In this document: positions 1 to 61,170 of the stretch, piece by piece
How the letters are laid out: each line of letters starts with the position of its first letter
Numbering within the stretch: position 1 is the first letter of the stretch
IMG/VR virus record: IMGVR_UViG_3300048576_000579
Location: 1 to 61,170 of that record
Length of the DNA stretch: 61,170 bases
DNA from: a virus
Lineage: Duplodnaviria; Caudoviricetes
Direction: 5' to 3' (one strand)
Translations under genes and position numbers: made by a program
The notes under the pieces: model-generated
Told to the model about the DNA's origin: nothing
Database searches by the model: none
What the model saw: only the letters and a program-made list of their open reading frames with translations

Positions 1-285
1 ATGAAGCCAGAGAATATTGCAGAGCTCCTTAACGCCTGCGTAGCGATATCCGCGCTAAATTTCGCGAGGCTTTCTTTTTCAATGCGGCCGTGTCCGACGT
101 GCGGAGGGGAAGTTTCGGTTTATCCAGAAAGAATTTTCAACCCCGATTTTACTGACTCAAGGCTTGAGGCACGCGCAAAATGTATGCGTTGCTTCAAAAA
201 AAGTGATGTCTATCCATTGGACAAGATTGTCGAATTTCACAACACTAAAAACATTCTGACGATCTACCCAGCCCCGGGGGACTGA
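1..285 (+). CDS. Hypothetical protein with CxxC...CxxC zinc ribbon (moron-like)
   Basis: CPTC and CMRC motifs; lower GC; convergent with the late operon. Confidence 0.55.
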   Translation: MKPENIAELLNACVAISALNFARLSFSMRPCPTCGGEVSVYPERIFNPDFTDSRLEARAKCMRCFKKSDVYPLDKIVEFHNTKNILTIYPAPGD

Positions 286-288
286 ACA

Positions 289-471
289 ATGAACGAATGG
301 GATAACTCCGCTGAGAAATGCAAGGAATTATATGAACATCTGTTGTTCCTTCGGGACCAGGTTCGATTAGGCCCCCAGATCGAATTGTACAAGAAAGCCG
401 TAATGGATTTAATCGACTCTCAATCTAGTCATCCTCATCCGCATCCTCACTCCGATCAAACGCCAGCCTGA
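289..471 (+). CDS. Small hypothetical protein
   Basis: 60-aa ORF 3 nt after the previous ORF, ending 2 nt before the stop of the giant gene. Confidence 0.5.
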   Translation: MNEWDNSAEKCKELYEHLLFLRDQVRLGPQIELYKKAVMDLIDSQSSHPHPHPHSDQTPA

Positions 472-473
472 GA

Positions 474-3400
474 CTACTCGGCTTCGTCCTCGTCCCCATC
501 CGCATCCTTCATCATCATCATAAATTGCTTACTCCCGCGCGCCATGCGCATGGCCTGGTTGCGCAGGTTCGACGCTCGAATGAACGATACGGCCCCCGCC
601 AGCTTGTGCTTTGCCACGCTCTGGTTAAACTTCTGAACATCGAGCACGATCTTTGACCATTCCGCAGAGTCCTTTTTCTGGCTCGCGTAGAAGGCCCGCG
701 CCCGCTCGTAAATCTCGTTGCGCCGCTCCGTGAACCCGGCCACGTCCGCCTTCGCCTCATGGGTCCGCTGCTTCAAGGATGACTCATCGGACGGCGTGAC
801 GCCCAAGGCCTTCAGCGTGGTTTCCGTCGCGCTCGGCCGGTAGGGATGACCCTTTTCGTCGTACACCCGCGCGCCGGTCTTGGTTGTGACGCCCTGTTCC
901 GACTCGCGGGCGGCCTGGAGCATGCGCCCTGCCGCGTTTGGCAAGGCCTTCTCGGCGGCCCGGCCATACTGCCCCTTTTTTAGATACCTCCAGGCGTCCG
1001 CCACGTCTCTCCACACGCCGCCTATCGGCCCAGAAACGTCACTGGCGCTGTCCGGAATGTTCGGCAGCATCTTCATGGAGCTGGTCAGGTTCATGCCCAT
1101 CAATCCGAACGCGCCGAACCGTGCGAAGTCGTCTACATGTCCGCCAAGGTTGCGCCGGATCATGTCGTGCAAGACCTTGTCCGGATCGCGGTCAGGCTCC
1201 AGCCCCTTGGCAATGGCCTGCGCCACCATCCAAGCGACCGACCCCGTACCACCCGCGAGCAGGACAGGCGAGAGCGTGAGCCAGGCGGCGGCCTTGGCGT
1301 TCTTCTGGCTGAGCCCCAGGTCGTAGAGCATTTGCAAGGTGTTGTGGCCGAACTTTTGGTACACGTACATGACCTGCCCGATGCGCCCCAACCCGGTCCC
1401 CCAGGCCAAGTACGGCATGGCCTCCTTGCCGTAGACGCCGTGCGCGCGGTCGCTCGCCAACTCCGCGCTCTTCATGGCCTGAGCATGATCCTGTCCAGCG
1501 CGGCGAGCCAAGCGGTAGGCGGCCAGCATTGTGCCGCCTCGGTTTGCCTGCTCGGTTTTGGAGAAGAACCACATGGCCCCCTTCATGGCCGTGGCCCACC
1601 CATCGCCCATGGCCGCCCGGTACGCACTCGACGCCTCGCGCGCGAATTGTGCGTCATCCAGATTCTTCCGCTTCACCTCGGCCATGAACGCGCGCTCATC
1701 GTCATTCTTGAGCGCTGATTCTCTCCCGGCGAAGGCCCACGCGGAATAGTCCTTGAGCCCTTGCGCCGTGGCCAGCGCAATCTGGCCCATCGAGCCCTTG
1801 CCGCCCAGCGCGTATTGGTGAATGGCCGGCGGGACGTTGGTGGCCAGCGCGACCATGTTCACGAGCGCGCTGCGCGGATTGAAGCCCAGGAACTTGAAGC
1901 TCGCGATCCCCTTGGCTAGGCCTATGGCTCTATCCGCGGCCTCGGCGTTCCGGAGCTGCTCCTTCAGATACTCAATGGAGTATTGGTAAGCCTCGGGTTC
2001 ATCCTTCGGATTAATCCCCTTGCCGTCCTTGCCGCCGAACAGCGCCAGCGTCGCCTGCTGCGCGGCTTCGCCCTTGGCCACGCCGTAAGCCGTCATGGTC
2101 GTGTAGGTCATAAAGCGCTTGCCGGGGTCCGTCTCGTATCCCAGAACCACTTCACCACGGCGCCCTTCGCGCTTAATCGACGCGGACCGGAAGCCGCGGG
2201 CCTTGATGTCGTCGGCCAGATTTTGAATCAAATCCTGGTAAAGCGCCTCTTTGACCTCATCCTGGACGGCGCCTTGCTTGCGCTCGACAGAAACAACCCT
2301 TTTCCCTTCATCGCGCATGCGGTCGGCAAGCGCCGGGTCCGTCGTGGTCTCGCGCATAGTTTCGGTCTTGCCCAAGCCCTTATCCTTGAGCCAGGTGATT
2401 TCCCAAACGCCTTTCGAGGCGCTGGCCGCCGAGCTGATCGCCTTGGCCATCTCCAGAGCCCGGATAGCCTGCTGCGTCGATTCCGGCAGGGCCTTGACCT
2501 TGCCCACAGGGTTCATCTTCCAGCCATCGCGCTCCATCTGCCTGCGTAGCATGGTCGCCTGCAATCCCGTGGCCGCGTGCTGGCGGTAGAACTCCCATTC
2601 GCCGGTCTCGGGATTCTTGCGCTTGCCCGTGACCGTGAAGCTCCCCTGATCGCGCTGGCGCGGCGCGTAGCTTCCGCGCAGCTCGCCCATGCGCTCAATC
2701 GCCTCTTTGAGCGACATCTGCACCACGCGGCCGGATTCGTCCGTGTATTCGACGTCCTTGAGGATCTTCTCAATGGGCACGCCACGCTCGTCGGCCTTCT
2801 TCTGTGCATCGGCCAGCATCTCTCGGTACGCCTTCAGCCGCAGGTCAAGCAGCTTGTCATACGCCTGACGCATGTCCTTCCAGAGGGAGATGGTCTCTTC
2901 CGAAGCCCCGTGCTCTTGAAAAACCTTTTCCGTGGCGTCCATCTTCCATTCGTTGACGTCGGCGCGGTCCATGATCTCGCCGAGCAGTTTGTATTGCTCT
3001 GGGGATTCTTTGGCCAGCTTCTTCAGGCCGGCATGGATCGTGGTCCCGTCCTCGCGCTGGAGCGTCTCGAACATGATCTCGTGAGCTCGATCCTGGCGGT
3101 TGCGGAAAACCTCGAATATCTTCCGGAATACCGGATGCTTGATCCATTCCGGAGAGCGCCCCAGCTTACCAAGGAAGCCGAACTCCGAGGCCTTTCCCGG
3201 CATGAGCATGTTGGACAGCGAGTATTGCAGGCCGGCCGCCACGTCCCCGACGAAAGCCTTGATCTTTGAGGAGTTGGCCATGGTCGGAGTGGGCGTGTCC
3301 TCGATGGGGGTGGAGAGGGAGAAGCGAATGTCCGGGTTGCGCGCCGAGAACGTGCCTACGTTGCCGGTGGCGGATTTGATTTGTTCAGGATCAATGACAG

Positions 3401-6400
3401 CAATCTCATTTATCTTGCCATTCTCCTCCATGATCAACGCGTCTGAAGTTATATTCTGGTAGTGCCCCCATGCTTTTTGACCGACATACACAGGGTTTAC
3501 AGACTTTATGTACACAGGATATACGGCTCCCCCAGATTCAGGAGCATAATGACCGGCATAGTCTGGATGCGGACTAAAAAAAGACCCTGACCGAAAATTC
3601 ATATAGCCATACGGACTATTTTCTGCTTTTGCCTTTCTGAAATGCTCTAATGCATGTTCATAGTCCCCGCGTGTTCCCCCTCCATTTGGCAAAAATGATG
3701 TTATGTCGCCATTCCCTGTGCCGTGATACACCACGAGCGGTTCGCCGTTTTCGTCAACAACCCGTGAGGGGAGATGTTCCGGCTTGACGTTTTCGAGAAG
3801 AGTGCTTATTTTCATCTCAGAGATACCCGCTTCGCCCGGTCCGGATTTGATATCCGGTCTCGGCAACCTAGCGGGTTTTTCTATTTCTGATAGGTAGTGG
3901 TCGTAGAAAAATGAACCATCTCTTGCCTTTTTAACTACTAATCTGGCAACATACTCGTCACCACCGATACGTAGCGGAGCATAGAAGTGGTAAACCGTGG
4001 GAATATTGTCGAACTGCTTCTGCTTTCTGTTTGTTTCGTACCCTACCAAAACAGCTTTTTTTAACAGTTCAGGGATAGCGGGAACAGACTGATTGTGAGC
4101 AATCTGCGCTGCATGGCGCATAGTTTCGTCTACCCCGACGCTGCCGATGATTATGCTCCATCCAGTATCAGCATTTACCGTCTTACTTTGCGTTTTTGAA
4201 GTGCGCAGATTTTCTAAAATCTCACGAGCCTTTTCTTGCATTTCTCTTATTGGGGTACCGGATGGGGAGATCTCATCCCCGCGCAGAACGGTGTAGGGGA
4301 CGGGGCTTTTTCGTAGCACTTCCCAATCCCCAAACCACTCCTTAAACCACGGCGTCCGCACCTGCTTCCACTGCAATTCGTTGAGCTGCGACGGTTTTCC
4401 ACTCGGCGCAAGCAAGCGCCCCTGCGTATCTCGCACCTCTTTCACCGCGTCGAGCTGTCGCTGCGCCTCGGCCTGGACGCGCTTTTGCTCCTCTGGCTTC
4501 AGGTTGCCAAAGTCGTGGCGCATCTCGGCCAGGGAGCGGGCTGCGGCTTTTCGTTCTGTCATCGACGCCCGCACCCCGGCCAACTCCCCGCCCATCGCGC
4601 CGCCAAAACCTTGCCCCGCGGTCTCGCGCGCCTGCCCCCGGCCGGTCAGCCAGTCGAAGCTGTCGCGCGCGATCTGCTCCATTTCTGGCCGGCTGAGCTT
4701 GTTGCCGGGGAGGATCTTCGTAACCAGGCGCTCCAAGAAATCGACGAACTTCTGCCAGAGCGTGCGCTCTTTCGGGCTGAGGTCTTCGCCGAGCTGCAAC
4801 TTCTCGGTGAGTTGGGCGTGCATTTCTTCAGCCAGCTCTAGGCGGTGTTCAGCGGAGGACATCCCATCTCGCTGAGGATAGAGGCGCTTGAGGTCGGCCC
4901 ATTCCTTGGAGCCTTCAAACGTTGCGGCCACACGGTGTAAGTAACCGACAAACTGCGCCTTCCACTGCTTTCCGAACTGCTGCTCGAAAAACCCACGCAA
5001 GCCATGATGACCCACGGACTCATGCAGCCAGACTTCTTTGGCCGACTCGAGCACGGAATGGGCAACGTCAGCCTCCCCCATCATGGCCCCGGCATTGAAA
5101 TAGATCGTCTGGGTTTTCGGATCGTAGACGGCGCGCATGGTCTGGCCTTCGGGAATCTGGTCGATGACATGGCGGGGGGCTTCGTCCATGGACGCGAGCA
5201 CCTTGATTGCGATGCCGCGTTTGGCGATTTTTTGGAGCGGTTCAAGCTGCTTTTCGAGGGCGGAGACTTGGGCGGGGGTGGCCCTTCTTTCTCCAGAGGC
5301 CTCGCTGTGCGAAAAGCGCGCGTCGTCCACGTTCAAGGCCTGGCCAAGTTCTTCTGCACTCGCGCCTCCCTCCGTCTTGACTCCATCGGCCTGGAGCTCC
5401 TTCTCCAGTTGCGCGACCTTGGCCACGGCTTCGGCCAGGGTGGACTCTTGCGGGAATGGCGCGCCTATTCTGCGATCATAAGAGGCCTTCTCGTCCTTGT
5501 TTCCTTGGATGCTCTTCAGCCTGTTTGAGAGATCGCGTTGCACCATGATATTGGCTTCTTTGACGCGACGCGCAAGCGTTGTCCCGGCCGTTTCCTCCAG
5601 GTTTATGGCGCCACTCCCGTACGCAGGCCGCAAGTCAAAGCGCCGCTTGTTCTTGGAAACAAAAATGTCTCCGATACGGCATTCCCCGTCCTGTAGGCGC
5701 TCTAGATCCAGGTAGATATTCTGATCGCCTTGACGCTTGCCCAGGAGCCGCGTCGCCTCTTTCGCCTTGCCTTGCTTGAACTGCTCCAGCTCCTTGGCCG
5801 CCTTGGCCCAGAGTGCGTCCCCCGCCGCGCGGTCGCCTTCGTAGTGCTTCCCGTCGATCTCCATAAAGAAGTCTTTCGACGCCAGATACCCCTCGTCACC
5901 CAAGTCCTTGAGCAATGCGGACAGTTCGTTTACACGCTCAGTTCCGCTTTTGATGCTGCTGGAAAGGCTTCGCGACTCTCGTTTGAAACGTATCTGCTCG
6001 TTGTGATGCGCAGCCTGTAACGACTCCAACCGTTGCACTTCTCCGCGCAGCTTTACCAGCTCGATAGCGCGCTCGTCGCCTGCTGCCAGGGCCGCGGCCA
6101 TTTCAAACTGCGAGGCCTCGCCCACGTCGTCGAGGTTGCGAACGGTGTCATCGCCGGAAAAGGCCTGATCAATGAATTTTTGTTTGCGGGCCAGGCTGCC
6201 CCACTGCGTCGAGTCGTAGGTGCCTTTCGTGGCGTACCAGTTTATCGAGATTTTTTTGTTCAGGTTCCCCTGTCGCAGGATGCGGCCATGCGCCTGCTCG
6301 ACCGCGGCCGGATACCAGGGTGGGCTCAGGTAGTGTAATTCCTTGAGACGACGCTGAACATTCAACCCCGTCCCCATATTCTTAGACGATCCGAAAAGGA

Positions 6401-9400
6401 TGCGCTTGGTCCCGGCGCGCAGCTCCTTGAAGAGCGCCTCCTTCTTGGCGTGCGTGTTGTAATCCTCCATCCAGGCAATTTCAGAGGGGTTCACCCCAGC
6501 CTCTTTCAACCGTCCGTTGATGAAGGCCTTGACGTCAAAACCGCGGTTCTTGCGCACAGCCTCGCCAAACCCGACGTCTGAAAAAACAATCTGCGTTGCG
6601 CCAGGCCTTTTCTCCCCGTCGTAGCGCTCTTGGGTTGTCCGTTTGTGGGTCGCAATGATCTTGTCGATCATCTGGTTCAGCTTAGAGTTCTTGTCGTCCT
6701 TGGCGCCGACAAGCCGCAGATCAATCGCCGCCAGTCGACCGTCCGTGATGATATTGATCAGAGGGTCAGGGTTTCCGGGCTGATCTTTGCTCGGCTTGAA
6801 TTTCTTGCTGATTTCGATGCGGCGTTGCAGCTCTCCCTTGAGATAGGCGTTCAGGGCGTCCGACGGCTGTACGACGACGTTCGTGGGGTTTCCCTGGTTT
6901 GTCAGCGTCGGTCGTTTTACGATGTCGCCCAACTGCTTGGAGCCCATAACATCCATGAACGTGAGCACGCGCTTCATGAGCTCAGGGACGTTGACGAACT
7001 TGGCGAAGCGCTCGACGGTCTCATATGATCCGGCCGCGTTCTGCTCGACCAGGGCGGCAACCTCGCCGAACATTTGGGACCAAGCGTCGAAGTGCTCCAT
7101 GCCGCCCCTTTCCAATCCTTCGGGGTCCATGTAGCGCATGATCGAGTACAGCTCGCCCATGGTATTGACGACGGGCGTCCCGGACGCGAATACGTGCGAG
7201 CGACCCGGGTTTTGCTTGGCCAAATGCAACGTCTTGACGTAGAGGTCCATGGCCTTGGCAGAGCCATTCGGGTCAATCCCCTTCAAACCCATGCGGTTCG
7301 TGACAAACTCCAGCTTCCTGAACTCGTGAGCCTCGTCCACATAGAGAAAATCAACGCCCATGTCCTCAAATGAGACGATGCCGTCTTTTTCCTCCTTGGC
7401 CGCTTTACTCATGATTTTGGATTCGAGATTTTCTTTCTGCTTCTCCAGCTTCTTGCGGGTGATCCTGTCGCCGGTTTCGACGTCATCCAGGGCTGCATCA
7501 AGCTGTTCCAAAAATTCGTTGACGACGCTGCGCAACGACTCCTCGCGCACGCCAATCTTGCCGAAAGAGCTGTGCGTGATGATGATGGCGTCCGGATCGT
7601 TCAGCGCAGCCTGAGCAAAGAAGCGTCGCCGGTTGGAGGTATGAAAGCCCTTTTCGTCCGCGACCATGATGTTCGCCAGCGGGTAGGCGTCCACAAACTC
7701 GGATGCGAACTGCTGCAGCATGTGATTCGGGACCACGTACATGGGCCGCTTGACCAGCCCGACGCGGCGTTGCTCCATGCCCGAGACGATCATTTCCAAA
7801 GTCTTGCCGGCGCCTACCGCATGGTTCAGGTAGGTTGTACCGGTCTGCAGGACGCGCCAAATCGCCCGTTTTTGGTGGTCGTAGAGCTTGTACTTGAGCG
7901 AGAGCCCCGGCAGGGTAAGGTGGCTACCGTCGAACTTGCGCGGCGCCAGGTTGTTGAAATTCCGATTGTAGTAGGCGGTCAGTTCTTCAGTGCGTTTGGC
8001 GTCTGTCCAAAGCCAATTTCTGAACGCCTCTTTGATCTTGGAGACTTTTTCTTGCGCCGCCGCCGTCTCTTCTTTGTTCGTGAAGGTTTTTGTGCTTTTA
8101 TCAACGGTGACGGTATCTTTGATGGTTACAGTGCGGTTGTTCATAGCCGCAGAGAGCAAGGCCGCCGGTGGGCGTCTGACCGTGCCCCATTCGCTGGCCG
8201 CCGTCCCCTTGCTGTTCTCTCCGACGACGAACCAGACGCCGGCATCGCGGCTATAGGAGATCCCGGAGTGGAGCTCCATGATCTCCTTGGCGAACTGCTC
8301 AATGTGCGCGGAATCGACCCACGGCGCCCCAAGGGCGACCGTGATCTCCGACGGATTCAGCGGCCGCGGCTGGACCCTGAGCAGTGCCTGGACGTTGCGC
8401 TCAAAGCGTTCGTCCGACTTGGCCACGGTCTGCGCCTCCTCCAGCTTAGACACGACGTCGCCAGAGAGGTATTCATCGGCCGTCTGCCAGCCGTGACTGG
8501 GATCTTCAAAGACCGCATCGCCCAACTCCTCGATGACTCGCTCTCGCGACGATCCGGCAAGCTCGGCGATATGGGCGATGTCGAGCCGCCCCAGGTCGTT
8601 CAGGGAGACGGCCAGGGCGTCTTGTGCGGTCTTGATCTCCGGCCGCGAAGGTTTTTTGATCGTTCGTCCTTTAAAGAAATTCCCCTTCTGAATCTGGTTA
8701 TTGGAGTCAATCGTTTCGAGCGCTTCCATGAGCGAGCGCTCATAGTCAAGGTCAAGCAGCTTCTCCCGTTTGTGTCTGCGAGAAACCGCTACAACGTCCT
8801 CGCCCTCATCGTTTTTAGCTTTGCGTTCAATGACCATGAATTCACGAATCTGGCCATGCTCACGCACAAAAGCGTCATAGGCCTTTCCCAGGGCCTTAAG
8901 TGAAGACTCCCAGTCACCGTCGTTGATCTGGTCATGTTGCGCCTGCTTGAGTAACACCTTGAGCGACGCGTATCCCTTGAGCCAGCTCTTTTCTTCAGGC
9001 TTGACCTTGGCGATTTCATCCACCGAAACGCCAGCCCCGTCCTGGACCACGCGGACCTCGCCCGAACCATCCACGTACAGCGCACCTTCGCGCTTGACGT
9101 TCGGGTTGAAATCCTTCTCGGCTGTCCTGGCGTTTGTGACTTCCGCCTTTTTCCCTTGGGACTCCATGTAGACGTCCTTGGGCAGGTTCTCGACGGCCTT
9201 GGCAAAATGCGCCTCAATGTCGCCGTCCATCGGCGTGACCGTGTATTCACCCCGATAGCGCATCTTCCCCGACAAGCTGTGCTCGCCCAGGACCATCTCC
9301 GGATGCTGTACGAAGTATTCATTGACCAGCGTCGGGCCTTCCGGCGTCTTGACCTCGTCTAGGCCAAGCCAGGATTCTCCGCTCTTGGCCGCGCCCTCCT

Positions 9401-12400
9401 CGCGCTTGCGCAGAAAAAGGACGTCCGTGACCACGTCGGTTCCGGCGTTCTGCTTGAAGGCTGTTTGCGGCAGACGCACGGCGCCGAGCAAGTCAGCGCG
9501 GTCTGCCAGGTACTGGCGCGCCGCGTCGTCGGCCTTGTCCATGGTGTAGCGGCTGGTCACGAAGACAAGCAGACCGCCTGGGCGTACGCGGTCGATGGAT
9601 TTTGCGAAGAAGTAGTCATGGAGCGCGAAGCGGTTCTTCCGGTATTCCGGATCAGACATTACCTTCGTGCTCGAAAAAGGCGGATTCCCAATCGCCAGGT
9701 CAAAATAATCCTTGGGGAGCTTCTGCTTGGAGAAATCGCCCTCGATGACGTTGGCGTTGGGCAAGAGTTGCTTGGCGATGGCCGCGGTCATGGAGTCCAT
9801 CTCTACGCCGACATAATGGATGTTGTTGGCGATATGCTGCGGCGCGGCTATGGGGAAGAGGCCAACGCCCATGCCAGGCTCCAGGACATTTCCTTGCGTG
9901 AAGCCAAGACGCTCCAGACCGGACCAGATCGACCGAATGACTTTTTCCGACGTGTAATGCGCGTACTGCGTCGAGCGCATGGCCGTGCGCAGCTCTTCGG
10001 GGCCAAACAGGGAAACAACCCGCGTGACGAGGTCTTTCCACTCAGGCCTGGCCCGGTCCAGGTCTATTCGGCCGTCGTAGCTGCTGACAGGAAAAAGATT
10101 CTGGGAGAGTTCAGACGCGCCCCAGCCCGTCCATTTTACGAGCTGGGCCTGCTCTTCCGGCGTGGCTTGGCGTTGCTCCTGCTGGAGCTTTTTGACGAGT
10201 TCGACGATACCGAGGTTGCGTTCGGCGGTCTTTTTCCACGACCCCTCTCGCGCGAGGGAGCCTTCGGGCGCTACATAGTTTCCGCCTCTTCCTCGTCTTC
10301 TATCGGCAGGTCCGCGATCCCCTCCTCTATGGCTATCTTCCAGCATTGGTTCGCCCACATGTGCGCCTGCTGGAAGATCTCCAGCCCGTCCTCTGGTTCT
10401 TCCTTTCCGCTCCCTCCGAGTTCTCTGGTCATCGCCTCTTCGCGAATCGCCTCCATTCTTCCTTGCAGGAACTCGTTCAGCGTCCCGTCCTTCTCCATCT
10501 CGCTGTACGCCTTGGGTGCTCTGTCCTTGAGCGCCACCCTGAGCATCTCTAGCATTTTGTGATGTGGCATCCACATGGCTTTTCGCCTCCGTTTGCTCAG
10601 ATTTTACGCTTGTATTGGGGGCGTTGTCTACATGCTGGAGCTGTTCCTGCGTCTCTTTTTTGGGGGCCGCAGTCCGCGCCGGACCCGCCTCGTCATACCC
10701 TACGTCCTGCTGCTCGCCGAAATCAACATGTTCCTCAACGCCGGCATTGAATCTCTCCTCCGCCAAAGCCCGCGCGTACCGATGCACCTTCGCCTTCTCC
10801 GGGAACTTCTTCTCGACGGCCTCGACGCTGCCGAGCTTGTCCACGACCTTGGAAACGTGCTCGCGCATACCAGGCGTGAGCGTAGCGCCAAGTTCTTGAG
10901 CCCCTGGCGCTTTCGTCTTCGCTACCGAAAACCTTTCTTCAGCGAGCATCCGAGCATACCGCTGGGCTGTCGCTTTTTCCGATGGATACTGTTTAGAGAC
11001 TGCTTCAACGCTTCCGAGCGCATCCACATTTTGGGATATTTTGTTTCTCAAAGCTGGCTTTAACGCTCGCCCGAGCGCTTCTCGCACCATGAGCAGGCGC
11101 TGCCGATCTTCATCAACTCCCTGGTTGGCTTTGCCGAGTTCTTCAGAAGACGAAGAGGGAGACGCAACCTCGGCCGCACCCCGTGTCGAAACAGGCGGTG
11201 CTGCTGGGCTGGCTGCTCCTGGCTGATTCGCGTGCTGCTCGACTTGAGCCCCTGTTGCCTGTTCTTGGTTCTGAAGGACGGCCGTGCGCACGGAAGCGGC
11301 CGGAATGCCGGTCACAGTCGCTTTCCCTTCTCCCTCCATGCCCTGTGCCGAATTCTTTTCTTGCGCTCCTCCTGGGGCAACCTCGGGCGTCGTTTGTGTC
11401 TCACCAGTGAGAGGCAATTGGTTTTGCATCTCACGAACGGGCGATTGCTGAGACGCAACGGGTTGGACGGAAGGAGACGCCGCGAACGGATCGCCCTCGA
11501 TTCCATCGACCCCGGCCGGAAGGTCGGATGCGCCCACGCTCCCCTCGAACCCAGGCGCGGCATGGTCGGGCATTTGCGGCGCCGCGTAGCGTTCCTCCGC
11601 CAAGGCGCGGGCGTAGCGCTCGCCCACGCTGTTCCCGCGGAAAACCTTCTGCACCTTCTCCAGCGAGCCGAGCCTGTCAACGCGGCGGGCTATACCCTCC
11701 AGGGCCTTCGGCTTCAGCGTCTGCTGGGCCTCGGCGAAGATCTCCATGGCGGTTGGCGCGGCGGGAGCTGTTTCCGTTTTGGAAAGAGTTGGGGCGGCAG
11801 ACGCCACGGGTTGCGCCGCCTGCTCCGGAGTCGTGGGCTGCTGCTCGGTCGGGGAAGCGGGGGCCGCCGGCTCGACCTGCGCCTGCTGCGCGGCCGAACG
11901 CTCCTCGAAAATCCGCTCAGCGAGCGCGACCGTGTACCGGCTACGCGGGGACTTGTCCGCGAACGTTTTCCTGATAAGTTGTAAGTCGTTGATTTTCTCT
12001 ATGTTTTTCGCCGCCGTCTCGCGCGTATTAGGGCGCAGGTGCGTCTCCCCGTACGCAAGAACATCCTCGCGCGAAGCCTCTGGCGGTAATCCTGCCTGCC
12101 GTTGCCGCTCTTCAACCTGCGCCTCTTCCGAGTTCCGGCCGGCGATCTCCATGCGCTGGGCCGGGGTGGCGTCGGGGGGGATTGGCAGAGGCGGGGCGGT
12201 GCTTGCCGTCCGCGGCTGTTCCTCCTGCGGTTGGACTTGACCTTGTTGGGGGATTAGGTCGGCGAACGGGTTGGCCTCTTGAGTTAACTCAGGGGCTAAC
12301 TCTTGGGGCATGCCTCCAAGGCCGAGGGCGCCGTAGTTGGAAGAGCCAAGCTCCTTCCAGAGAGCGGAAAGACGCTCTTGCTCTTCCAGGGTTGATTTGC

Positions 12401-13586
12401 CTGACGCATCGCGTTTGAGCAATCCAGAGAATTCTTGTTCCGGCCGTTGCTGACCTGATCCATGGGCGAAGCCGTGCGCGAGGTTCGTTCCGCCGCCCAT
12501 CAAAAACGCGCCTGGAGCGACATCTAAACCCTGGAGCGTCTGCTGCCCCATTTTGCCCACGACGTCTTGCTGGTCCTTGGCGTACAGATGATTCAGAAAG
12601 TCGCCAATGGATTTATCTCGAAACGCCAGCTTGGTCTCTTCGCCTATAAAAGGCGAGCGGCCGACATTTTCAAAAAAAGCTTGTGCTGGCTCTTCTAACA
12701 CTTCGGTCAACGCCTCTGTGCTGCCAGACGTGACGGCATTGCCAATTTTTTTGGCCAAAGATTGTCCAGATGGACCCAAAACGGCGTCAAGCCCCAGCTT
12801 GTTGAGCGCCCAGGACGCGACGCCGTAGCTACCTGCGCGCATGGCGGCCTCTGGAGCGGACACCCCCTGGCCTCGCAAATCATGATAGGACGGCAACGCC
12901 TCCTGGGCGGCGCCAAGGGCGGCGCCAACTCCTGTTCGCAAACCCTGCGGCCCTGCAGCGATGATCGACGGCCCCATACTGACGGCGCCCTCGATAGCGC
13001 CGCGAGCAAGATACCTCGGGTCCAACAACAGCTCTGGATTCTCGAAAAGTCTTTTCCCCTGATAGGCCTCAGGCCCAATCATATCCAGTCCCTGAGCTTG
13101 CTGTGACCAAAAGTCAGCAGACTTCTTTCCCGTCTCCGCGAGCGTCTCCGAGCCAATGGCGTCCCCGAGCAGCTGTACCCCGGCCCCGGCCCCCTGGATG
13201 ATGGATGCCCCGCCACGCGCCAGCCCTTGGTAAAGCGCGCTCTTCGGCAACGGCGTGTCGCTGAACGGGTTCAGAGCTTGCACCTCCTCCTTGAGGCCTG
13301 CGCCCATCCGCGCGAAGTATCCTTGCTCCGGTTGCTGGGGCTGGACAAGCGTTGGCTTCAATAACTCGTGAATTGCCCGCTGATCATGACTCGCTGGCCG
13401 CACTCCAAGTCTAAGAAGCGCCTCAGCCTCTGGCGTATCCTGTCCCGGCATAACCATGCCTTGCCCCGAGGGCTGCGCAGGCGCTTGCGTCTGCGGCGCT
13501 GGGATCAAATCGGCGAAGGGGTTCGCTTCGGGCTGCGCCCCCTGCGGCGCTCCGGCTGGGATCAAATCGGCAAAAGGATTGTCCAC
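474..13586 (-). CDS. Giant DarB-like large polyvalent protein (N6-adenine MTase + SNF2 helicase + zincin metallopeptidase + LPD3-like RNase + ADP-ribosyltransferase + LPD38-like C-terminus), probably virion-injected
   Basis: VLEPGMGVGLF and IGNPPF (MTase); HAVGAGKT, VDEAH, SGTP, QAHGRILRQGN (SF2/SNF2); HESVGH (HExxxH zincin); VYHGT..FFS..NEIAV (ART); last gene of the structural operon. Confidence 0.92.
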   Translation of the reverse strand: MDNPFADLIPAGAPQGAQPEANPFADLIPAPQTQAPAQPSGQGMVMPGQDTPEAEALLRLGVRPASHDQRAIHELLKPTLVQPQQPEQGYFARMGAGLKEEVQALNPFSDTPLPKSALYQGLARGGASIIQGAGAGVQLLGDAIGSETLAETGKKSADFWSQQAQGLDMIGPEAYQGKRLFENPELLLDPRYLARGAIEGAVSMGPSIIAAGPQGLRTGVGAALGAAQEALPSYHDLRGQGVSAPEAAMRAGSYGVASWALNKLGLDAVLGPSGQSLAKKIGNAVTSGSTEALTEVLEEPAQAFFENVGRSPFIGEETKLAFRDKSIGDFLNHLYAKDQQDVVGKMGQQTLQGLDVAPGAFLMGGGTNLAHGFAHGSGQQRPEQEFSGLLKRDASGKSTLEEQERLSALWKELGSSNYGALGLGGMPQELAPELTQEANPFADLIPQQGQVQPQEEQPRTASTAPPLPIPPDATPAQRMEIAGRNSEEAQVEERQRQAGLPPEASREDVLAYGETHLRPNTRETAAKNIEKINDLQLIRKTFADKSPRSRYTVALAERIFEERSAAQQAQVEPAAPASPTEQQPTTPEQAAQPVASAAPTLSKTETAPAAPTAMEIFAEAQQTLKPKALEGIARRVDRLGSLEKVQKVFRGNSVGERYARALAEERYAAPQMPDHAAPGFEGSVGASDLPAGVDGIEGDPFAASPSVQPVASQQSPVREMQNQLPLTGETQTTPEVAPGGAQEKNSAQGMEGEGKATVTGIPAASVRTAVLQNQEQATGAQVEQHANQPGAASPAAPPVSTRGAAEVASPSSSSEELGKANQGVDEDRQRLLMVREALGRALKPALRNKISQNVDALGSVEAVSKQYPSEKATAQRYARMLAEERFSVAKTKAPGAQELGATLTPGMREHVSKVVDKLGSVEAVEKKFPEKAKVHRYARALAEERFNAGVEEHVDFGEQQDVGYDEAGPARTAAPKKETQEQLQHVDNAPNTSVKSEQTEAKSHVDATSQNARDAQGGAQGQSTQGVQRDGEGRDAERVPARKNGGDSRRGDDQRTRRERKGRTRGRAGDLPAGAHVGEPMLEDSHRGGDRGPADRRRGRGGNYVAPEGSLAREGSWKKTAERNLGIVELVKKLQQEQRQATPEEQAQLVKWTGWGASELSQNLFPVSSYDGRIDLDRARPEWKDLVTRVVSLFGPEELRTAMRSTQYAHYTSEKVIRSIWSGLERLGFTQGNVLEPGMGVGLFPIAAPQHIANNIHYVGVEMDSMTAAIAKQLLPNANVIEGDFSKQKLPKDYFDLAIGNPPFSSTKVMSDPEYRKNRFALHDYFFAKSIDRVRPGGLLVFVTSRYTMDKADDAARQYLADRADLLGAVRLPQTAFKQNAGTDVVTDVLFLRKREEGAAKSGESWLGLDEVKTPEGPTLVNEYFVQHPEMVLGEHSLSGKMRYRGEYTVTPMDGDIEAHFAKAVENLPKDVYMESQGKKAEVTNARTAEKDFNPNVKREGALYVDGSGEVRVVQDGAGVSVDEIAKVKPEEKSWLKGYASLKVLLKQAQHDQINDGDWESSLKALGKAYDAFVREHGQIREFMVIERKAKNDEGEDVVAVSRRHKREKLLDLDYERSLMEALETIDSNNQIQKGNFFKGRTIKKPSRPEIKTAQDALAVSLNDLGRLDIAHIAELAGSSRERVIEELGDAVFEDPSHGWQTADEYLSGDVVSKLEEAQTVAKSDERFERNVQALLRVQPRPLNPSEITVALGAPWVDSAHIEQFAKEIMELHSGISYSRDAGVWFVVGENSKGTAASEWGTVRRPPAALLSAAMNNRTVTIKDTVTVDKSTKTFTNKEETAAAQEKVSKIKEAFRNWLWTDAKRTEELTAYYNRNFNNLAPRKFDGSHLTLPGLSLKYKLYDHQKRAIWRVLQTGTTYLNHAVGAGKTLEMIVSGMEQRRVGLVKRPMYVVPNHMLQQFASEFVDAYPLANIMVADEKGFHTSNRRRFFAQAALNDPDAIIITHSSFGKIGVREESLRSVVNEFLEQLDAALDDVETGDRITRKKLEKQKENLESKIMSKAAKEEKDGIVSFEDMGVDFLYVDEAHEFRKLEFVTNRMGLKGIDPNGSAKAMDLYVKTLHLAKQNPGRSHVFASGTPVVNTMGELYSIMRYMDPEGLERGGMEHFDAWSQMFGEVAALVEQNAAGSYETVERFAKFVNVPELMKRVLTFMDVMGSKQLGDIVKRPTLTNQGNPTNVVVQPSDALNAYLKGELQRRIEISKKFKPSKDQPGNPDPLINIITDGRLAAIDLRLVGAKDDKNSKLNQMIDKIIATHKRTTQERYDGEKRPGATQIVFSDVGFGEAVRKNRGFDVKAFINGRLKEAGVNPSEIAWMEDYNTHAKKEALFKELRAGTKRILFGSSKNMGTGLNVQRRLKELHYLSPPWYPAAVEQAHGRILRQGNLNKKISINWYATKGTYDSTQWGSLARKQKFIDQAFSGDDTVRNLDDVGEASQFEMAAALAAGDERAIELVKLRGEVQRLESLQAAHHNEQIRFKRESRSLSSSIKSGTERVNELSALLKDLGDEGYLASKDFFMEIDGKHYEGDRAAGDALWAKAAKELEQFKQGKAKEATRLLGKRQGDQNIYLDLERLQDGECRIGDIFVSKNKRRFDLRPAYGSGAINLEETAGTTLARRVKEANIMVQRDLSNRLKSIQGNKDEKASYDRRIGAPFPQESTLAEAVAKVAQLEKELQADGVKTEGGASAEELGQALNVDDARFSHSEASGERRATPAQVSALEKQLEPLQKIAKRGIAIKVLASMDEAPRHVIDQIPEGQTMRAVYDPKTQTIYFNAGAMMGEADVAHSVLESAKEVWLHESVGHHGLRGFFEQQFGKQWKAQFVGYLHRVAATFEGSKEWADLKRLYPQRDGMSSAEHRLELAEEMHAQLTEKLQLGEDLSPKERTLWQKFVDFLERLVTKILPGNKLSRPEMEQIARDSFDWLTGRGQARETAGQGFGGAMGGELAGVRASMTERKAAARSLAEMRHDFGNLKPEEQKRVQAEAQRQLDAVKEVRDTQGRLLAPSGKPSQLNELQWKQVRTPWFKEWFGDWEVLRKSPVPYTVLRGDEISPSGTPIREMQEKAREILENLRTSKTQSKTVNADTGWSIIIGSVGVDETMRHAAQIAHNQSVPAIPELLKKAVLVGYETNRKQKQFDNIPTVYHFYAPLRIGGDEYVARLVVKKARDGSFFYDHYLSEIEKPARLPRPDIKSGPGEAGISEMKISTLLENVKPEHLPSRVVDENGEPLVVYHGTGNGDITSFLPNGGGTRGDYEHALEHFRKAKAENSPYGYMNFRSGSFFSPHPDYAGHYAPESGGAVYPVYIKSVNPVYVGQKAWGHYQNITSDALIMEENGKINEIAVIDPEQIKSATGNVGTFSARNPDIRFSLSTPIEDTPTPTMANSSKIKAFVGDVAAGLQYSLSNMLMPGKASEFGFLGKLGRSPEWIKHPVFRKIFEVFRNRQDRAHEIMFETLQREDGTTIHAGLKKLAKESPEQYKLLGEIMDRADVNEWKMDATEKVFQEHGASEETISLWKDMRQAYDKLLDLRLKAYREMLADAQKKADERGVPIEKILKDVEYTDESGRVVQMSLKEAIERMGELRGSYAPRQRDQGSFTVTGKRKNPETGEWEFYRQHAATGLQATMLRRQMERDGWKMNPVGKVKALPESTQQAIRALEMAKAISSAASASKGVWEITWLKDKGLGKTETMRETTTDPALADRMRDEGKRVVSVERKQGAVQDEVKEALYQDLIQNLADDIKARGFRSASIKREGRRGEVVLGYETDPGKRFMTYTTMTAYGVAKGEAAQQATLALFGGKDGKGINPKDEPEAYQYSIEYLKEQLRNAEAADRAIGLAKGIASFKFLGFNPRSALVNMVALATNVPPAIHQYALGGKGSMGQIALATAQGLKDYSAWAFAGRESALKNDDERAFMAEVKRKNLDDAQFAREASSAYRAAMGDGWATAMKGAMWFFSKTEQANRGGTMLAAYRLARRAGQDHAQAMKSAELASDRAHGVYGKEAMPYLAWGTGLGRIGQVMYVYQKFGHNTLQMLYDLGLSQKNAKAAAWLTLSPVLLAGGTGSVAWMVAQAIAKGLEPDRDPDKVLHDMIRRNLGGHVDDFARFGAFGLMGMNLTSSMKMLPNIPDSASDVSGPIGGVWRDVADAWRYLKKGQYGRAAEKALPNAAGRMLQAARESEQGVTTKTGARVYDEKGHPYRPSATETTLKALGVTPSDESSLKQRTHEAKADVAGFTERRNEIYERARAFYASQKKDSAEWSKIVLDVQKFNQSVAKHKLAGAVSFIRASNLRNQAMRMARGSKQFMMMMKDADGDEDEAE
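3784..3812 (+). promoter_or_regulatory. Putative antisense sigma70 promoter inside the giant gene
   Basis: TTGACG (3784-3789), 17-nt spacer, TATTTT (3807-3812). Confidence 0.5.
3819..3882 (+). ncRNA. Putative ~64-nt antisense small RNA (rod hairpin ending in a U-tract)
   Basis: AGAGATACCCGCT pairs with AGCGGGTTTTTCT; inner stem CCGGAT/ATCCGG; starts 7 nt after the -10 box. Confidence 0.45.
10271..10576 (-). CDS. Nested out-of-frame 101-aa helical protein (TnpV-like pattern) inside the giant gene
   Basis: GGAGG SD at 10590-10586, 9 nt before ATG; own promoter; globular acidic composition, while the host frame here is R/G/D-rich and looks off-frame. Confidence 0.75.
   Translation of the reverse strand: MWMPHHKMLEMLRVALKDRAPKAYSEMEKDGTLNEFLQGRMEAIREEAMTRELGGSGKEEPEDGLEIFQQAHMWANQCWKIAIEEGIADLPIEDEEEAETM
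10601..10630 (-). promoter_or_regulatory. Internal sigma70 promoter for the nested gene
   Basis: TAGACA (10630-10625), 18-nt spacer, TAAAAT (10606-10601), then SD and ATG. Confidence 0.6.
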
Positions 13587-13589
13587 GAG

Positions 13590-15293
13590 CTACCCCCTGT
13601 GGCCGAGAGCGAACAAACGCTCAGCCACCCTTTTCGGATCAGCGCCTTGTTGAATTGCAAGCTTTGCTTGATCCGCCAGACTCGCTTTCTGTCCGGCCTG
13701 GCCTATCCCTAAGCCGCCGCCTGGGTTCATCCCCTGCCGCCCAGTGGTCGCAACGCGCCCCAGTCCGCCCACATTGACCCCCTGGCCGGTATTCGGGTCC
13801 ATACCTTGCCGCGCGAGCTGCGCCGAGGTGGTGTTGTTCTTCAGGTAGTCCCAGGCCATGCCCGTGCCCTGACCGATGCCTTGAGCCACGGATATGCCAG
13901 GCGTATTGCGACCGAGCCACGCGAAGCCGCGCTTGATGTACAGAGGGTCAGCGGCCTGCCCGTACTCGAACGCTCGTTGTCCGACGTTGCCGCCGGACGG
14001 CGCGCTGGTCGCGGCATTACCGGCCCGCTCGGCCAGCGAGGGAAGTCCTTGCCCGTAAGGATCGCGACTCGTAACCGGCGCCGGGTTTTGGACCTGGACC
14101 CCGGCCGGGGAAGACTGCGCGACCGCTGGTTGCGTCTCGGCCTGGCCTGCGGCCGGGGTCTGCGCCGCGAATCCTTCGCGCAAAGCCCCCTGCAATCGCG
14201 CCTGCAGGGGCGTTTGACCCAAGCCAAGACCACGCGCGTCCTGGTAAAACTGCCCGCTGTCCGCCAACGCATCCGTGTTGACCGGGCTCGTCTGCTCTCC
14301 CGGATTCCGAAACGCGCCGCCTCCGCTCGAATTCCCAGGAGCCAAACCACCGCCGCCTCTGATGTACCGAGCGCCTGGGCCAATCCCATCCGGCCCCCGG
14401 TTTTCGCCCGGAGCAAATGTGTTGCGGGCAACCGCGTCTTGCACGGCGGGAGAAAGTGCATTCCTCTCCGTCCCGTCCGGTCCGTAGACCATCATCCTCG
14501 GCGCACGCGGCTGAATAGCTCCAACGCCAGGTTGCGACTGAGCTTGAGACCCAGGGTAACCGGGATACTGTCCGCCGGGATTCTGGATCGGGTTATTCCA
14601 TGATCCCTGAGCGGGTCCGGACCCCTGTTGGGCAGCCGCGGGCTGGTACGCCACTGGCCCAGGGAATCCGGGCGCCGTGCTATACGCCGGCGGCTGGCTG
14701 GGATCGCCCAAACCCAACGTAGTCGCGTAGCCGCTGGTTGCAGCGCCAGGCATGACCATGCCCTGCTGGGGCTGCTGCGATTGCTGGGCCGTCGTCGTGG
14801 CCCCACCGCTGGTCTTCTCGTCCTTGGGTTGCTTCTCCCCGGACAGACCAGCAAGAATCTGCGCAACCGTCGCGTAGCTCTTTTTGCCCGTGCTCGGGTC
14901 CATGCCGATCTCAACGAGCTTGTTTTGCATCTCCCATTGCTTCTGGGCCTGCTGTGCTTGCCCCACGCCGAACCTGGCCCCGGTCTCCATTCCGGTGCGG
15001 TAATTATGCCCCTGCTCTTGAACCCCGGTGCGGTAGTTCATGCCCTGTTCCATCATAGAGTGGACGCCGTACTGTCCCTGATTTGCAAGCCCTTGCCTGG
15101 CGTAGTCGCCTTCGTTGCGCAGCCCCTGCGTCGCGTAATCGCCCTCATTCCGCAGCCCCTGGACGCCAAACAACCCCTCATTGACTATCCCCTGCCGGAT
15201 CTGATCGTCTATCGCCTGCGAGTGCTTGGATTCTTCCTGGATGCCGCCAAAGCTCATGCCTTGCACGCTGGTCGTTCTATCTCTCATCGCCAT
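13590..15293 (-). CDS. Putative internal virion/ejection protein, G/Q/P-rich
   Basis: Position before the DarB-like gene; 11-aa repeats (LRNEGDYATQG x2, NYRTG x2); low complexity. Confidence 0.6.
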   Translation of the reverse strand: MAMRDRTTSVQGMSFGGIQEESKHSQAIDDQIRQGIVNEGLFGVQGLRNEGDYATQGLRNEGDYARQGLANQGQYGVHSMMEQGMNYRTGVQEQGHNYRTGMETGARFGVGQAQQAQKQWEMQNKLVEIGMDPSTGKKSYATVAQILAGLSGEKQPKDEKTSGGATTTAQQSQQPQQGMVMPGAATSGYATTLGLGDPSQPPAYSTAPGFPGPVAYQPAAAQQGSGPAQGSWNNPIQNPGGQYPGYPGSQAQSQPGVGAIQPRAPRMMVYGPDGTERNALSPAVQDAVARNTFAPGENRGPDGIGPGARYIRGGGGLAPGNSSGGGAFRNPGEQTSPVNTDALADSGQFYQDARGLGLGQTPLQARLQGALREGFAAQTPAAGQAETQPAVAQSSPAGVQVQNPAPVTSRDPYGQGLPSLAERAGNAATSAPSGGNVGQRAFEYGQAADPLYIKRGFAWLGRNTPGISVAQGIGQGTGMAWDYLKNNTTSAQLARQGMDPNTGQGVNVGGLGRVATTGRQGMNPGGGLGIGQAGQKASLADQAKLAIQQGADPKRVAERLFALGHRG

Positions 15294-15303
15294 GGTTATC
15301 TCC

Positions 15304-17229
15304 TTACGAGCTCTCTTGAAATTGGTGGGTCCAGGACTCGCCGACGGTTACGCCTCCGTGGAAGCTGTTTTGCACGCTAAAGCTGTCGTTGGATTTGTAA
15401 TCGAACCCGACGGTTGCGTTCCGTGATCCAAGGGCCGCTGTCGAAACGTGCGCGTGCGTGCTGCCTCTTATTTCCGCGATCTTCTCTCGCAAGGCCTGCT
15501 GCGCCATGTATGCGTCAACAAGATTTTTAGCCTGCGCCATGAGCGCTTGCGCTCGCTGTGTGTTTTCCTGGACCTTGGCTTTGTACTGCTCCACGTCCAC
15601 GCTTTGCAGGCTCGTAATCGCTTTGGTCTCCGCTTCGAAAGCGCCGACTTCGGACGTGAAAATCTTTGTCAGATTCTCGTTTTCCGCGAGCAGGGCCTTG
15701 AGTTCCGCCTCGGCCTGGGTCAGCGCGGACGCGTGCCGCTTGGCCTTGGTTTCCCATTCCGCGATCTCCAGCCGGCGCCGCTCAATGTCGTAAGAGCCCT
15801 TGCGCGCCTTGGCGTCCACCAGCGTCCCGTAGGCAGCCACCTCCTTGGAATAAAGGTTGACCTTGGCCTCTTCCCCGGCGATGGATTTGATATACGCGTC
15901 GTAACGGGTCGCGATCGACTGGAGCCGGGTAGAGTAGGCCTCGACCGTGGTTTTGTAGTTGTCCAGGATCTGGCGTTGGAGTTCCGCTTTGATCTTTGCC
16001 GCGGACATCTGCGCGTTGAAAATGTTGACGCGAAGCTCCAGTCCGGACAACTCGGCCTTGTAGATCTCGATGAGCTTGGCTTGGACGTCGGCCGTGATGC
16101 GCTTGCCTTCAAGGTAGGCCTTGTACTGCTCCAGACGCTGTATTTTCGCGTCAACCCGGGCCTTGAACACAACGGCGTCAGCCTGGTACTGCTCCAGCTC
16201 GGCCTTGTGGTAGGAGAGCGCGGCCTCGTACTCCTTGAGCGTGAATTCCGCGAATGTCTTGGCCTGCTCCCACGACAGCTCGACGTCCTTATTGCGCAGG
16301 TCAATCGCGGCCTGAACAACAACCATTCCGTACTGCAGGCCGACTTGCGTGTTGGACTGGATCAGCCGCTCTTCCTCGACCAGGATGTCTTTGAGGAGGT
16401 CTGTCAGCGACTGCGCGTAGCGACCGCGCGTCTGCGCAACCAGCGCGTTCAGGGCGCCCGGAGGCCTGGACCAGCCTAGGGACGCGAACCGCCGATGCAG
16501 AGCAGCCTCTTCCGTCGCCGCGGCCTCATCGATCTTGTTCCGGCCGCGCGAGAACAGCGCGTTGCGCGCCTTGTCCGACATGGGCGAGCCGGTCTCGATG
16601 ATCGTCGCGATCTTGGCCCGGAACTTGTCGAGCAAGACGTCTCGAAAGGTCTCCGGCGGCGTGACGACAAGCAGCTTCCCCGGGGGCGTCAGACTAAGCG
16701 CCGGCCGCACACCTTCGAAAAATGCCTCGTCGATCTCCGGAGCGTCCTCGATCACGATCTCAGAGAAATTTGGCGCGTCAGGAAAAACAAGAACTGGCGC
16801 GTCCGGTGTCTCGATCTCCGCGACCGTTGGCGCGTTCCCCGGCTCATCTGGATAAACAACGTCGGGGGCATCCTTGAAGCTGATTATTGGTTTTTCTCCG
16901 TCCCATTCCGGCATGGAAAGGTCGGCCAGCGCTGCTCCGGAAAACGCATCGAAGAGGACCGGGAAATTCGCGGCGATGCTCCTGAAGGTTGGCTTCGTGG
17001 GACCACTCGGCAGTGACCGTTCGCCCGGAGGCTCCGCCGTCTCGACGCCGAACGTCGTCAGAGATATCGATTCGTTCGCAAGCTCCGTCAACGTAGTCAT
17101 CGCTTCGTGCATTGCAGTGATTTCGCTCGTCGCGAACGCCTCGGCCAACTCAAATTGGTCCGTGATAAACGACGAGGTAGTCTGAAGCGGGTTGCTGTGC
17201 GGGGTTGGAGTGTCTACGTGACTGCTCAT
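15304..17229 (-). CDS. Putative virion/ejection protein with a long coiled coil
   Basis: Pro-rich N-terminus, long A/E/K heptad region, structural operon. Confidence 0.6.
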   Translation of the reverse strand: MSSHVDTPTPHSNPLQTTSSFITDQFELAEAFATSEITAMHEAMTTLTELANESISLTTFGVETAEPPGERSLPSGPTKPTFRSIAANFPVLFDAFSGAALADLSMPEWDGEKPIISFKDAPDVVYPDEPGNAPTVAEIETPDAPVLVFPDAPNFSEIVIEDAPEIDEAFFEGVRPALSLTPPGKLLVVTPPETFRDVLLDKFRAKIATIIETGSPMSDKARNALFSRGRNKIDEAAATEEAALHRRFASLGWSRPPGALNALVAQTRGRYAQSLTDLLKDILVEEERLIQSNTQVGLQYGMVVVQAAIDLRNKDVELSWEQAKTFAEFTLKEYEAALSYHKAELEQYQADAVVFKARVDAKIQRLEQYKAYLEGKRITADVQAKLIEIYKAELSGLELRVNIFNAQMSAAKIKAELQRQILDNYKTTVEAYSTRLQSIATRYDAYIKSIAGEEAKVNLYSKEVAAYGTLVDAKARKGSYDIERRRLEIAEWETKAKRHASALTQAEAELKALLAENENLTKIFTSEVGAFEAETKAITSLQSVDVEQYKAKVQENTQRAQALMAQAKNLVDAYMAQQALREKIAEIRGSTHAHVSTAALGSRNATVGFDYKSNDSFSVQNSFHGGVTVGESWTHQFQESS

Positions 17230-17238
17230 ATTATTTCC

Positions 17239-19170
17239 TTATATCATCCATGCTGGTCTGTTATTCTCAAATAGAATGTGGTATCCAGAATTATAACCAT
17301 ACGAGAATTCTTTTTGTGTTATGTCGAATGCAAGCATGCTCAGCATAATACAAAGACAACCAGTCGCGACATATCGATAACGGATTGTTCCCCCGTATGC
17401 GCTGCAAGAATATGTCCAAAATGGGTTGCGAACTTCAGCTTCTCGTTTTGCCGTCAGGTGTATTGTTGTTGGTCCTGCAGTGTTGTTGTTATATCCATGC
17501 CAGTCTTGATCTGGTTTCCCGTCATTTCGCGTGCAGTACTCGCTCCACGAGCCTGCTCCTCCGCAAAACATCGCTGTCTTGTCGAAATCGATAATTTCGC
17601 TTATAAAATCAGCGGAATTTGTTTTGAACCCGTTAACCTTTCCGTGTAGCAATGGAAGATTCGCCCGAGGAGCGCAGAACGGGACGCTGTATTGATCTTC
17701 ATCACCCAGGTTATAGGTTTTGCTACCGTATATGTGACCGAAGTATCGGAAAGGTTCGGACCACTCAGACGTTGACACGTTTTGTATTTGATAAAAAACA
17801 CGCGGAAGAACTTGATCTACTATCGATCCTGAATACCCATCAAAAAGATATCCCCGCGTTGACTGAACAGTGTCGTTCGTACTTTCAAAATTATACTTCG
17901 CCTTGATCCACCCGCCCTGAGGAACGAACGCATAGCCCACATAGTCAGACAACTTGTTTCCAAGCGCGTCGTAATAATAGCTCCCTGACCACGGGGACTT
18001 TACATAGCTTCGTCGCATCCAAATATAGATTTTATCGAGTTGAAGAGCCTCGACCTTCGAAGGGTCTGGGTCGAATTCCGCGAATTTGGCTTCCGACGCG
18101 GCGTCATGAATAGCCTCGATCTCGCCTTGATCCAGGTCTGGATTGATCTCTAGTGCTGCGTTGACTGCAGCAATACCTGCGTTTTTGGCTGCATCGAGCG
18201 CGGCTTGATAGTCCGCCAGGATGGCTTCGAATTCTGCGGAGGTTAGGGTCTTGAACGGGGCCTCCGGCTTTGCGTCTTCTTCCTCAATCCTCTTGTCGAT
18301 ACACCAGACAATCTCGTGAGAGCCCTCCCAGGACATGAATGTTTCCGGGAGCACGGTATCAAGCAGATAGTTGCCACCGGTCTGCAAGCTCCTTGCCTTG
18401 CGTTGTCCCAGCCCGCCATAGGGGAGCCAACAGTTGCCAACTTGGTCCTTGTTCACTGTCGAGTAGCTGTAGGTGTTCTCTGTTCCGCATTCGGAGTTGA
18501 TGGGCATGCAGGTTCCTGGGTAGAATGCGAATCCTGCGGACTTAAATGGATTCGCCCTGGTAAACGAGTACAGAGGCGTATAGCCGATGAAGTTTCCTGA
18601 AAGTTCAACGGAGGCCTCTAGCGTCACATTCGGATCTTCAACAGTGTCCAGCCCACCCCAATCCACGATCCACAGCGCTTCTTCCGTATCGTACGCGATG
18701 ACTACTTTCCCGCCGAGCGTCCCAGGGTATTTGGAGTAATTCAGCTCATAGTTCTTTTCCGTGTCCACCAACGCCTGCTTCAGGTCGCCATTCAGGCACA
18801 CCGTGAAACACCGCTCGTCGCGATCCAGGACATGCTCTGGCTTCATCTCTGTGCCGTCGTAGCGGAACAGCTTGAACCTGAGCGGGGTGGTGTATTTTGC
18901 AACTCGAACTTGGCGCTTGGGCGCTGGCTGCGGAGGAACGTAAATTTTGACGAGGTCCTGGCCGAATCCCGATTTCGTGGTGATCTTGATCCCGCCGTTG
19001 AGCGTGGTGACCCGCGGAACGTTCTGGACGTGAATCGGCAGACGCCCTTGGTCAACCTTGTGCCTGGTCAGCAAAACATGCGCGTGCCCGATGAGTTTCG
19101 CGGCCGCGTCGCGGTCCCCTTCCAACACAACTTTGGGCGGGTACTGATTGAAGGGGAGCTTCCAAGCCAT
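17239..19170 (-). CDS. Putative virion structural protein with a variable, lower-GC C-terminus
   Basis: 643-aa ORF tightly packed in the late operon. Confidence 0.6.
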   Translation of the reverse strand: MAWKLPFNQYPPKVVLEGDRDAAAKLIGHAHVLLTRHKVDQGRLPIHVQNVPRVTTLNGGIKITTKSGFGQDLVKIYVPPQPAPKRQVRVAKYTTPLRFKLFRYDGTEMKPEHVLDRDERCFTVCLNGDLKQALVDTEKNYELNYSKYPGTLGGKVVIAYDTEEALWIVDWGGLDTVEDPNVTLEASVELSGNFIGYTPLYSFTRANPFKSAGFAFYPGTCMPINSECGTENTYSYSTVNKDQVGNCWLPYGGLGQRKARSLQTGGNYLLDTVLPETFMSWEGSHEIVWCIDKRIEEEDAKPEAPFKTLTSAEFEAILADYQAALDAAKNAGIAAVNAALEINPDLDQGEIEAIHDAASEAKFAEFDPDPSKVEALQLDKIYIWMRRSYVKSPWSGSYYYDALGNKLSDYVGYAFVPQGGWIKAKYNFESTNDTVQSTRGYLFDGYSGSIVDQVLPRVFYQIQNVSTSEWSEPFRYFGHIYGSKTYNLGDEDQYSVPFCAPRANLPLLHGKVNGFKTNSADFISEIIDFDKTAMFCGGAGSWSEYCTRNDGKPDQDWHGYNNNTAGPTTIHLTAKREAEVRNPFWTYSCSAYGGTIRYRYVATGCLCIMLSMLAFDITQKEFSYGYNSGYHILFENNRPAWMI

Positions 19171-19171
19171 G

Positions 19172-19636
19172 CTACCTCCAGAACGGGGTTTGCACGACCT
19201 GCACCATGAGCGCGTCGAGCGCGGCCGGACCTGCGCCGCTGATCCGATGCGCGAGCCGAACGCCTTGGACGTCGGAGCCGGCGTAGGAGATCATGGACGT
19301 GAGGCCGCCAGCCTGCGCGATCTGCACCGGGTGTTCCCGACGTCGCCGCCCCTCGTCCGCGATCAGCGTGTAGGTGATCCGCGTGGAGGGCCAGGCCTCG
19401 CCGAGGATCTGCGCGAGGCGGATGCGCTTGGCCCTAATGGCCCCCATATCGTCTGACGGCGTCTCCAGGGCCCAGGCCACGAGCTGGCCGTAATCTGCGT
19501 CGCCCAGATACTCGGCGATTCCATCGGATCCGGCCGCGAGTAGGCGACCGTCAACAACGCACAGGCTTTCCAGGTCCGGCGTTTCCCACTGGGCCAGCGC
19601 GCCGGTCTTGATGTTCATGCACAGTCCGTTTTTCAT
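19172..19636 (-). CDS. Putative tail structural protein
   Basis: ATGA overlap with the upstream gene; beta-rich. Confidence 0.55.
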   Translation of the reverse strand: MKNGLCMNIKTGALAQWETPDLESLCVVDGRLLAAGSDGIAEYLGDADYGQLVAWALETPSDDMGAIRAKRIRLAQILGEAWPSTRITYTLIADEGRRRREHPVQIAQAGGLTSMISYAGSDVQGVRLAHRISGAGPAALDALMVQVVQTPFWR

Positions 19637-20277
19637 GCTGGCCTCGCGTAGCGTATGGGTTGCGGCCGTGCGTCGCCGACCTGAGCGCGGGCATGGGCGG
19701 CCATGGGCGCGAGCGTGATCCAGCTATCAGCCCGAATCCCGAGCATGACCACGCCCTCGCAGGCCGAGGGCTGAAGCATGACCGCCACGTCCATGACCGT
19801 GCCCAGCTCCAGGACGCCCTTGACGACCACCTTCTTGAGCGTGACTGCCGCGCCCGATTGAGCGCCCAGGCTGATCTTGCCGGCGACGACCGCCCGCTTG
19901 AGCGTGACGGCCGCGGTAATTACCCCGCCCACCTCGACCGTCGCAGAGACGGATATTTTCTTGAGCGTGGCCGCGCCGCTGGCCACAATCCCGGTCACGA
20001 GTTCGCCGGAGACGGACATGGTTTTGAGCGTGACCGCGCCGGCCATGCCCATGGCGCCCTCGACGATCACCCGCTTGAGCGTGACGGCCGCAGCCATGCC
20101 TTTGTTGGCCCGGCCGGCAACAACCATGGGCTGCAGCGTGATCGCGCCCTCGGCTGTTAAGCACGGCAGCAACTCGCCGACTACGGCCACGGGCCGCAGC
20201 GTAAGCCCGCCGTTGGCGGTCAACGTGGAAATCCCGAGCTCGTAGCTGATGGGGAAGGTGAGGGTCTGCGCGGCCAT
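19633..20277 (-). CDS. Repeat-rich beta-strand virion protein
   Basis: About 8 repeats of (A/G)AVTLK(R/K)xxVxG. Confidence 0.6.
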   Translation of the reverse strand: MAAQTLTFPISYELGISTLTANGGLTLRPVAVVGELLPCLTAEGAITLQPMVVAGRANKGMAAAVTLKRVIVEGAMGMAGAVTLKTMSVSGELVTGIVASGAATLKKISVSATVEVGGVITAAVTLKRAVVAGKISLGAQSGAAVTLKKVVVKGVLELGTVMDVAVMLQPSACEGVVMLGIRADSWITLAPMAAHARAQVGDARPQPIRYARPA

Positions 20278-20279
20278 GG

Positions 20280-22499
20280 CTACACCCCGTCATCCCAGTC
20301 GAGGACCAGGGTCACGCCGTTATCCTCGACGTGCTCGGTGTCGACGGGGACGGTTTGCTTCAGCCAGACGGGGAAGTGGGAGGGGACGGTCACCAAAACA
20401 ACAGGCTTACCTATCGGATTGTATCCTATAGTGAAATCTCCCCATGAGTCAGCCGGAATAATAAAATATGGCATTCCAGTGGCGGGATTGATAGGTGCAT
20501 AATCTGCGGAGACCAGCCCGTTGACAAGGCCTCCTATCTTTGACCCGGAACATGTGAATTCTGTCAGGCTGGTGAATTGTAGTGTCCATGTTTCGTGAAT
20601 TATACTATTCCCAGAGACATCATACTTTGAGAGATGATAATACCCGCTGTCCATATCTTCAGAAGAAACAGAATACATTGCCGCAAACGTCACGATGCGG
20701 CAGTTTCCGGCATAGTTGGACTCGGACGTGGTATAGCTATTGGCCAGCGTCCGACCGCCGAGAAGCGTGACCGTGACCTCGTTCCCAGTCTGCGTGCAGA
20801 GGCAATACCCGAGATGCTCGGCTGTCGGCCCGGCTCCGATCCAGATGGGCATGACTTTCTGGTCATAAGCCGGAACAAGAATTTCCTCCGATTCTTCGTT
20901 GTAAACCTTCTTTTGTTCCGTCTCTCCATCCACGACAAAAACGAACGACGTTGCTCCTGCCGCTACGTTTTCCTTGATACGGCCACAACAAAGCGGCAAC
21001 AAGGTTTGCCAACCTGCGTCACAGGAAGATTGCATTTCCTGTGTGTTTGGAAACCAATAGCGCTTGCCTTCGATCCCGCTTTGGCCTTCGTTCGAGTATA
21101 AAACGTTGTGCTGCACAACGACCCGGTCATCCCCGGCCGTCGGCCCTGCAAGCCGCAACCGTGCCCGGCCCTCTCTCCCGCCAGCGTAAAAAAATAGCTT
21201 GCGCCAGCGCGTGACGCCCTCGTGCTGCTCGACGCCCGAGACGTCCGGCAGCACGACGCCGCCTAACCCCGTGCTCAACTCCGCTCCCAGCCCGCCGCCG
21301 TTCTCCGCAGCCACGTCGCTCTGGATCTCGGAGCCGAACACCGAACACTCGGAGGCGCTCGCTGCCAGCACGGGCGAGTCCAGTACGCCGAGCGTGTAGG
21401 GCGCCTCGAAATCGTAACGCTGTTCTTCCGCGTCGTTCAACCAGCGCATGCGGAGTTTGAGAGTTCCTGCGCCATACGCGCTATCGGTCAACACGGTGTT
21501 GAACGCGTGCTCCACCCAAACAACGATCCCCGCCGGGAGTGTCCACAACACGATTTCCGGCGTAGCCGGGTAGTCGTACATGATGCATGTGCTGCCCTGG
21601 TCGGGAATCGGCAACGTGAACAGCTCCTGCCCGTCGGCGTAGGCCGTGAACGGCGAAGTCACAACGCCGCTGCCGACCGCTCCCCGCTTGTCGCTGGTGC
21701 AGGTGAACGCCCCCCCATTGCTGAACGCGAATGTGAATCGATCAAGGATCGTATTCGCGTTGACAAGATTGACGCCATATATTTGGCTCGATGATGCAGT
21801 GTACTTATGCCACCAAGAAGGCTTCACCTCACAAGATAGACAGTTCGCGATACACGCCCCCGCCGTGTAAGCGTTGACGAGCGTCTCCTCGCCCGCGATC
21901 GTGATGGTGGCTTCGTTGGTTTCACTATCGTAAACAACGGTGGCGCCCTCGAAATACTCACCGCTCGTGGAGCTAGTCCCGATCCAGACGATCTGTGTTT
22001 CGCTGGCCGAGAACGGGTTGTATCCGCAGTCATAGACAACGACGAACGAGCTGGCCCCGGCCGCGACATCGGACTTGAGTCGTCCGAGGGCCAAGAGCGT
22101 TGTCCGCGGTGCGCCTCCGCTCGCCACCCCGCTGCACAATTCCAGACTGCCCGTTCTGGGGCCACCTAATTGGGCGATAGTTCCCGCATGCAGAAAGTGG
22201 ACATCGTCCAGCCCGGTAGGAGCGGTAAGATGCACGAACGCCTTGGCGATCTCATCGCCTGCGGAATTTTGAGGCAAAAGAAACAGCTTACGCCAACGGC
22301 TTCCAACGTCCGTCTTTGCCCAATCCGAGGCGCCGTCCCCGAACTCGCCCCAGATGTTATAATCCTGAACGTCCGGCAGCACGTTGTTGACAACGCCGCT
22401 CGCAACCTCGGCGCCAGGCTCGCCGCCGTTGGAATCAGGGTCGAAATCAACGGCGACGGCCGAGGTGTAGGTCTTGATCTCGGACGCCAGGACAGCCAT
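20280..22499 (-). CDS. Tail-associated protein made of two tandem homologous modules
   Basis: NGG..GAE..G....VLPDV...RWRKLF occurs twice, as does V.AGA.SFV. Confidence 0.65.
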   Translation of the reverse strand: MAVLASEIKTYTSAVAVDFDPDSNGGEPGAEVASGVVNNVLPDVQDYNIWGEFGDGASDWAKTDVGSRWRKLFLLPQNSAGDEIAKAFVHLTAPTGLDDVHFLHAGTIAQLGGPRTGSLELCSGVASGGAPRTTLLALGRLKSDVAAGASSFVVVYDCGYNPFSASETQIVWIGTSSTSGEYFEGATVVYDSETNEATITIAGEETLVNAYTAGACIANCLSCEVKPSWWHKYTASSSQIYGVNLVNANTILDRFTFAFSNGGAFTCTSDKRGAVGSGVVTSPFTAYADGQELFTLPIPDQGSTCIMYDYPATPEIVLWTLPAGIVVWVEHAFNTVLTDSAYGAGTLKLRMRWLNDAEEQRYDFEAPYTLGVLDSPVLAASASECSVFGSEIQSDVAAENGGGLGAELSTGLGGVVLPDVSGVEQHEGVTRWRKLFFYAGGREGRARLRLAGPTAGDDRVVVQHNVLYSNEGQSGIEGKRYWFPNTQEMQSSCDAGWQTLLPLCCGRIKENVAAGATSFVFVVDGETEQKKVYNEESEEILVPAYDQKVMPIWIGAGPTAEHLGYCLCTQTGNEVTVTLLGGRTLANSYTTSESNYAGNCRIVTFAAMYSVSSEDMDSGYYHLSKYDVSGNSIIHETWTLQFTSLTEFTCSGSKIGGLVNGLVSADYAPINPATGMPYFIIPADSWGDFTIGYNPIGKPVVLVTVPSHFPVWLKQTVPVDTEHVEDNGVTLVLDWDDGV

Positions 22500-22511
22500 T
22501 ACGCACCTCGA

Positions 22512-23225
22512 TTAGTTGGGGTCGGTGATGGTCAGGCTGCTGATAACCAACGGCTTGCCGACCTTCACACTCATCGAATCAGTGATGATCTCGCCTGAGC
22601 TGGTGCCCACGCTCAGGTAAATGCGGATTGGCTTGTTGGTCGAACTGGTCGCCCCGGTCAGTCCGTTGTTTGCGCGCAACACCGCGTAGCCAATGGTCCC
22701 GGCCGCGATGCCAACGCCGGACCAATCCGAACTGGACGGCTTGGATACGACCTTGCCGGAGACATCGAGCGTCAAGCCGTTGGTCTTGGTTCCCGGCGTC
22801 ACCGTGGCGCCTGCCAGGGTTACGACGCCGAGTTTTACGCCTGGTTCGGCCGTGTCGCCGTCCGTGGGCATGGTCCCGCTCCAGAGCTCGAGCGTGCAGT
22901 AGCGAAACAGATCAACCGTCCCGTACGAATGCGGCGTGGCGATGGTCACGGACGCGCCCGCGGACTCGTCGACCAGATCCTCGTTGACATACAAGACGGT
23001 GCCGTCCGGGCTGATGTGCGCCGCGGCGAACAGTCCGTTGTTGCCGGCCTGGACAGCCCCCGTGATGAGCAAAATGTCATCCGGGATGAAGCCGGCCGCG
23101 AGGAACGAGCCGCCGTCGTTGCGCGTGATGCTCTTGCCCGACGCGGAGAACGCGAACCCGGTCCCGCTCGTACTGGCTTTGATGCCCTGGCGCCGGCCGG
23201 TCGCTTCGGTGGAAAAATAGGCCAT
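22512..23225 (-). CDS. Virion structural protein
   Basis: AGGAGG SD; beta-rich; structural context. Confidence 0.6.
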   Translation of the reverse strand: MAYFSTEATGRRQGIKASTSGTGFAFSASGKSITRNDGGSFLAAGFIPDDILLITGAVQAGNNGLFAAAHISPDGTVLYVNEDLVDESAGASVTIATPHSYGTVDLFRYCTLELWSGTMPTDGDTAEPGVKLGVVTLAGATVTPGTKTNGLTLDVSGKVVSKPSSSDWSGVGIAAGTIGYAVLRANNGLTGATSSTNKPIRIYLSVGTSSGEIITDSMSVKVGKPLVISSLTITDPN

Positions 23226-23235
23226 GATGATCCTC

Positions 23236-24246
23236 CTAATAAATCAGGGCGATGTACTGCCCCTCGTGAACCGCGGCCGTCCCGGAGTCCCCGGCGATCC
23301 GCGGAAGTTTGTCTTTGGTCCAATTGAAGACAACGCCGCCGTTGAGCAGGAGTAGAATTCCCCGCGACGTTGTCACGAAAATGCAGGCGCCGTGCGCGTC
23401 CTTGAGGCCTGTTTCGTCGGCCGTGGTCAAAACGTCCGTGCCCGTGAGCACGCGCGTCTTGGCCACCACGCGCGGCGCCAGCCCTTCCTCGGGGTCGGCC
23501 CCAGCCAGGAAATAGACCGCGTCGTCATCCGCGACGTAGAGCCCGTCGTCCACGGCGCGCACCATGCGCAGCCGCGACCCGAACGCCAGGTAGTTGAAAG
23601 CGGGCGCATGCCAGGCGTAGTAGAATGGTTCGGAGTAGACGAGGAATTGATCGAGCGCGACCCAGGCGCGACCGCGCCAGACCTCTACCAGATGGCCGAC
23701 GGGCATGGGCGAGAGCACCACGCGCGAGAGCTGGTCAGTCGGCGTGTCGTCGCCGTAGGCAGTGAGCGGCGTCTCCAGATCGCGGACTACGTCCACGAAC
23801 TGCAGCAGCGGACCGGCGTACTCGTCCTCGCGCCAATCCTGGCAAACTCCGTCCACGATCAGCCCGCTCTGGAATCCGTTGCACCAGAACACAATCCCGG
23901 CGTCCGCCTTGAAGCTCATGCGCGCCCCAGGCGTCAGCCCAGCGCGCAGCGTGCGCGACGTCCCGGCTTCGTCCATGGCCAGGAGCTCCCCCGCGCCCGT
24001 GACGTAGAGCACGTCCCCGCCGACGCCCGCGACCCCCAGCGGCGCTGCGAACAACGAATGCGCGCCGCCCGTGACCGCTTCCAACAGTTTGAACCCTCGC
24101 CGCGTCGTCGCCCGGCCGGAGTCGTCGAACCAGAAATTGACGCACTCGGCCAGCTCCAGCGCGGCCGGATTACGGCCGATGCGCGTGGCCGGCAGGGCGG
24201 CGTTGAGGCCAGCGAGGGAGGTGAAGATGGGGGCGAGGGCGGCCAT
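23236..24246 (-). CDS. Putative tail nozzle/stabilization (beta-propeller-like) protein
   Basis: ECVNFWFDDSGRATTRRG N-terminus and GRAWVA..LVYSEP pattern; follows the adaptor gene. Confidence 0.55.
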   Translation of the reverse strand: MAALAPIFTSLAGLNAALPATRIGRNPAALELAECVNFWFDDSGRATTRRGFKLLEAVTGGAHSLFAAPLGVAGVGGDVLYVTGAGELLAMDEAGTSRTLRAGLTPGARMSFKADAGIVFWCNGFQSGLIVDGVCQDWREDEYAGPLLQFVDVVRDLETPLTAYGDDTPTDQLSRVVLSPMPVGHLVEVWRGRAWVALDQFLVYSEPFYYAWHAPAFNYLAFGSRLRMVRAVDDGLYVADDDAVYFLAGADPEEGLAPRVVAKTRVLTGTDVLTTADETGLKDAHGACIFVTTSRGILLLLNGGVVFNWTKDKLPRIAGDSGTAAVHEGQYIALIY

Positions 24247-24248
24247 GA

Positions 24249-24905
24249 TCACCAATCCTGGAATGCGACGCGGGTTTCAGGTGTCGAAGCCATGGCGCCG
24301 CTTTGGCGCATGGAAACGGCCATGTCTTGAATCCGCGCCTCGTAGCGTTGTTTGAAGTGCTCGTAATTCGGCCGCATGCCGGTCTCGTTGTCGAACTCGA
24401 TCTCTTCGAACATGAACATGCACGCGCCAAGGGCGATAACGTCATGATGTTCCGCGGGGATCGCCTCCGGTTCAACCGTTTTCGCCGCGGTCACATCATC
24501 AACCATCACGGCGGGCTTGCGGAAGTAGTGGATCTTCACGGCCTGATCCGCTTCCGGCGAAGGGAAGTAGTCCAGCACACCACGCGCGCCGGTTACGGCG
24601 AGCACGTCGCCCGTCACGTCGTTGTCTCCGTACAGCTCCAGGATGTCAGAATGGGAATCGACAACCGCAATTCTGTACCCGGAGCGGCTCGCCCGAAAGA
24701 GCGAATGGGAAAAGTTGCTCGGCAAGGACGCGCTTTGCGCAGTGGCCAGCGCAGCAACGGTCCCGGAGGTCTCCAGGACAGGGACGCGCACGCGCTTGGC
24801 CACGTCGAGCAGGGCTCGATTGATCTTGCTGACGCGGTCTCCACGCTCATACGACGGGTCTTTGCAGAGCTTGACAGTGAGGGCGACGAGCTCGTTGAGG
24901 GTCAT
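24249..24905 (-). CDS. Head-tail adaptor (podoviral gp11-like)
   Basis: MTLNELV..INRAL.. N-terminus, IPAEHHDVIALGA motif, position after the capsid genes. Confidence 0.65.
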   Translation of the reverse strand: MTLNELVALTVKLCKDPSYERGDRVSKINRALLDVAKRVRVPVLETSGTVAALATAQSASLPSNFSHSLFRASRSGYRIAVVDSHSDILELYGDNDVTGDVLAVTGARGVLDYFPSPEADQAVKIHYFRKPAVMVDDVTAAKTVEPEAIPAEHHDVIALGACMFMFEEIEFDNETGMRPNYEHFKQRYEARIQDMAVSMRQSGAMASTPETRVAFQDW

Positions 24906-25072
24906 TACTTCTTCGCCTTCGGGGCCTCGGCCGTGGTTTCCGTGGCCGCGGCCTCATCGGCCGTGGCCTCGGCCGTGGGCTCTTCGAACTCGACCATGTC
25001 CGCGCGGGCCGCGAGTTGTTCCGTCCAGGGGTAGACGCGTCCGGTCTTGAGCTGTCTCAGCATTTTCGGCAT
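24905..25072 (-). CDS. Small head-associated protein, 55 aa (not in the ORF track)
   Basis: AAGGAG SD; MPKMLRQLKTGRVYPWTEQLAARADMVEFEE...; TAATG coupling to the next gene. Confidence 0.7.
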   Translation of the reverse strand: MPKMLRQLKTGRVYPWTEQLAARADMVEFEEPTAEATADEAAATETTAEAPKAKK

Positions 25073-25099
25073 GATAATTCTCCTTGCTTTTATTTGCGG

Positions 25100-25582
25100 C
25101 TACTCGCTGGACAGATCCATGCAGACCGCGCAGACGTTGATGACGGCCGCGTTTGCCCCGGCGTCGACCAGGGTCAGGTCCAGGGTGTCGGCTGCGGTGT
25201 ACAGTTTTCCGAGCTTGGCGCCGTTCGCCGTGGTGATGACGGTGACGGTGTCGGTATGCACTGCGCCAGTATGGTAGGCGGTGCCGGCAGTGGCGTTGAG
25301 GCTCACGCCGTCCAAGAAACCGTCAGGGTCGTCGCCGTCACCCACATCGGCGGTCAGCGCAGCCCCTTCGGCCTTGACGACCTCTAGGGAGACCAGGGAA
25401 ACCAACGTCATGGCCGGGATGTTGAAGAGCTTGAGAACGTCGGCAGCGCCAAAAGCCACGCCGGCATTTTCGCTGTCGGCCAGGGCTGCGAGGTCGAGAC
25501 GTTTCTTGAGGACGAAGTGTCTCCCGGCGTCGATTTCGCCGAGCTTCGTGGTCCCGCCCTCGGTAAGGCTGTAGGTTGTCAT
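25100..25582 (-). CDS. Capsid decoration/cement protein
   Basis: Directly after the MCP; VGDGDDPDGFLDGV motif; AAGGAG SD. Confidence 0.65.
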   Translation of the reverse strand: MTTYSLTEGGTTKLGEIDAGRHFVLKKRLDLAALADSENAGVAFGAADVLKLFNIPAMTLVSLVSLEVVKAEGAALTADVGDGDDPDGFLDGVSLNATAGTAYHTGAVHTDTVTVITTANGAKLGKLYTAADTLDLTLVDAGANAAVINVCAVCMDLSSE

Positions 25583-25598
25583 GTTTTTCTCCTTGAGT

Positions 25599-25624
25599 CG
25601 GCGGCCGGCTTAGGCCGGCCGCCG
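25599..25624 (-). other. Perfect 11-bp GC hairpin downstream of the MCP (mRNA stabiliser/attenuator)
   Basis: CGGCGGCCGGC-TTAG-GCCGGCCGCCG; no U-tract. Confidence 0.55.
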
Positions 25625-25638
25625 TTGGTTACAGATGG

Positions 25639-26568
25639 CTACGCCGCCTTGACGTAGGCGTGGACCAGGGCCTCGGGCTTGACGACCTTGTAGCCGTAGA
25701 CCTGCAGGCCGCGCATCATGTCCCCGAAGTCGTCCGGGTTGCGCAGCGTTTCCGCCTTCACGATCTGGGTCGCGAAGGTCAGGGCGTGCTTGCTCCCGGC
25801 GATGATGTTCCAGCAGGTCTTGCTCGCGCTGGAGTCGTACACGGACGCCAACTGATTCGAGCGCAGGATGGTCATGTTGTTGATGACCCCGACCTGCCCG
25901 TTGCGCAGGGTCGACTTTGCGTCGCCGGTCACGTCCACTTGTTTGAGGTCAGACTCCAGCAGCTTGGTCCAGGCCCAGGCCGGCAGAGTGACCCAACGAT
26001 TGAAGTCCGGGACGTTCTGTTCGTTGAGCACCTGGGCGATGCCCATGATGGAGCTCAGGATTTTATTCCCGGTGCTCCAGTCCACGGGAGTTCCAGTCAC
26101 GCCGAGGTTCACGGTTCCGCTCTTGGCCCCGGCGGTAGCTCCGGAGTTTTTGGCGTGCGCATCGACGTAGATGTCCGCCAACACTTCCGCGTCGATGTAT
26201 TCTTTGAGCTTGATGCCCGCGTTGGTCGCCCACTCGTTGACGAAGTTTTGATCGCTTTGCTTGACGTCCACGTCGGACGAGTTGAAGTTGTAGTACAAGC
26301 CCTTGTCGATCAGCAGGCTGACGGTCGATACCTTGGGGTTTTCGCGTTGCAGCGGCAGCCCCTTCACGTACTTGCGCACCGTGATGTCCGGATGAATCCG
26401 GATAATGACCTCGTCGCCCTGGTCCTTGATTTCCCCCTCGTAGTCCGTGTTGGCGATCTTGGTGAACACGGTCTCGTTGTAGAACTTGATCAGCGCCTTT
26501 TTCGCCCAGAGTTTCGGGATCAGAGTCCCGGAATGGCTCGGCGCTCCAGATGCGGTCGGGAATGCCAT
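25639..26568 (-). CDS. Major capsid protein (HK97 fold, P22/T7-like)
   Basis: IPKLWAKK..NTDYEGEIKDQGDEV and RGLQVYGYKVVKPEAL; strong codon bias; follows the scaffold gene. Confidence 0.9.
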   Translation of the reverse strand: MAFPTASGAPSHSGTLIPKLWAKKALIKFYNETVFTKIANTDYEGEIKDQGDEVIIRIHPDITVRKYVKGLPLQRENPKVSTVSLLIDKGLYYNFNSSDVDVKQSDQNFVNEWATNAGIKLKEYIDAEVLADIYVDAHAKNSGATAGAKSGTVNLGVTGTPVDWSTGNKILSSIMGIAQVLNEQNVPDFNRWVTLPAWAWTKLLESDLKQVDVTGDAKSTLRNGQVGVINNMTILRSNQLASVYDSSASKTCWNIIAGSKHALTFATQIVKAETLRNPDDFGDMMRGLQVYGYKVVKPEALVHAYVKAA

Positions 26569-26603
26569 GGGTATATCCTCGCTTGGCCGAGGCTAGGCCC
26601 TCG

Positions 26604-27683
26604 CTACACGTTCTGCCTCCCTATGTAGGCAAACATGTCAGCTTCGAGCCTCGCGGCCTCTTTGTCAGGGATTTTCCCGCGCGCAACATCGTCCAAGAAC
26701 TTCTCGATGGTGTTTTCGTCCCAGACGATTTGTTTCTTGTCTTGCGTTGCGCCGGACTTGGACTTGCCTGGCGAAAGCTCGCGCTCGAGCTTCGCTTGCC
26801 GATCCATGGATTTCCCTTGCGACGTCTGGCCGTTTTGCCCTTGCTGCTGTGCGCTGGGCGCGGCCCCGGATTGAGTGAAGAACTGCTTGAAGATAAACGC
26901 TGCACGCTTGTCATCGCGCTTGCTCGCGGCATCGTTCAGCGCGTCCCGCATTGGCTGGCCCGTGTACGGGTTGACCTGGTCCAGAAACGCCCAAAACAAC
27001 GGGTCGTTGTTGACCTGCTGCCAGTTCGGGACTTCGGCCGAAAGACCAGAGGCGAAGCGCTCTTCGGCGCTCTGTGCGGTATATTGCTGCACCCCGCCCA
27101 ACGCCTGGCGCATGGTCTGGTTCTCTTGCTTTAGCGCTTCGAGTTGATCGGCCAAGCTGTTGACGATCTCGCCCACCGACTCGAAATCTTCGCCGAAATC
27201 GGCCAACTTTTTCGGGTCAAGCTTGGGCGTCTTCGCCATCTGCTGATCGGGCTTCCGCTCCTGCGCGCTTTCGGGTTTTCGTCCTTGCGCCGCCAGGGCT
27301 GCGGCCAAATCCGCCACCTGTTTGGTCAGCTCGTTGATCTGCTGATGCAGTCTCGGGACCTCAGCGCCATATTTTCCCGATAGGACTTCGTAGCGCTTGC
27401 GAAACGTCTCTTCTTCCTCGTTCTGGGCGCCTTTGTCGGCGCTTCCATCCGGCTTCGCTTCCCCCGCGTTGGAGCCCTGATTCTCGGGGTCGGCAGCGCT
27501 GACCTGATCACCGGCAGCCTGGCCTTCCGCGCCCTGCTCGGCGTCGGAAGCGGTCTTGCCGGCCTGATCGTCCTGCGTATTGCCCTCTCCTTTCATCAGT
27601 TCATCCATTAGGGCGTCGGCCTCTTCGCCTTGGCGCCGTACAGCATCGGGCAGATGCGAATAGTCGCGGTCGTTGGATTCCAT
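26604..27683 (-). CDS. Capsid scaffolding protein
   Basis: Acidic disordered N-terminus, coiled coil, position between portal and MCP. Confidence 0.75.
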   Translation of the reverse strand: MESNDRDYSHLPDAVRRQGEEADALMDELMKGEGNTQDDQAGKTASDAEQGAEGQAAGDQVSAADPENQGSNAGEAKPDGSADKGAQNEEEETFRKRYEVLSGKYGAEVPRLHQQINELTKQVADLAAALAAQGRKPESAQERKPDQQMAKTPKLDPKKLADFGEDFESVGEIVNSLADQLEALKQENQTMRQALGGVQQYTAQSAEERFASGLSAEVPNWQQVNNDPLFWAFLDQVNPYTGQPMRDALNDAASKRDDKRAAFIFKQFFTQSGAAPSAQQQGQNGQTSQGKSMDRQAKLERELSPGKSKSGATQDKKQIVWDENTIEKFLDDVARGKIPDKEAARLEADMFAYIGRQNV

Positions 27684-27764
27684 GGTTTCATCTCCTTCGC
27701 GAGTCGCCCGGCTGCGGTATTCGTTCCCGAGTCGCGCCGTCGGTTTTCGCGGGTTGCGTGTTAT

Positions 27765-28049
27765 CTATGTCCAGCAGTCGGTATTGCCCCCCTGGGCAGC
27801 CGAGCTGTTGTCTCTTTGGTCGCGCAGCGTCGCGCGGGCTGTATTCTTGAGATCCTTCAGCGCGTAGAGGGCCTGTAGGGCGCCTTGAAGCTGGCGCATG
27901 ACGACGCCGTCGAGCTGAGTGCGCAGCGCCGCCTCGATCCTCACGATCTCCGGATCAAGGTATCCGTTCCAGAGTTGCTCCCAGTCACTGGAGCGCTCGT
28001 TGAGCCGGCTCACGACCTCAACTGTGCGCATGGTTGCGTTTGCCAGCAT
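27765..28049 (-). CDS. Conserved small protein after the portal
   Basis: TAATG coupling to the portal; MRQLQGALQAL motif. Confidence 0.7.
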   Translation of the reverse strand: MLANATMRTVEVVSRLNERSSDWEQLWNGYLDPEIVRIEAALRTQLDGVVMRQLQGALQALYALKDLKNTARATLRDQRDNSSAAQGGNTDCWT

Positions 28050-30232
28050 TACGCAGCCCCCCCGCCGAACAGCGCAAAATCGCCGCCGGCCGGCATACTG
28101 CCGTCAAAATTCGTCTGCTGTCCTTGGGCGTACTGTGCGCCCGCCAGCGGCCCGCCTTGTCCTGGGGGCAACGCCAGCGGCCCGCCGGGCAACATGGTTT
28201 GCGGCTGGAACGACGAGCCTTGCATTTCCATCTTGTGCGGAACAATGTCGTCGACGTCGAATCCGAGCGTCTTCAGGATATCTCTCAGAATGACAGCCAG
28301 TCCTTGCTGTCCGATGACGGCTAGTATGTTGGGGTTGTTGGCTGCGACCTGCAGGAACTCGTTTTGTCGAATCGCCTGTTGTTCGCGGACTGCCAGCGCT
28401 GAACTTCCGCGAGCGATGATCTTGACGTCGCCACGGTATTTCTCGTCCGACTCGTATTCCAAGAGGTGCCAGAAAGTGCGCTCAACCGAGGGTTCAACCA
28501 CTCCGATGTCGATGTTTCCGACCACTTTTTTGATCCCGCGAGACGCGGCAGTGGTCATCATCGAGTACCCAGACGCCGTTCCAAGCGGCCCGCCCTCTGC
28601 GCTCCCGCGACTACCGTAGGCGTAGGATGGGACAGACTTCTTGTCCGCCTCTGCGCTGAAAAATTCGTAGACGCGTAGCAAGCTGGCGGTCATGTCGTTG
28701 GGCTGAAAAAATTGGATGGGGATGCGCCCGGGCTGCGCATTGCGCATGTCGCCCTGCCAAATCTTCCAAGGATACATGTTCGTGACCTTGGAGCCCTGCG
28801 GCAATAATGAGATGTCCACCCAGACCTGCGGGCCAGAGGCGATGCCCATATGGTTGATCAGGTTGCGCGCCGCAGCGTTGCAGGAATCTTGCGTGTCTTT
28901 GAGAATCTCGGGCAGAGCGATTCCCCAGAACGACCCCGCGACGTTGCGCCACGAGGCCTTGTAGTAGGGCTTGCGGCCCAGACGATCGCCATTGATTTTG
29001 GCCTTGATGACGTGACGACCGATCAGCCAGACTTCGGCGTCGTAGTCCTTGTCCGGATCGTCGATCTCCAGCGGATCAATGCCATACTCCAGCAGGTCGC
29101 TGCCGGGCACCGACCCCCAGAATTGCAGGGCCTCAATCTTGCCGTCCGGGTCCTGGGCGTCCATATCGCGGCCTTCGAGCACCTTGCGCGTGGTCTCGTC
29201 AGAACCGAGAGTCCAGTCTTTCAGCCCTCCTCCTTTGGACTCAACTAGAACGAGCCGAATGGCCTCCTCGTCATAGCCGGACACGCCGATTAACGCATGC
29301 AGGTCGCGCCGCGTCAGTCGGTGCGTCTCGATGAGGTACCCGTCATCGATCGAGGTGGATGACGGCGAGGGCCAGATATCGAAGGGGCTGACGCGCTCGA
29401 AATTGACGACGATCTTTTCAACGACTTCAATCTCACCGCCGACCCATTCCAGTTGTGGCTCTCGCCGCAGGACAGGCCCCTTGATGAACGCCGCCGGAAA
29501 CGTGGACAGGTCTGCAATATGCTCCTTGAGCGCTGCTCTCCAACCAGACTCGGCCAGTTTGTCCTCAATCTTGCTCTCAATGTAGGCGTCTTGCCTCTTC
29601 GCCTCTTGCCGCAACTTGGCGTGCTCCATTTCCAGCAACTCGCCATGGCGCAGAGACAGCGACTCTTGCACATGCGCCATAACCATGCGCATCAACCCCA
29701 TGGCGGCTTCTGGAGATGTAACGGGAACGCCTGTCGCAGCGACGGCCTGCTGAATTTCTTGCTGCGCAAATGCGAAGAACTCGCGCTGAACCTGGGAATG
29801 GACGGCGTCGATGATGTCGGGGCTCAGCTCAGGGACCGGAGTAGGCTTGACACCCCAGGGCTTGTCATCCGCCGGAAGGAGAAAATCTTCGAGCCAGGCT
29901 TCTGCGGCTGCGCATTTTTCGTCGGTGATCATCATGAAGATGGTTGAACCGCCGCGCTCGTTGATCTTGGCCAGTTTGTCCGGCTCATATTCCCCACTGC
30001 GCCGACGCATGCATGACAGCATGCGCTGCGTGACCTTGTTGCGCGCGTCTTTTGCTGCCTCCCAACTCGTCATGACGCGCGCCGCGATGCCTGTTTTGAA
30101 GTTTTGCTCGTTCCCTTGATCTTCTGGCTGGGGGGTTCTCGAGGCCGCCAACGTGTCAGCATACTCCGACACGAGGTCGGTCTGTCGTGGCGTCGAACCC
30201 GGAAAGAGGTCGTTGAGTTCTGTTTTTTGCAT
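28049..30232 (-). CDS. Portal protein (podoviral type)
   Basis: 727 aa; FERVSPFDIWP, FWGIALPEIL..Q..CN, TASG.SM; Q/G/P-rich C-terminal tail. Confidence 0.85.
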   Translation of the reverse strand: MQKTELNDLFPGSTPRQTDLVSEYADTLAASRTPQPEDQGNEQNFKTGIAARVMTSWEAAKDARNKVTQRMLSCMRRRSGEYEPDKLAKINERGGSTIFMMITDEKCAAAEAWLEDFLLPADDKPWGVKPTPVPELSPDIIDAVHSQVQREFFAFAQQEIQQAVAATGVPVTSPEAAMGLMRMVMAHVQESLSLRHGELLEMEHAKLRQEAKRQDAYIESKIEDKLAESGWRAALKEHIADLSTFPAAFIKGPVLRREPQLEWVGGEIEVVEKIVVNFERVSPFDIWPSPSSTSIDDGYLIETHRLTRRDLHALIGVSGYDEEAIRLVLVESKGGGLKDWTLGSDETTRKVLEGRDMDAQDPDGKIEALQFWGSVPGSDLLEYGIDPLEIDDPDKDYDAEVWLIGRHVIKAKINGDRLGRKPYYKASWRNVAGSFWGIALPEILKDTQDSCNAAARNLINHMGIASGPQVWVDISLLPQGSKVTNMYPWKIWQGDMRNAQPGRIPIQFFQPNDMTASLLRVYEFFSAEADKKSVPSYAYGSRGSAEGGPLGTASGYSMMTTAASRGIKKVVGNIDIGVVEPSVERTFWHLLEYESDEKYRGDVKIIARGSSALAVREQQAIRQNEFLQVAANNPNILAVIGQQGLAVILRDILKTLGFDVDDIVPHKMEMQGSSFQPQTMLPGGPLALPPGQGGPLAGAQYAQGQQTNFDGSMPAGGDFALFGGGAA

Positions 30233-30238
30233 GCGCCC

Positions 30239-30574
30239 CTACCCCTTCCCCAACCCCAGCTTGACCTGCACCAGCAGCCACAGCCCCAACCCGATTGCAG
30301 CTATCACCGCCGTCGCAACGCACTTGATGGCCGCGTGCTTCGCCACGGTCATCCCCTGGCGGACCTCGGCGATCATGGCGTTATTGTCGCGCATGACCTC
30401 GATCCCCTTGGCGATATCGTTGCCGCCCAGGTCACGAAACATGCCACAAATGTGGCCCATCTCGGATTGCACCGCTTCCGGAAGACCGCATGCGCACGTC
30501 GCGCGCTGGTCGTCCATCTTGGCAGTGACGGCCGTGGCTATGGCATCGATCTCTTCAGGGGTCAGTAAGGCCAT
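30239..30574 (-). CDS. Membrane protein with one C-terminal TM helix (possible lysis accessory)
   Basis: VATAVIAAIGLGLWLLV; GGAG SD. Confidence 0.55.
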   Translation of the reverse strand: MALLTPEEIDAIATAVTAKMDDQRATCACGLPEAVQSEMGHICGMFRDLGGNDIAKGIEVMRDNNAMIAEVRQGMTVAKHAAIKCVATAVIAAIGLGLWLLVQVKLGLGKG

Positions 30575-30576
30575 GA

Positions 30577-30789
30577 TCACTCCATCTCCGTCTGGCACTC
30601 AGCACACCGGCACACGCCGGGCACAGCCGCCAACCTCGCGGCCTGGATCGGCTGCTCGCACTCTTCACAGACGATCACCCCGTCGATGACCGTCTGGAAG
30701 CCTTTGGAACCGTGCCACTGCGCGGATGCGATCGCCGAGGCGATGTCGAGGGCCTCGTAGGCCTGGGCGGCGTCGGCTTCGTCGGGCAT
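30577..30789 (-). CDS. TraR/DksA C4-type zinc finger protein
   Basis: N-terminal DxxDxA; CEECEQPIQAARLAAVPGVCRCAECQ. Confidence 0.88.
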   Translation of the reverse strand: MPDEADAAQAYEALDIASAIASAQWHGSKGFQTVIDGVIVCEECEQPIQAARLAAVPGVCRCAECQTEME

Positions 30790-30794
30790 GACAG

Positions 30795-31781
30795 CTACTT
30801 CGCCTCGGGCTTGGCCGCAGGCTGACCGAACATCTTGCCCAGCGCGTCGGCGATAGTGGTGGCCAGTTGCGGAGCCAGCGACCCGGCGACTTCGGCCACC
30901 TTCTCGGCGCCGAGGAACTCGAGCGATAAGCCCGATTGCTCACCAGTCACGACGGCCGGCTGCGCCGTAGGCTTCTCGGCCAGCGCGAGGTGGGCCGCGT
31001 CGGGATTATCCGGCGTGGCCAGGGTGTTGGCCGCTGCGATGACAGCGTTTTTGGCAGCATTCCTGATCTTTGCCCAGTCGAGGACGCCTTGGCACAGAAT
31101 GTAAGGAACAACTGCTGTCAGCAGAGCGTTCAGCACATCCTTGTCCAGGTGGATTCCGAGTTTATCCCCGAACGTAATCACGAATGCCGTGATCGACGTG
31201 ACGACGAACTTTTTGGATACGAACCCTCCGAGCAACGCAGCAAGAGCACCCATGTTACCTCCAGCGACGGGAACTACCGCCGCGGTTGTTTTGTCCGGCT
31301 CCAGAAACCACGCGCGCTCGCGTTCGCGTCGCGTCGTGAGGCCTTTGACAACCTGACCATTGTCTTTGTTCCATCTCAACATCTGGTCTGCCGCGCCCTG
31401 GATATCCCCAGCGCGTAAACACTGGACCAGCGTCGATGTTTTTACGCGCTGCGGTACGCCTTCAAATCTTGGCACTCCGATGTTGAAAACAAACGCGCAC
31501 AACGCATCGAACTGGTTTTGACTGAGCTGGAAGGGCAGCGTCGATCCTACGCGGTTGACGCTCTGAACAACCGGCGCGATGTCGGATTCGAAGAGGTGCT
31601 GAGCCTCTACCTCAGTGATCCGTTTGACGCCCACGTCGGCATGTGTGACGGTGCGCGTGTGGCCATGCCCGATGGTGGGCACGCCGCCGCCGTCGTGATA
31701 TGCGACGAGCTTGAGCCCCTCGGAGCCCTTCAACTCCTTCTCTCCGCGCGCGGAGGGCCGCCTGGGTATGTAGGAGGCCAT
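30795..31781 (-). CDS. GH24 lysozyme (endolysin) fused to a C-terminal holin-like membrane domain
   Basis: E-x8-D-x5-T triad (EGLKLVAYHDGGGVPT), QNQFDALCAFVFNIG, GLTTRRERE; C-terminal SKKFVV.. with two hydrophobic segments. Confidence 0.85.
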   Translation of the reverse strand: MASYIPRRPSARGEKELKGSEGLKLVAYHDGGGVPTIGHGHTRTVTHADVGVKRITEVEAQHLFESDIAPVVQSVNRVGSTLPFQLSQNQFDALCAFVFNIGVPRFEGVPQRVKTSTLVQCLRAGDIQGAADQMLRWNKDNGQVVKGLTTRRERERAWFLEPDKTTAAVVPVAGGNMGALAALLGGFVSKKFVVTSITAFVITFGDKLGIHLDKDVLNALLTAVVPYILCQGVLDWAKIRNAAKNAVIAAANTLATPDNPDAAHLALAEKPTAQPAVVTGEQSGLSLEFLGAEKVAEVAGSLAPQLATTIADALGKMFGQPAAKPEAK

Positions 31782-31783
31782 GG

Positions 31784-32209
31784 CTACCACGCCTCCTTGG
31801 TCCCGCCGTTGTAGGGCCTAGCCAACCCGTTGGCCACGAGCTCAGCCGCGATGGACCTGCCTTGGCACCAGACGTCGGCCAGGATGCGGAAATACTTGTC
31901 CCGCCTGATCCTGCGCAGCTCGACCCTGCTCCCGACCTCGCACCACTGGACCACCAGCGATCTGGCGTCGTAGGCCAAGGCCCGCACCTCATCGCGCTTA
32001 TCCTTGAGTTCCGGCGTGTCGATCCCGCCCACGCGGACGCTGATGCCATCGCCGATCACAGGCGGCCATCCCGAAATATCGACGGTCAACGTGTCTCCGT
32101 CGTAGATCGAAACGACCGTGGCCATGGTGGAGCCGTATTCGGATTCCATGGCCTGGACCGGCAGGTAGAGGACCAGGAACACGATGATTGCGAGCATGGC
32201 GTTACGCAT
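31784..32209 (-). CDS. Thermonuclease (SNase) family protein with signal peptide
   Basis: YDGDT, VRVGGIDTPE, DKYFRILA; hydrophobic N-terminus. Confidence 0.9.
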   Translation of the reverse strand: MRNAMLAIIVFLVLYLPVQAMESEYGSTMATVVSIYDGDTLTVDISGWPPVIGDGISVRVGGIDTPELKDKRDEVRALAYDARSLVVQWCEVGSRVELRRIRRDKYFRILADVWCQGRSIAAELVANGLARPYNGGTKEAW

Positions 32210-32564
32210 TGGTTACCTCCTGGATGATCACGCGCTGGGCGACCTTGAGGGTCTCCAGCTCCGTGAGTTTTTCAACGTCCGCGACGTCCGGAGTCTGCCC
32301 CGCCGCAATTGCGTGCGCGATGGACGCCGCAGGACGGATGGATTGCTGATCAAGCTGCGTCAATTCGGCCTTGGCGTTGGCGATAAGGTCGACCGGCGGC
32401 GCGACGTACTCAGAGATCTCTCTACCGGAGTCCAGCCAGTGCTGAACGCTCTGCATATCGTCTGTTTCGCAGGGCCACGCTGCTATGTGACGTATGCCAT
32501 CTGCACAATCGATGATAATTGAACTGTGTCTAGCATCAAAAAATGAAACAGAGACTATGTTCAT
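32202..32564 (-). CDS. Tail fibre assembly/chaperone-like protein
   Basis: Follows the tail fibre; LTQLDQQSIRP C-terminal helix. Confidence 0.55.
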   Translation of the reverse strand: MNIVSVSFFDARHSSIIIDCADGIRHIAAWPCETDDMQSVQHWLDSGREISEYVAPPVDLIANAKAELTQLDQQSIRPAASIAHAIAAGQTPDVADVEKLTELETLKVAQRVIIQEVTNA

Positions 32565-33868
32565 GACGTCAACTCCGCGTTCAAGCTAAGATACCCTCCA
32601 CCAGTAAACGTGTCGTACATCGCACCAGAAACAAGAGCTACGGACCAAGACGCAGAGTATATATGGGAGACTGTACCGTTTCCAATAGCTATTATAGTAG
32701 ACGATGGGGTGGTTTGTACCCCTGTAGCAGTCCTACGCATGTTGCCTATGAACGCAGCAGTCGGAGTAGTTCGCATAACGTAACTATGATTGATACAGAT
32801 TTGGGATGCAGATTCAGCAATTCCAGAGAAATAGACTCTTTGATAATAGTACCGACACAATATTTTCTCTATAGCGTCTTGTCTCGGTTTAAAAATTGGC
32901 ACAAAAGAGCCATACACAAGCTGCACTTTCCCCAATGTTCCTGAACTAAATTTAATAACAGCGTTGGCAGCAGCAGGTAGAGTAACCTGTCCACCATTTG
33001 CAACGGAAGTACCATTCACTGTTGCAGTAGCAGTTCCTTCCCAGGCTAACGTATAGACACCACCTTGAACATTAGCCCCAACTACGCATTGCGACAAACC
33101 GCCGGCCGGAACAGTGAGCAGCTTGCCCTTTCCAAGGGTCGACCATGTTGCGGATTCGCCGCTAACCACCACAAACCATCTACCGAATATAAACTGGTTG
33201 GCAGATGTTGTGGCTGTGCCGGATGCGTAGTCGTACGGCTCAATAGTAAACTCAGGGTTCAGGATTAGATTTTCACTCGCTGCGGATTCTAGGCCCGCAT
33301 CTATCTGCGCATGCGTCTTTGCCCCGGCCCCAGACAATGCAGAATGCGCAAGCTGCCCACCGTGATCCGCATCAGCATGCGTGTGCGCCGTCGGCGTACG
33401 CGCATCGCTCAACCGCGTGTCATTGCCTTTGACGACTTGCGTTGTTGACGCATTCCCCGTTGCCGGAGCATCGAGGGGTGCTGCAGTCCCGAGCGTGGGC
33501 AGGTCTCCGAGCGCTGTATACGAAATTTGTCCACCATCCCCGTCCGAGTGGTCATGATAATTGCCGCCAGCGACGTGGCCTTGGGCCAATACATGCGCGT
33601 CAACCGCGGCATCCGCCGTCCCCGCCTCGTCGTACTCGCCGTCGAGCAGCTCCAGCGCTTGCGCCTTGGACATGCCGGCGCCGACTGGGACCCAGACAAT
33701 CGGAGAGATGGACGACAGCACGTAGAGCGCAGAGGTGTCGAGCTGTAACGCGAACTTGTAGCGGTCGTTGGAGTCAAATCCCGTAGCGGCCAACCGCGCC
33801 GCCGAGTCGGCATACTCCCACGCGTGCGGGACATGGACCTGTTCTCCGGACAGCTCGCGATGGATCAT
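32561..33868 (-). CDS. Tail fibre / receptor-binding protein
   Basis: GNDTRLSDARTPTAHTH motif, H-x-H metal knots, NLILNPEF..RW..CRYYYQ C-terminal domain; GC drop in the distal part. Confidence 0.8.
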   Translation of the reverse strand: MIHRELSGEQVHVPHAWEYADSAARLAATGFDSNDRYKFALQLDTSALYVLSSISPIVWVPVGAGMSKAQALELLDGEYDEAGTADAAVDAHVLAQGHVAGGNYHDHSDGDGGQISYTALGDLPTLGTAAPLDAPATGNASTTQVVKGNDTRLSDARTPTAHTHADADHGGQLAHSALSGAGAKTHAQIDAGLESAASENLILNPEFTIEPYDYASGTATTSANQFIFGRWFVVVSGESATWSTLGKGKLLTVPAGGLSQCVVGANVQGGVYTLAWEGTATATVNGTSVANGGQVTLPAAANAVIKFSSGTLGKVQLVYGSFVPIFKPRQDAIEKILCRYYYQRVYFSGIAESASQICINHSYVMRTTPTAAFIGNMRRTATGVQTTPSSTIIAIGNGTVSHIYSASWSVALVSGAMYDTFTGGGYLSLNAELTS

Positions 33869-33871
33869 GGC

Positions 33872-34039
33872 CTAGCTCCCAGCCTCGCAGACGATGTCCA
33901 CGCGCCCGTTGGCGTTGGTCTCGTAGACAAATTCCGGCGTGGTCTCGCCGTCGGCGAGCTCCATGACTGGCTCAGCGATGAGCGGCTCGGACTCGACGAG
34001 TCGGCCGTCCTGGAGGACGATGGACTTGCTCAGGGCCAT
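33872..34039 (-). CDS. Small fibre-associated protein, 55 aa
   Basis: ATG 1 nt after the upstream stop; MALSKSIVLQDGRLVE. Confidence 0.55.
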   Translation of the reverse strand: MALSKSIVLQDGRLVESEPLIAEPVMELADGETTPEFVYETNANGRVDIVCEAGS

Positions 34040-34040
34040 G

Positions 34041-34559
34041 TTACGTCGTCGCCTTTGTGACTGATTTCTTTGGAGCGAAATCAATGGTCGTAGCAGAGGT
34101 GCATTCGCCAATCTCCTGAACCAGGTTCGCAGAACCGGAGGGGGCTGTTGGCGTCGCTTGTCCAGCGGTTGTCGCGAGGAACATGATTTGACCACAGGTC
34201 AGACCAGTCAGATGGCTGTTCAGACCGCGCTTGTAGACCTGGACAGTCGCCCCGCTTGCGAAGGACGAGAGAACGAACCCATTGGCAGGCTTGCCGTTCG
34301 TTGTCGCATCCGCTTTACGTACACTCGGAGTTCCCGAATTGTCGTATAGGTTCACGAAATCACCGTCGGCCAGAGCTTCTGTTGCTGCTGCGCTTACGAT
34401 GTCAGCTCCGACTCCAGTCGGCATGACGGACATGTCCAGTCTTCCGGAATCATCCAGCGCAACGAGCTTTCCGGCATCGGAAGAACCCGACGAGATTACC
34501 AAGCCGACATATTCTATGATTTTTCCTGCAATATCTCGCAAATACGTGTAGGCCGACAT
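34041..34559 (-). CDS. Fibre/cement-like structural protein (DUF2190-like beta module)
   Basis: DAGKLVALDDSGRLD and ATEALADGDFVNL..KADA. Confidence 0.65.
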   Translation of the reverse strand: MSAYTYLRDIAGKIIEYVGLVISSGSSDAGKLVALDDSGRLDMSVMPTGVGADIVSAAATEALADGDFVNLYDNSGTPSVRKADATTNGKPANGFVLSSFASGATVQVYKRGLNSHLTGLTCGQIMFLATTAGQATPTAPSGSANLVQEIGECTSATTIDFAPKKSVTKATT

Positions 34560-34561
34560 GA

Positions 34562-34897
34562 CTACGCTCCCTTAAATGTTGCTCGTTGCAGTTGCACCAC
34601 CATCCCGCCCGAGACCGGGAATCCAATCACGCACGACCAGGCCGCACCCACAGGCTCGACCTGCACCGGAACGCCCGAGAACCCGCAGAAAACCGGCAAA
34701 TCCTCTACCCATGACCAACTCGACTCCAGCACAAGCCCGGCCGTGCACACGCGCACCGCCGCACCCTTGGCCACGGCCTCCAGTGTCATCCCGATGATGC
34801 GCGCGCCGTACACCGCGTTGGTCGGGTCCGCGTAGTAGATCAGCCCGTCGTATCCGCGGATCACGACACGATTGCCGCCCAGGGCCTCGCCCGCCAC
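34562..34897 (-). CDS. Paralogue of the adjacent DUF2190-like module
   Basis: AGEALGGNRVV..YADPTN; in frame with the upstream ORF across a single TGA. Confidence 0.65.
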   Translation of the reverse strand: MAGEALGGNRVVIRGYDGLIYYADPTNAVYGARIIGMTLEAVAKGAAVRVCTAGLVLESSWSWVEDLPVFCGFSGVPVQVEPVGAAWSCVIGFPVSGGMVVQLQRATFKGA

Positions 34898-34921
34898 GAA
34901 GGAGGAGACCTCCTGAGCGCT

Positions 34922-35242
34922 TCACGTTGGGCTCTCCAGGTCATCAACGTTGCAGTCCTCGTTGGGGACCACGACGCAGCGCACGACTGGCGCGAGGTCT
35001 TCGCCTAGTCGCATGGTCAGCTTGTAGTGTGTGGAATTTTTACCAATCGTATTTGGGACGAGCTTGATCGTGCAGGAGCCCGTGGAATCCGTCACACCGA
35101 CACGGGTGCATTGAGCTTGCGCGATGGTCATACCGACCAGGCGCATGTCCTCGCTGAGCTCCGCCGTTATCGTCGCTCCCTCTACGGGGTTAAGCTGGGA
35201 GTCGGCGGCGATCCAGGTGACATTGACGGTCGTAGCAGCCAT
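34922..35242 (-). CDS. Hypothetical beta-sandwich (carboxypeptidase-regulatory-like) structural protein
   Basis: PVEGATITA..GVTDSTGSCTIKLVPN. Confidence 0.6.
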   Translation of the reverse strand: MAATTVNVTWIAADSQLNPVEGATITAELSEDMRLVGMTIAQAQCTRVGVTDSTGSCTIKLVPNTIGKNSTHYKLTMRLGEDLAPVVRCVVVPNEDCNVDDLESPT

Positions 35243-35306
35243 GCGAGCCCCTTTGTATGAGGCGCATGGTATAAGGCAGGTAGTCTAGAAATAAAGAAGA
35301 CAATCC

Positions 35307-35492
35307 CTAGATATGGCTATTTAGGGATTTAGCTTGAATCTCCCTGGAGTAGACCGGCTCGACAGGCTCCTCGGACGTCGTAAATGAACATCCGCACGAG
35401 GTGTTTGTGCATCGTCGAATTCTCATGACTCCGGTATCGGTCTTTCTGGTGTCTATCACCGACATCGGGCTTTTGCATTTTGGGCATTTCAT
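35307..35492 (-). CDS. Ogr/Delta- or NrdR-N-like zinc-ribbon regulator
   Basis: MKCPKC..VIDTR..RRCTNTSCGCSFTTSE. Confidence 0.7.
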   Translation of the reverse strand: MKCPKCKSPMSVIDTRKTDTGVMRIRRCTNTSCGCSFTTSEEPVEPVYSREIQAKSLNSHI

Positions 35493-36164
35493 CTACGTCC
35501 ACCCCTCGCTTGATATAACACTAACCGCCTGCTCCACGGCCCGGCTATGCGCAAACCCATGCCGCTCCGCTCGATCTCCGGCCCACAGCGCGGTTGCCAC
35601 GGCCATGGCCAACCCTGTCCGCTCCCCCTCTCGCCACACGCCCCACTGATCAACTTTGGGCTTTGCATCACTCAACGCCATCAGCTCACGCTGTAGTTCG
35701 TCGATATGGTTGACGCCGTCCACGATCTTGACGCGTCCAGCTTCGAGCAGGCCTTGCGTCACAAGCACCATATCCAGCAGCGGAACGCGCACATACCGCG
35801 GGTATTTCGCACTCGGCTCGACCTCGCGGCCCTCCACAACGGCCACGCACAGAGGAGCGAACCCTGCCGCCTCGAACGCCTCACCCCCCATGACTCCAGT
35901 CGATGTCACGTCCAACGCCAGCATGGGCTCCTGATATCCGACCGGCCGCAGCACGCCCTTGTTGAACGTCTTACGCAGATCCTTGGCCACGTCCGCGTAT
36001 GGAGTCTGCAGCGCATACCGCTTGAGTTGGCGCAGCGTGTAGTCGGTCTGCGGCTTATCCGCTCCGAACGGCCGATGCGACACGCGCTCGATGAATGCGG
36101 CTGCTGTCATGTCTCCAGCCCCAGCCAGCGACACGGACACGATGAAAAACGCCACTCTGCTCAT
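35493..36164 (-). CDS. Stand-alone terminase-type RNase H-fold domain, catalytically degenerate
   Basis: LDVTSTGV, VRVP..DMV, WREGERTGLAMAVATALW; ATGA coupling to terL. Confidence 0.6.
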   Translation of the reverse strand: MSRVAFFIVSVSLAGAGDMTAAAFIERVSHRPFGADKPQTDYTLRQLKRYALQTPYADVAKDLRKTFNKGVLRPVGYQEPMLALDVTSTGVMGGEAFEAAGFAPLCVAVVEGREVEPSAKYPRYVRVPLLDMVLVTQGLLEAGRVKIVDGVNHIDELQRELMALSDAKPKVDQWGVWREGERTGLAMAVATALWAGDRAERHGFAHSRAVEQAVSVISSEGWT

Positions 36165-45497: not shown

Positions 45498-45735
45498 CCC
45501 TCTCTATCGCCCCACCCTCGCCGGCCGCTTCGGCGAGATCACGGCCGGCAGGGATGGGGGTTTGGGAGGGAGACGGGCAATTCTTGTTGATGGCGATCTC
45601 GACGAGTTCCTGAAACAGCTCGCAACTCGTCAGAGGATGGCCTGTTTCGTCCTTGAAGTCGTACCAGTCGAACAGCTCAAAGAGTTCTTCTCGGCTCATT
45701 TCAGCAATTTGTTTATTCGGGAGGTCCTTATCCAT
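45487..45735 (-). CDS. Small conserved phage protein
   Basis: AGGAG SD; YDFKDETGHPLTSCELFQELV. Confidence 0.6.
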   Translation of the reverse strand: MDKDLPNKQIAEMSREELFELFDWYDFKDETGHPLTSCELFQELVEIAINKNCPSPSQTPIPAGRDLAEAAGEGGAIERVNT

Positions 45736-45949
45736 GAATCGCACTCCTGTAAGTTCTTCCAACCTCGCGTCTGTTGGTTACGACGCAGAGAGAGAAATCC
45801 TCGAAGTTAAATTCAAAAGCGGCGCAATATATTCCTACAAAAGAGTCCCTAAATCAATATACGAAGCACTCATGAAAGCCCCGTCAAAAGGCAAGTTTCT
45901 GAACAGCCGCATCAAGGGGAAGTACTCCTTCGTCAAGATGGCGAGCTGA
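45734..45949 (+). CDS. KTSC domain protein
   Basis: GGAGGT SD; VSSSNLASVGYD..LEVKF..Y.Y..VP..APSKGKF..IKGKY. Confidence 0.9.
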   Translation: MNRTPVSSSNLASVGYDAEREILEVKFKSGAIYSYKRVPKSIYEALMKAPSKGKFLNSRIKGKYSFVKMAS

Positions 45950-45956
45950 CTTTCGC

Positions 45957-46247
45957 TCATGCCGCCTCCCCTCCCCTCTGCTGCTGAAATTCGCCGCCCC
46001 CGCCAGGAGCGACCGGGGCGGGTGTCGAGGCGGGGGCGGGTTGGGAGGAGGGAGGGAGGGGCAAAACAGGTCCGAACTCTTCTGGATAAAGCAGCTTAAT
46101 GCGATCTATGCCGCAAAAATCAGCTATCCGCTTGGCAAGCGCCCGAGAAGGCGCCCGCTTGCCGCGTAGAATCTCGTCAGCGTGTTTGTACGAGATTCCC
46201 AGCTCGACGGACAGTATCTGGGGATCTAGGCGATTTTTGTCTTTCAT
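45957..46247 (-). CDS. cro: Cro-like HTH repressor
   Basis: LSVELGIS..EILRGKRAPS..LAKRIA; divergent from cI. Confidence 0.8.
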   Translation of the reverse strand: MKDKNRLDPQILSVELGISYKHADEILRGKRAPSRALAKRIADFCGIDRIKLLYPEEFGPVLPLPPSSQPAPASTPAPVAPGGGGEFQQQRGGEAA

Positions 46248-46312
46248 GAGGACAAATTCTAGACAGCTTTTGTCCTCGCGTCAATAGCCGACAAGTAGAC
46301 ATATTTTGTCTA
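46229..46312. promoter_or_regulatory. oR/pR region: GACA-N5-TGTC operators and the leftward cro promoter
   Basis: Operators at 46262-46274 and 46298-46310, degenerate copy at 46229-46241; TTGACG-N17-TAGAAT on the - strand (46284-46256). Confidence 0.8.
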
Positions 46313-46330
46313 GGAGGTTATGGATTCGGC

Positions 46331-46990
46331 ATGACCAACGATATTTTAGCCCAAGAACAACGAGACTACATGCAGCGCCTCTATGCGGCCGGCGTCACGA
46401 AGCACGACATCCACGAAAAAACGGGGGTCAGCCTCAAAACCATTGAACGCGCCGAAAAGGGCCTTGCGGGCCAGCCGTCGCTCAAGGCGATCATCGCCGA
46501 ATATGGACGTCTGGTCCCCTTCAAAACTGGCGTGCCCGACGTCGCTCCGCCTGCACATAACACCGGCGACGAGTTTGTTCCGGTCCCGTTTTTGGAGGCA
46601 AAACTTTCCATGGGCGGTGGCTCATGGGAAGTATCTCCAACGATCAAAAAATATCTCGGATTCCGTGGGGATTGGATCGTTCAGAGAACAAGGAGCCCCA
46701 AAAGCCTAGCGATCTATCTCGCAGAGGGCGACAGTATGGACCCGACGATTCCGGACGGGGCCATTGTCTTGGTGGACCAGAGCAAAAAAGAGGTCATCTC
46801 GGATCGCATCTACATGATCGGCACACCTGACGGTGCCAAGATCAAGCGTCTACTCAAACAGGACGGAAAAATTTTCATCGTGTCAGATGGAGACATCAGA
46901 AACGGAGCACCACACAAGGAAGAAGTGAGAGAGGGCGAATATTTTGAAGTCTTCGGGAGGGTGCTTTGGTACGCTGCGGAGATAGCATGA
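46331..46990 (+). CDS. cI: CI-like repressor, HTH + S24 autopeptidase
   Basis: HTH; LSMGGG cleavage region; GDSMDPTI; IKRL; GRVLW. Confidence 0.9.
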   Translation: MTNDILAQEQRDYMQRLYAAGVTKHDIHEKTGVSLKTIERAEKGLAGQPSLKAIIAEYGRLVPFKTGVPDVAPPAHNTGDEFVPVPFLEAKLSMGGGSWEVSPTIKKYLGFRGDWIVQRTRSPKSLAIYLAEGDSMDPTIPDGAIVLVDQSKKEVISDRIYMIGTPDGAKIKRLLKQDGKIFIVSDGDIRNGAPHKEEVREGEYFEVFGRVLWYAAEIA

Positions 46991-47066
46991 TTCGCCCCTC
47001 TCAGCTCCCCGAGGCGACGAGCGTCGTTCAAGAAGAAACCGGACCGACGAAGAAGAGGGAGAAAAA

Positions 47067-47348
47067 ATGAACCTCACGCAAGAAGAAGTCCGCCTTCTCC
47101 GATCCGCAGCCGAGCGCTGCGGAGGTGAACCCACTCGAACGGTCGGCTTTCAGCCTCTGGACTCAAAAGTTGAGTCGCTAAAGATTTACAACGACGCCTT
47201 GAAATCTTTAGAATCCAAAGGCATGATTACCATAGAAAAGACAAGGAAATCGTTCATGCGCGATAGCGCTGGGCTAATCCTTGATGCTCTTGGGAAAATT
47301 TCCGAACTTGGATTAAAATCGGCCCAAACAAACGCGCATGCCAATTGA
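47067..47348 (+). CDS. Hypothetical winged-helix-like moron protein
   Basis: ALKSLESKGMITI..ISELGL; low GC. Confidence 0.6.
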   Translation: MNLTQEEVRLLRSAAERCGGEPTRTVGFQPLDSKVESLKIYNDALKSLESKGMITIEKTRKSFMRDSAGLILDALGKISELGLKSAQTNAHAN

Positions 47349-47373
47349 CTCTTGATTCGGAAGGAATTATGAT
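47345..47373 (+). promoter_or_regulatory. Sigma70 promoter whose -10 box overlaps the hicA ATG
   Basis: TTGACT-N17-TATGAT; TGATATCA palindrome. Confidence 0.6.
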
Positions 47374-47665
47374 ATCAAAACGAGCAAGCGAAATTCTTTC
47401 AAATAGAAAAAAGAGGCTAGTTGAAAAAATATTTCGCAAACCACCGCCTAAAGACATAAGACTTGACGAAATAGTTTCACTCGTTCAAGCCTTTGGCGGA
47501 AAAAAATCCACAAAAAGCGGCTCTGGATTCAAATTATTTCTAGCCGGAACCATCTACGTAGCGCATAGGCCTCATCCTGAAAACCATATGGACGCAGGGG
47601 CAATTGAATCTTTTTGCGATTTTCTCATAACAACTGGGGTTTATGATGACACAGATGAAACATAA
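47369..47665 (+). CDS. hicA: HicA family toxin
   Basis: IF..PPPKDI...SGSG...HRPHPE. Confidence 0.85.
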   Translation: MISKRASEILSNRKKRLVEKIFRKPPPKDIRLDEIVSLVQAFGGKKSTKSGSGFKLFLAGTIYVAHRPHPENHMDAGAIESFCDFLITTGVYDDTDET

Positions 47666-48107
47666 CGAATACAGCGCTGACATTAGGTATTCAAATGAAG
47701 ACTTTTGCTTTTACGGACGAGTTGTTGGAATTTCTGATATTGTAAGTTTTAAAGGCAAGAGCGTAGAAGAGTTAAAAATTGCGTTTGAAAACGCTATAAA
47801 CGAGTATATTGAAGCATGTCGTGAATTTGACAAAGAGCCTGAAAAACCACATAGCGGGAAAATTCTTTTCCGTTGCTCAGAAAAAATGCACAAAGACATT
47901 ACTTCTTTCTCCGCAAAAAAGGGCCTCAGCATTAACCGAGTGATAGAGAATGCCATTTCAAGTCATATGTATAAAGGGAATAGTATTGTTGTTAATTTTG
48001 TTTCTACAGACAAGACAGAAGGCGTAAACACTTATACTAAACATATTGATGACACCCCGTTCTCTGTTTTTCAAAGCACCGAGAACGAACAAAGATTTGA
48101 GGCTTAG
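47643..48107 (+). CDS. hicB: HicB family antitoxin with a C-terminal extension
   Basis: FYGRVVGISDIVSF.G.SVEEL..F..Y..C..PEKPHSGK..R..H..SIN. Confidence 0.9.
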   Translation: MMTQMKHNEYSADIRYSNEDFCFYGRVVGISDIVSFKGKSVEELKIAFENAINEYIEACREFDKEPEKPHSGKILFRCSEKMHKDITSFSAKKGLSINRVIENAISSHMYKGNSIVVNFVSTDKTEGVNTYTKHIDDTPFSVFQSTENEQRFEA

Positions 48108-48109
48108 AA

Positions 48110-48526
48110 ATGATTAATAATATTTGGGCTGTAATGTGTACCCAGGCCATAACAGATAGGGATTCTGGGCATACTAGTTTAATAAATTGTGTAAATACCG
48201 TAGGAATTGCTGAAATACCATTTCAAGCTCCTCCTTTTACTATTAGTTCACTATGGATGAAGGATGAAGAAATTGAAGTAGAGATTTTTTCCATATTATT
48301 AGAGTTTACATCACCGAGCAAAGGCACACAGCAAATTTTAAAAATAGAAAACATCAGCGTAAAAAATATTTTTCATCGATTAAATTTTAACATCGGAGGG
48401 ATGCCAATAAAAGAGTTTGGAATGCATCAAATTGTTTTAAAAACAAAGAAAGGCAAGGGGTGGGTCATCGCATGCAAAATACCACTCCTTGTACATAAGA
48501 TAGACATCAATCATCCGCAAAAATAG
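48110..48526 (+). CDS. DUF6941-like beta-sandwich protein
   Basis: WAVMC..AITD..G.TSLINC; 2 nt after the hicB stop; low GC. Confidence 0.6.
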   Translation: MINNIWAVMCTQAITDRDSGHTSLINCVNTVGIAEIPFQAPPFTISSLWMKDEEIEVEIFSILLEFTSPSKGTQQILKIENISVKNIFHRLNFNIGGMPIKEFGMHQIVLKTKKGKGWVIACKIPLLVHKIDINHPQK

Positions 48527-48548
48527 TTTTTCATATTCACCCCCCCCC

Positions 48549-48574
48549 ATCCCCGCCCCGGCGGGGATTTTTTT
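48549..48574 (+). terminator. Intrinsic terminator after the moron
   Basis: ATCCCCGCC/GGCGGGGAT inverted repeat followed by a T run. Confidence 0.85.
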
Positions 48575-48585
48575 ACCCTCCAATC

Positions 48586-48645
48586 GACATTTTTTGTCTA
48601 TATGGACATTTTCTGATTGACTGAAAGACAAAATCTGTCTATCCT
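48586..48645 (+). promoter_or_regulatory. oL/pL: two GACA-N5-TGTC operators and the rightward early promoter
   Basis: Operators at 48586-48598 and 48627-48639; TTGACT-N17-TATCCT (48617-48645). Confidence 0.8.
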
Positions 48646-48857
48646 CTCTCTCACCACGCCACCCAATCCCCAACCACACCCCGCGGCCTCGGCCCGGCAG
48701 GAGGACAACGGGGACCAGGGCCGGGCGCGGCGCTCGAACGAGCCTAGCACCGGCGGGCATGTCAACGCGGGGAGCCTCCTCAGGGAGTGTCACTACACCG
48801 GCGGGGCCTGACGGATGGATCAGGAGAGCTCGAAAAATCTGCGAGAGAGGAGGGAGC

Positions 48858-49511
48858 ATGTCACAATTTGACGAGGTCTTTGGCCGCATCAGCGCGGCCA
48901 CGGGTTGCAAAACCCAGGTCCAGCTCGCCGAGGTGTTGGAGATCCGGCAGTCAAGCATCTCCGACGCCAAGCGCCGCGATTCCATCCCAGCCGAGTGGTA
49001 CGTCAAGCTGTTCAAAAAGTTCGGGCTCAACCCGGACTGGCTTGAAGACGGGACCGGACCTTGGCGTCTGAAGGATCGCTTCGGCGAGTATGTCACGAGC
49101 GACGGCCCGGCGCCGGAGGCAGCCATGCGAGCGCCGACGATGCCGGCCTACGACAAGGGCGTCACGGTCCAGGTCATCTCGGCCACGGGCGAGGTTGTTG
49201 GCCGGCTCTGCATACCCCAGGCGGTGCACCGGGAAGGGCTGACCGTTCTTAAGGTGACGTCGTCGAGTATGGAACCTGAGATTCGCCGCGGGGCGTTCGT
49301 CGGGATCGACAAGCAGCGCAAGCACATCGAGTCTGGCGAGCTGTATGCCGTCTACGAGAACGCAGTCATATCGTTGTTTCGAATATTCGCCATAGGTGAA
49401 GGATTCCAAATGGACAGAGGAGAAAGACATCCACAAATGGTCCCCCTTTCATTACCTCTGGCGACTGAAAAAATCTGTGGCCGCATCGTCTGGGTTCTGC
49501 AGGAGCTTTAG
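48858..49511 (+). CDS. Second CI-like repressor (Phage_CI_repr HTH + degenerate S24 domain)
   Basis: TQVQLAEVLEIRQSSISDAKRRDSIPAEW..LNPDWL..G.G; SMEPEI; AGGAGG SD. Confidence 0.85.
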   Translation: MSQFDEVFGRISAATGCKTQVQLAEVLEIRQSSISDAKRRDSIPAEWYVKLFKKFGLNPDWLEDGTGPWRLKDRFGEYVTSDGPAPEAAMRAPTMPAYDKGVTVQVISATGEVVGRLCIPQAVHREGLTVLKVTSSSMEPEIRRGAFVGIDKQRKHIESGELYAVYENAVISLFRIFAIGEGFQMDRGERHPQMVPLSLPLATEKICGRIVWVLQEL

Positions 49512-49632
49512 TAGACAATTTTCCCAGCCCGCGCCGAGGGCGCGCCGTGTTGCCTAACGGCTGCGATCCGGGCGCAGACGGGCCAGAAGCGCGCGCTCTC
49601 GTGCGAGGGCTGGGAAAAGAAGCGAGAATGCC

Positions 49633-49821
49633 ATGAACGGAAAATCAGTTACGGTATCCGGCCTGTTCAAGGCCGAAACAGAGAAAGCGATCTTGGTCGC
49701 GGTCGACGAGGATGATCACTGGTTTCCCAAGAGCAAGATCCAATACGACGGTGAAATTGGCGAATCAGTGGATGTTATCGTTCCGGCCTGGCTCGCGGAA
49801 CAGCAGGGGCTCGCGGAGTGA
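49633..49821 (+). CDS. Small conserved phage protein
   Basis: ETEKAILV..WFPKSKI..PAWLA motif. Confidence 0.75.
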   Translation: MNGKSVTVSGLFKAETEKAILVAVDEDDHWFPKSKIQYDGEIGESVDVIVPAWLAEQQGLAE

Positions 49822-50057
49822 CCATGGCCAGCAAGCGCCGACTCAGACGGCTTGAATGTGAGGGCAAACGACGCCACGCGACAGAGGATGACGCATGGCA
49901 TGCTCGATGGCTCGGAGGAGAGCGCTACGCCGACTCCAGGCCCTACGAGTGCCCTCATTGCAAGGGCTGGCACCTCGGACATGCGCCAGGGTTCAACGAT
50001 GGCGCCAAGGCCAAACACCTGTTCGGTCCAAGAAGGAGGGAATCCCATGCTTGCTGA
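49818..50057 (+). CDS. Small zinc-binding protein
   Basis: C.GKRRH..YECPHC.GWHL. Confidence 0.7.
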   Translation: MTMASKRRLRRLECEGKRRHATEDDAWHARWLGGERYADSRPYECPHCKGWHLGHAPGFNDGAKAKHLFGPRRRESHAC

Positions 50058-50250
50058 GCCCCAGACCAGCACATTGTGCGCGCTCGACGCCGTGATCTTC
50101 GCCGACTGCGGCGAGTGCCGCAAATACGACGGCCGCAGATCCTGTGGCGGATACGGGAGCTGCAGCGGAGGGGAGCGCCTCCGCGTCGTTCCCGCGGCAC
50201 ACCCGGCCTGCGGGTGTTTTGACCGGCTGGAAGAGTCGGTCCCTGAGTAA
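50047..50250 (+). CDS. Small Cys-rich protein
   Basis: AGGAGG SD; CGEC..C..C..CGCF. Confidence 0.55.
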   Translation: MLAEPQTSTLCALDAVIFADCGECRKYDGRRSCGGYGSCSGGERLRVVPAAHPACGCFDRLEESVPE

Positions 50251-50275
50251 CATCAACCCCATGAGGAGGCGCGCC

Positions 50276-50386
50276 ATGACCAAAAATCAACAGCATTTTG
50301 TTCACGACGTGCTTGTAGCCGTCGCCAGTGGAGCAGCTTTTTTCGTCCTGCTCTGCGGCGCGCTGTACCTGCAAATGGGGCATTAG
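50276..50386 (+). CDS. Small membrane peptide
   Basis: GAGGAGG SD; single TM helix. Confidence 0.5.
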   Translation: MTKNQQHFVHDVLVAVASGAAFFVLLCGALYLQMGH

Positions 50387-50399
50387 AACTGGAGGAGAT

Positions 50400-52358
50400 A
50401 TGAGACTCAAATCGTTGACCCTGAGCAATTTTAAAGGCGTGAAGAACTTCACCTTCACTCCCTACGGCCAAAACGTCACCGTGCGCGGCGACAACGCCAC
50501 GGGCAAAACCACGCTCTACGACGGAGTGCTATTTCTGCTCTTCGACAAGGATTCCCTGGGCCAGAAGCAGTTCGAGATCAAGACGCTTGACGTCCACGGC
50601 GCCCCTGTTCATGGCCTGGAACATGGCGTCGAGGCGACGTTCGACCTTAACGGCGCCGAGCTGACCCTGCGCAAAGTCCTCTCCGAAATCTGGACCAAGC
50701 GCCGCGGCACGGCCACAAAAGAACTGACCGGCAATAAGACGGAGTGCTGGATTGACGGCGTTCCGGTCAAGGCCACGGACTACAAGGCCAAAATCAGCGA
50801 GATCGCCGACGAAAGCCTGTTCCGGCTCCTGACTAATCCCAAGTATTTCTCCGAGGGCCTCCAATGGAGAGAGCGCCGCGCGATGCTGCTCCAGGCCTTC
50901 GGTGATGTCCACGACGCGGACGTGATTGATTCCGATCCTGAGCTTGCGCCCCTGGTCGAGATTATGGGCCGGCGCAGCCTGGAGGATTGTCGTAAGGTGT
51001 TGGAGGCCCAGCGCCGCAAGCTCAACGACGAACTGCAGCAGATCCCCACGCGCATTGACGAGGTCGGGCGGTCCCTGCCCGAACTGACCCGGGACGCGGA
51101 TACGCTCGCCGTCGAGCTGGACGAAGAGATCAGAAGAAGAAAGCACGCGCTCCACATTGAACGTGACGAACTCTCCCGCATCGAATCTGGCGGGGAGATC
51201 GCGGAGCAGACCAAAAAGCTCCGGGAGGTCGAAGGGAAGATTCAAACCGCCAGAAACGCGCAGGTGTTGGACGAGCAAAGGGTCAGCTCGGCGCACTATT
51301 CCGAACTTCGCAAGCTCTCCGATGAGCTCGCAGAGATCGAGTCCGAGGCGCGAGACTGGGGAAGAACGATCCAGGCCAAGCGCAAGGGCGCCGAGGCTCT
51401 ACGCAACGAAGTCGATGACATTCGTCAGCGTTGGTACAAGGTGGACGCGGAGACGTTCACGCCGCCCACCCAGCCCGATACGTGCCCAGCCTGCGGCCAG
51501 GCCATCCCGCAAGAGCGCATCGAAGCCGTCACCGCCGCAGCCCTGGCGGAATTCAATGAGTCCAAAGCCAAGAGGCTGGAGGCGCTGCGCGATCAGGGCC
51601 GCGCCAAAATGGCCGAGGCCGAGAAGGCCGAGGAATCGATCAACGGCCTCCTGGCTCAGGAAGGCGCATGCAAGACGCGCCTCGATGCAGCTCGCAAAGC
51701 CCTGGAGCAGAAAAAGGGCGAGCCTGTGCCCCAGGTCGCGAAACGGCCGGAGATCAATGCTCTTGAATTAGAGGCGGACGCGATCAAAGCCAGCATCGCT
51801 GCTCTGGCCTCTGACGCGGAAAAGGTCGCAGCCCCCCTGCGCGAGTCCATAGCCAGCCAAGCGCAGACCATTGCCGAGATCGAGCGGGAGCTGGCCAACG
51901 TTGACAACTGGCGCCGCGGCCAGGATCGAATAGCCGAACTCTCGAAAGAGGAGCGACGCCTGGCCAAAGAATACGAGCAGACTGAAGCCGCGTTGATACT
52001 GACTGAACGCTTCATTCGCGCCAAGGTCTCCATGCTCTCGGACAAGATCAACGGCCATTTCAAGCTGGTTCGATTCAAGCTTTTCGAGGAGCAGATCAAC
52101 GGCGGGTTGGCCGAGTGCTGTGAAATGACCGTAGGCGGAGTCCCCTACGGCTCGTTGAACAACGCGGCCCGGCTCCAAGGCGGTCTGGACATCATCAACG
52201 CGCTGTCAGAGCGCCACGAGTTCCGCCCCATGATCTTCATCGATAACGCGGAGGCGGTCACGAGTTTGCCGCAACTCAAGGCCCAGACAATCGCCCTGTA
52301 CGTGGACCCGACCGCCAAGACGCTGCAGGTGTCGAACGAACTGCGCGTGGCAGCGTAG
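50400..52358 (+). CDS. SMC/Rad50-like AAA ATPase
   Basis: LSNFKG, GDNATGKTT, coiled coils, CPACG hook, FIDNAE. Confidence 0.88.
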   Translation: MRLKSLTLSNFKGVKNFTFTPYGQNVTVRGDNATGKTTLYDGVLFLLFDKDSLGQKQFEIKTLDVHGAPVHGLEHGVEATFDLNGAELTLRKVLSEIWTKRRGTATKELTGNKTECWIDGVPVKATDYKAKISEIADESLFRLLTNPKYFSEGLQWRERRAMLLQAFGDVHDADVIDSDPELAPLVEIMGRRSLEDCRKVLEAQRRKLNDELQQIPTRIDEVGRSLPELTRDADTLAVELDEEIRRRKHALHIERDELSRIESGGEIAEQTKKLREVEGKIQTARNAQVLDEQRVSSAHYSELRKLSDELAEIESEARDWGRTIQAKRKGAEALRNEVDDIRQRWYKVDAETFTPPTQPDTCPACGQAIPQERIEAVTAAALAEFNESKAKRLEALRDQGRAKMAEAEKAEESINGLLAQEGACKTRLDAARKALEQKKGEPVPQVAKRPEINALELEADAIKASIAALASDAEKVAAPLRESIASQAQTIAEIERELANVDNWRRGQDRIAELSKEERRLAKEYEQTEAALILTERFIRAKVSMLSDKINGHFKLVRFKLFEEQINGGLAECCEMTVGGVPYGSLNNAARLQGGLDIINALSERHEFRPMIFIDNAEAVTSLPQLKAQTIALYVDPTAKTLQVSNELRVAA

Positions 52359-52382
52359 ACATAGCAACCAAACAGGAGAAAA

Positions 52383-53171
52383 ATGGACATGACCCCACAA
52401 GGAAACACTCACCCCACCACTGCGGTCTTGCCAGCCGTGCAAGTTGGATTGACCTCTAGCGACTCATACGCACTGGCCAGGAACATCTCTAAAGACCTAG
52501 CCGCATCCGACCTGGTTCCCAAGCAGTTCAGGGGGAATGCGCCGAACTGTCTCATTGCCTTGAATATGGCTAATCGCATCGGCGCTGATGTCCTCATGGT
52601 TATGCAAAACCTTTACATTGTAGATGGCTCTCCTACGTGGAGCTCTCAGTTTCTCATTGCCTGTTTCAACAAAACGCCGGGTTTTTCCAAACTACGCTAT
52701 GAATTTGATGGCAAGGAAGGAGCTGACGAATGGAGATGCCGTGCATACGCCGTAGAAAGGGAAACCGGAGAAACGCTTTACGGGTCGTGGATTTCTATCA
52801 AGCTCGCCAAGGCTGAAAACTGGTACGAAAAGAAAATGTCAAAATGGAAAACTATGCCGCAGCAGATGCTCATGTATCGTGCAGCAGCGTGGTTTGTGCG
52901 CGCCTATGCTCCAGAAATCGCCATGGGGTTACAGACCAAGGATGAAGTCGAAGACATATACGACATGGAACAAGGTGAAGATAGGGTGTTTGCTGCAGCA
53001 GTAAAACGCGAAGCCAACGGTGAACTTCTCGACATCAAAGAATTGAAATCACTCCCCGCTGCGAAGGATGATAACTCCAGAGATCTACAGGAGGCCGCAC
53101 CCGATAAAAGACCACCACAACTTCCCTCCCAGTCCCAACAACCCCAAACCGCCGCAGGCCCTGGCTTCTAA
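52383..53171 (+). CDS. RecT/Redbeta-like single-strand annealing protein
   Basis: LVPKQFRGN..NCLIA..MQNLYIV.G..W..MPQQML.YRAA. Confidence 0.8.
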   Translation: MDMTPQGNTHPTTAVLPAVQVGLTSSDSYALARNISKDLAASDLVPKQFRGNAPNCLIALNMANRIGADVLMVMQNLYIVDGSPTWSSQFLIACFNKTPGFSKLRYEFDGKEGADEWRCRAYAVERETGETLYGSWISIKLAKAENWYEKKMSKWKTMPQQMLMYRAAAWFVRAYAPEIAMGLQTKDEVEDIYDMEQGEDRVFAAAVKREANGELLDIKELKSLPAAKDDNSRDLQEAAPDKRPPQLPSQSQQPQTAAGPGF

Positions 53172-53881
53172 TGATCGAATTCCGCGCCATAGCCTCCTCC
53201 AGCGCCGGGAATGCTTTCACGATCTCTGACGGGCGTTCCCGGCTCCTCCTGGAGTGCGGATTAGGCTGGAAGGCCTTGCGCGAACGGCTAAACTTTCAGG
53301 TCTGCGAGCTCGCCGGGGCGCTCATAACCCACGAGCACGGGGACCACGCCAAGTCAGCGCATGCACTCATGGCCGCTGGCGTGGACGTGTACGCCTCCAG
53401 GGGCACGTTTGACGCCCTGGAGCTATCCGGACATCGCCGGCATGACGTTGCCGCGCTCAAGCCCTTCAAGGTCTGCTCCTGGACTGTCATGCCCTTTCCT
53501 GCCGTCCATGACGCGGCCGAGCCGCTGGGCTACCTCCTTGGATCGACTGCGGGGGTGGGAAAGGTGGTTTTCCTGACGGACACGGCCTACTGCCCGCATC
53601 GATTCCGAGGCCTGACGCATATTTGCGTGGAGTGCAATTACTCCCTGGACCGGCTGCGCGAGCGTGTCGAGCTGGGAGAATTGTCGGTCGAACGCAAGCG
53701 CCGGCTGCTCAACAACCATTTCGGACTGGAGCGGCTCCAAGAAATGCTCGCGGCCAACGATCTTTCTCAGGTCCAGGAAATCCACCTGCTGCACCTCTCC
53801 GATGAAAACGCGGATGAGGAGCGGTTCAAACGCGAGATCATGCGTCAGACCGGGAAGCCGGTTTTCGTGGCGCCGAGGTAG
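53171..53881 (+). CDS. Metallo-beta-lactamase fold nuclease
   Basis: SSSAGN, THEHGDH, HDAAEP, TDT, LLHLS. Confidence 0.9.
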   Translation: MIEFRAIASSSAGNAFTISDGRSRLLLECGLGWKALRERLNFQVCELAGALITHEHGDHAKSAHALMAAGVDVYASRGTFDALELSGHRRHDVAALKPFKVCSWTVMPFPAVHDAAEPLGYLLGSTAGVGKVVFLTDTAYCPHRFRGLTHICVECNYSLDRLRERVELGELSVERKRRLLNNHFGLERLQEMLAANDLSQVQEIHLLHLSDENADEERFKREIMRQTGKPVFVAPR

Positions 53882-53892
53882 AGGAGATAACC

Positions 53893-54072
53893 ATGGAGCC
53901 CGTAGTCTTCATCCGCAGCAAACACGAGGTCAAGGAGCTGCACGACGCCCTTGAAAAAGAGCAGCAGTGGTTTGGAGACTCGGCGTACCTGGAAGGAGTC
54001 AGCAATACCCTCCTCTGGTTTGAGGATGAGAAACAGAGACCACCTGTCACCATGCGAAATGCAAAACCATAA
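53893..54072 (+). CDS. Small hypothetical protein, 59 aa (not in the ORF track)
   Basis: GAGGAG SD; MEPVVFIRSKHEVKEL..YLEGVSNTLLW. Confidence 0.65.
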   Translation: MEPVVFIRSKHEVKELHDALEKEQQWFGDSAYLEGVSNTLLWFEDEKQRPPVTMRNAKP

Positions 54073-54085
54073 AAGGAGCCCCCCC

Positions 54086-54856
54086 ATGCCCGCCACCGTC
54101 CATCGCATAGACCCTGACACGGACCAGCCCATACCGCCGTTTTTGCCCCGCGCCGTCGGCCCCGAGGACACCAAGCGAGTCAAAGCGCGTGCCCCCGAAG
54201 GGAACACCCCCTCCTTTTTCCTGATCCAAGGGGCTGCCCTCCTTTCCGATCTCATCCCCTACGAGGCCGAAGTCGCGCTTGCGCATTGGCAAGATAGCGC
54301 TCCCGGCTGTGTGCGCATCTCCATCACCCAAGCCATCACCCTTTGGCGCTTCTCCCCCTCCCTCGGCGACTCGCCCTATTGGACCCAACTTAAACAAGCC
54401 GAGGCCCTGCGCGCTGAGGCCGCCAAGTTGCGCGCCGTGATCGCCAAGAAGGACGAGCGCATTCTGGACCTCAAGAAAACCCTCACGCGCCTGCAACTCC
54501 AGGAGGAGGTTCCGGGATCCCGCTACACCATCCACGACGTCGGGGCCGGCGACCTGGTTGACCAGATCGAGGATGCCCTGGAGACCGTGGCGCGCGACAC
54601 CCACTCCCGGCCGCAGATCGGCGAACCGCGGAAGATCACGGTCAACATCAAGGCCGAAATGAGCGAGGGCGGCGCCGCGATCAAATGGGCGTTCGCCACG
54701 GCCGTTAGCTTGGCCAAGAGCGAAGGCGGCGGCGTGGCGTTCATCGACAAGGATGGGCGCTTGATGCCTCCTGGGGCGGTCCAAGCTGAACAGCTCATGC
54801 TGACCGGCGTGCAGGTTATCCCAGGCGAAGGGAAGAAGGATACGAAGGCGGCGTAA
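54086..54856 (+). CDS. Hypothetical protein
   Basis: AAGGAG SD; coiled coil plus RKITVNI domain. Confidence 0.65.
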   Translation: MPATVHRIDPDTDQPIPPFLPRAVGPEDTKRVKARAPEGNTPSFFLIQGAALLSDLIPYEAEVALAHWQDSAPGCVRISITQAITLWRFSPSLGDSPYWTQLKQAEALRAEAAKLRAVIAKKDERILDLKKTLTRLQLQEEVPGSRYTIHDVGAGDLVDQIEDALETVARDTHSRPQIGEPRKITVNIKAEMSEGGAAIKWAFATAVSLAKSEGGGVAFIDKDGRLMPPGAVQAEQLMLTGVQVIPGEGKKDTKAA

Positions 54857-54861
54857 CCACC

Positions 54862-55080
54862 ATGATCAACGACATCACCCGCAGAAACAGGGTCATGACC
54901 CGTAACGAGGTGTCAGGATTGCGCGCACTGCACTGGGCTCAAACGACTCGGGACTTGTTCTACGCGCACTACCAGAACAAGCCTCCCGCCAGCATCTTGG
55001 ACAAGTTCTTCAATGTCGACTTGCTTCGCGACGTTCGGACTGAGCTTGAATGGCATCTTGAGATGTGGGGAGAAATCTAA
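54862..55080 (+). CDS. Hypothetical protein
   Basis: Operon packing. Confidence 0.5.
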   Translation: MINDITRRNRVMTRNEVSGLRALHWAQTTRDLFYAHYQNKPPASILDKFFNVDLLRDVRTELEWHLEMWGEI

Positions 55081-55127
55081 CGCGGAACCGCCGCACTGTC
55101 GGCGGTCTCCCAGACATGAGGTAAAAC

Positions 55128-55514
55128 ATGAAGACTAGCATCACTATTACATACAAAATCGAGATTCATCCCGAATATCATGAATGCTGCGGGGGTGGCT
55201 GTGTTCTGTCTGACTACGACGGTCGCGGCCGAACGATATGCCGTCTACAGCCAGGCATAGCGCTTAAGTTAAAGCGTGTCGGAACGTCCTTGATCCCGCT
55301 CCGCGCAAAATCCTGTTTCCGTGGTGAAATGGAGGCGTCTGGAGTGTTTTTTTCGGGAGATATTTGCAGCGACGGTTGTCACAAGATGCTGCACATGACC
55401 AAGGATGGAAAAGATGTGGTGGCTTGTTTCTTGTCTGGCGAGGCTGTGTTTCTGAATGAAGAGCGCCGGGGGGCTCGACGCGCCGGCAAGTGCCTCGTTT
55501 TCCCGAGTAAATAA
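55128..55514 (+). CDS. Cys-rich hypothetical protein, two similar halves
   Basis: GAGG SD; C..GC...C.L...RA..C twice. Confidence 0.55.
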   Translation: MKTSITITYKIEIHPEYHECCGGGCVLSDYDGRGRTICRLQPGIALKLKRVGTSLIPLRAKSCFRGEMEASGVFFSGDICSDGCHKMLHMTKDGKDVVACFLSGEAVFLNEERRGARRAGKCLVFPSK

Positions 55515-55573
55515 TAAGCGGGTCTCCCTAACGTGGCGGCTTGGGACTGATGATGCAGCTAGGAGGTATGACA

Positions 55574-55963
55574 ATGAGTTTATCTTGTTCATGTGGAGAT
55601 TGGGAATTAGACCCATATAGTTATGTTTATGATTTCCCCGAAGACTTTTCAAGACTTGAGACAAAAAGAGCGAGGTACTGCTGCTCTTGCGCAAAAAAAA
55701 TCAGTCCTGGGCAAGAGTGCCTATCCTTTTATCGCAGAAGAGGCACAAGGTGTGAAGTTGAAGATCGCATCTACGGTGAAACAGAGGGTGTCCCGTTGGC
55801 CCCCTATCACATGTGCGAAAAATGTGGAGAGATTTGGTTGAATTTGCATAGCGCCGGATATTGTCCCCAAATTGAAGAAAAGATGCAAGAGGCATTAGAA
55901 GAGTATTGGGAAATAACAGGTTTTGACCCCGAAAAGTACAAAGCCGGCGTAGCTCAACGGTAG
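55574..55963 (+). CDS. Zinc-binding hypothetical protein
   Basis: AGGAGG SD; CCSC..I.PG..CEKC. Confidence 0.65.
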   Translation: MSLSCSCGDWELDPYSYVYDFPEDFSRLETKRARYCCSCAKKISPGQECLSFYRRRGTRCEVEDRIYGETEGVPLAPYHMCEKCGEIWLNLHSAGYCPQIEEKMQEALEEYWEITGFDPEKYKAGVAQR

Positions 55964-56017
55964 AGCGCCTGATTTGTACTCAGGGGGCTGCGGGTTCGAG
56001 CCCTGCCGCCGGCTCCA
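55943..56017 (+). tRNA. tRNA-Thr(UGU)
   Basis: GCCGGCG/CGCCGGC acceptor, U73-CCA, D arm GCTC/GAGC, CCTGA-TTTGTAC-TCAGG, T arm GCGGG-TTCGAGC-CCTGC. Confidence 0.92.
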
Positions 56018-56032
56018 AATAGAGAGAAAGGA

Positions 56033-56218
56033 ATGAACGACGATTCAATGCGCATAGACGAAAAACTCTACAAGGATACCGTTGAAGCTCTCAAAGTAAT
56101 GCGAGCCTACGCAAAAAATATCAAATCTCCTGAGCCGGGGATGAAAAGCGCCATTTTGTTTGCCGATGACGTGCTGAAAAAACACAAGGCGCGTCGGATG
56201 AGTTGGATTGAAGTATGA
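56033..56218 (+). CDS. Hypothetical protein
   Basis: AAGGA SD; ATGA coupling to the MTase. Confidence 0.55.
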   Translation: MNDDSMRIDEKLYKDTVEALKVMRAYAKNIKSPEPGMKSAILFADDVLKKHKARRMSWIEV

Positions 56219-57633
56219 GCACGGAACTCGTCATAGACTGCTTCGCCGGCGGCGGGGGCGCGTCCACGGGGATCGAGATAGCCCTGGGCCGGAGTCCGGA
56301 CTACGCCCTGAATCATAACTCGGTAGCAGTCGCGATCCATCGCGCGAACCATCCTGAGACGCGCCATCTCTGTCAAGACGTCTGGCAGGTCCACCCGCAC
56401 CATGTGGCCATGGGCCGGCCTGTCGGGCTGCTCTGGGCGTCGCCCGACTGCACGCATTTCTCGCGAGCTAAGGGCGCCGCGCCGCGTCGGGACGCCAAGA
56501 TTCGTGACATGGCCTGGGCCGTGGTCAAATGGGCGCGCGAGGTCCGGCCTCGCGTCATCATCGTGGAGAACGTGGAGGAGTTTTCGACTTGGGGTCCGCT
56601 CGATTCAGCGGGTAAGGTCATTGATTCCCATAAGGGCGTCATCTTTAAAGTTTGGGTGCGCACGTTGCGGCGTCTGGGCTACAGCGTGCAATGGCGCGCG
56701 CTGCGGGCCTGCGACTACGGCGCGCCGACCATCCGCAAGCGCCTGTTTTTCGTCATGCGCTGCGACGGCGTTCCGGTTTCCTGGCCCGCTCCGACGCACG
56801 GTCCTGAACGCGCCCAGCCGTACAGGACTGCGGCCGAGTGCATCGATTGGTCAATCCCGTGCCCGTCAATTTTCGACCGCAAGAAGCCTTTGGCCGAGAA
56901 TTCCCTGCGGCGCATCGCGGCCGGCATCAAGAAGTTCATCCTGGGCGCGGACCGGCCTTTCCTTGTCCCGGTCCCCCATCAAGCCGCGTTCCTCGCATCC
57001 TACTACGGACCAAAACGCCAGAACGAGGCGCGAGGTCAAGCGCTGCACGACCCCCTCAAAACCGTGACCACGGAAAACAGGTTCGGCCTCGTGTCGGTAT
57101 TCCTGTCCAAGTACTTCGGCGGCGTTGTTGGGTCTCCGTTGGATCAGCCTCTGGGGACGGTCACGAGCTGGGACCACAACGCGCTGGTGGCCGTGTTCCT
57201 CTCCAAATACTACGGGAAAGGGACCGGGCAAGACGTTTGGACTCCGCTCGCTACAACGACGAACGAAAATAAGTTTGGTTTCGTGGCCGCCTTTTTGACC
57301 AAATACTACGGCCAGGGAAGTTTCGGGCAAACAGCCACGTCACCCCTCGGCACGGTGGTCAGCAAGGATCGTTTCGGCGTCGTCACGGTGACAATCGATG
57401 ACCAGACCTACGCTATTGCGGACATCGGACTGCGCATGCTCACGCCTCGGGAACTCTTCCGCGCGCAAGGCTTCCCCGACACGTACAAGATCGACATCGA
57501 GTTGGACGGACGCCCTGTATCCAAGACCGCTCAGGTCCGCGCCTGCGGAAACAGCGTCTGCCCGCCCATCGCCGCCGCGCTGATCCGCGCGAACTATGAG
57601 GCAAGCGAACAAATCGAAGAGAAGGCAATATGA
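56215..57633 (+). CDS. C5 cytosine DNA methyltransferase (orphan)
   Basis: FAGGGG, SPDC, ENVEEF, R.RLF, GNSV; repeated PLxTVT segments. Confidence 0.92.
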   Translation: MSTELVIDCFAGGGGASTGIEIALGRSPDYALNHNSVAVAIHRANHPETRHLCQDVWQVHPHHVAMGRPVGLLWASPDCTHFSRAKGAAPRRDAKIRDMAWAVVKWAREVRPRVIIVENVEEFSTWGPLDSAGKVIDSHKGVIFKVWVRTLRRLGYSVQWRALRACDYGAPTIRKRLFFVMRCDGVPVSWPAPTHGPERAQPYRTAAECIDWSIPCPSIFDRKKPLAENSLRRIAAGIKKFILGADRPFLVPVPHQAAFLASYYGPKRQNEARGQALHDPLKTVTTENRFGLVSVFLSKYFGGVVGSPLDQPLGTVTSWDHNALVAVFLSKYYGKGTGQDVWTPLATTTNENKFGFVAAFLTKYYGQGSFGQTATSPLGTVVSKDRFGVVTVTIDDQTYAIADIGLRMLTPRELFRAQGFPDTYKIDIELDGRPVSKTAQVRACGNSVCPPIAAALIRANYEASEQIEEKAI

Positions 57634-57848
57634 ACATGGACATTGAAAGAATAACAGAAGCCTTTTGTGATGCTACCGGAAATGTTCAGGCCGCACTTCT
57701 GAACTCTATCGCGGCCGAGTTCGCGTCCTGGTCTCCTGCTATTGAGGGTATCCAGACCATAGCGCTGGCTGCGAACCTTGATGCGGCTGGGGCCAGATTT
57801 ATAGAGCGGATATACTCGGAGTTGAAAGAAATTGAGGTGGAGAGATGA
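57630..57848 (+). CDS. Hypothetical protein
   Basis: ATGA overlaps at both ends. Confidence 0.6.
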   Translation: MNMDIERITEAFCDATGNVQAALLNSIAAEFASWSPAIEGIQTIALAANLDAAGARFIERIYSELKEIEVER

Positions 57849-58780
57849 AAAACCCCATCGGCTGGTGCGACTACACTATCAATCCCATTGTAGGCTGCAG
57901 CCACGTCTCAGCCGAGTGCGACAACTGCTACGCCTCTCGAATGGCGCATGTCCGCAGCAACAATCCCTTAACTCCGCAATACAAGGGCCTGACGCACAAG
58001 GTCAACGGGCAGATCAGATGGATCGGCGAAACGCGTTGGGTGGGCGGCATGGAACGGGTTTTGAGATGGAAGAAGCCGCTCCGAATCTTCGTGGGTAGCA
58101 TGTGTGATCTGTTCCATGAGTCTGTCCCGTTTGAGTGGCTGGACAAGATTTTTCACATGATTTCCAGTTCGTGCTCGCAGCATACCTTTATGTTGCTCAC
58201 GAAGCGACCAGAACGGATGCGTGATTATATTTCATCTTTGAACTTCATGCCACCCAACGTCTGGCTCGGCGTCACCTCCGGCACGCAAGAGGCCGCGAAC
58301 GAACGCATACCCATCCTGCTGCAGACGCCAGCGGCGAAACGCTTTGTGTCCATAGAACCGATGCTTGGGTTTATTGATCTTGAAACTGCGTGGCACGGTG
58401 AAAACGCATTAGACTCAGAGTGTTGGGGGGAATGTAGATGGTGCGCAAATGGTCATCCCCCGCTCCATAATTGCCAAAAAAACAAACAATCCGAACTAGA
58501 GTTTGACCGCGGACGGTCGGGACTCGATTGGGTCATCTGCGGCGGCGAGAACGGCCCAAACGCCCGGTCCATGCATCCGGATTGGGTGCGCGGACTGCGG
58601 GATCAGTGTCAGACGGACGGGGTTCCGTTTTGGTTCAAGGGGTGGGGGGAGTTCCTGCCCGACAGCCAGAACCCAGCTATGACCGGGGTTGACGCCCACT
58701 GCTCCGGGGGAATCCGCGTCGGCCGCAAAAAATCCGGCTGCCTTCTCGATGGTCGCGAATGGAAGGAGGGGGCGAGATGA
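57845..58780 (+). CDS. Phage Gp37/Gp68 (DUF5131) protein
   Basis: GCSHVSAECDNCYA, FVGSMCDLFH, LLTKRPE, SIEPMLG, DWVICGGE. Confidence 0.9.
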   Translation: MKNPIGWCDYTINPIVGCSHVSAECDNCYASRMAHVRSNNPLTPQYKGLTHKVNGQIRWIGETRWVGGMERVLRWKKPLRIFVGSMCDLFHESVPFEWLDKIFHMISSSCSQHTFMLLTKRPERMRDYISSLNFMPPNVWLGVTSGTQEAANERIPILLQTPAAKRFVSIEPMLGFIDLETAWHGENALDSECWGECRWCANGHPPLHNCQKNKQSELEFDRGRSGLDWVICGGENGPNARSMHPDWVRGLRDQCQTDGVPFWFKGWGEFLPDSQNPAMTGVDAHCSGGIRVGRKKSGCLLDGREWKEGAR

Positions 58781-59388
58781 ACGACATTCACGAGCGATTC
58801 TTGAAAAACGTTGCAACCCACAAGCTAACTGTCTTGCTTGACAATGAAGCGTATAGGCATATCCGCCTGCAGTCACCTGAAACTCGTAACTGTTATTTCG
58901 ACATAGTTACGTGGCCTGGTTCGCTGGTAATATCTGGGGATATGGGGACGTATGCCTTCGAGCGTCTGTATGATATGTTCGAGTTTTTCAGACCAACGGA
59001 ACACGACAAGGGTATTAACCCTCACTATTGGTCAGAAAAGTGCATTGCGCTGGACAACTCATGCCGACGTGGAGCGTTGGAGGCATATTCGCAAGAACGC
59101 TTCCGTGACGTCGTTATGGAGCGGTTCAACGAGTGGGTTGCGGATGAAGAACCTGACACAGAAGACCGCACAGAGATACTGTCAGAGTTGCTAAGCATCG
59201 TTGCTAATGGCGACTCTGAAGAAGAAGCCAGAAGAGCTATTGAAGAATTCAACGACAAACATGAATTGTTTTCTGACTTCTGGGAAGTCTCGCTGCGAGA
59301 ATGGACATACTCTTACCTTTGGAATCTCTACGCTATCGTCTGGGGAATTGAGCAGTATTACAAGTTTAAGATGGAGGCGCCAAGATGA
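58777..59388 (+). CDS. Conserved phage protein
   Basis: FDIVTWPGSL.ISGDMG...DMFEFFR..INP.YWSEK. Confidence 0.8.
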   Translation: MNDIHERFLKNVATHKLTVLLDNEAYRHIRLQSPETRNCYFDIVTWPGSLVISGDMGTYAFERLYDMFEFFRPTEHDKGINPHYWSEKCIALDNSCRRGALEAYSQERFRDVVMERFNEWVADEEPDTEDRTEILSELLSIVANGDSEEEARRAIEEFNDKHELFSDFWEVSLREWTYSYLWNLYAIVWGIEQYYKFKMEAPR

Positions 59389-59939
59389 CCACGGCCCGCT
59401 CCCACCTCCTCCAAACCCTCCATGCTCGCGGCATTGCCCTCTGCCTCGCTGGGATGACCCCGGATCACGCTACGGAGCTGCTGGGCGATTACCCGGAACC
59501 AGAAAGCGAGCAATGGTGGATCAGCGAGGACGATGCAGAATCGTACTGCGAGGACTGCATTTCCGCCGCCGTCGCTGATTACAACGAGGGGCGACCCGAA
59601 GAGGAGCAAGCCGAACCTAGGGGCGGGTACTCTGGGGCCGGGGGCGACTCGAATCATCTGGAATACTGCGAACGCTGCGGTGCGCGGCTGCGGTGCGAAC
59701 TCACTCCGGATGGGGCTGGATATGAAATCATGCACCATGCCGAGTACACTCCGGACCTGACAAACGAGTGGACCAGATATGAATTGTCGCATCTGCTGGA
59801 TTATTGGAATGTCGGAACGTGCTGGGGACGATTTAAGCCTGCGAAAGAGGCCGTTGAAGATGCTCAGTCCATCAGGGAGATTTTTGCGGCCGCCGAGTGG
59901 TCGGCCCTCCTCACCATCGACCAGATCGCAAGCAGGTAA
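59385..59939 (+). CDS. Zinc-binding hypothetical protein
   Basis: YCEDC..YCERCG; ATGA coupling. Confidence 0.65.
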   Translation: MTTARSHLLQTLHARGIALCLAGMTPDHATELLGDYPEPESEQWWISEDDAESYCEDCISAAVADYNEGRPEEEQAEPRGGYSGAGGDSNHLEYCERCGARLRCELTPDGAGYEIMHHAEYTPDLTNEWTRYELSHLLDYWNVGTCWGRFKPAKEAVEDAQSIREIFAAAEWSALLTIDQIASR

Positions 59940-59942
59940 CAT

Positions 59943-60290
59943 ATGTCCCCAAACCCCATCATCACGCTCACCGCCCCGGAAGTCGCGGATCGCTTGCGCA
60001 AGTCGGTCGCATGGGTATACCGTCACAAGCGCGTGTTGGGAGGGTTTCAGGCCGTGCCCGGTGGGGCCGTCGTGTTCTTTGAAAACATAATATCGGAGTT
60101 GGGAGATGCCGTACAAGCAGAAGAACGGAACATGGCGAGCAACAAAAATGATTCAGGGCAGCCGACGCGCCAAGGTATTCAATACCAAGGCGGAGGCCCT
60201 GAAGTGGGAAGCAAGGCAAGACGCAAGCGAGTGGTCCGGCTTGGAGAGCCAGACCGTCACGGTTTACTCTCTGGCGCAGGCGTACCTTGA
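59943..60290 (+). CDS. xis: Excisionase-like HTH protein
   Basis: LTAPEVADRLRKSVAWVY (MerR/HTH_17-like); precedes and overlaps the integrase. Confidence 0.7.
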   Translation: MSPNPIITLTAPEVADRLRKSVAWVYRHKRVLGGFQAVPGGAVVFFENIISELGDAVQAEERNMASNKNDSGQPTRQGIQYQGGGPEVGSKARRKRVVRLGEPDRHGLLSGAGVP

Positions 60291-61170
60291 TTACGCCAAG
60301 GATCGATTTGTCCTGAAAACCTATCAGGAAAAGGCCTTGGCCTTTCGCAACCTGCTTCGATTCGTCAAGCCTGATTGTCCAGCGGACTCCATTCCAGACC
60401 AAGACATTCGCAAGGCCCTCGCGCACCGCGCAAAGGCGAGCGGGAACGCTGCGAATAAGGACCGCAAGAACCTTGCGGCGGCCTGGGAATGGGGAAAGGA
60501 ATTGCACCGATGGACAAAGCAGAATCCTTTCTCGGTAATCAAAAAATGGAAACACGATTCCGGCCGTCGTTACGTCCCGAGCGAAGAAGACTTTTGGAAG
60601 GCCTTCAACGCCGCCGCTCCGGAAGACATGGCCTTCCTACTGCTCATGCTGCACACGGGGGCTAGGCGCGGAGAGCTGTATCGCCTCCAATGGTCAGACG
60701 TTGACCTCGATCAGGGGAAAATCAGGCTCGGCACACGAAAAACAGGCCATGGCGGGCTGGTGTATCACTGGCTCAGGCTAACAACGCCGGCCATGGGCGC
60801 GCTTCAGGAACAACGCAAGCGTATGCGCTCGATGTTTGTCTTCAGCCTTCCCGATGGTCAGCCGTTCCGCTACCGCAACAAATACATGGAACGGCTATGT
60901 CGTCGGGCCGGAGTGAAGGCGTTCGGGTTCCACGCCATACGACACCTGTCCGCTTCTATCCTGGCGAGAGAAGGGGTGGACATACCGACGATCCAAGGGA
61001 TCCTGAGACACCAAAGTCCAACGACGACCGCGCGCTACTTGCGCAGGTTGGGCGCCGTGGACGACACACTGGAGAACGTCTTTGGAAAGAAATTTGCCCC
61101 CGGCGCGGCGAACGCCGAGGGCAATTCAGAGAACCTTTTACCCCGCGTTTTACCCCTAGCAACCGGCTAG
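60106..61170 (+). CDS. int: Tyrosine integrase
   Basis: HTGARRGE, K, FHAIRH, LRHQ..TTARY (R-K-H-R-H-Y catalytic set). Confidence 0.95.
   Translation: MPYKQKNGTWRATKMIQGSRRAKVFNTKAEALKWEARQDASEWSGLESQTVTVYSLAQAYLDYAKDRFVLKTYQEKALAFRNLLRFVKPDCPADSIPDQDIRKALAHRAKASGNAANKDRKNLAAAWEWGKELHRWTKQNPFSVIKKWKHDSGRRYVPSEEDFWKAFNAAAPEDMAFLLLMLHTGARRGELYRLQWSDVDLDQGKIRLGTRKTGHGGLVYHWLRLTTPAMGALQEQRKRMRSMFVFSLPDGQPFRYRNKYMERLCRRAGVKAFGFHAIRHLSASILAREGVDIPTIQGILRHQSPTTTARYLRRLGAVDDTLENVFGKKFAPGAANAEGNSENLLPRVLPLATG

What the first reader, a model, noticed from the sequence alone, without database searches (positions are those of the whole stretch)
3784..3882. Antisense promoter, rod-hairpin small RNA and U-tract embedded right after the RNase-like (LPD3) domain: candidate RNA antitoxin
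Seen on the + strand, antisense to the giant gene: TTGACG-N17-TATTTT, then from about 3819 a 64-nt sequence whose ends pair (AGAGATACCCGCT/AGCGGGTTTTTCT) around an inner CCGGAT/ATCCGG stem, ending in a T run. In protein terms this is the poorly structured linker EKPARLPRPDIKSGPGEAGISEMKISTLLENVK directly C-terminal to the LPD3-like domain. LPD3 is proposed to be a BECR-fold RNase. Inference: the nuclease cassette carries its own small RNA, acting either as an antisense silencer of leaky transcripts or as a type III-like RNA ligand for the RNase. That would be a toxin/RNA module hidden within a virion polyprotein.
Basis: partly seen in the sequence, partly recalled or inferred. Interest (0 to 1): 0.8.

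Follow-up and report, generated by a model that had tools for sequence, protein, structure and literature searches.

The report
Antisense RNA element nested in LPD3
A promoter-like site, a long hairpin and a T-run lie backwards inside a giant phage gene, just after its LPD3 domain, and relatives keep the same hairpin, so it looks like a hidden small-RNA gene that travels with that domain.

Summary
TTGACG-N17-TATTTT lies at 3784-3812 (+), a 64-nt rod hairpin at 3819-3882 (-33.2 kcal/mol, z -5.3) and a T-rich tract at 3876-3888. All lie antisense to a 4370-aa polyvalent-protein gene, in the disordered tail between LPD3 and ART-PolyVal.

The window alone is weak evidence. The promoter match is at chance level, and the peptide explains most of the fold.

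Homologues change the verdict. LPD3 tails that share only 25-44% protein identity carry the strongest or near-strongest antisense hairpin of their locus in 17 of 25 loci. The hairpin is kept at synonymous sites in 16 of 19 lineages and shows compensatory pair changes in three structure-guided alignments. A model trained on other lineages finds it in 44 of 46 loci picked by LPD3 sequence alone, and it finds the window's copy as the only hit in the window. The hairpin goes with LPD3, not with ART.

Promoter-like hexamers are kept in about half the lineages.

No RNA data, Rfam family or paper was found for it.

Best reading: a nested cis-antisense small RNA that works like lambda OOP or SR4. The antitoxin role and the idea that LPD3 is an RNase remain untested.

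The parts
3784..3789 (+). -35-like hexamer TTGACG
   Evidence: It is the antisense of codons AAC GTC AAG (N-V-K). TTGACA-type hexamers sit at the same relative place in L026, L027, L030, L034 and L045, and TTGACT in L082.
3807..3812 (+). -10-like hexamer TATTTT, 17 nt after the -35
   Evidence: It is the antisense of AAA ATA (K-I). ATA makes up 13% of the gene's Ile codons.
3819..3882 (+). 64-nt rod hairpin, the predicted RNA body; the inferred start is near 3819-3820
   Evidence: -33.2 kcal/mol, z -5.3. (rank 7 in the window). Homologous hairpins.
3876..3888 (+). T-rich tract TTTTTCTATTTCT at and after the 3' arm; terminator-like
   Evidence: It is the antisense of GAA ATA GAA AAA (the conserved EIEK motif). 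The joint codon probability is 0.006. T-runs recur in homologues.
3816..3892 (+). Match to covariance model R2, which was built from five other lineages
   Evidence: 21.8 bits, E 0.1 over 314505 bases; the only hit in the window. E 0.0078 over 24510 bases.
3756..3902 (-). LPD3 C-terminal tail or linker (residues 3229-3277) that holds the element
   Evidence: pLDDT is below 50 for model residues 153-174.
3903..4241 (-). LPD3 domain (PF18798), residues 3116-3228
   Evidence: E 4.9e-23, 81.9 bits against a cut-off of 27.
3327..3755 (-). ART-PolyVal domain (PF18760), the next module
   Evidence: E 3.7e-16. Close ART-only relatives align from residue 3274 onward.
474..13586 (-). Giant polyvalent-protein gene, 4370 aa
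   Evidence: It lies in a provirus record with portal and terminase genes.

Best explanation
Positions 3784-3892 on the + strand are one copy of a conserved RNA element that I found in no Rfam family or paper. It is nested antisense in the C-terminal tail of LPD3 modules of giant polyvalent proteins.

Its parts, in order, are:
- a sigma-70-type promoter;
- a start about 6-9 nt after the -10;
- a rod hairpin of 54-80 nt whose sequence differs between lineages;
- a U-tract that is the antisense of A-rich codons (EIEK and the like).

Shown here: the hairpin on the antisense strand is under selection and is inherited with LPD3.

Inferred: it gives a small RNA of about 65-75 nt that is little more than a terminator stem-loop. 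Being perfectly complementary to the giant mRNA, it pairs with it, with first contact through its apical loop. That triggers double-strand-specific cleavage and decay. Leaky transcripts of the polyvalent gene in the resident prophage or element would thus be silenced, while full late transcription would outrun it.
For: 1. Rank within the locus. The antisense hairpin in the LPD3 tail is in the best 0.12 of blocks in 17 of 25 homologous viral loci. For the sense strand the figure is 9 of 25.

2. Each lineage has its own hairpin sequence and its own tail peptide.

3. Synonymous sites. With the peptide kept and GC matched, the hairpin beats resamples at p < 0.05 in 16 of 19 non-redundant loci (Fisher 3e-22). 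One of the 16, L017, had only 2 resamples.

4. Covariation.
- A7: 95.6% of cells paired against 84.0 +/- 2.7 in shuffles; 10 pairs changed on both sides against 3.6 +/- 1.5 (0 of 500 shuffles reach this).
- A9, which includes the window: 94.8% against 82.7 (0 of 500).
- A10: 90.8% against 77.4 (0 of 500).
- Slid controls pair 37-58% of cells.

5. Link to LPD3.
- Upstream of ART, 15 of 23 loci with an LPD3 tail have a top-ranked hairpin, against 6 of 56 loci with another module there (p 9e-6).
- Model R2 hits 44 of 46 loci picked by LPD3-domain peptides alone. All hits are antisense and lie just after LPD3, with three different downstream modules.
- A Neisseria gonorrhoeae LPD3 with no ART after it has the element too.
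- So do loci found in bacterial genomes with the Pfam HMM (read by eye).

6. Promoter. The anchored score beats positions elsewhere in the same locus in 10 of 19 loci (Fisher 1.5e-15). It beats peptide-preserving resamples in 6 of 19 (3e-6).

7. Strand. The antisense fold is more stable than the sense fold in 17 of 19 loci, by a mean of 7.6 kcal/mol, with 76 G-U pairs against 24. The T-run lies 3' of the hairpin only on the antisense strand.

8. R2, trained without the window, finds 3816-3892 (+) as its only hit in the window.
Against: - No transcript is shown. The one run found covers only conserved coding pieces and none of 3804-3937.
- In the window itself the evidence is weak: hairpin p 0.09 and promoter p 0.29 under the peptide-preserving null, T-run p 0.07-0.12, and promoter matches in the gene at chance level.
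- Promoter-likeness is largely explained by the peptide motifs in 13 of 19 loci. It is not significant in the AT-rich lineages.
- In lineages with an insertion, the promoter-like motif sits about 55 nt further from the hairpin.
- About half of the strand asymmetry is selection bias. Background windows chosen for antisense stability give -3.75 +/- 4.5, and 16 of 19 are negative.
- The covariation alignments were fitted to the model's structure.
- A pairing site in the middle of a 13-kb ORF, far from any start codon, is an odd place for a regulator.
- The tool's terminator scan did not list the site.
Confidence: 0.5

Rival explanations
1. It is an antisense-oriented intrinsic terminator only. 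The hairpin and U-tract stop stray transcription that runs against the giant gene before it enters the LPD3-coding part. The promoter-like hexamers are a by-product of the conserved peptide motifs (V-K/N, K-D-K, L-L-Q).
For: The hairpin and T-run are the most constant parts. Promoter-likeness beats the peptide-preserving null in only 6 of 19 loci. The distance between promoter-like motif and hairpin varies in the insertion lineages.
Against: In the GC-richer lineages, canonical TTGACA-N17-TAnnnT stands 6-9 nt before the hairpin, with positional p below 0.01 in L005, L025, L026, L030, L034, L045, L079 and L082. There is no clear reason why only LPD3 tails would need such an insulator: 56 other junctions upstream of ART look like background.
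Confidence: 0.15
2. It is an RNA partner of the LPD3 protein, in the manner of a type III antitoxin. The hairpin RNA binds and masks, or is a decoy substrate of, an LPD3 domain that acts on RNA. It therefore shuffles together with that domain.
For: There is strict linkage with LPD3 whatever the neighbouring module. The LPD3 model (pLDDT about 90 over the domain) has RelE, ParE, BrnT, RegB, MqsR, YoeB, colicin D and E5 and CdiA-CT RNase toxins among its weak structural matches (Z 3-5.1).
Against: Those Z values lie below the tool's stated noise level of 7-8. Foldseek found nothing at E 0.001 or better. A profile of the domain found no related solved structure, and the window's LPD3-plus-tail protein matched no PADLOC family. 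The hairpin sequence is free to vary, which suits pairing in cis better than specific protein recognition. No toxicity is shown.
Confidence: 0.13
3. It is a sense-strand or DNA-level feature. One form is an mRNA hairpin that slows ribosomes between domains or promotes frameshifting. The other is a DNA hairpin that marks a recombination junction for module shuffling.
For: The sense strand also folds well in some loci (rank 0.12 or better in 9 of 25). The site is a module boundary: ART-only relatives align from residue 3274. L034 has A AAA AAG before the hairpin.
Against: The antisense strand is favoured beyond the bias control. The T-run and the promoter make sense only on the antisense strand. 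The window has no slippery heptamer (GAA AAA CCC), and the hairpin begins inside the A-run, not 5-9 nt after it. Other module junctions lack such hairpins.
Confidence: 0.1
4. It is chance plus protein constraint, with no function at the nucleic-acid level.
For: For the window alone, the Pro/Arg-then-Gly peptide explains most of the fold, and the promoter match is at chance level.
Against: Synonymous-site selection in 16 of 19 lineages, covariation, and 44 of 46 model hits at one relative position and strand.
Confidence: 0.03

Closest known systems
Lambda OOP RNA, a short antisense RNA against cII
   Same: A short phage-encoded cis-antisense RNA that overlaps a coding region. Its action on the cII-O mRNA depends on RNase III, going by the titles of Krinke and Wulff 1987 and 1990 in the reference list of PMC5869508. 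Its length of 77 nt, its overlap with the 3' end of cII, and its own promoter and hairpin terminator are recalled, not read here.
   Different: OOP lies at the end of a small regulatory gene and is specific to lambdoid phages. This element lies in the middle of a 13-kb ORF, is tied to one protein domain, and recurs in many unrelated elements with a different sequence each time.
Type I toxin-antitoxin pairs with overlap at the 3' end (bsrG/SR4 of a Bacillus subtilis prophage)
   Same: The antisense RNA is complementary to the 3' end of the toxin message and promotes its RNase III-dependent decay. First contact is made by the loop of the RNA's terminator stem (PMC3834814, passages read).
   Different: Type I toxins are small hydrophobic peptides, each with its own mRNA. 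Here the overlapped unit is a soluble domain of about 115 aa (113 residues match the 114-position Pfam profile) inside a 4370-aa protein. No toxicity is known. The RNA would be about 70 nt, against about 180 nt for SR4.
Type III toxin-antitoxin (ToxIN); recalled, not read here
   Same: The idea of an RNA that neutralises an RNase protein and is inherited with it.
   Different: ToxI is a tandem array of repeats on the same strand, upstream of toxN, and the toxin itself processes it. Here there is a single copy on the opposite strand with no repeats.
Polyvalent proteins and the LPD3 domain (Iyer et al. 2017, PMC5512222)
   Same: The host gene is a typical phage-type polyvalent protein, with methylase, SNF2 helicase, LPD3 and ART-PolyVal domains.
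   Different: A find-mode search of that paper gave 0 occurrences of 'antisense' and of 'small RNA'. Nothing nested at the nucleic-acid level is described in the passages I saw. Its supplements could not be read.

Membership tests
Cis-encoded antisense small RNA with its own promoter and terminator (OOP-like) | Sigma-70-type -35 and -10 with a 16-18 nt spacer just upstream | tested here: met
   Window: TTGACG-N17-TATTTT, 9 of 12. Homologues: 10 of 19 beat positions elsewhere in their own locus. Only 6 of 19 beat the peptide-preserving null. This is a consensus match only, not activity.
Cis-encoded antisense small RNA with its own promoter and terminator (OOP-like) | Stem-loop followed by a U-tract on the same strand | tested here: inconclusive
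   The hairpin and T-run are present. The T-run is significant in 6 of 19 loci. The tool's terminator scan did not list the site, because the stem and inner loop exceed its limits.
Cis-encoded antisense small RNA with its own promoter and terminator (OOP-like) | A discrete transcript is detected | not testable with these tools
   No RNA holder covers 3804-3937.
Structured RNA under selection (general test) | Structure kept through compensatory changes and at synonymous sites | tested here: met
Type I toxin-antitoxin | Small hydrophobic toxin peptide with its own mRNA | tested here: not met
   The overlapped gene encodes 4370 aa. LPD3 is a soluble alpha/beta domain.
Type I toxin-antitoxin | The RNA represses a toxic product | not testable with these tools
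   No assay was possible.
Type III toxin-antitoxin (ToxIN-like) | Tandem repeats of the antitoxin RNA upstream of the toxin, on the same strand | tested here: not met
   A single copy in the window, on the opposite strand.
Any Rfam family | Match to a curated covariance model | tested here: not met
   Only mir-1285 at E 1.4 in the window region. There were 0 matches at E 0.1 or better in 20 homologous loci.
LPD3 (PF18798) | Pfam profile match above the curated cut-off | tested here: met
   81.9 bits against a cut-off of 27, residues 3116-3228.
BECR-fold RNases (RelE, colicin E5/D and barnase type), as claimed for LPD3 | Shared fold with solved members | tested here: inconclusive
   VIA-align: best Z 5.1 (CdiA-CT, 7m5f_C), with many RelE/ParE-type toxins at Z 3-4.8. 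That is below the tool's noise level. Foldseek found nothing at E 0.001 or better.
Programmed -1 frameshift signal | Slippery X XXY YYZ heptamer 5-9 nt before a structure on the sense strand | tested here: not met
   The window reads GAA AAA CCC, and the stem starts inside the A-run. Only L034 and its close copies have A AAA AAG.

The most novel reading that the evidence does not exclude
LPD3 is a RelE/BECR-like RNase warhead, and the nested antisense RNA is its built-in immunity factor. That would make a self-contained toxin and RNA-antitoxin cassette whose antitoxin gene is written backwards into the toxin module's own disordered tail. The pair could then never be separated when modules are shuffled between polyvalent proteins of phages, conjugative elements and bacterial chromosomes.
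Probability: 0.18. Interest if true: 0.9.

Novelty: new variant of a known kind. Interest (0 to 1): 0.78.

Why it matters
Polyvalent proteins are read purely as strings of protein domains. A conserved RNA element written antisense into one of these domains' tails would add a second layer of information to them. The variable "linker" peptide would then be dictated by an RNA hairpin. The conserved motifs around it (EIEK, K-D-K, V-K) would double as a U-tract, a -10 and a -35.

It would also give the first handle on how resident prophages and conjugative elements keep such potentially harmful giant genes quiet. And it would give LPD3, a domain of unknown function, a testable partner.

The element is widespread. 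It occurs in viral contigs with 31-57% G+C across the LPD3 tail region, in a Neisseria gonorrhoeae chromosome record, and in loci from bacterial genome assemblies, one of them a Rhodospirillales MAG. One northern blot or a re-reading of existing strand-specific RNA data could settle whether it is expressed.

Tried and rejected
- Public reads: one run was listed (wastewater, RNA by guess, word share 0.05). Laid on 3000-5000, its contigs cover only short conserved coding pieces, such as 3717-3762, at under 95% likeness, and nothing on 3804-3937. No RNA holder is listed, so this says nothing about expression.
- DNA search of phage records with 3300-4400: no match.
- Close relatives of the junction: none. 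The best proteins share only the ART part at 50-61% identity. Phage and plasmid tblastn found no record covering 80% of the query.
- RNAalifold on MAFFT alignments of the hairpins gave 0 pairs, because sequence alignment misplaces the arms. I replaced it with model-guided alignments.
- A composite scanner of my own (promoter, then MFE domain, then T-run) missed the window's own element and was dropped.
- A YUNR motif occurs in the apical loop of 9 of 19 loci. That is not distinguishable from chance.
- Further copies of the hairpin in the window: none at up to 3 mismatches.
A single-protein query replaced it.
- LPD3 against PDB sequences and PADLOC: nothing.
- Sampling 401 genomes of one phylum found LPD3 in only 6.
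- Paper searches found no description of this element: 'LPD3' / 'polyvalent protein', 'polyvalent protein' + 'antisense RNA', and 'ART-PolyVal' (passages). The supplements of Iyer et al. 2017 could not be seen.
Full report
**What is there.**
The window is a 61170-base provirus record with portal, terminase and tail genes. A single ORF, 474-13586 on the - strand, encodes 4370 aa. It has an adenine-methylase region, an SNF2 helicase region, LPD3 (residues 3116-3228) and ART-PolyVal (from residue 3278). That makes it a phage-type polyvalent protein in the sense of Iyer et al. 2017 (PMC5512222).

The finding lies on the + strand, in the 49-residue tail between LPD3 and ART.
- TTGACG at 3784-3789;
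- a 17-nt spacer;
- TATTTT at 3807-3812;
- a hairpin at 3819-3882, with arms at 3819-3831 and 3870-3882 and an inner stem at 3841-3846 and 3852-3857;
- a T-rich tract at 3876-3888.

**The window taken alone.**
- The hairpin folds at -33.2 kcal/mol, z -5.3 against dinucleotide shuffles. It ranks 7th in the window after GC correction.
- The promoter match (9 of 12) is one of 6 in the gene, against 3.2 +/- 2.0 expected.
- If the peptide EIEKPARLPRPDIKSGPGEAGISEM is kept and synonymous codons are redrawn, 575 of 2000 versions fold as well with the gene's own codon usage, and 53 of 1500 when GC-matched. Pro and Arg codons in the first half simply pair with Gly codons in the second.
- The codons behind the T-run (GAA ATA GAA AAA) are unusual, with joint probability 0.006. 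Even so, the T-run statistic reaches only p 0.07-0.12.

On this evidence alone I would have called it a likely by-product.

**Homologues reverse that.**
No close relative of the junction exists. The nearest proteins share only ART, at 50-61% identity, and align from residue 3274. But LPD3-tail-ART is a common module pair at 25-36% identity. In it, EIEK, a K-D-x-x-L-L-x-I-L-Q or L-L-x-x-V-K motif, and SKVVDENGEPLVVYHGT are conserved around a variable stretch of about 20 residues.

A scan of viral contigs returned 80 loci. The peptide word VVDENGEP recurs in them. Twenty-five of them span the junction.

In 17 of those 25, the strand antisense to the gene carries, exactly in the tail, a 67-nt fold that ranks in the best 0.12 of all blocks of the roughly 2.5-kb locus. 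For the sense strand the count is 9 of 25. The hairpins are long rods of different sequence in each lineage. Most end in ...CCCTTTTTCTATTT or the like.

**Is this selection on nucleic acid?**
- In 16 of 19 non-redundant loci the antisense hairpin is more stable than peptide-preserving, GC-matched synonymous resamples at p < 0.05 (Fisher 3e-22). L017's null had only 2 samples. The window itself gives p 0.09.
- A covariance model built from two near-identical copies found five other lineages. On these, 95.6% of cells pair against 84.0 +/- 2.7 in shuffles, and 10 pairs change on both sides against 3.6 +/- 1.5 (0 of 500).
- A second model, built from those five, finds the window's element at 3816-3892 (+) as its only hit in the window (21.8 bits, E 0.1 over 314505 bases).
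- The nine-sequence alignment that includes the window gives 94.8% against 82.7 +/- 2.4.
- Slid controls pair 37-58% of cells.
- These alignments are fitted to the model, which favours the structure.

**What it belongs to.**
- Upstream of ART, loci with an LPD3 tail have top-ranked antisense hairpins in 15 of 23. Loci with some other module there have them in 6 of 56, with a median rank of 0.43, which is about background (Mann-Whitney p 9e-6).
- A fresh sample of 46 viral loci was chosen only by peptides of the LPD3 domain proper. It gives model hits at E 0.001 or better in 44 of 46. All are on the antisense strand and all begin right after LPD3. The module that follows is ART in some, a different module in most, and a third kind in one. 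Twelve distinct sequences there give 90.8% pairing against 77.4 +/- 1.7 (0 of 500).
- A Neisseria gonorrhoeae chromosome record has a 1640-aa ORF with LPD3 and no ART after it. It carries TTGCAA-N17-TATCAT, then 8 nt, a 74-nt rod and TTTTTCTAT.
- LPD3 loci pulled from bacterial genomes with the Pfam model show the same layout in L009, L014, L010, L015 and L008. L011 has the hairpin and T-run but an unclear promoter, and L006/L007 are unclear (read by eye).
- Phage F116, which has ART but no LPD3, lacks it.

So the element is part of the LPD3 module.

**Promoter and strand.**
- In the GC-richer lineages, canonical TTGACA-N17-TAnnnT stands 6-9 nt before the hairpin.
- Anchored scores beat other positions of the same locus in 10 of 19 loci (Fisher 1.5e-15) and T-runs do so in 6 of 19.
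- Against the peptide-preserving null, only 6 of 19 promoters are significant (3e-6). The hexamers coincide with conserved residues: V-K/N gives GTCAA, and K-D-K gives the complement of TATCTT.
- In lineages with an insertion, the promoter-like motif lies about 55 nt further upstream.
- The antisense fold is more stable than the sense fold in 17 of 19 loci, by a mean of 7.6 kcal/mol, with 76 against 24 G-U pairs. Background windows show no bias (+0.6 +/- 4.8). Windows picked for antisense stability give -3.75 +/- 4.5. So roughly half the asymmetry is selection bias, and by my arithmetic the excess is about 3.7 standard errors.

**Mechanism.**
The best-supported reading is a nested small-RNA gene whose transcript is essentially a terminator stem-loop of about 65-75 nt, perfectly complementary to the giant mRNA.

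The closest working models are:
- lambda OOP, whose RNase III-dependent action on cII mRNA is given in the reference titles of PMC5869508;
- SR4 of the bsrG/SR4 pair. SR4 is complementary to the 3' end of the toxin message, promotes RNase III-dependent decay, and makes first contact through its terminator loop (PMC3834814).

By analogy, the RNA would clear leaky transcripts in the resident element and be outrun by late transcription. This step is inference. No transcript, target cleavage or phenotype is shown.

**LPD3 itself.**
The domain model is confident (pLDDT about 90 across the domain), and the hairpin-coded peptide is disordered. Foldseek finds nothing. VIA-align's best rows are RNase toxins of the RelE/ParE, BrnT, RegB, MqsR, colicin D/E5 and CdiA-CT kind, at Z 3-5.1. 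That is thematically striking but below the tool's noise level. The passages read in Iyer et al. place the LPD domains among those of elusive function. The idea of a toxin with an RNA antitoxin therefore stays a minority reading.

**Novelty.**
- No Rfam family matches.
- The paper searches found no description.

I rate it a new variant of a known kind: a cis-antisense RNA, but nested in and co-inherited with a protein-domain module across shuffled giant genes.

Noticed in passing
window 12100-13586 (-), residues 1-480 of P0001: The N-terminus of the giant protein repeats the motif NPFADLIP three times (near residues 3, 22 and 445). Between about residues 520 and 950 there are four copies of a unit of about 35 residues ending in RYARALAEERF.
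   Followed up: no
window 4290-4330 (-) and loci L021, L025, L034, L044, L045, L079: LPD3 modules are preceded by a conserved W-F-G-D-W-E joint (the window has FKEWFGDWE). ART modules begin at S-K-V-V-D-E-N-G. Alignments of close relatives stop sharply at these joints, which look like module boundaries.
   Followed up: partly
window 41182, 44014, 46588, 24919, 30973, 1186: Six other 67-nt windows fold as well as or better than the finding after GC correction. The one at 1186 (- strand) lies inside the giant gene.
   Followed up: no
L096 1195-6117 (Neisseria gonorrhoeae record NZ_CP119142.1): An intact 1640-aa ORF with LPD3 and the antisense element lies in a record filed as a 2.17-Mb 'plasmid', which has only 17 annotated features and none here.
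   Followed up: partly
L123-L134, L141 (1631-1679, antisense): One lineage has a shortened element of 49 nt with the same base and T-run, and an extra peptide insertion of about 20 residues before the K-D-K-x-L-L motif.
   Followed up: partly
L009, L014, L015 (contigs C193, C219 and C216 of one bacterial genome assembly, G094): Three separate LPD3 modules on three contigs of one genome assembly each carry their own antisense hairpin and T-run.
   Followed up: partly
window 3780-3960: The tail uses AT-rich codons. It has 40 G+C in 75 nt, where the gene's codon usage would give about 47 for the same peptide.
   Followed up: partly

What the first reader, a model, noticed from the sequence alone, without database searches (positions are those of the whole stretch)
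10271..10630. A complete hidden transcription unit nested out of frame inside the giant DarB-like gene
Seen on the - strand, in order: TAGACA-N18-TAAAAT, then GGAGG, 9 nt, ATG (10576), then a 101-aa ORF ending at 10271, all in a different frame of the 4370-aa gene. The nested product (LKDRAPKAYSEMEKDGTLNEFLQGRMEAIREE...GLEIFQQAHMWANQCWKIAIEE) reads as an ordered helical protein. The giant's frame over the same DNA (RDGEGRDAERVPARKNGGDSRRGDDQRTRR) has the R/G/D bias of a shadow frame and acts as a linker. The nested ORF stops where the MTase-helicase module begins. From memory, its pattern resembles TnpV-family proteins. Inference: it is an independently expressed partner (inhibitor, immunity factor or regulator) that travels with the MTase-helicase module and could be made in the lysogen while late genes are silent.
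Basis: partly seen in the sequence, partly recalled or inferred. Interest (0 to 1): 0.88.

Follow-up and report, generated by a model that had tools for sequence, protein, structure and literature searches.

The report
Hidden small gene inside giant gene
A roughly 100-residue helical protein is encoded out of frame inside the giant anti-restriction gene of this prophage, the same hidden gene sits unannotated in related giant genes of many phages and mobile elements, and it probably works together with the giant protein's methylase-helicase part.

Summary
The 101-aa ORF (10271-10576, - strand) lies at +1 inside the 4370-aa DarB-like polyvalent gene, behind GGAGG-9 nt-ATG and a promoter-like site. 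Its being open means little by itself (P about 0.7 by synonymous resampling). The comparative evidence is what carries the case. A homologous +1 ORF with SD and start sits at the same place, just before the LPD36-methylase-helicase module, in 18 of 18 Burkholderia/Ralstonia phage records examined, 7 of 14 IMG/VR loci and 15 of 29 bacterial loci. In the overlap, substitutions, GC3 and dN/dS follow the nested frame. The giant's frame there evolves freely and is predicted disordered, yet it is kept open (joint P about 2e-12). A profile of the nested ORFs finds 203 small proteins. They resemble TnpV (PF14198) only below its threshold. Canonical TnpV is itself nested at +1 in 5 of 5 Firmicutes-type giant genes. 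A controlled complex prediction supports docking on giant residues about 1501-1643 (score 0.63, best control 0.00). Expression, the lysogen idea and the biochemical role remain untested. I found no report of this arrangement in five literature searches.

The parts
10271..10576 (-). Nested +1-frame gene, 101 aa plus stop. It encodes a TnpV-like four-helix small protein.
   Evidence: ORF and translation. Homologous +1 ORFs in relatives. Profile search finds 203 hits at E<=1e-3. AF2 gives pLDDT 77.7 with helices 5-19, 21-30, 33-54 and 64-84. Nested-frame GC3 is 0.74 against 0.34 for the giant frame.
10586..10590 (-). Shine-Dalgarno GGAGG, 9 nt before the nested ATG.
   Evidence: Read. An SD-like motif lies at -16..-5 of the nested start in 21 of 22 loci.
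10601..10630 (-). Sigma-70-like promoter candidate, TAGACA-18-TAAAAT (10 of 12 matches).
   Evidence: 1 found against 0.3 expected in 1400 nt. A strict site at a similar distance occurs in 3 of 8 lineages scanned: window, JC1 and L005. Function not shown.
474..13586 (-). Giant 4370-aa DarB-like polyvalent protein gene, the host frame.
   Evidence: Pfam gives LPD3 (81.9 bits), ART-PolyVal (60.6) and Eco57I methylase (31.2) above their cutoffs, and weak SNF2/ResIII/Helicase_C.
10271..10577 (-). Giant-frame linker over the nested gene (giant residues 1004-1105), rich in R/G/D.
   Evidence: Hydrophobic share is 0.09, against 0.31 for the nested protein. AF2 gives pLDDT 44-49 and no secondary structure, while the adjacent LPD36 scores 75-94. 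P(open | nested protein) is 0.007 for the window.
5838..10247 (-). LPD36-methylase-SF2 helicase module (giant residues about 1114-2583), starting about 24 nt after the nested stop.
   Evidence: tblastn of the giant against 15 bacterial loci aligns from residues 1103-1124 to about 2583. GSWKKTAERN starts at residue 1115, WTGWGAS at 1152 and NPPF at 1301. The LPD36 definition is taken from passages of PMC5512222.
8658..9086 (-). Predicted docking region for the nested protein (giant residues about 1501-1643, between methylase and helicase).
   Evidence: complex prediction interface on chain-1 residues 396-538. This is a prediction only.

Best explanation
The 306-nt stretch codes in two frames. 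The +1 frame is a real gene for a roughly 100-aa, four-helix protein of a widespread small-protein family that is remotely related to TnpV. It is translated from its own Shine-Dalgarno sequence and ATG, which lie embedded in the giant gene's mRNA. In this window it may also be transcribed from an internal sigma-70-like promoter.

The giant gene reads through the same DNA in the -1 frame relative to the small gene. That yields a disordered R/G/D-rich linker joining the N-terminal modules to the LPD36-methylase-helicase module. The small gene carries the normal codon signature and has free-standing relatives, so it is the older reading. The linker looks overprinted on it, which would have fused two neighbouring genes without losing the small one. 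This ordering is an inference.

The small protein most likely acts in trans on the giant protein by docking on the helical region between methylase and helicase. It could be an assembly or packaging helper, or a regulator of that module. This step is also inferred. It has support only from a complex prediction and from conserved adjacency, and no experiment was available.
For: Conservation of the ORF:
- tblastn of the ORF hits only DarB-like genes (27 records).
- In Bcep22, DC1, GP4 and Gerry the hit is again at +1 of the annotated CDS.
- All 18 Burkholderia/Ralstonia phage loci examined keep an intact ATG-started +1 ORF.
- An unbiased search with the giant-frame methylase N-terminus gave 14 IMG/VR loci. 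Of these, 7 carry the nested ORF, 5 low-GC ones do not at that place, and 2 differ in architecture.
- In 29 bacterial loci found with the small-protein profile, 15 are nested at +1 in open frames of 2970 to more than 4800 codons. The methylase-helicase alignment begins shortly after the nested stop.
- Five of 6 further phages checked (POI1126, PEp14, SopranoGao, VvAW1, Mwe-JY07) are also at +1, with only the giant gene annotated.

Selection:
- Minimum substitutions at giant codon positions 1/2/3 are 50/28/28 in the overlap and 65/41/250 in the next 1200 nt (chi-square p 5.6e-15). Giant position 1 is nested position 3, and its share exceeds one third (p 0.002).
- NG86 dN/dS for the nested frame is about 0.17-0.55. 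For the giant frame in the overlap it is about 0.9 or higher. For the giant frame downstream it is 0.05-0.17.
- GC3 is 0.81 for the nested frame, 0.41 for the giant frame in the overlap and 0.76 for the giant frame downstream. Nested exceeds giant-in-overlap in 22 of 22 loci.

Both frames are kept:
- P(giant frame open | nested protein) is 0.001-0.30 per lineage, about 2e-12 jointly over 7.
- There is no giant-frame stop in 22 of 22 loci.
- Ten of 22 loci have no giant-frame start codon between -60 and +150 of the nested stop.

Initiation:
- An SD-like motif is present in 21 of 22 loci.
- The +1 frame is open for only 0-61 codons upstream of the start, and for 0-5 codons in four loci.

A real family:
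- The profile search gives 203 hits at E<=1e-3 and 12 at <=1e-10, mostly 70-130 aa and aligned end to end.
- 14 of 29 genome loci are free-standing.
- TnpV matches 12 of 41 members at E<=0.01.

Folds: the nested protein has pLDDT 77.7. The giant frame over it has pLDDT 44-49.

Binding:
- Complex prediction scores 0.63 (median of 3 runs), with a best control of 0.00 among 3. The mark was reached by 58 of 80 solved complexes and 2 of 110 mismatched pairs. Runs agree in at least 84% of contacts, and partner pLDDT is at least 78. My own alignments were used, so these counts hold only roughly.
- No solved structure covers the interface region.
- The natural GP4 deletion removes LPD36 and the methylase but keeps the nested ORF and the predicted docking region.

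The giant protein is made: DarB-like gp69 of JC1 is virion-associated by mass spectrometry (PMC9144972, passages).
Against: - I saw no direct evidence of expression. No RNA or ribosome data were usable, and paper supplements with peptide lists are closed.
- Openness of the +1 frame alone is expected by chance.
- The window's protein is a divergent member. It has no Pfam or PHROGs hit and only 10-29% identity to the family members in A3.
- dN/dS in overlapping frames is biased. The three groups of close relatives give only 106 substitutions in the overlap.
- A strict promoter is absent upstream in 5 of 8 lineages.
- The family also occurs free-standing, away from any DarB-like gene (14 of 29 loci). 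Canonical TnpV is nested elsewhere in Firmicutes-type giants, about 280 codons from the start. A specific tie to the methylase-helicase module is therefore not general.
- The complex score is a model's confidence, not a measurement.
- Fold searches gave no informative match, so the biochemical role stays open.
Confidence: 0.8

Rival explanations
1. Fossil gene. The giant gene arose by reading through a formerly free-standing TnpV-like gene. The +1 ORF is a relic that is no longer expressed or needed.
For: The overlap looks like a fusion scar. Free-standing relatives exist. No expression data are at hand. The window's copy is divergent.
Against: The ORF, its ATG and its SD are retained across lineages that share only about 20-30% identity in it. 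Substitutions among close relatives concentrate at nested third positions, and nested dN/dS is below 1. GC3 of the nested frame is kept at genome-typical levels in 22 of 22 loci. A relic would decay on all these counts.
Confidence: 0.07
2. Frameshift product. Ribosomes translating the giant gene shift +1 just upstream and end at the nested stop. This makes an N-terminal fragment with a TnpV-like tail rather than a free small protein.
For: SD-like sequences can stimulate frameshifting (recalled from prfB and dnaX, not tested here). Some library proteins carry the domain in frame behind other domains: P0033, P0064 and P0021.
Against: The +1 frame is closed 0-9 codons upstream of the start in several loci: 0 in L055, 4 in L044, 5 in L038 and L058, and 9 in the window. 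A start codon (ATG in 20 of 22, GTG in 2) sits at the family's N-terminus 5-10 nt after the SD, which is the spacing for initiation. I did not search systematically for a shifty motif.
Confidence: 0.05
3. Two genes, not one. The giant ORF is an annotation artefact. The N-terminal part and the methylase-helicase part are made separately, and the giant frame over the small gene is an untranslated shadow.
For: The giant frame in the overlap has atypical GC3 (0.41), dN/dS near 1 and no predicted structure.
Against: With the nested protein held, the giant frame would be open in only 0.1-30% of resamplings per lineage, about 2e-12 jointly over 7. It is nonetheless open in 22 of 22 loci. Ten of 22 loci have no start codon for the downstream part near the nested stop, and most candidates in the others lack an SD-like motif.
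Confidence: 0.05
4. Chance ORF. The +1 frame is open only because the R/G/D-rich giant frame lacks codons that create stops, and the motifs are coincidental.
For: P(+1 open | giant protein) is 0.51-0.82. Many long shadow ORFs exist in this roughly 60% GC window, for example a 365-aa antisense ORF at 9465..10562.
Against: This cannot explain the 203 profile hits to small proteins, the free-standing homologues, the codon-position shift, GC3 in 22 of 22 loci, SD in 21 of 22 loci, or the confident fold.
Confidence: 0.02

Closest known systems
TnpV (Pfam PF14198; named after the Tn4451 protein)
   Same: Both are small all-helical proteins of about 100-120 aa on mobile elements. They share an N-terminal pattern (hydrophobic-K-E/D-x-x-P-x-x-Y...G-x-L...L). 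Sub-threshold Pfam hits are always in the same register, protein residues 5-65 against profile positions 24-86. hhalign gives probability 50%, E 1.6e-4. Canonical TnpV is also nested at +1 in a disordered linker of giant polyvalent genes in 5 of 5 Firmicutes-type records.
   Different: The window protein gives no hit, and its relatives stay below the 27-bit cutoff. The C-terminal halves are not aligned by hhalign. The position differs: directly before LPD36 here, but about 280 codons after the giant start, behind an N-terminal domain that I take from memory to be ArdC-like, in the Firmicutes type. TnpV's only proposed role, in excision by likeness to lambda Xis (PMC3158075, passage), is untested and does not fit a four-helix model well.
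Rz/Rz1 spanin genes of lambdoid phages (recalled, not tested here)
   Same: A complete gene with its own start lies embedded in the +1 frame of a larger phage gene, and the two products work together.
   Different: The families and functions are unrelated. Here the embedded gene appears to be the older reading and the host frame the overprinted one. The host is a polyvalent gene of more than 4000 codons, and the arrangement spans several bacterial phyla.
Phage P1 DarB with its helper Ulx
   Same: A DarB-type methylase-helicase is accompanied by a small adjacent gene product. For Ulx, a table in PMC9024508 gives the role 'aids DarB localization'.
   Different: ulx is a separate gene downstream of darB. 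It shows no relation to this family by hhalign, probability 0.3%.
E. coli gnd/GndA out-of-frame altORF (bioRxiv 10.64898/2026.10.22.760973; search listing and start of abstract only)
   Same: The product of an out-of-frame ORF inside a gene is reported, by the paper's title, to recruit the protein encoded by the host frame.
   Different: It is a cellular housekeeping gene with a much smaller product. No family relation was tested.

Membership tests
TnpV (PF14198) | hmmscan score at or above Pfam's gathering cutoff (27 bits) | tested here: not met
   The window protein gives no Pfam family at E<=10. The Bcep22 homologue scores 14.2 bits. Five of 10 family members score 15.9-19.2 bits. 12 of 41 members match at E<=0.01, best 4.6e-5.
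TnpV (PF14198) | Profile-profile homology to canonical TnpV | tested here: inconclusive
   hhalign of A3 against A7 (4 canonical sequences, 142-148 bits to PF14198) gives probability 50%, E 1.6e-4 over 51 columns, N-terminal half only. The three nearest Atlas clusters carry TnpV on 13-28% of members at scores 0.86-0.88, which counts as a lead only.
Functional overlapping (dual-coding) gene | ORF, start codon and ribosome-binding site conserved in homologous genes | tested here: met
   18 of 18 phage loci. 7 of 14 IMG/VR loci. 15 of 29 genome loci. SD-like motif in 21 of 22 loci.
Functional overlapping (dual-coding) gene | Purifying selection on the alternative frame | tested here: met
   Codon-position counts are 50/28/28 in the overlap against 65/41/250 downstream, p 5.6e-15. 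Nested dN/dS is 0.17-0.55 against about 0.9 or higher for the host frame. GC3 follows the nested frame in 22 of 22 loci.
Functional overlapping (dual-coding) gene | Both products detected (transcript start, ribosome footprints, peptides) | not testable with these tools
   No RNA holder was listed. Supplements are closed. Virion mass spectrometry of JC1 reports the giant protein only, in the passages read.
DarB-like polyvalent protein (host gene) | LPD36 + N6-adenine methylase + SF2 helicase dyad, with further polyvalent domains | tested here: met
   Eco57I methylase, LPD3 and ART-PolyVal are above their cutoffs, and SNF2/ResIII/Helicase_C are weak. NPPF lies at residue 1301 and WTGWGAS at 1152. 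PDB profile hits to TaqI and BsaXI methylases. The definition comes from passages of PMC5512222. LPD36 itself was not scored by a Pfam hit.
P1 Ulx | Sequence relation to Ulx | tested here: not met
   hhalign probability 0.3%, E 0.22.

The most novel reading that the evidence does not exclude
The disordered linker and the small gene hidden in its +1 frame form one portable dual-coding joint. It lets phages and conjugative elements weld effector modules into giant polyvalent genes while still producing, from the same DNA, a free TnpV-family protein. That protein docks on the methylase-helicase module of the giant protein. It might hold the module inactive or guide its packaging in the producer cell. 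TnpV-family proteins in general would then be trans-acting partners of polyvalent proteins rather than transposition factors.
Probability: 0.3. Interest if true: 0.9.

Novelty: new variant of a known kind. Interest (0 to 1): 0.8.

Why it matters
Out-of-frame genes of about 100 codons that are conserved across phyla are rare in double-stranded DNA phages and in bacteria, and annotation pipelines discard them. In the 29 phage records whose annotation I inspected for this, only a large gene is annotated over this DNA, the giant gene in all but Itty13.

The case also runs opposite to classical overprinting. The embedded gene looks like the older reading, and the host frame looks like the newcomer, used as a spacer to fuse modules.

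It gives the orphan TnpV family a testable context. It also adds a probable unlisted component to DarB-type anti-restriction systems, which matter for phage host range and for phage therapy candidates such as the Burkholderia and Ralstonia podophages.

Tried and rejected
Searches and tests that led nowhere:
- Pfam and PHROGs on the window protein returned nothing.
- NCBIfam on 41 family members returned only scattered single hits.
- Foldseek against PDB and BFVD gave no match at E<=1e-3.
- VIA-align wide gave a best Z of 7.3 (SRI domain) and about a dozen ECF sigma region-2 rows at Z 5-7. All are below the tool's stated noise level for helical models, so no fold assignment was made.
- A PDB sequence search with the family profile hit only designed helical repeat proteins.
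- P1 Ulx as a homologue was rejected.
- Neighbours of free-standing family members were uninformative: McrBC next to L043, and DEAD and RecD/PIF1-like helicases around L040.
- The look-up of sequencing runs listed no RNA holder. It gave 4 wastewater runs of one study with small shares (0.12-0.18), kept as contigs. I did not lay reads, because contigs cannot show transcript starts.
- The literature search for a prior report used five searches: Bcep22+DarB, TnpV, polyvalent proteins/TnpV, DarB with overlapping-gene terms, and TnpV with nested/overlapping terms. Passages were read in PMC9144972, PMC5512222, PMC9024508, PMC3158075 and PMC9815147. None mentions a gene nested in a DarB-like or polyvalent gene. 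Supplements, subscription journals and the original Bcep22 paper (Gill et al. 2011) were not seen.

Rows dropped before counts:
- GP4 (L003) and YL1 (L024) were left out of the flank comparison. GP4 has a downstream deletion (seen). YL1 has a shorter annotated CDS, from which I assumed a deletion.
- The first version with GP4 and YL1 included gave overlap counts of 33/15/21, 14/11/6 and 6/3/1, and a scrambled downstream count for the Ralstonia group.
- An early note said 17 of 29 loci were nested. The recount is 15 of 29.
Full report
**What is there.** On the - strand the window reads TAGACA (10630-10625), 18 nt, TAAAAT (10606-10601), GGAGG (10590-10586), 9 nt, ATG (10576), then a 101-codon ORF ending in TAG at 10273-10271. 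It lies at offset +1 inside the 474..13586 (-) ORF of 4370 codons. Pfam identifies that ORF as a polyvalent, DarB-like protein with LPD3, ART-PolyVal, an Eco57I-type methylase and weak SNF2/ResIII/Helicase_C matches. The window is a complete 61,170-nt IMG/VR provirus record. The giant gene is the last gene of a long - strand block.

**Is the ORF more than chance?** Not on openness alone. The giant frame here is R/G/D-rich and has few codons that create +1 stops. Synonymous resampling keeps the +1 frame open in 73% of trials for the window and in 51-82% for seven lineages. The promoter-like site is the only one in 1.4 kb, against 0.3 expected. No terminator follows the ORF.

**Comparative evidence.**
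- tblastn of the ORF against 50,697 phage records hit only DarB-like genes of Burkholderia and Ralstonia podophages (27 records).
- In Bcep22, DC1, GP4 and Gerry the hit is again at +1 of the annotated CDS. It is an ATG-started ORF of 107 codons that ends just before the giant-frame motif GSW(K/R)x(T/A)AE.
- All 18 phage loci fetched from these two groups keep it.
- A search that did not presuppose the ORF used the giant-frame methylase N-terminus and returned 14 IMG/VR loci. Seven of them, in four lineages, have a +1 ORF of 83-124 codons at the same place. Five low-GC loci have +1 stops and a structured giant frame there. Two have another architecture.
- The nested proteins align with two invariant prolines.

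**A real protein family.** A profile of seven nested ORFs was run against 1.84 billion representative proteins. It found 203 proteins at E<=1e-3 and 12 at <=1e-10. Nearly all are 70-130 aa and match end to end. Their consensus reads W..qAR.HWKE..P..Y..L...G.L..AL..AAE.T...L...G....EAWE.VRE.YLFPPEE.

A profile of eight such proteins pulled 29 loci from bacterial genomes of several phyla.
- In 15 of them the small ORF is again nested at +1 inside an open frame of 2970 to more than 4800 codons. The window's residues about 1114-2583 (LPD36-methylase-helicase) align from shortly after the nested stop.
- The other 14 are free-standing or carry extra C-terminal segments.
- One family member used as a tblastn query hit 21 further phage records, about 12 phages infecting Ochrobactrum, Sinorhizobium, Agrobacterium, Erwinia, Klebsiella, Vibrio, Pseudomonas and Microcystis. 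Only a single large gene was annotated under each match.
- The offset was +1 in 5 of the 6 checked. In Itty13 the annotated CDS is on the other strand.

**Which frame is selected?** I used three groups of close relatives: 6 Burkholderia phages, 10 Ralstonia phages and 4 IMG/VR contigs.
- Minimum substitutions per giant codon position 1/2/3 are 50/28/28 in the overlap and 65/41/250 in the following 1200 nt (chi-square p 5.6e-15). Giant position 1 is nested position 3.
- NG86 dN/dS for the nested frame is about 0.4-0.55, 0.26 and 0.17 in the three groups.
- For the giant frame in the overlap it is about 0.9-1.0 and 1.5, and undefined in the third group (dS 0).
- For the giant frame downstream it is 0.13-0.17, 0.15 and 0.05. 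These estimates are biased in overlapping frames, so I use them only for direction.
- Across 22 loci, nested-frame GC3 averages 0.81, like the giant frame downstream (0.76). Giant-frame GC3 in the overlap is 0.41. Nested GC3 exceeds it in 22 of 22 loci.

**The giant frame is also maintained.** With the nested protein held, the giant frame stays open in only 0.1-30% of resamplings per lineage, about 2e-12 jointly over seven. It has no stop in 22 of 22 loci. Ten of 22 loci offer no start codon for the downstream part. AF2 on an alignment of 20 giant-frame segments gives pLDDT 44-49 and no secondary structure across the overlap. The adjacent LPD36 helices reach 75-94 in the same model. The DNA is therefore dual-coding: a folded small protein in one frame and a disordered linker in the other.

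**How it is expressed.** An SD-like motif lies 5-10 nt before the start in 21 of 22 loci. The start is ATG in 20 and GTG in 2. The +1 frame upstream of the start is open for only 0-61 codons, and for 0, 4, 5 and 5 codons in four loci. This favours internal initiation over frameshifting. A strict sigma-70-like site lies 51-63 nt upstream of the start in 3 of 8 lineages (window, JC1, L005). Bcep22 and BcepIL02 have a TACAAT box, and the L007 group has TGgTAGAAT. Gerry, L006 and L011 have nothing comparable. An internal promoter is plausible for the window but is not a general feature.

**What the protein is.**
- AF2 with a 41-row alignment gives four helices (5-19, 21-30, 33-54, 64-84) at pLDDT 77.7, followed by an acidic tail.
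- No solved or viral predicted structure matches informatively.
- TnpV (PF14198) is matched below its cutoff by 12 of 41 family members, always in the same register.
- hhalign against four canonical TnpV sequences gives probability 50%, E 1.6e-4 over 51 columns.
- The nearest Atlas clusters carry TnpV on 13-28% of their members.
- I therefore call it TnpV-like, not a member of TnpV.

**An unexpected parallel.** The five low-GC records that lack the ORF before LPD36 each contain a canonical TnpV gene scoring 142-148 bits. That gene too is nested at +1 in the giant gene, about 280 codons from its start, with an AGGAG motif ahead of its ATG. Its nested-frame GC3 is 0.63-0.87, against 0.33-0.36 for the host frame, and the host reading is G/S/D/R/E/Q-rich. 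Nesting inside polyvalent-gene linkers thus seems to be a habit of the wider TnpV family.

**What it may do.** The ORF keeps its place directly before LPD36 whatever domain precedes it. I therefore tested binding to giant residues 1106-1700.
- The complex model scores 0.63 (three runs: 0.63, 0.54, 0.63). The best of three controls scores 0.00. In calibration the mark was reached by 58 of 80 solved complexes and 2 of 110 mismatched pairs. Runs agree in at least 84% of contacts, and partner pLDDT is at least 78. My own alignments were used, so the calibration holds only roughly.
- The interface uses nested residues 45-75, which include the invariant proline and the family's most conserved helix. 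On the giant it uses residues about 1501-1643, between methylase and helicase. No solved structure covers that region.
- GP4 has lost LPD36 and the methylase. Its giant frame joins residue about 1123 to residue 1492 in window numbering. It keeps both the nested ORF and the docking region.
- Against a strict partnership, 14 of 29 family loci have no DarB-like gene within the fetched flanks.
- Helper, inhibitor and regulator roles cannot be told apart here. The proposal that TnpV acts like Xis (PMC3158075, passage) has no support from the model.

**Comparison and novelty.**
- Embedded +1 genes are known in phages. Rz/Rz1 is the example I recall, and I did not test it here.
- P1 DarB has a small helper, Ulx, but Ulx is unrelated and is encoded separately.
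- New here are the family, the host gene, the breadth (phages, prophages and other elements in several phyla), the missing annotation, and the apparent direction of overprinting.
- Five literature searches and the passages read found no prior mention. Supplements and subscription papers were not visible.

**Verdict.** My confidence in a functional overlapping gene is about 0.8, and about 0.5 for binding to the methylase-helicase module.

Noticed in passing
L064-L068 (IMG/VR records of L012-L016), e.g. L067:1489-1839 (+): Canonical TnpV (PF14198, 142-148 bits) is itself nested at +1 inside the giant polyvalent gene of 5 of 5 low-GC records, in a G/S/D/R-rich linker about 280 codons after the gene start.
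   Followed up: partly
L003 (Ralstonia phage GP4), locus about 1830-1900: A natural in-frame deletion removes LPD36 and the methylase domain (window residues about 1124-1491). It keeps the nested ORF and the region that the complex model uses as a docking site. YL1 also has a shorter annotated gene.
   Followed up: partly
window 10700-13586 (-), giant residues about 1-960: The N-terminal third of the giant protein holds four copies of a roughly 45-residue helical unit ending in RYAR(A/M)LAEER(F/Y) or RYTVALAERIF (ends near residues 560, 667, 886 and 946). It also holds three NPFADLIP motifs (residues 3, 22 and 439). This differs from the N-terminal region of the Bcep22-like genes.
   Followed up: no
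L074 (Pseudomonas phage Itty13), locus 601-816: The TnpV-like match lies antisense to the only annotated CDS, a 1153-aa hypothetical protein. The annotation there may be on the wrong strand.
   Followed up: no
Proteins P0018, P0029, P0055, P0075; L037, L043: Some family members carry long hydrophobic C-terminal extensions that look like membrane segments. L043 sits next to an McrBC-type restriction system.
   Followed up: partly
Proteins P0033 and P0076: The TnpV-like domain occurs in frame with the 'DPE..G.T.AG.YIE.G...KPYL.SFWE' domain, which precedes the nested ORF in the giant frame of Bcep22-like genes. The order is one way in P0033 and the other way in P0076.
   Followed up: no
model m1598c21c0617 (nested protein): About a dozen of the 50 best VIA-align rows are region 2 of ECF sigma factors (Z 5-7). 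This is below the tool's noise level for helical models, so it is recorded only as a lead.
   Followed up: no
window 9465-10562 (+): A 365-codon antisense ORF overlaps the finding, one of many long shadow ORFs in this roughly 60% GC window. I have no evidence that it codes.
   Followed up: no
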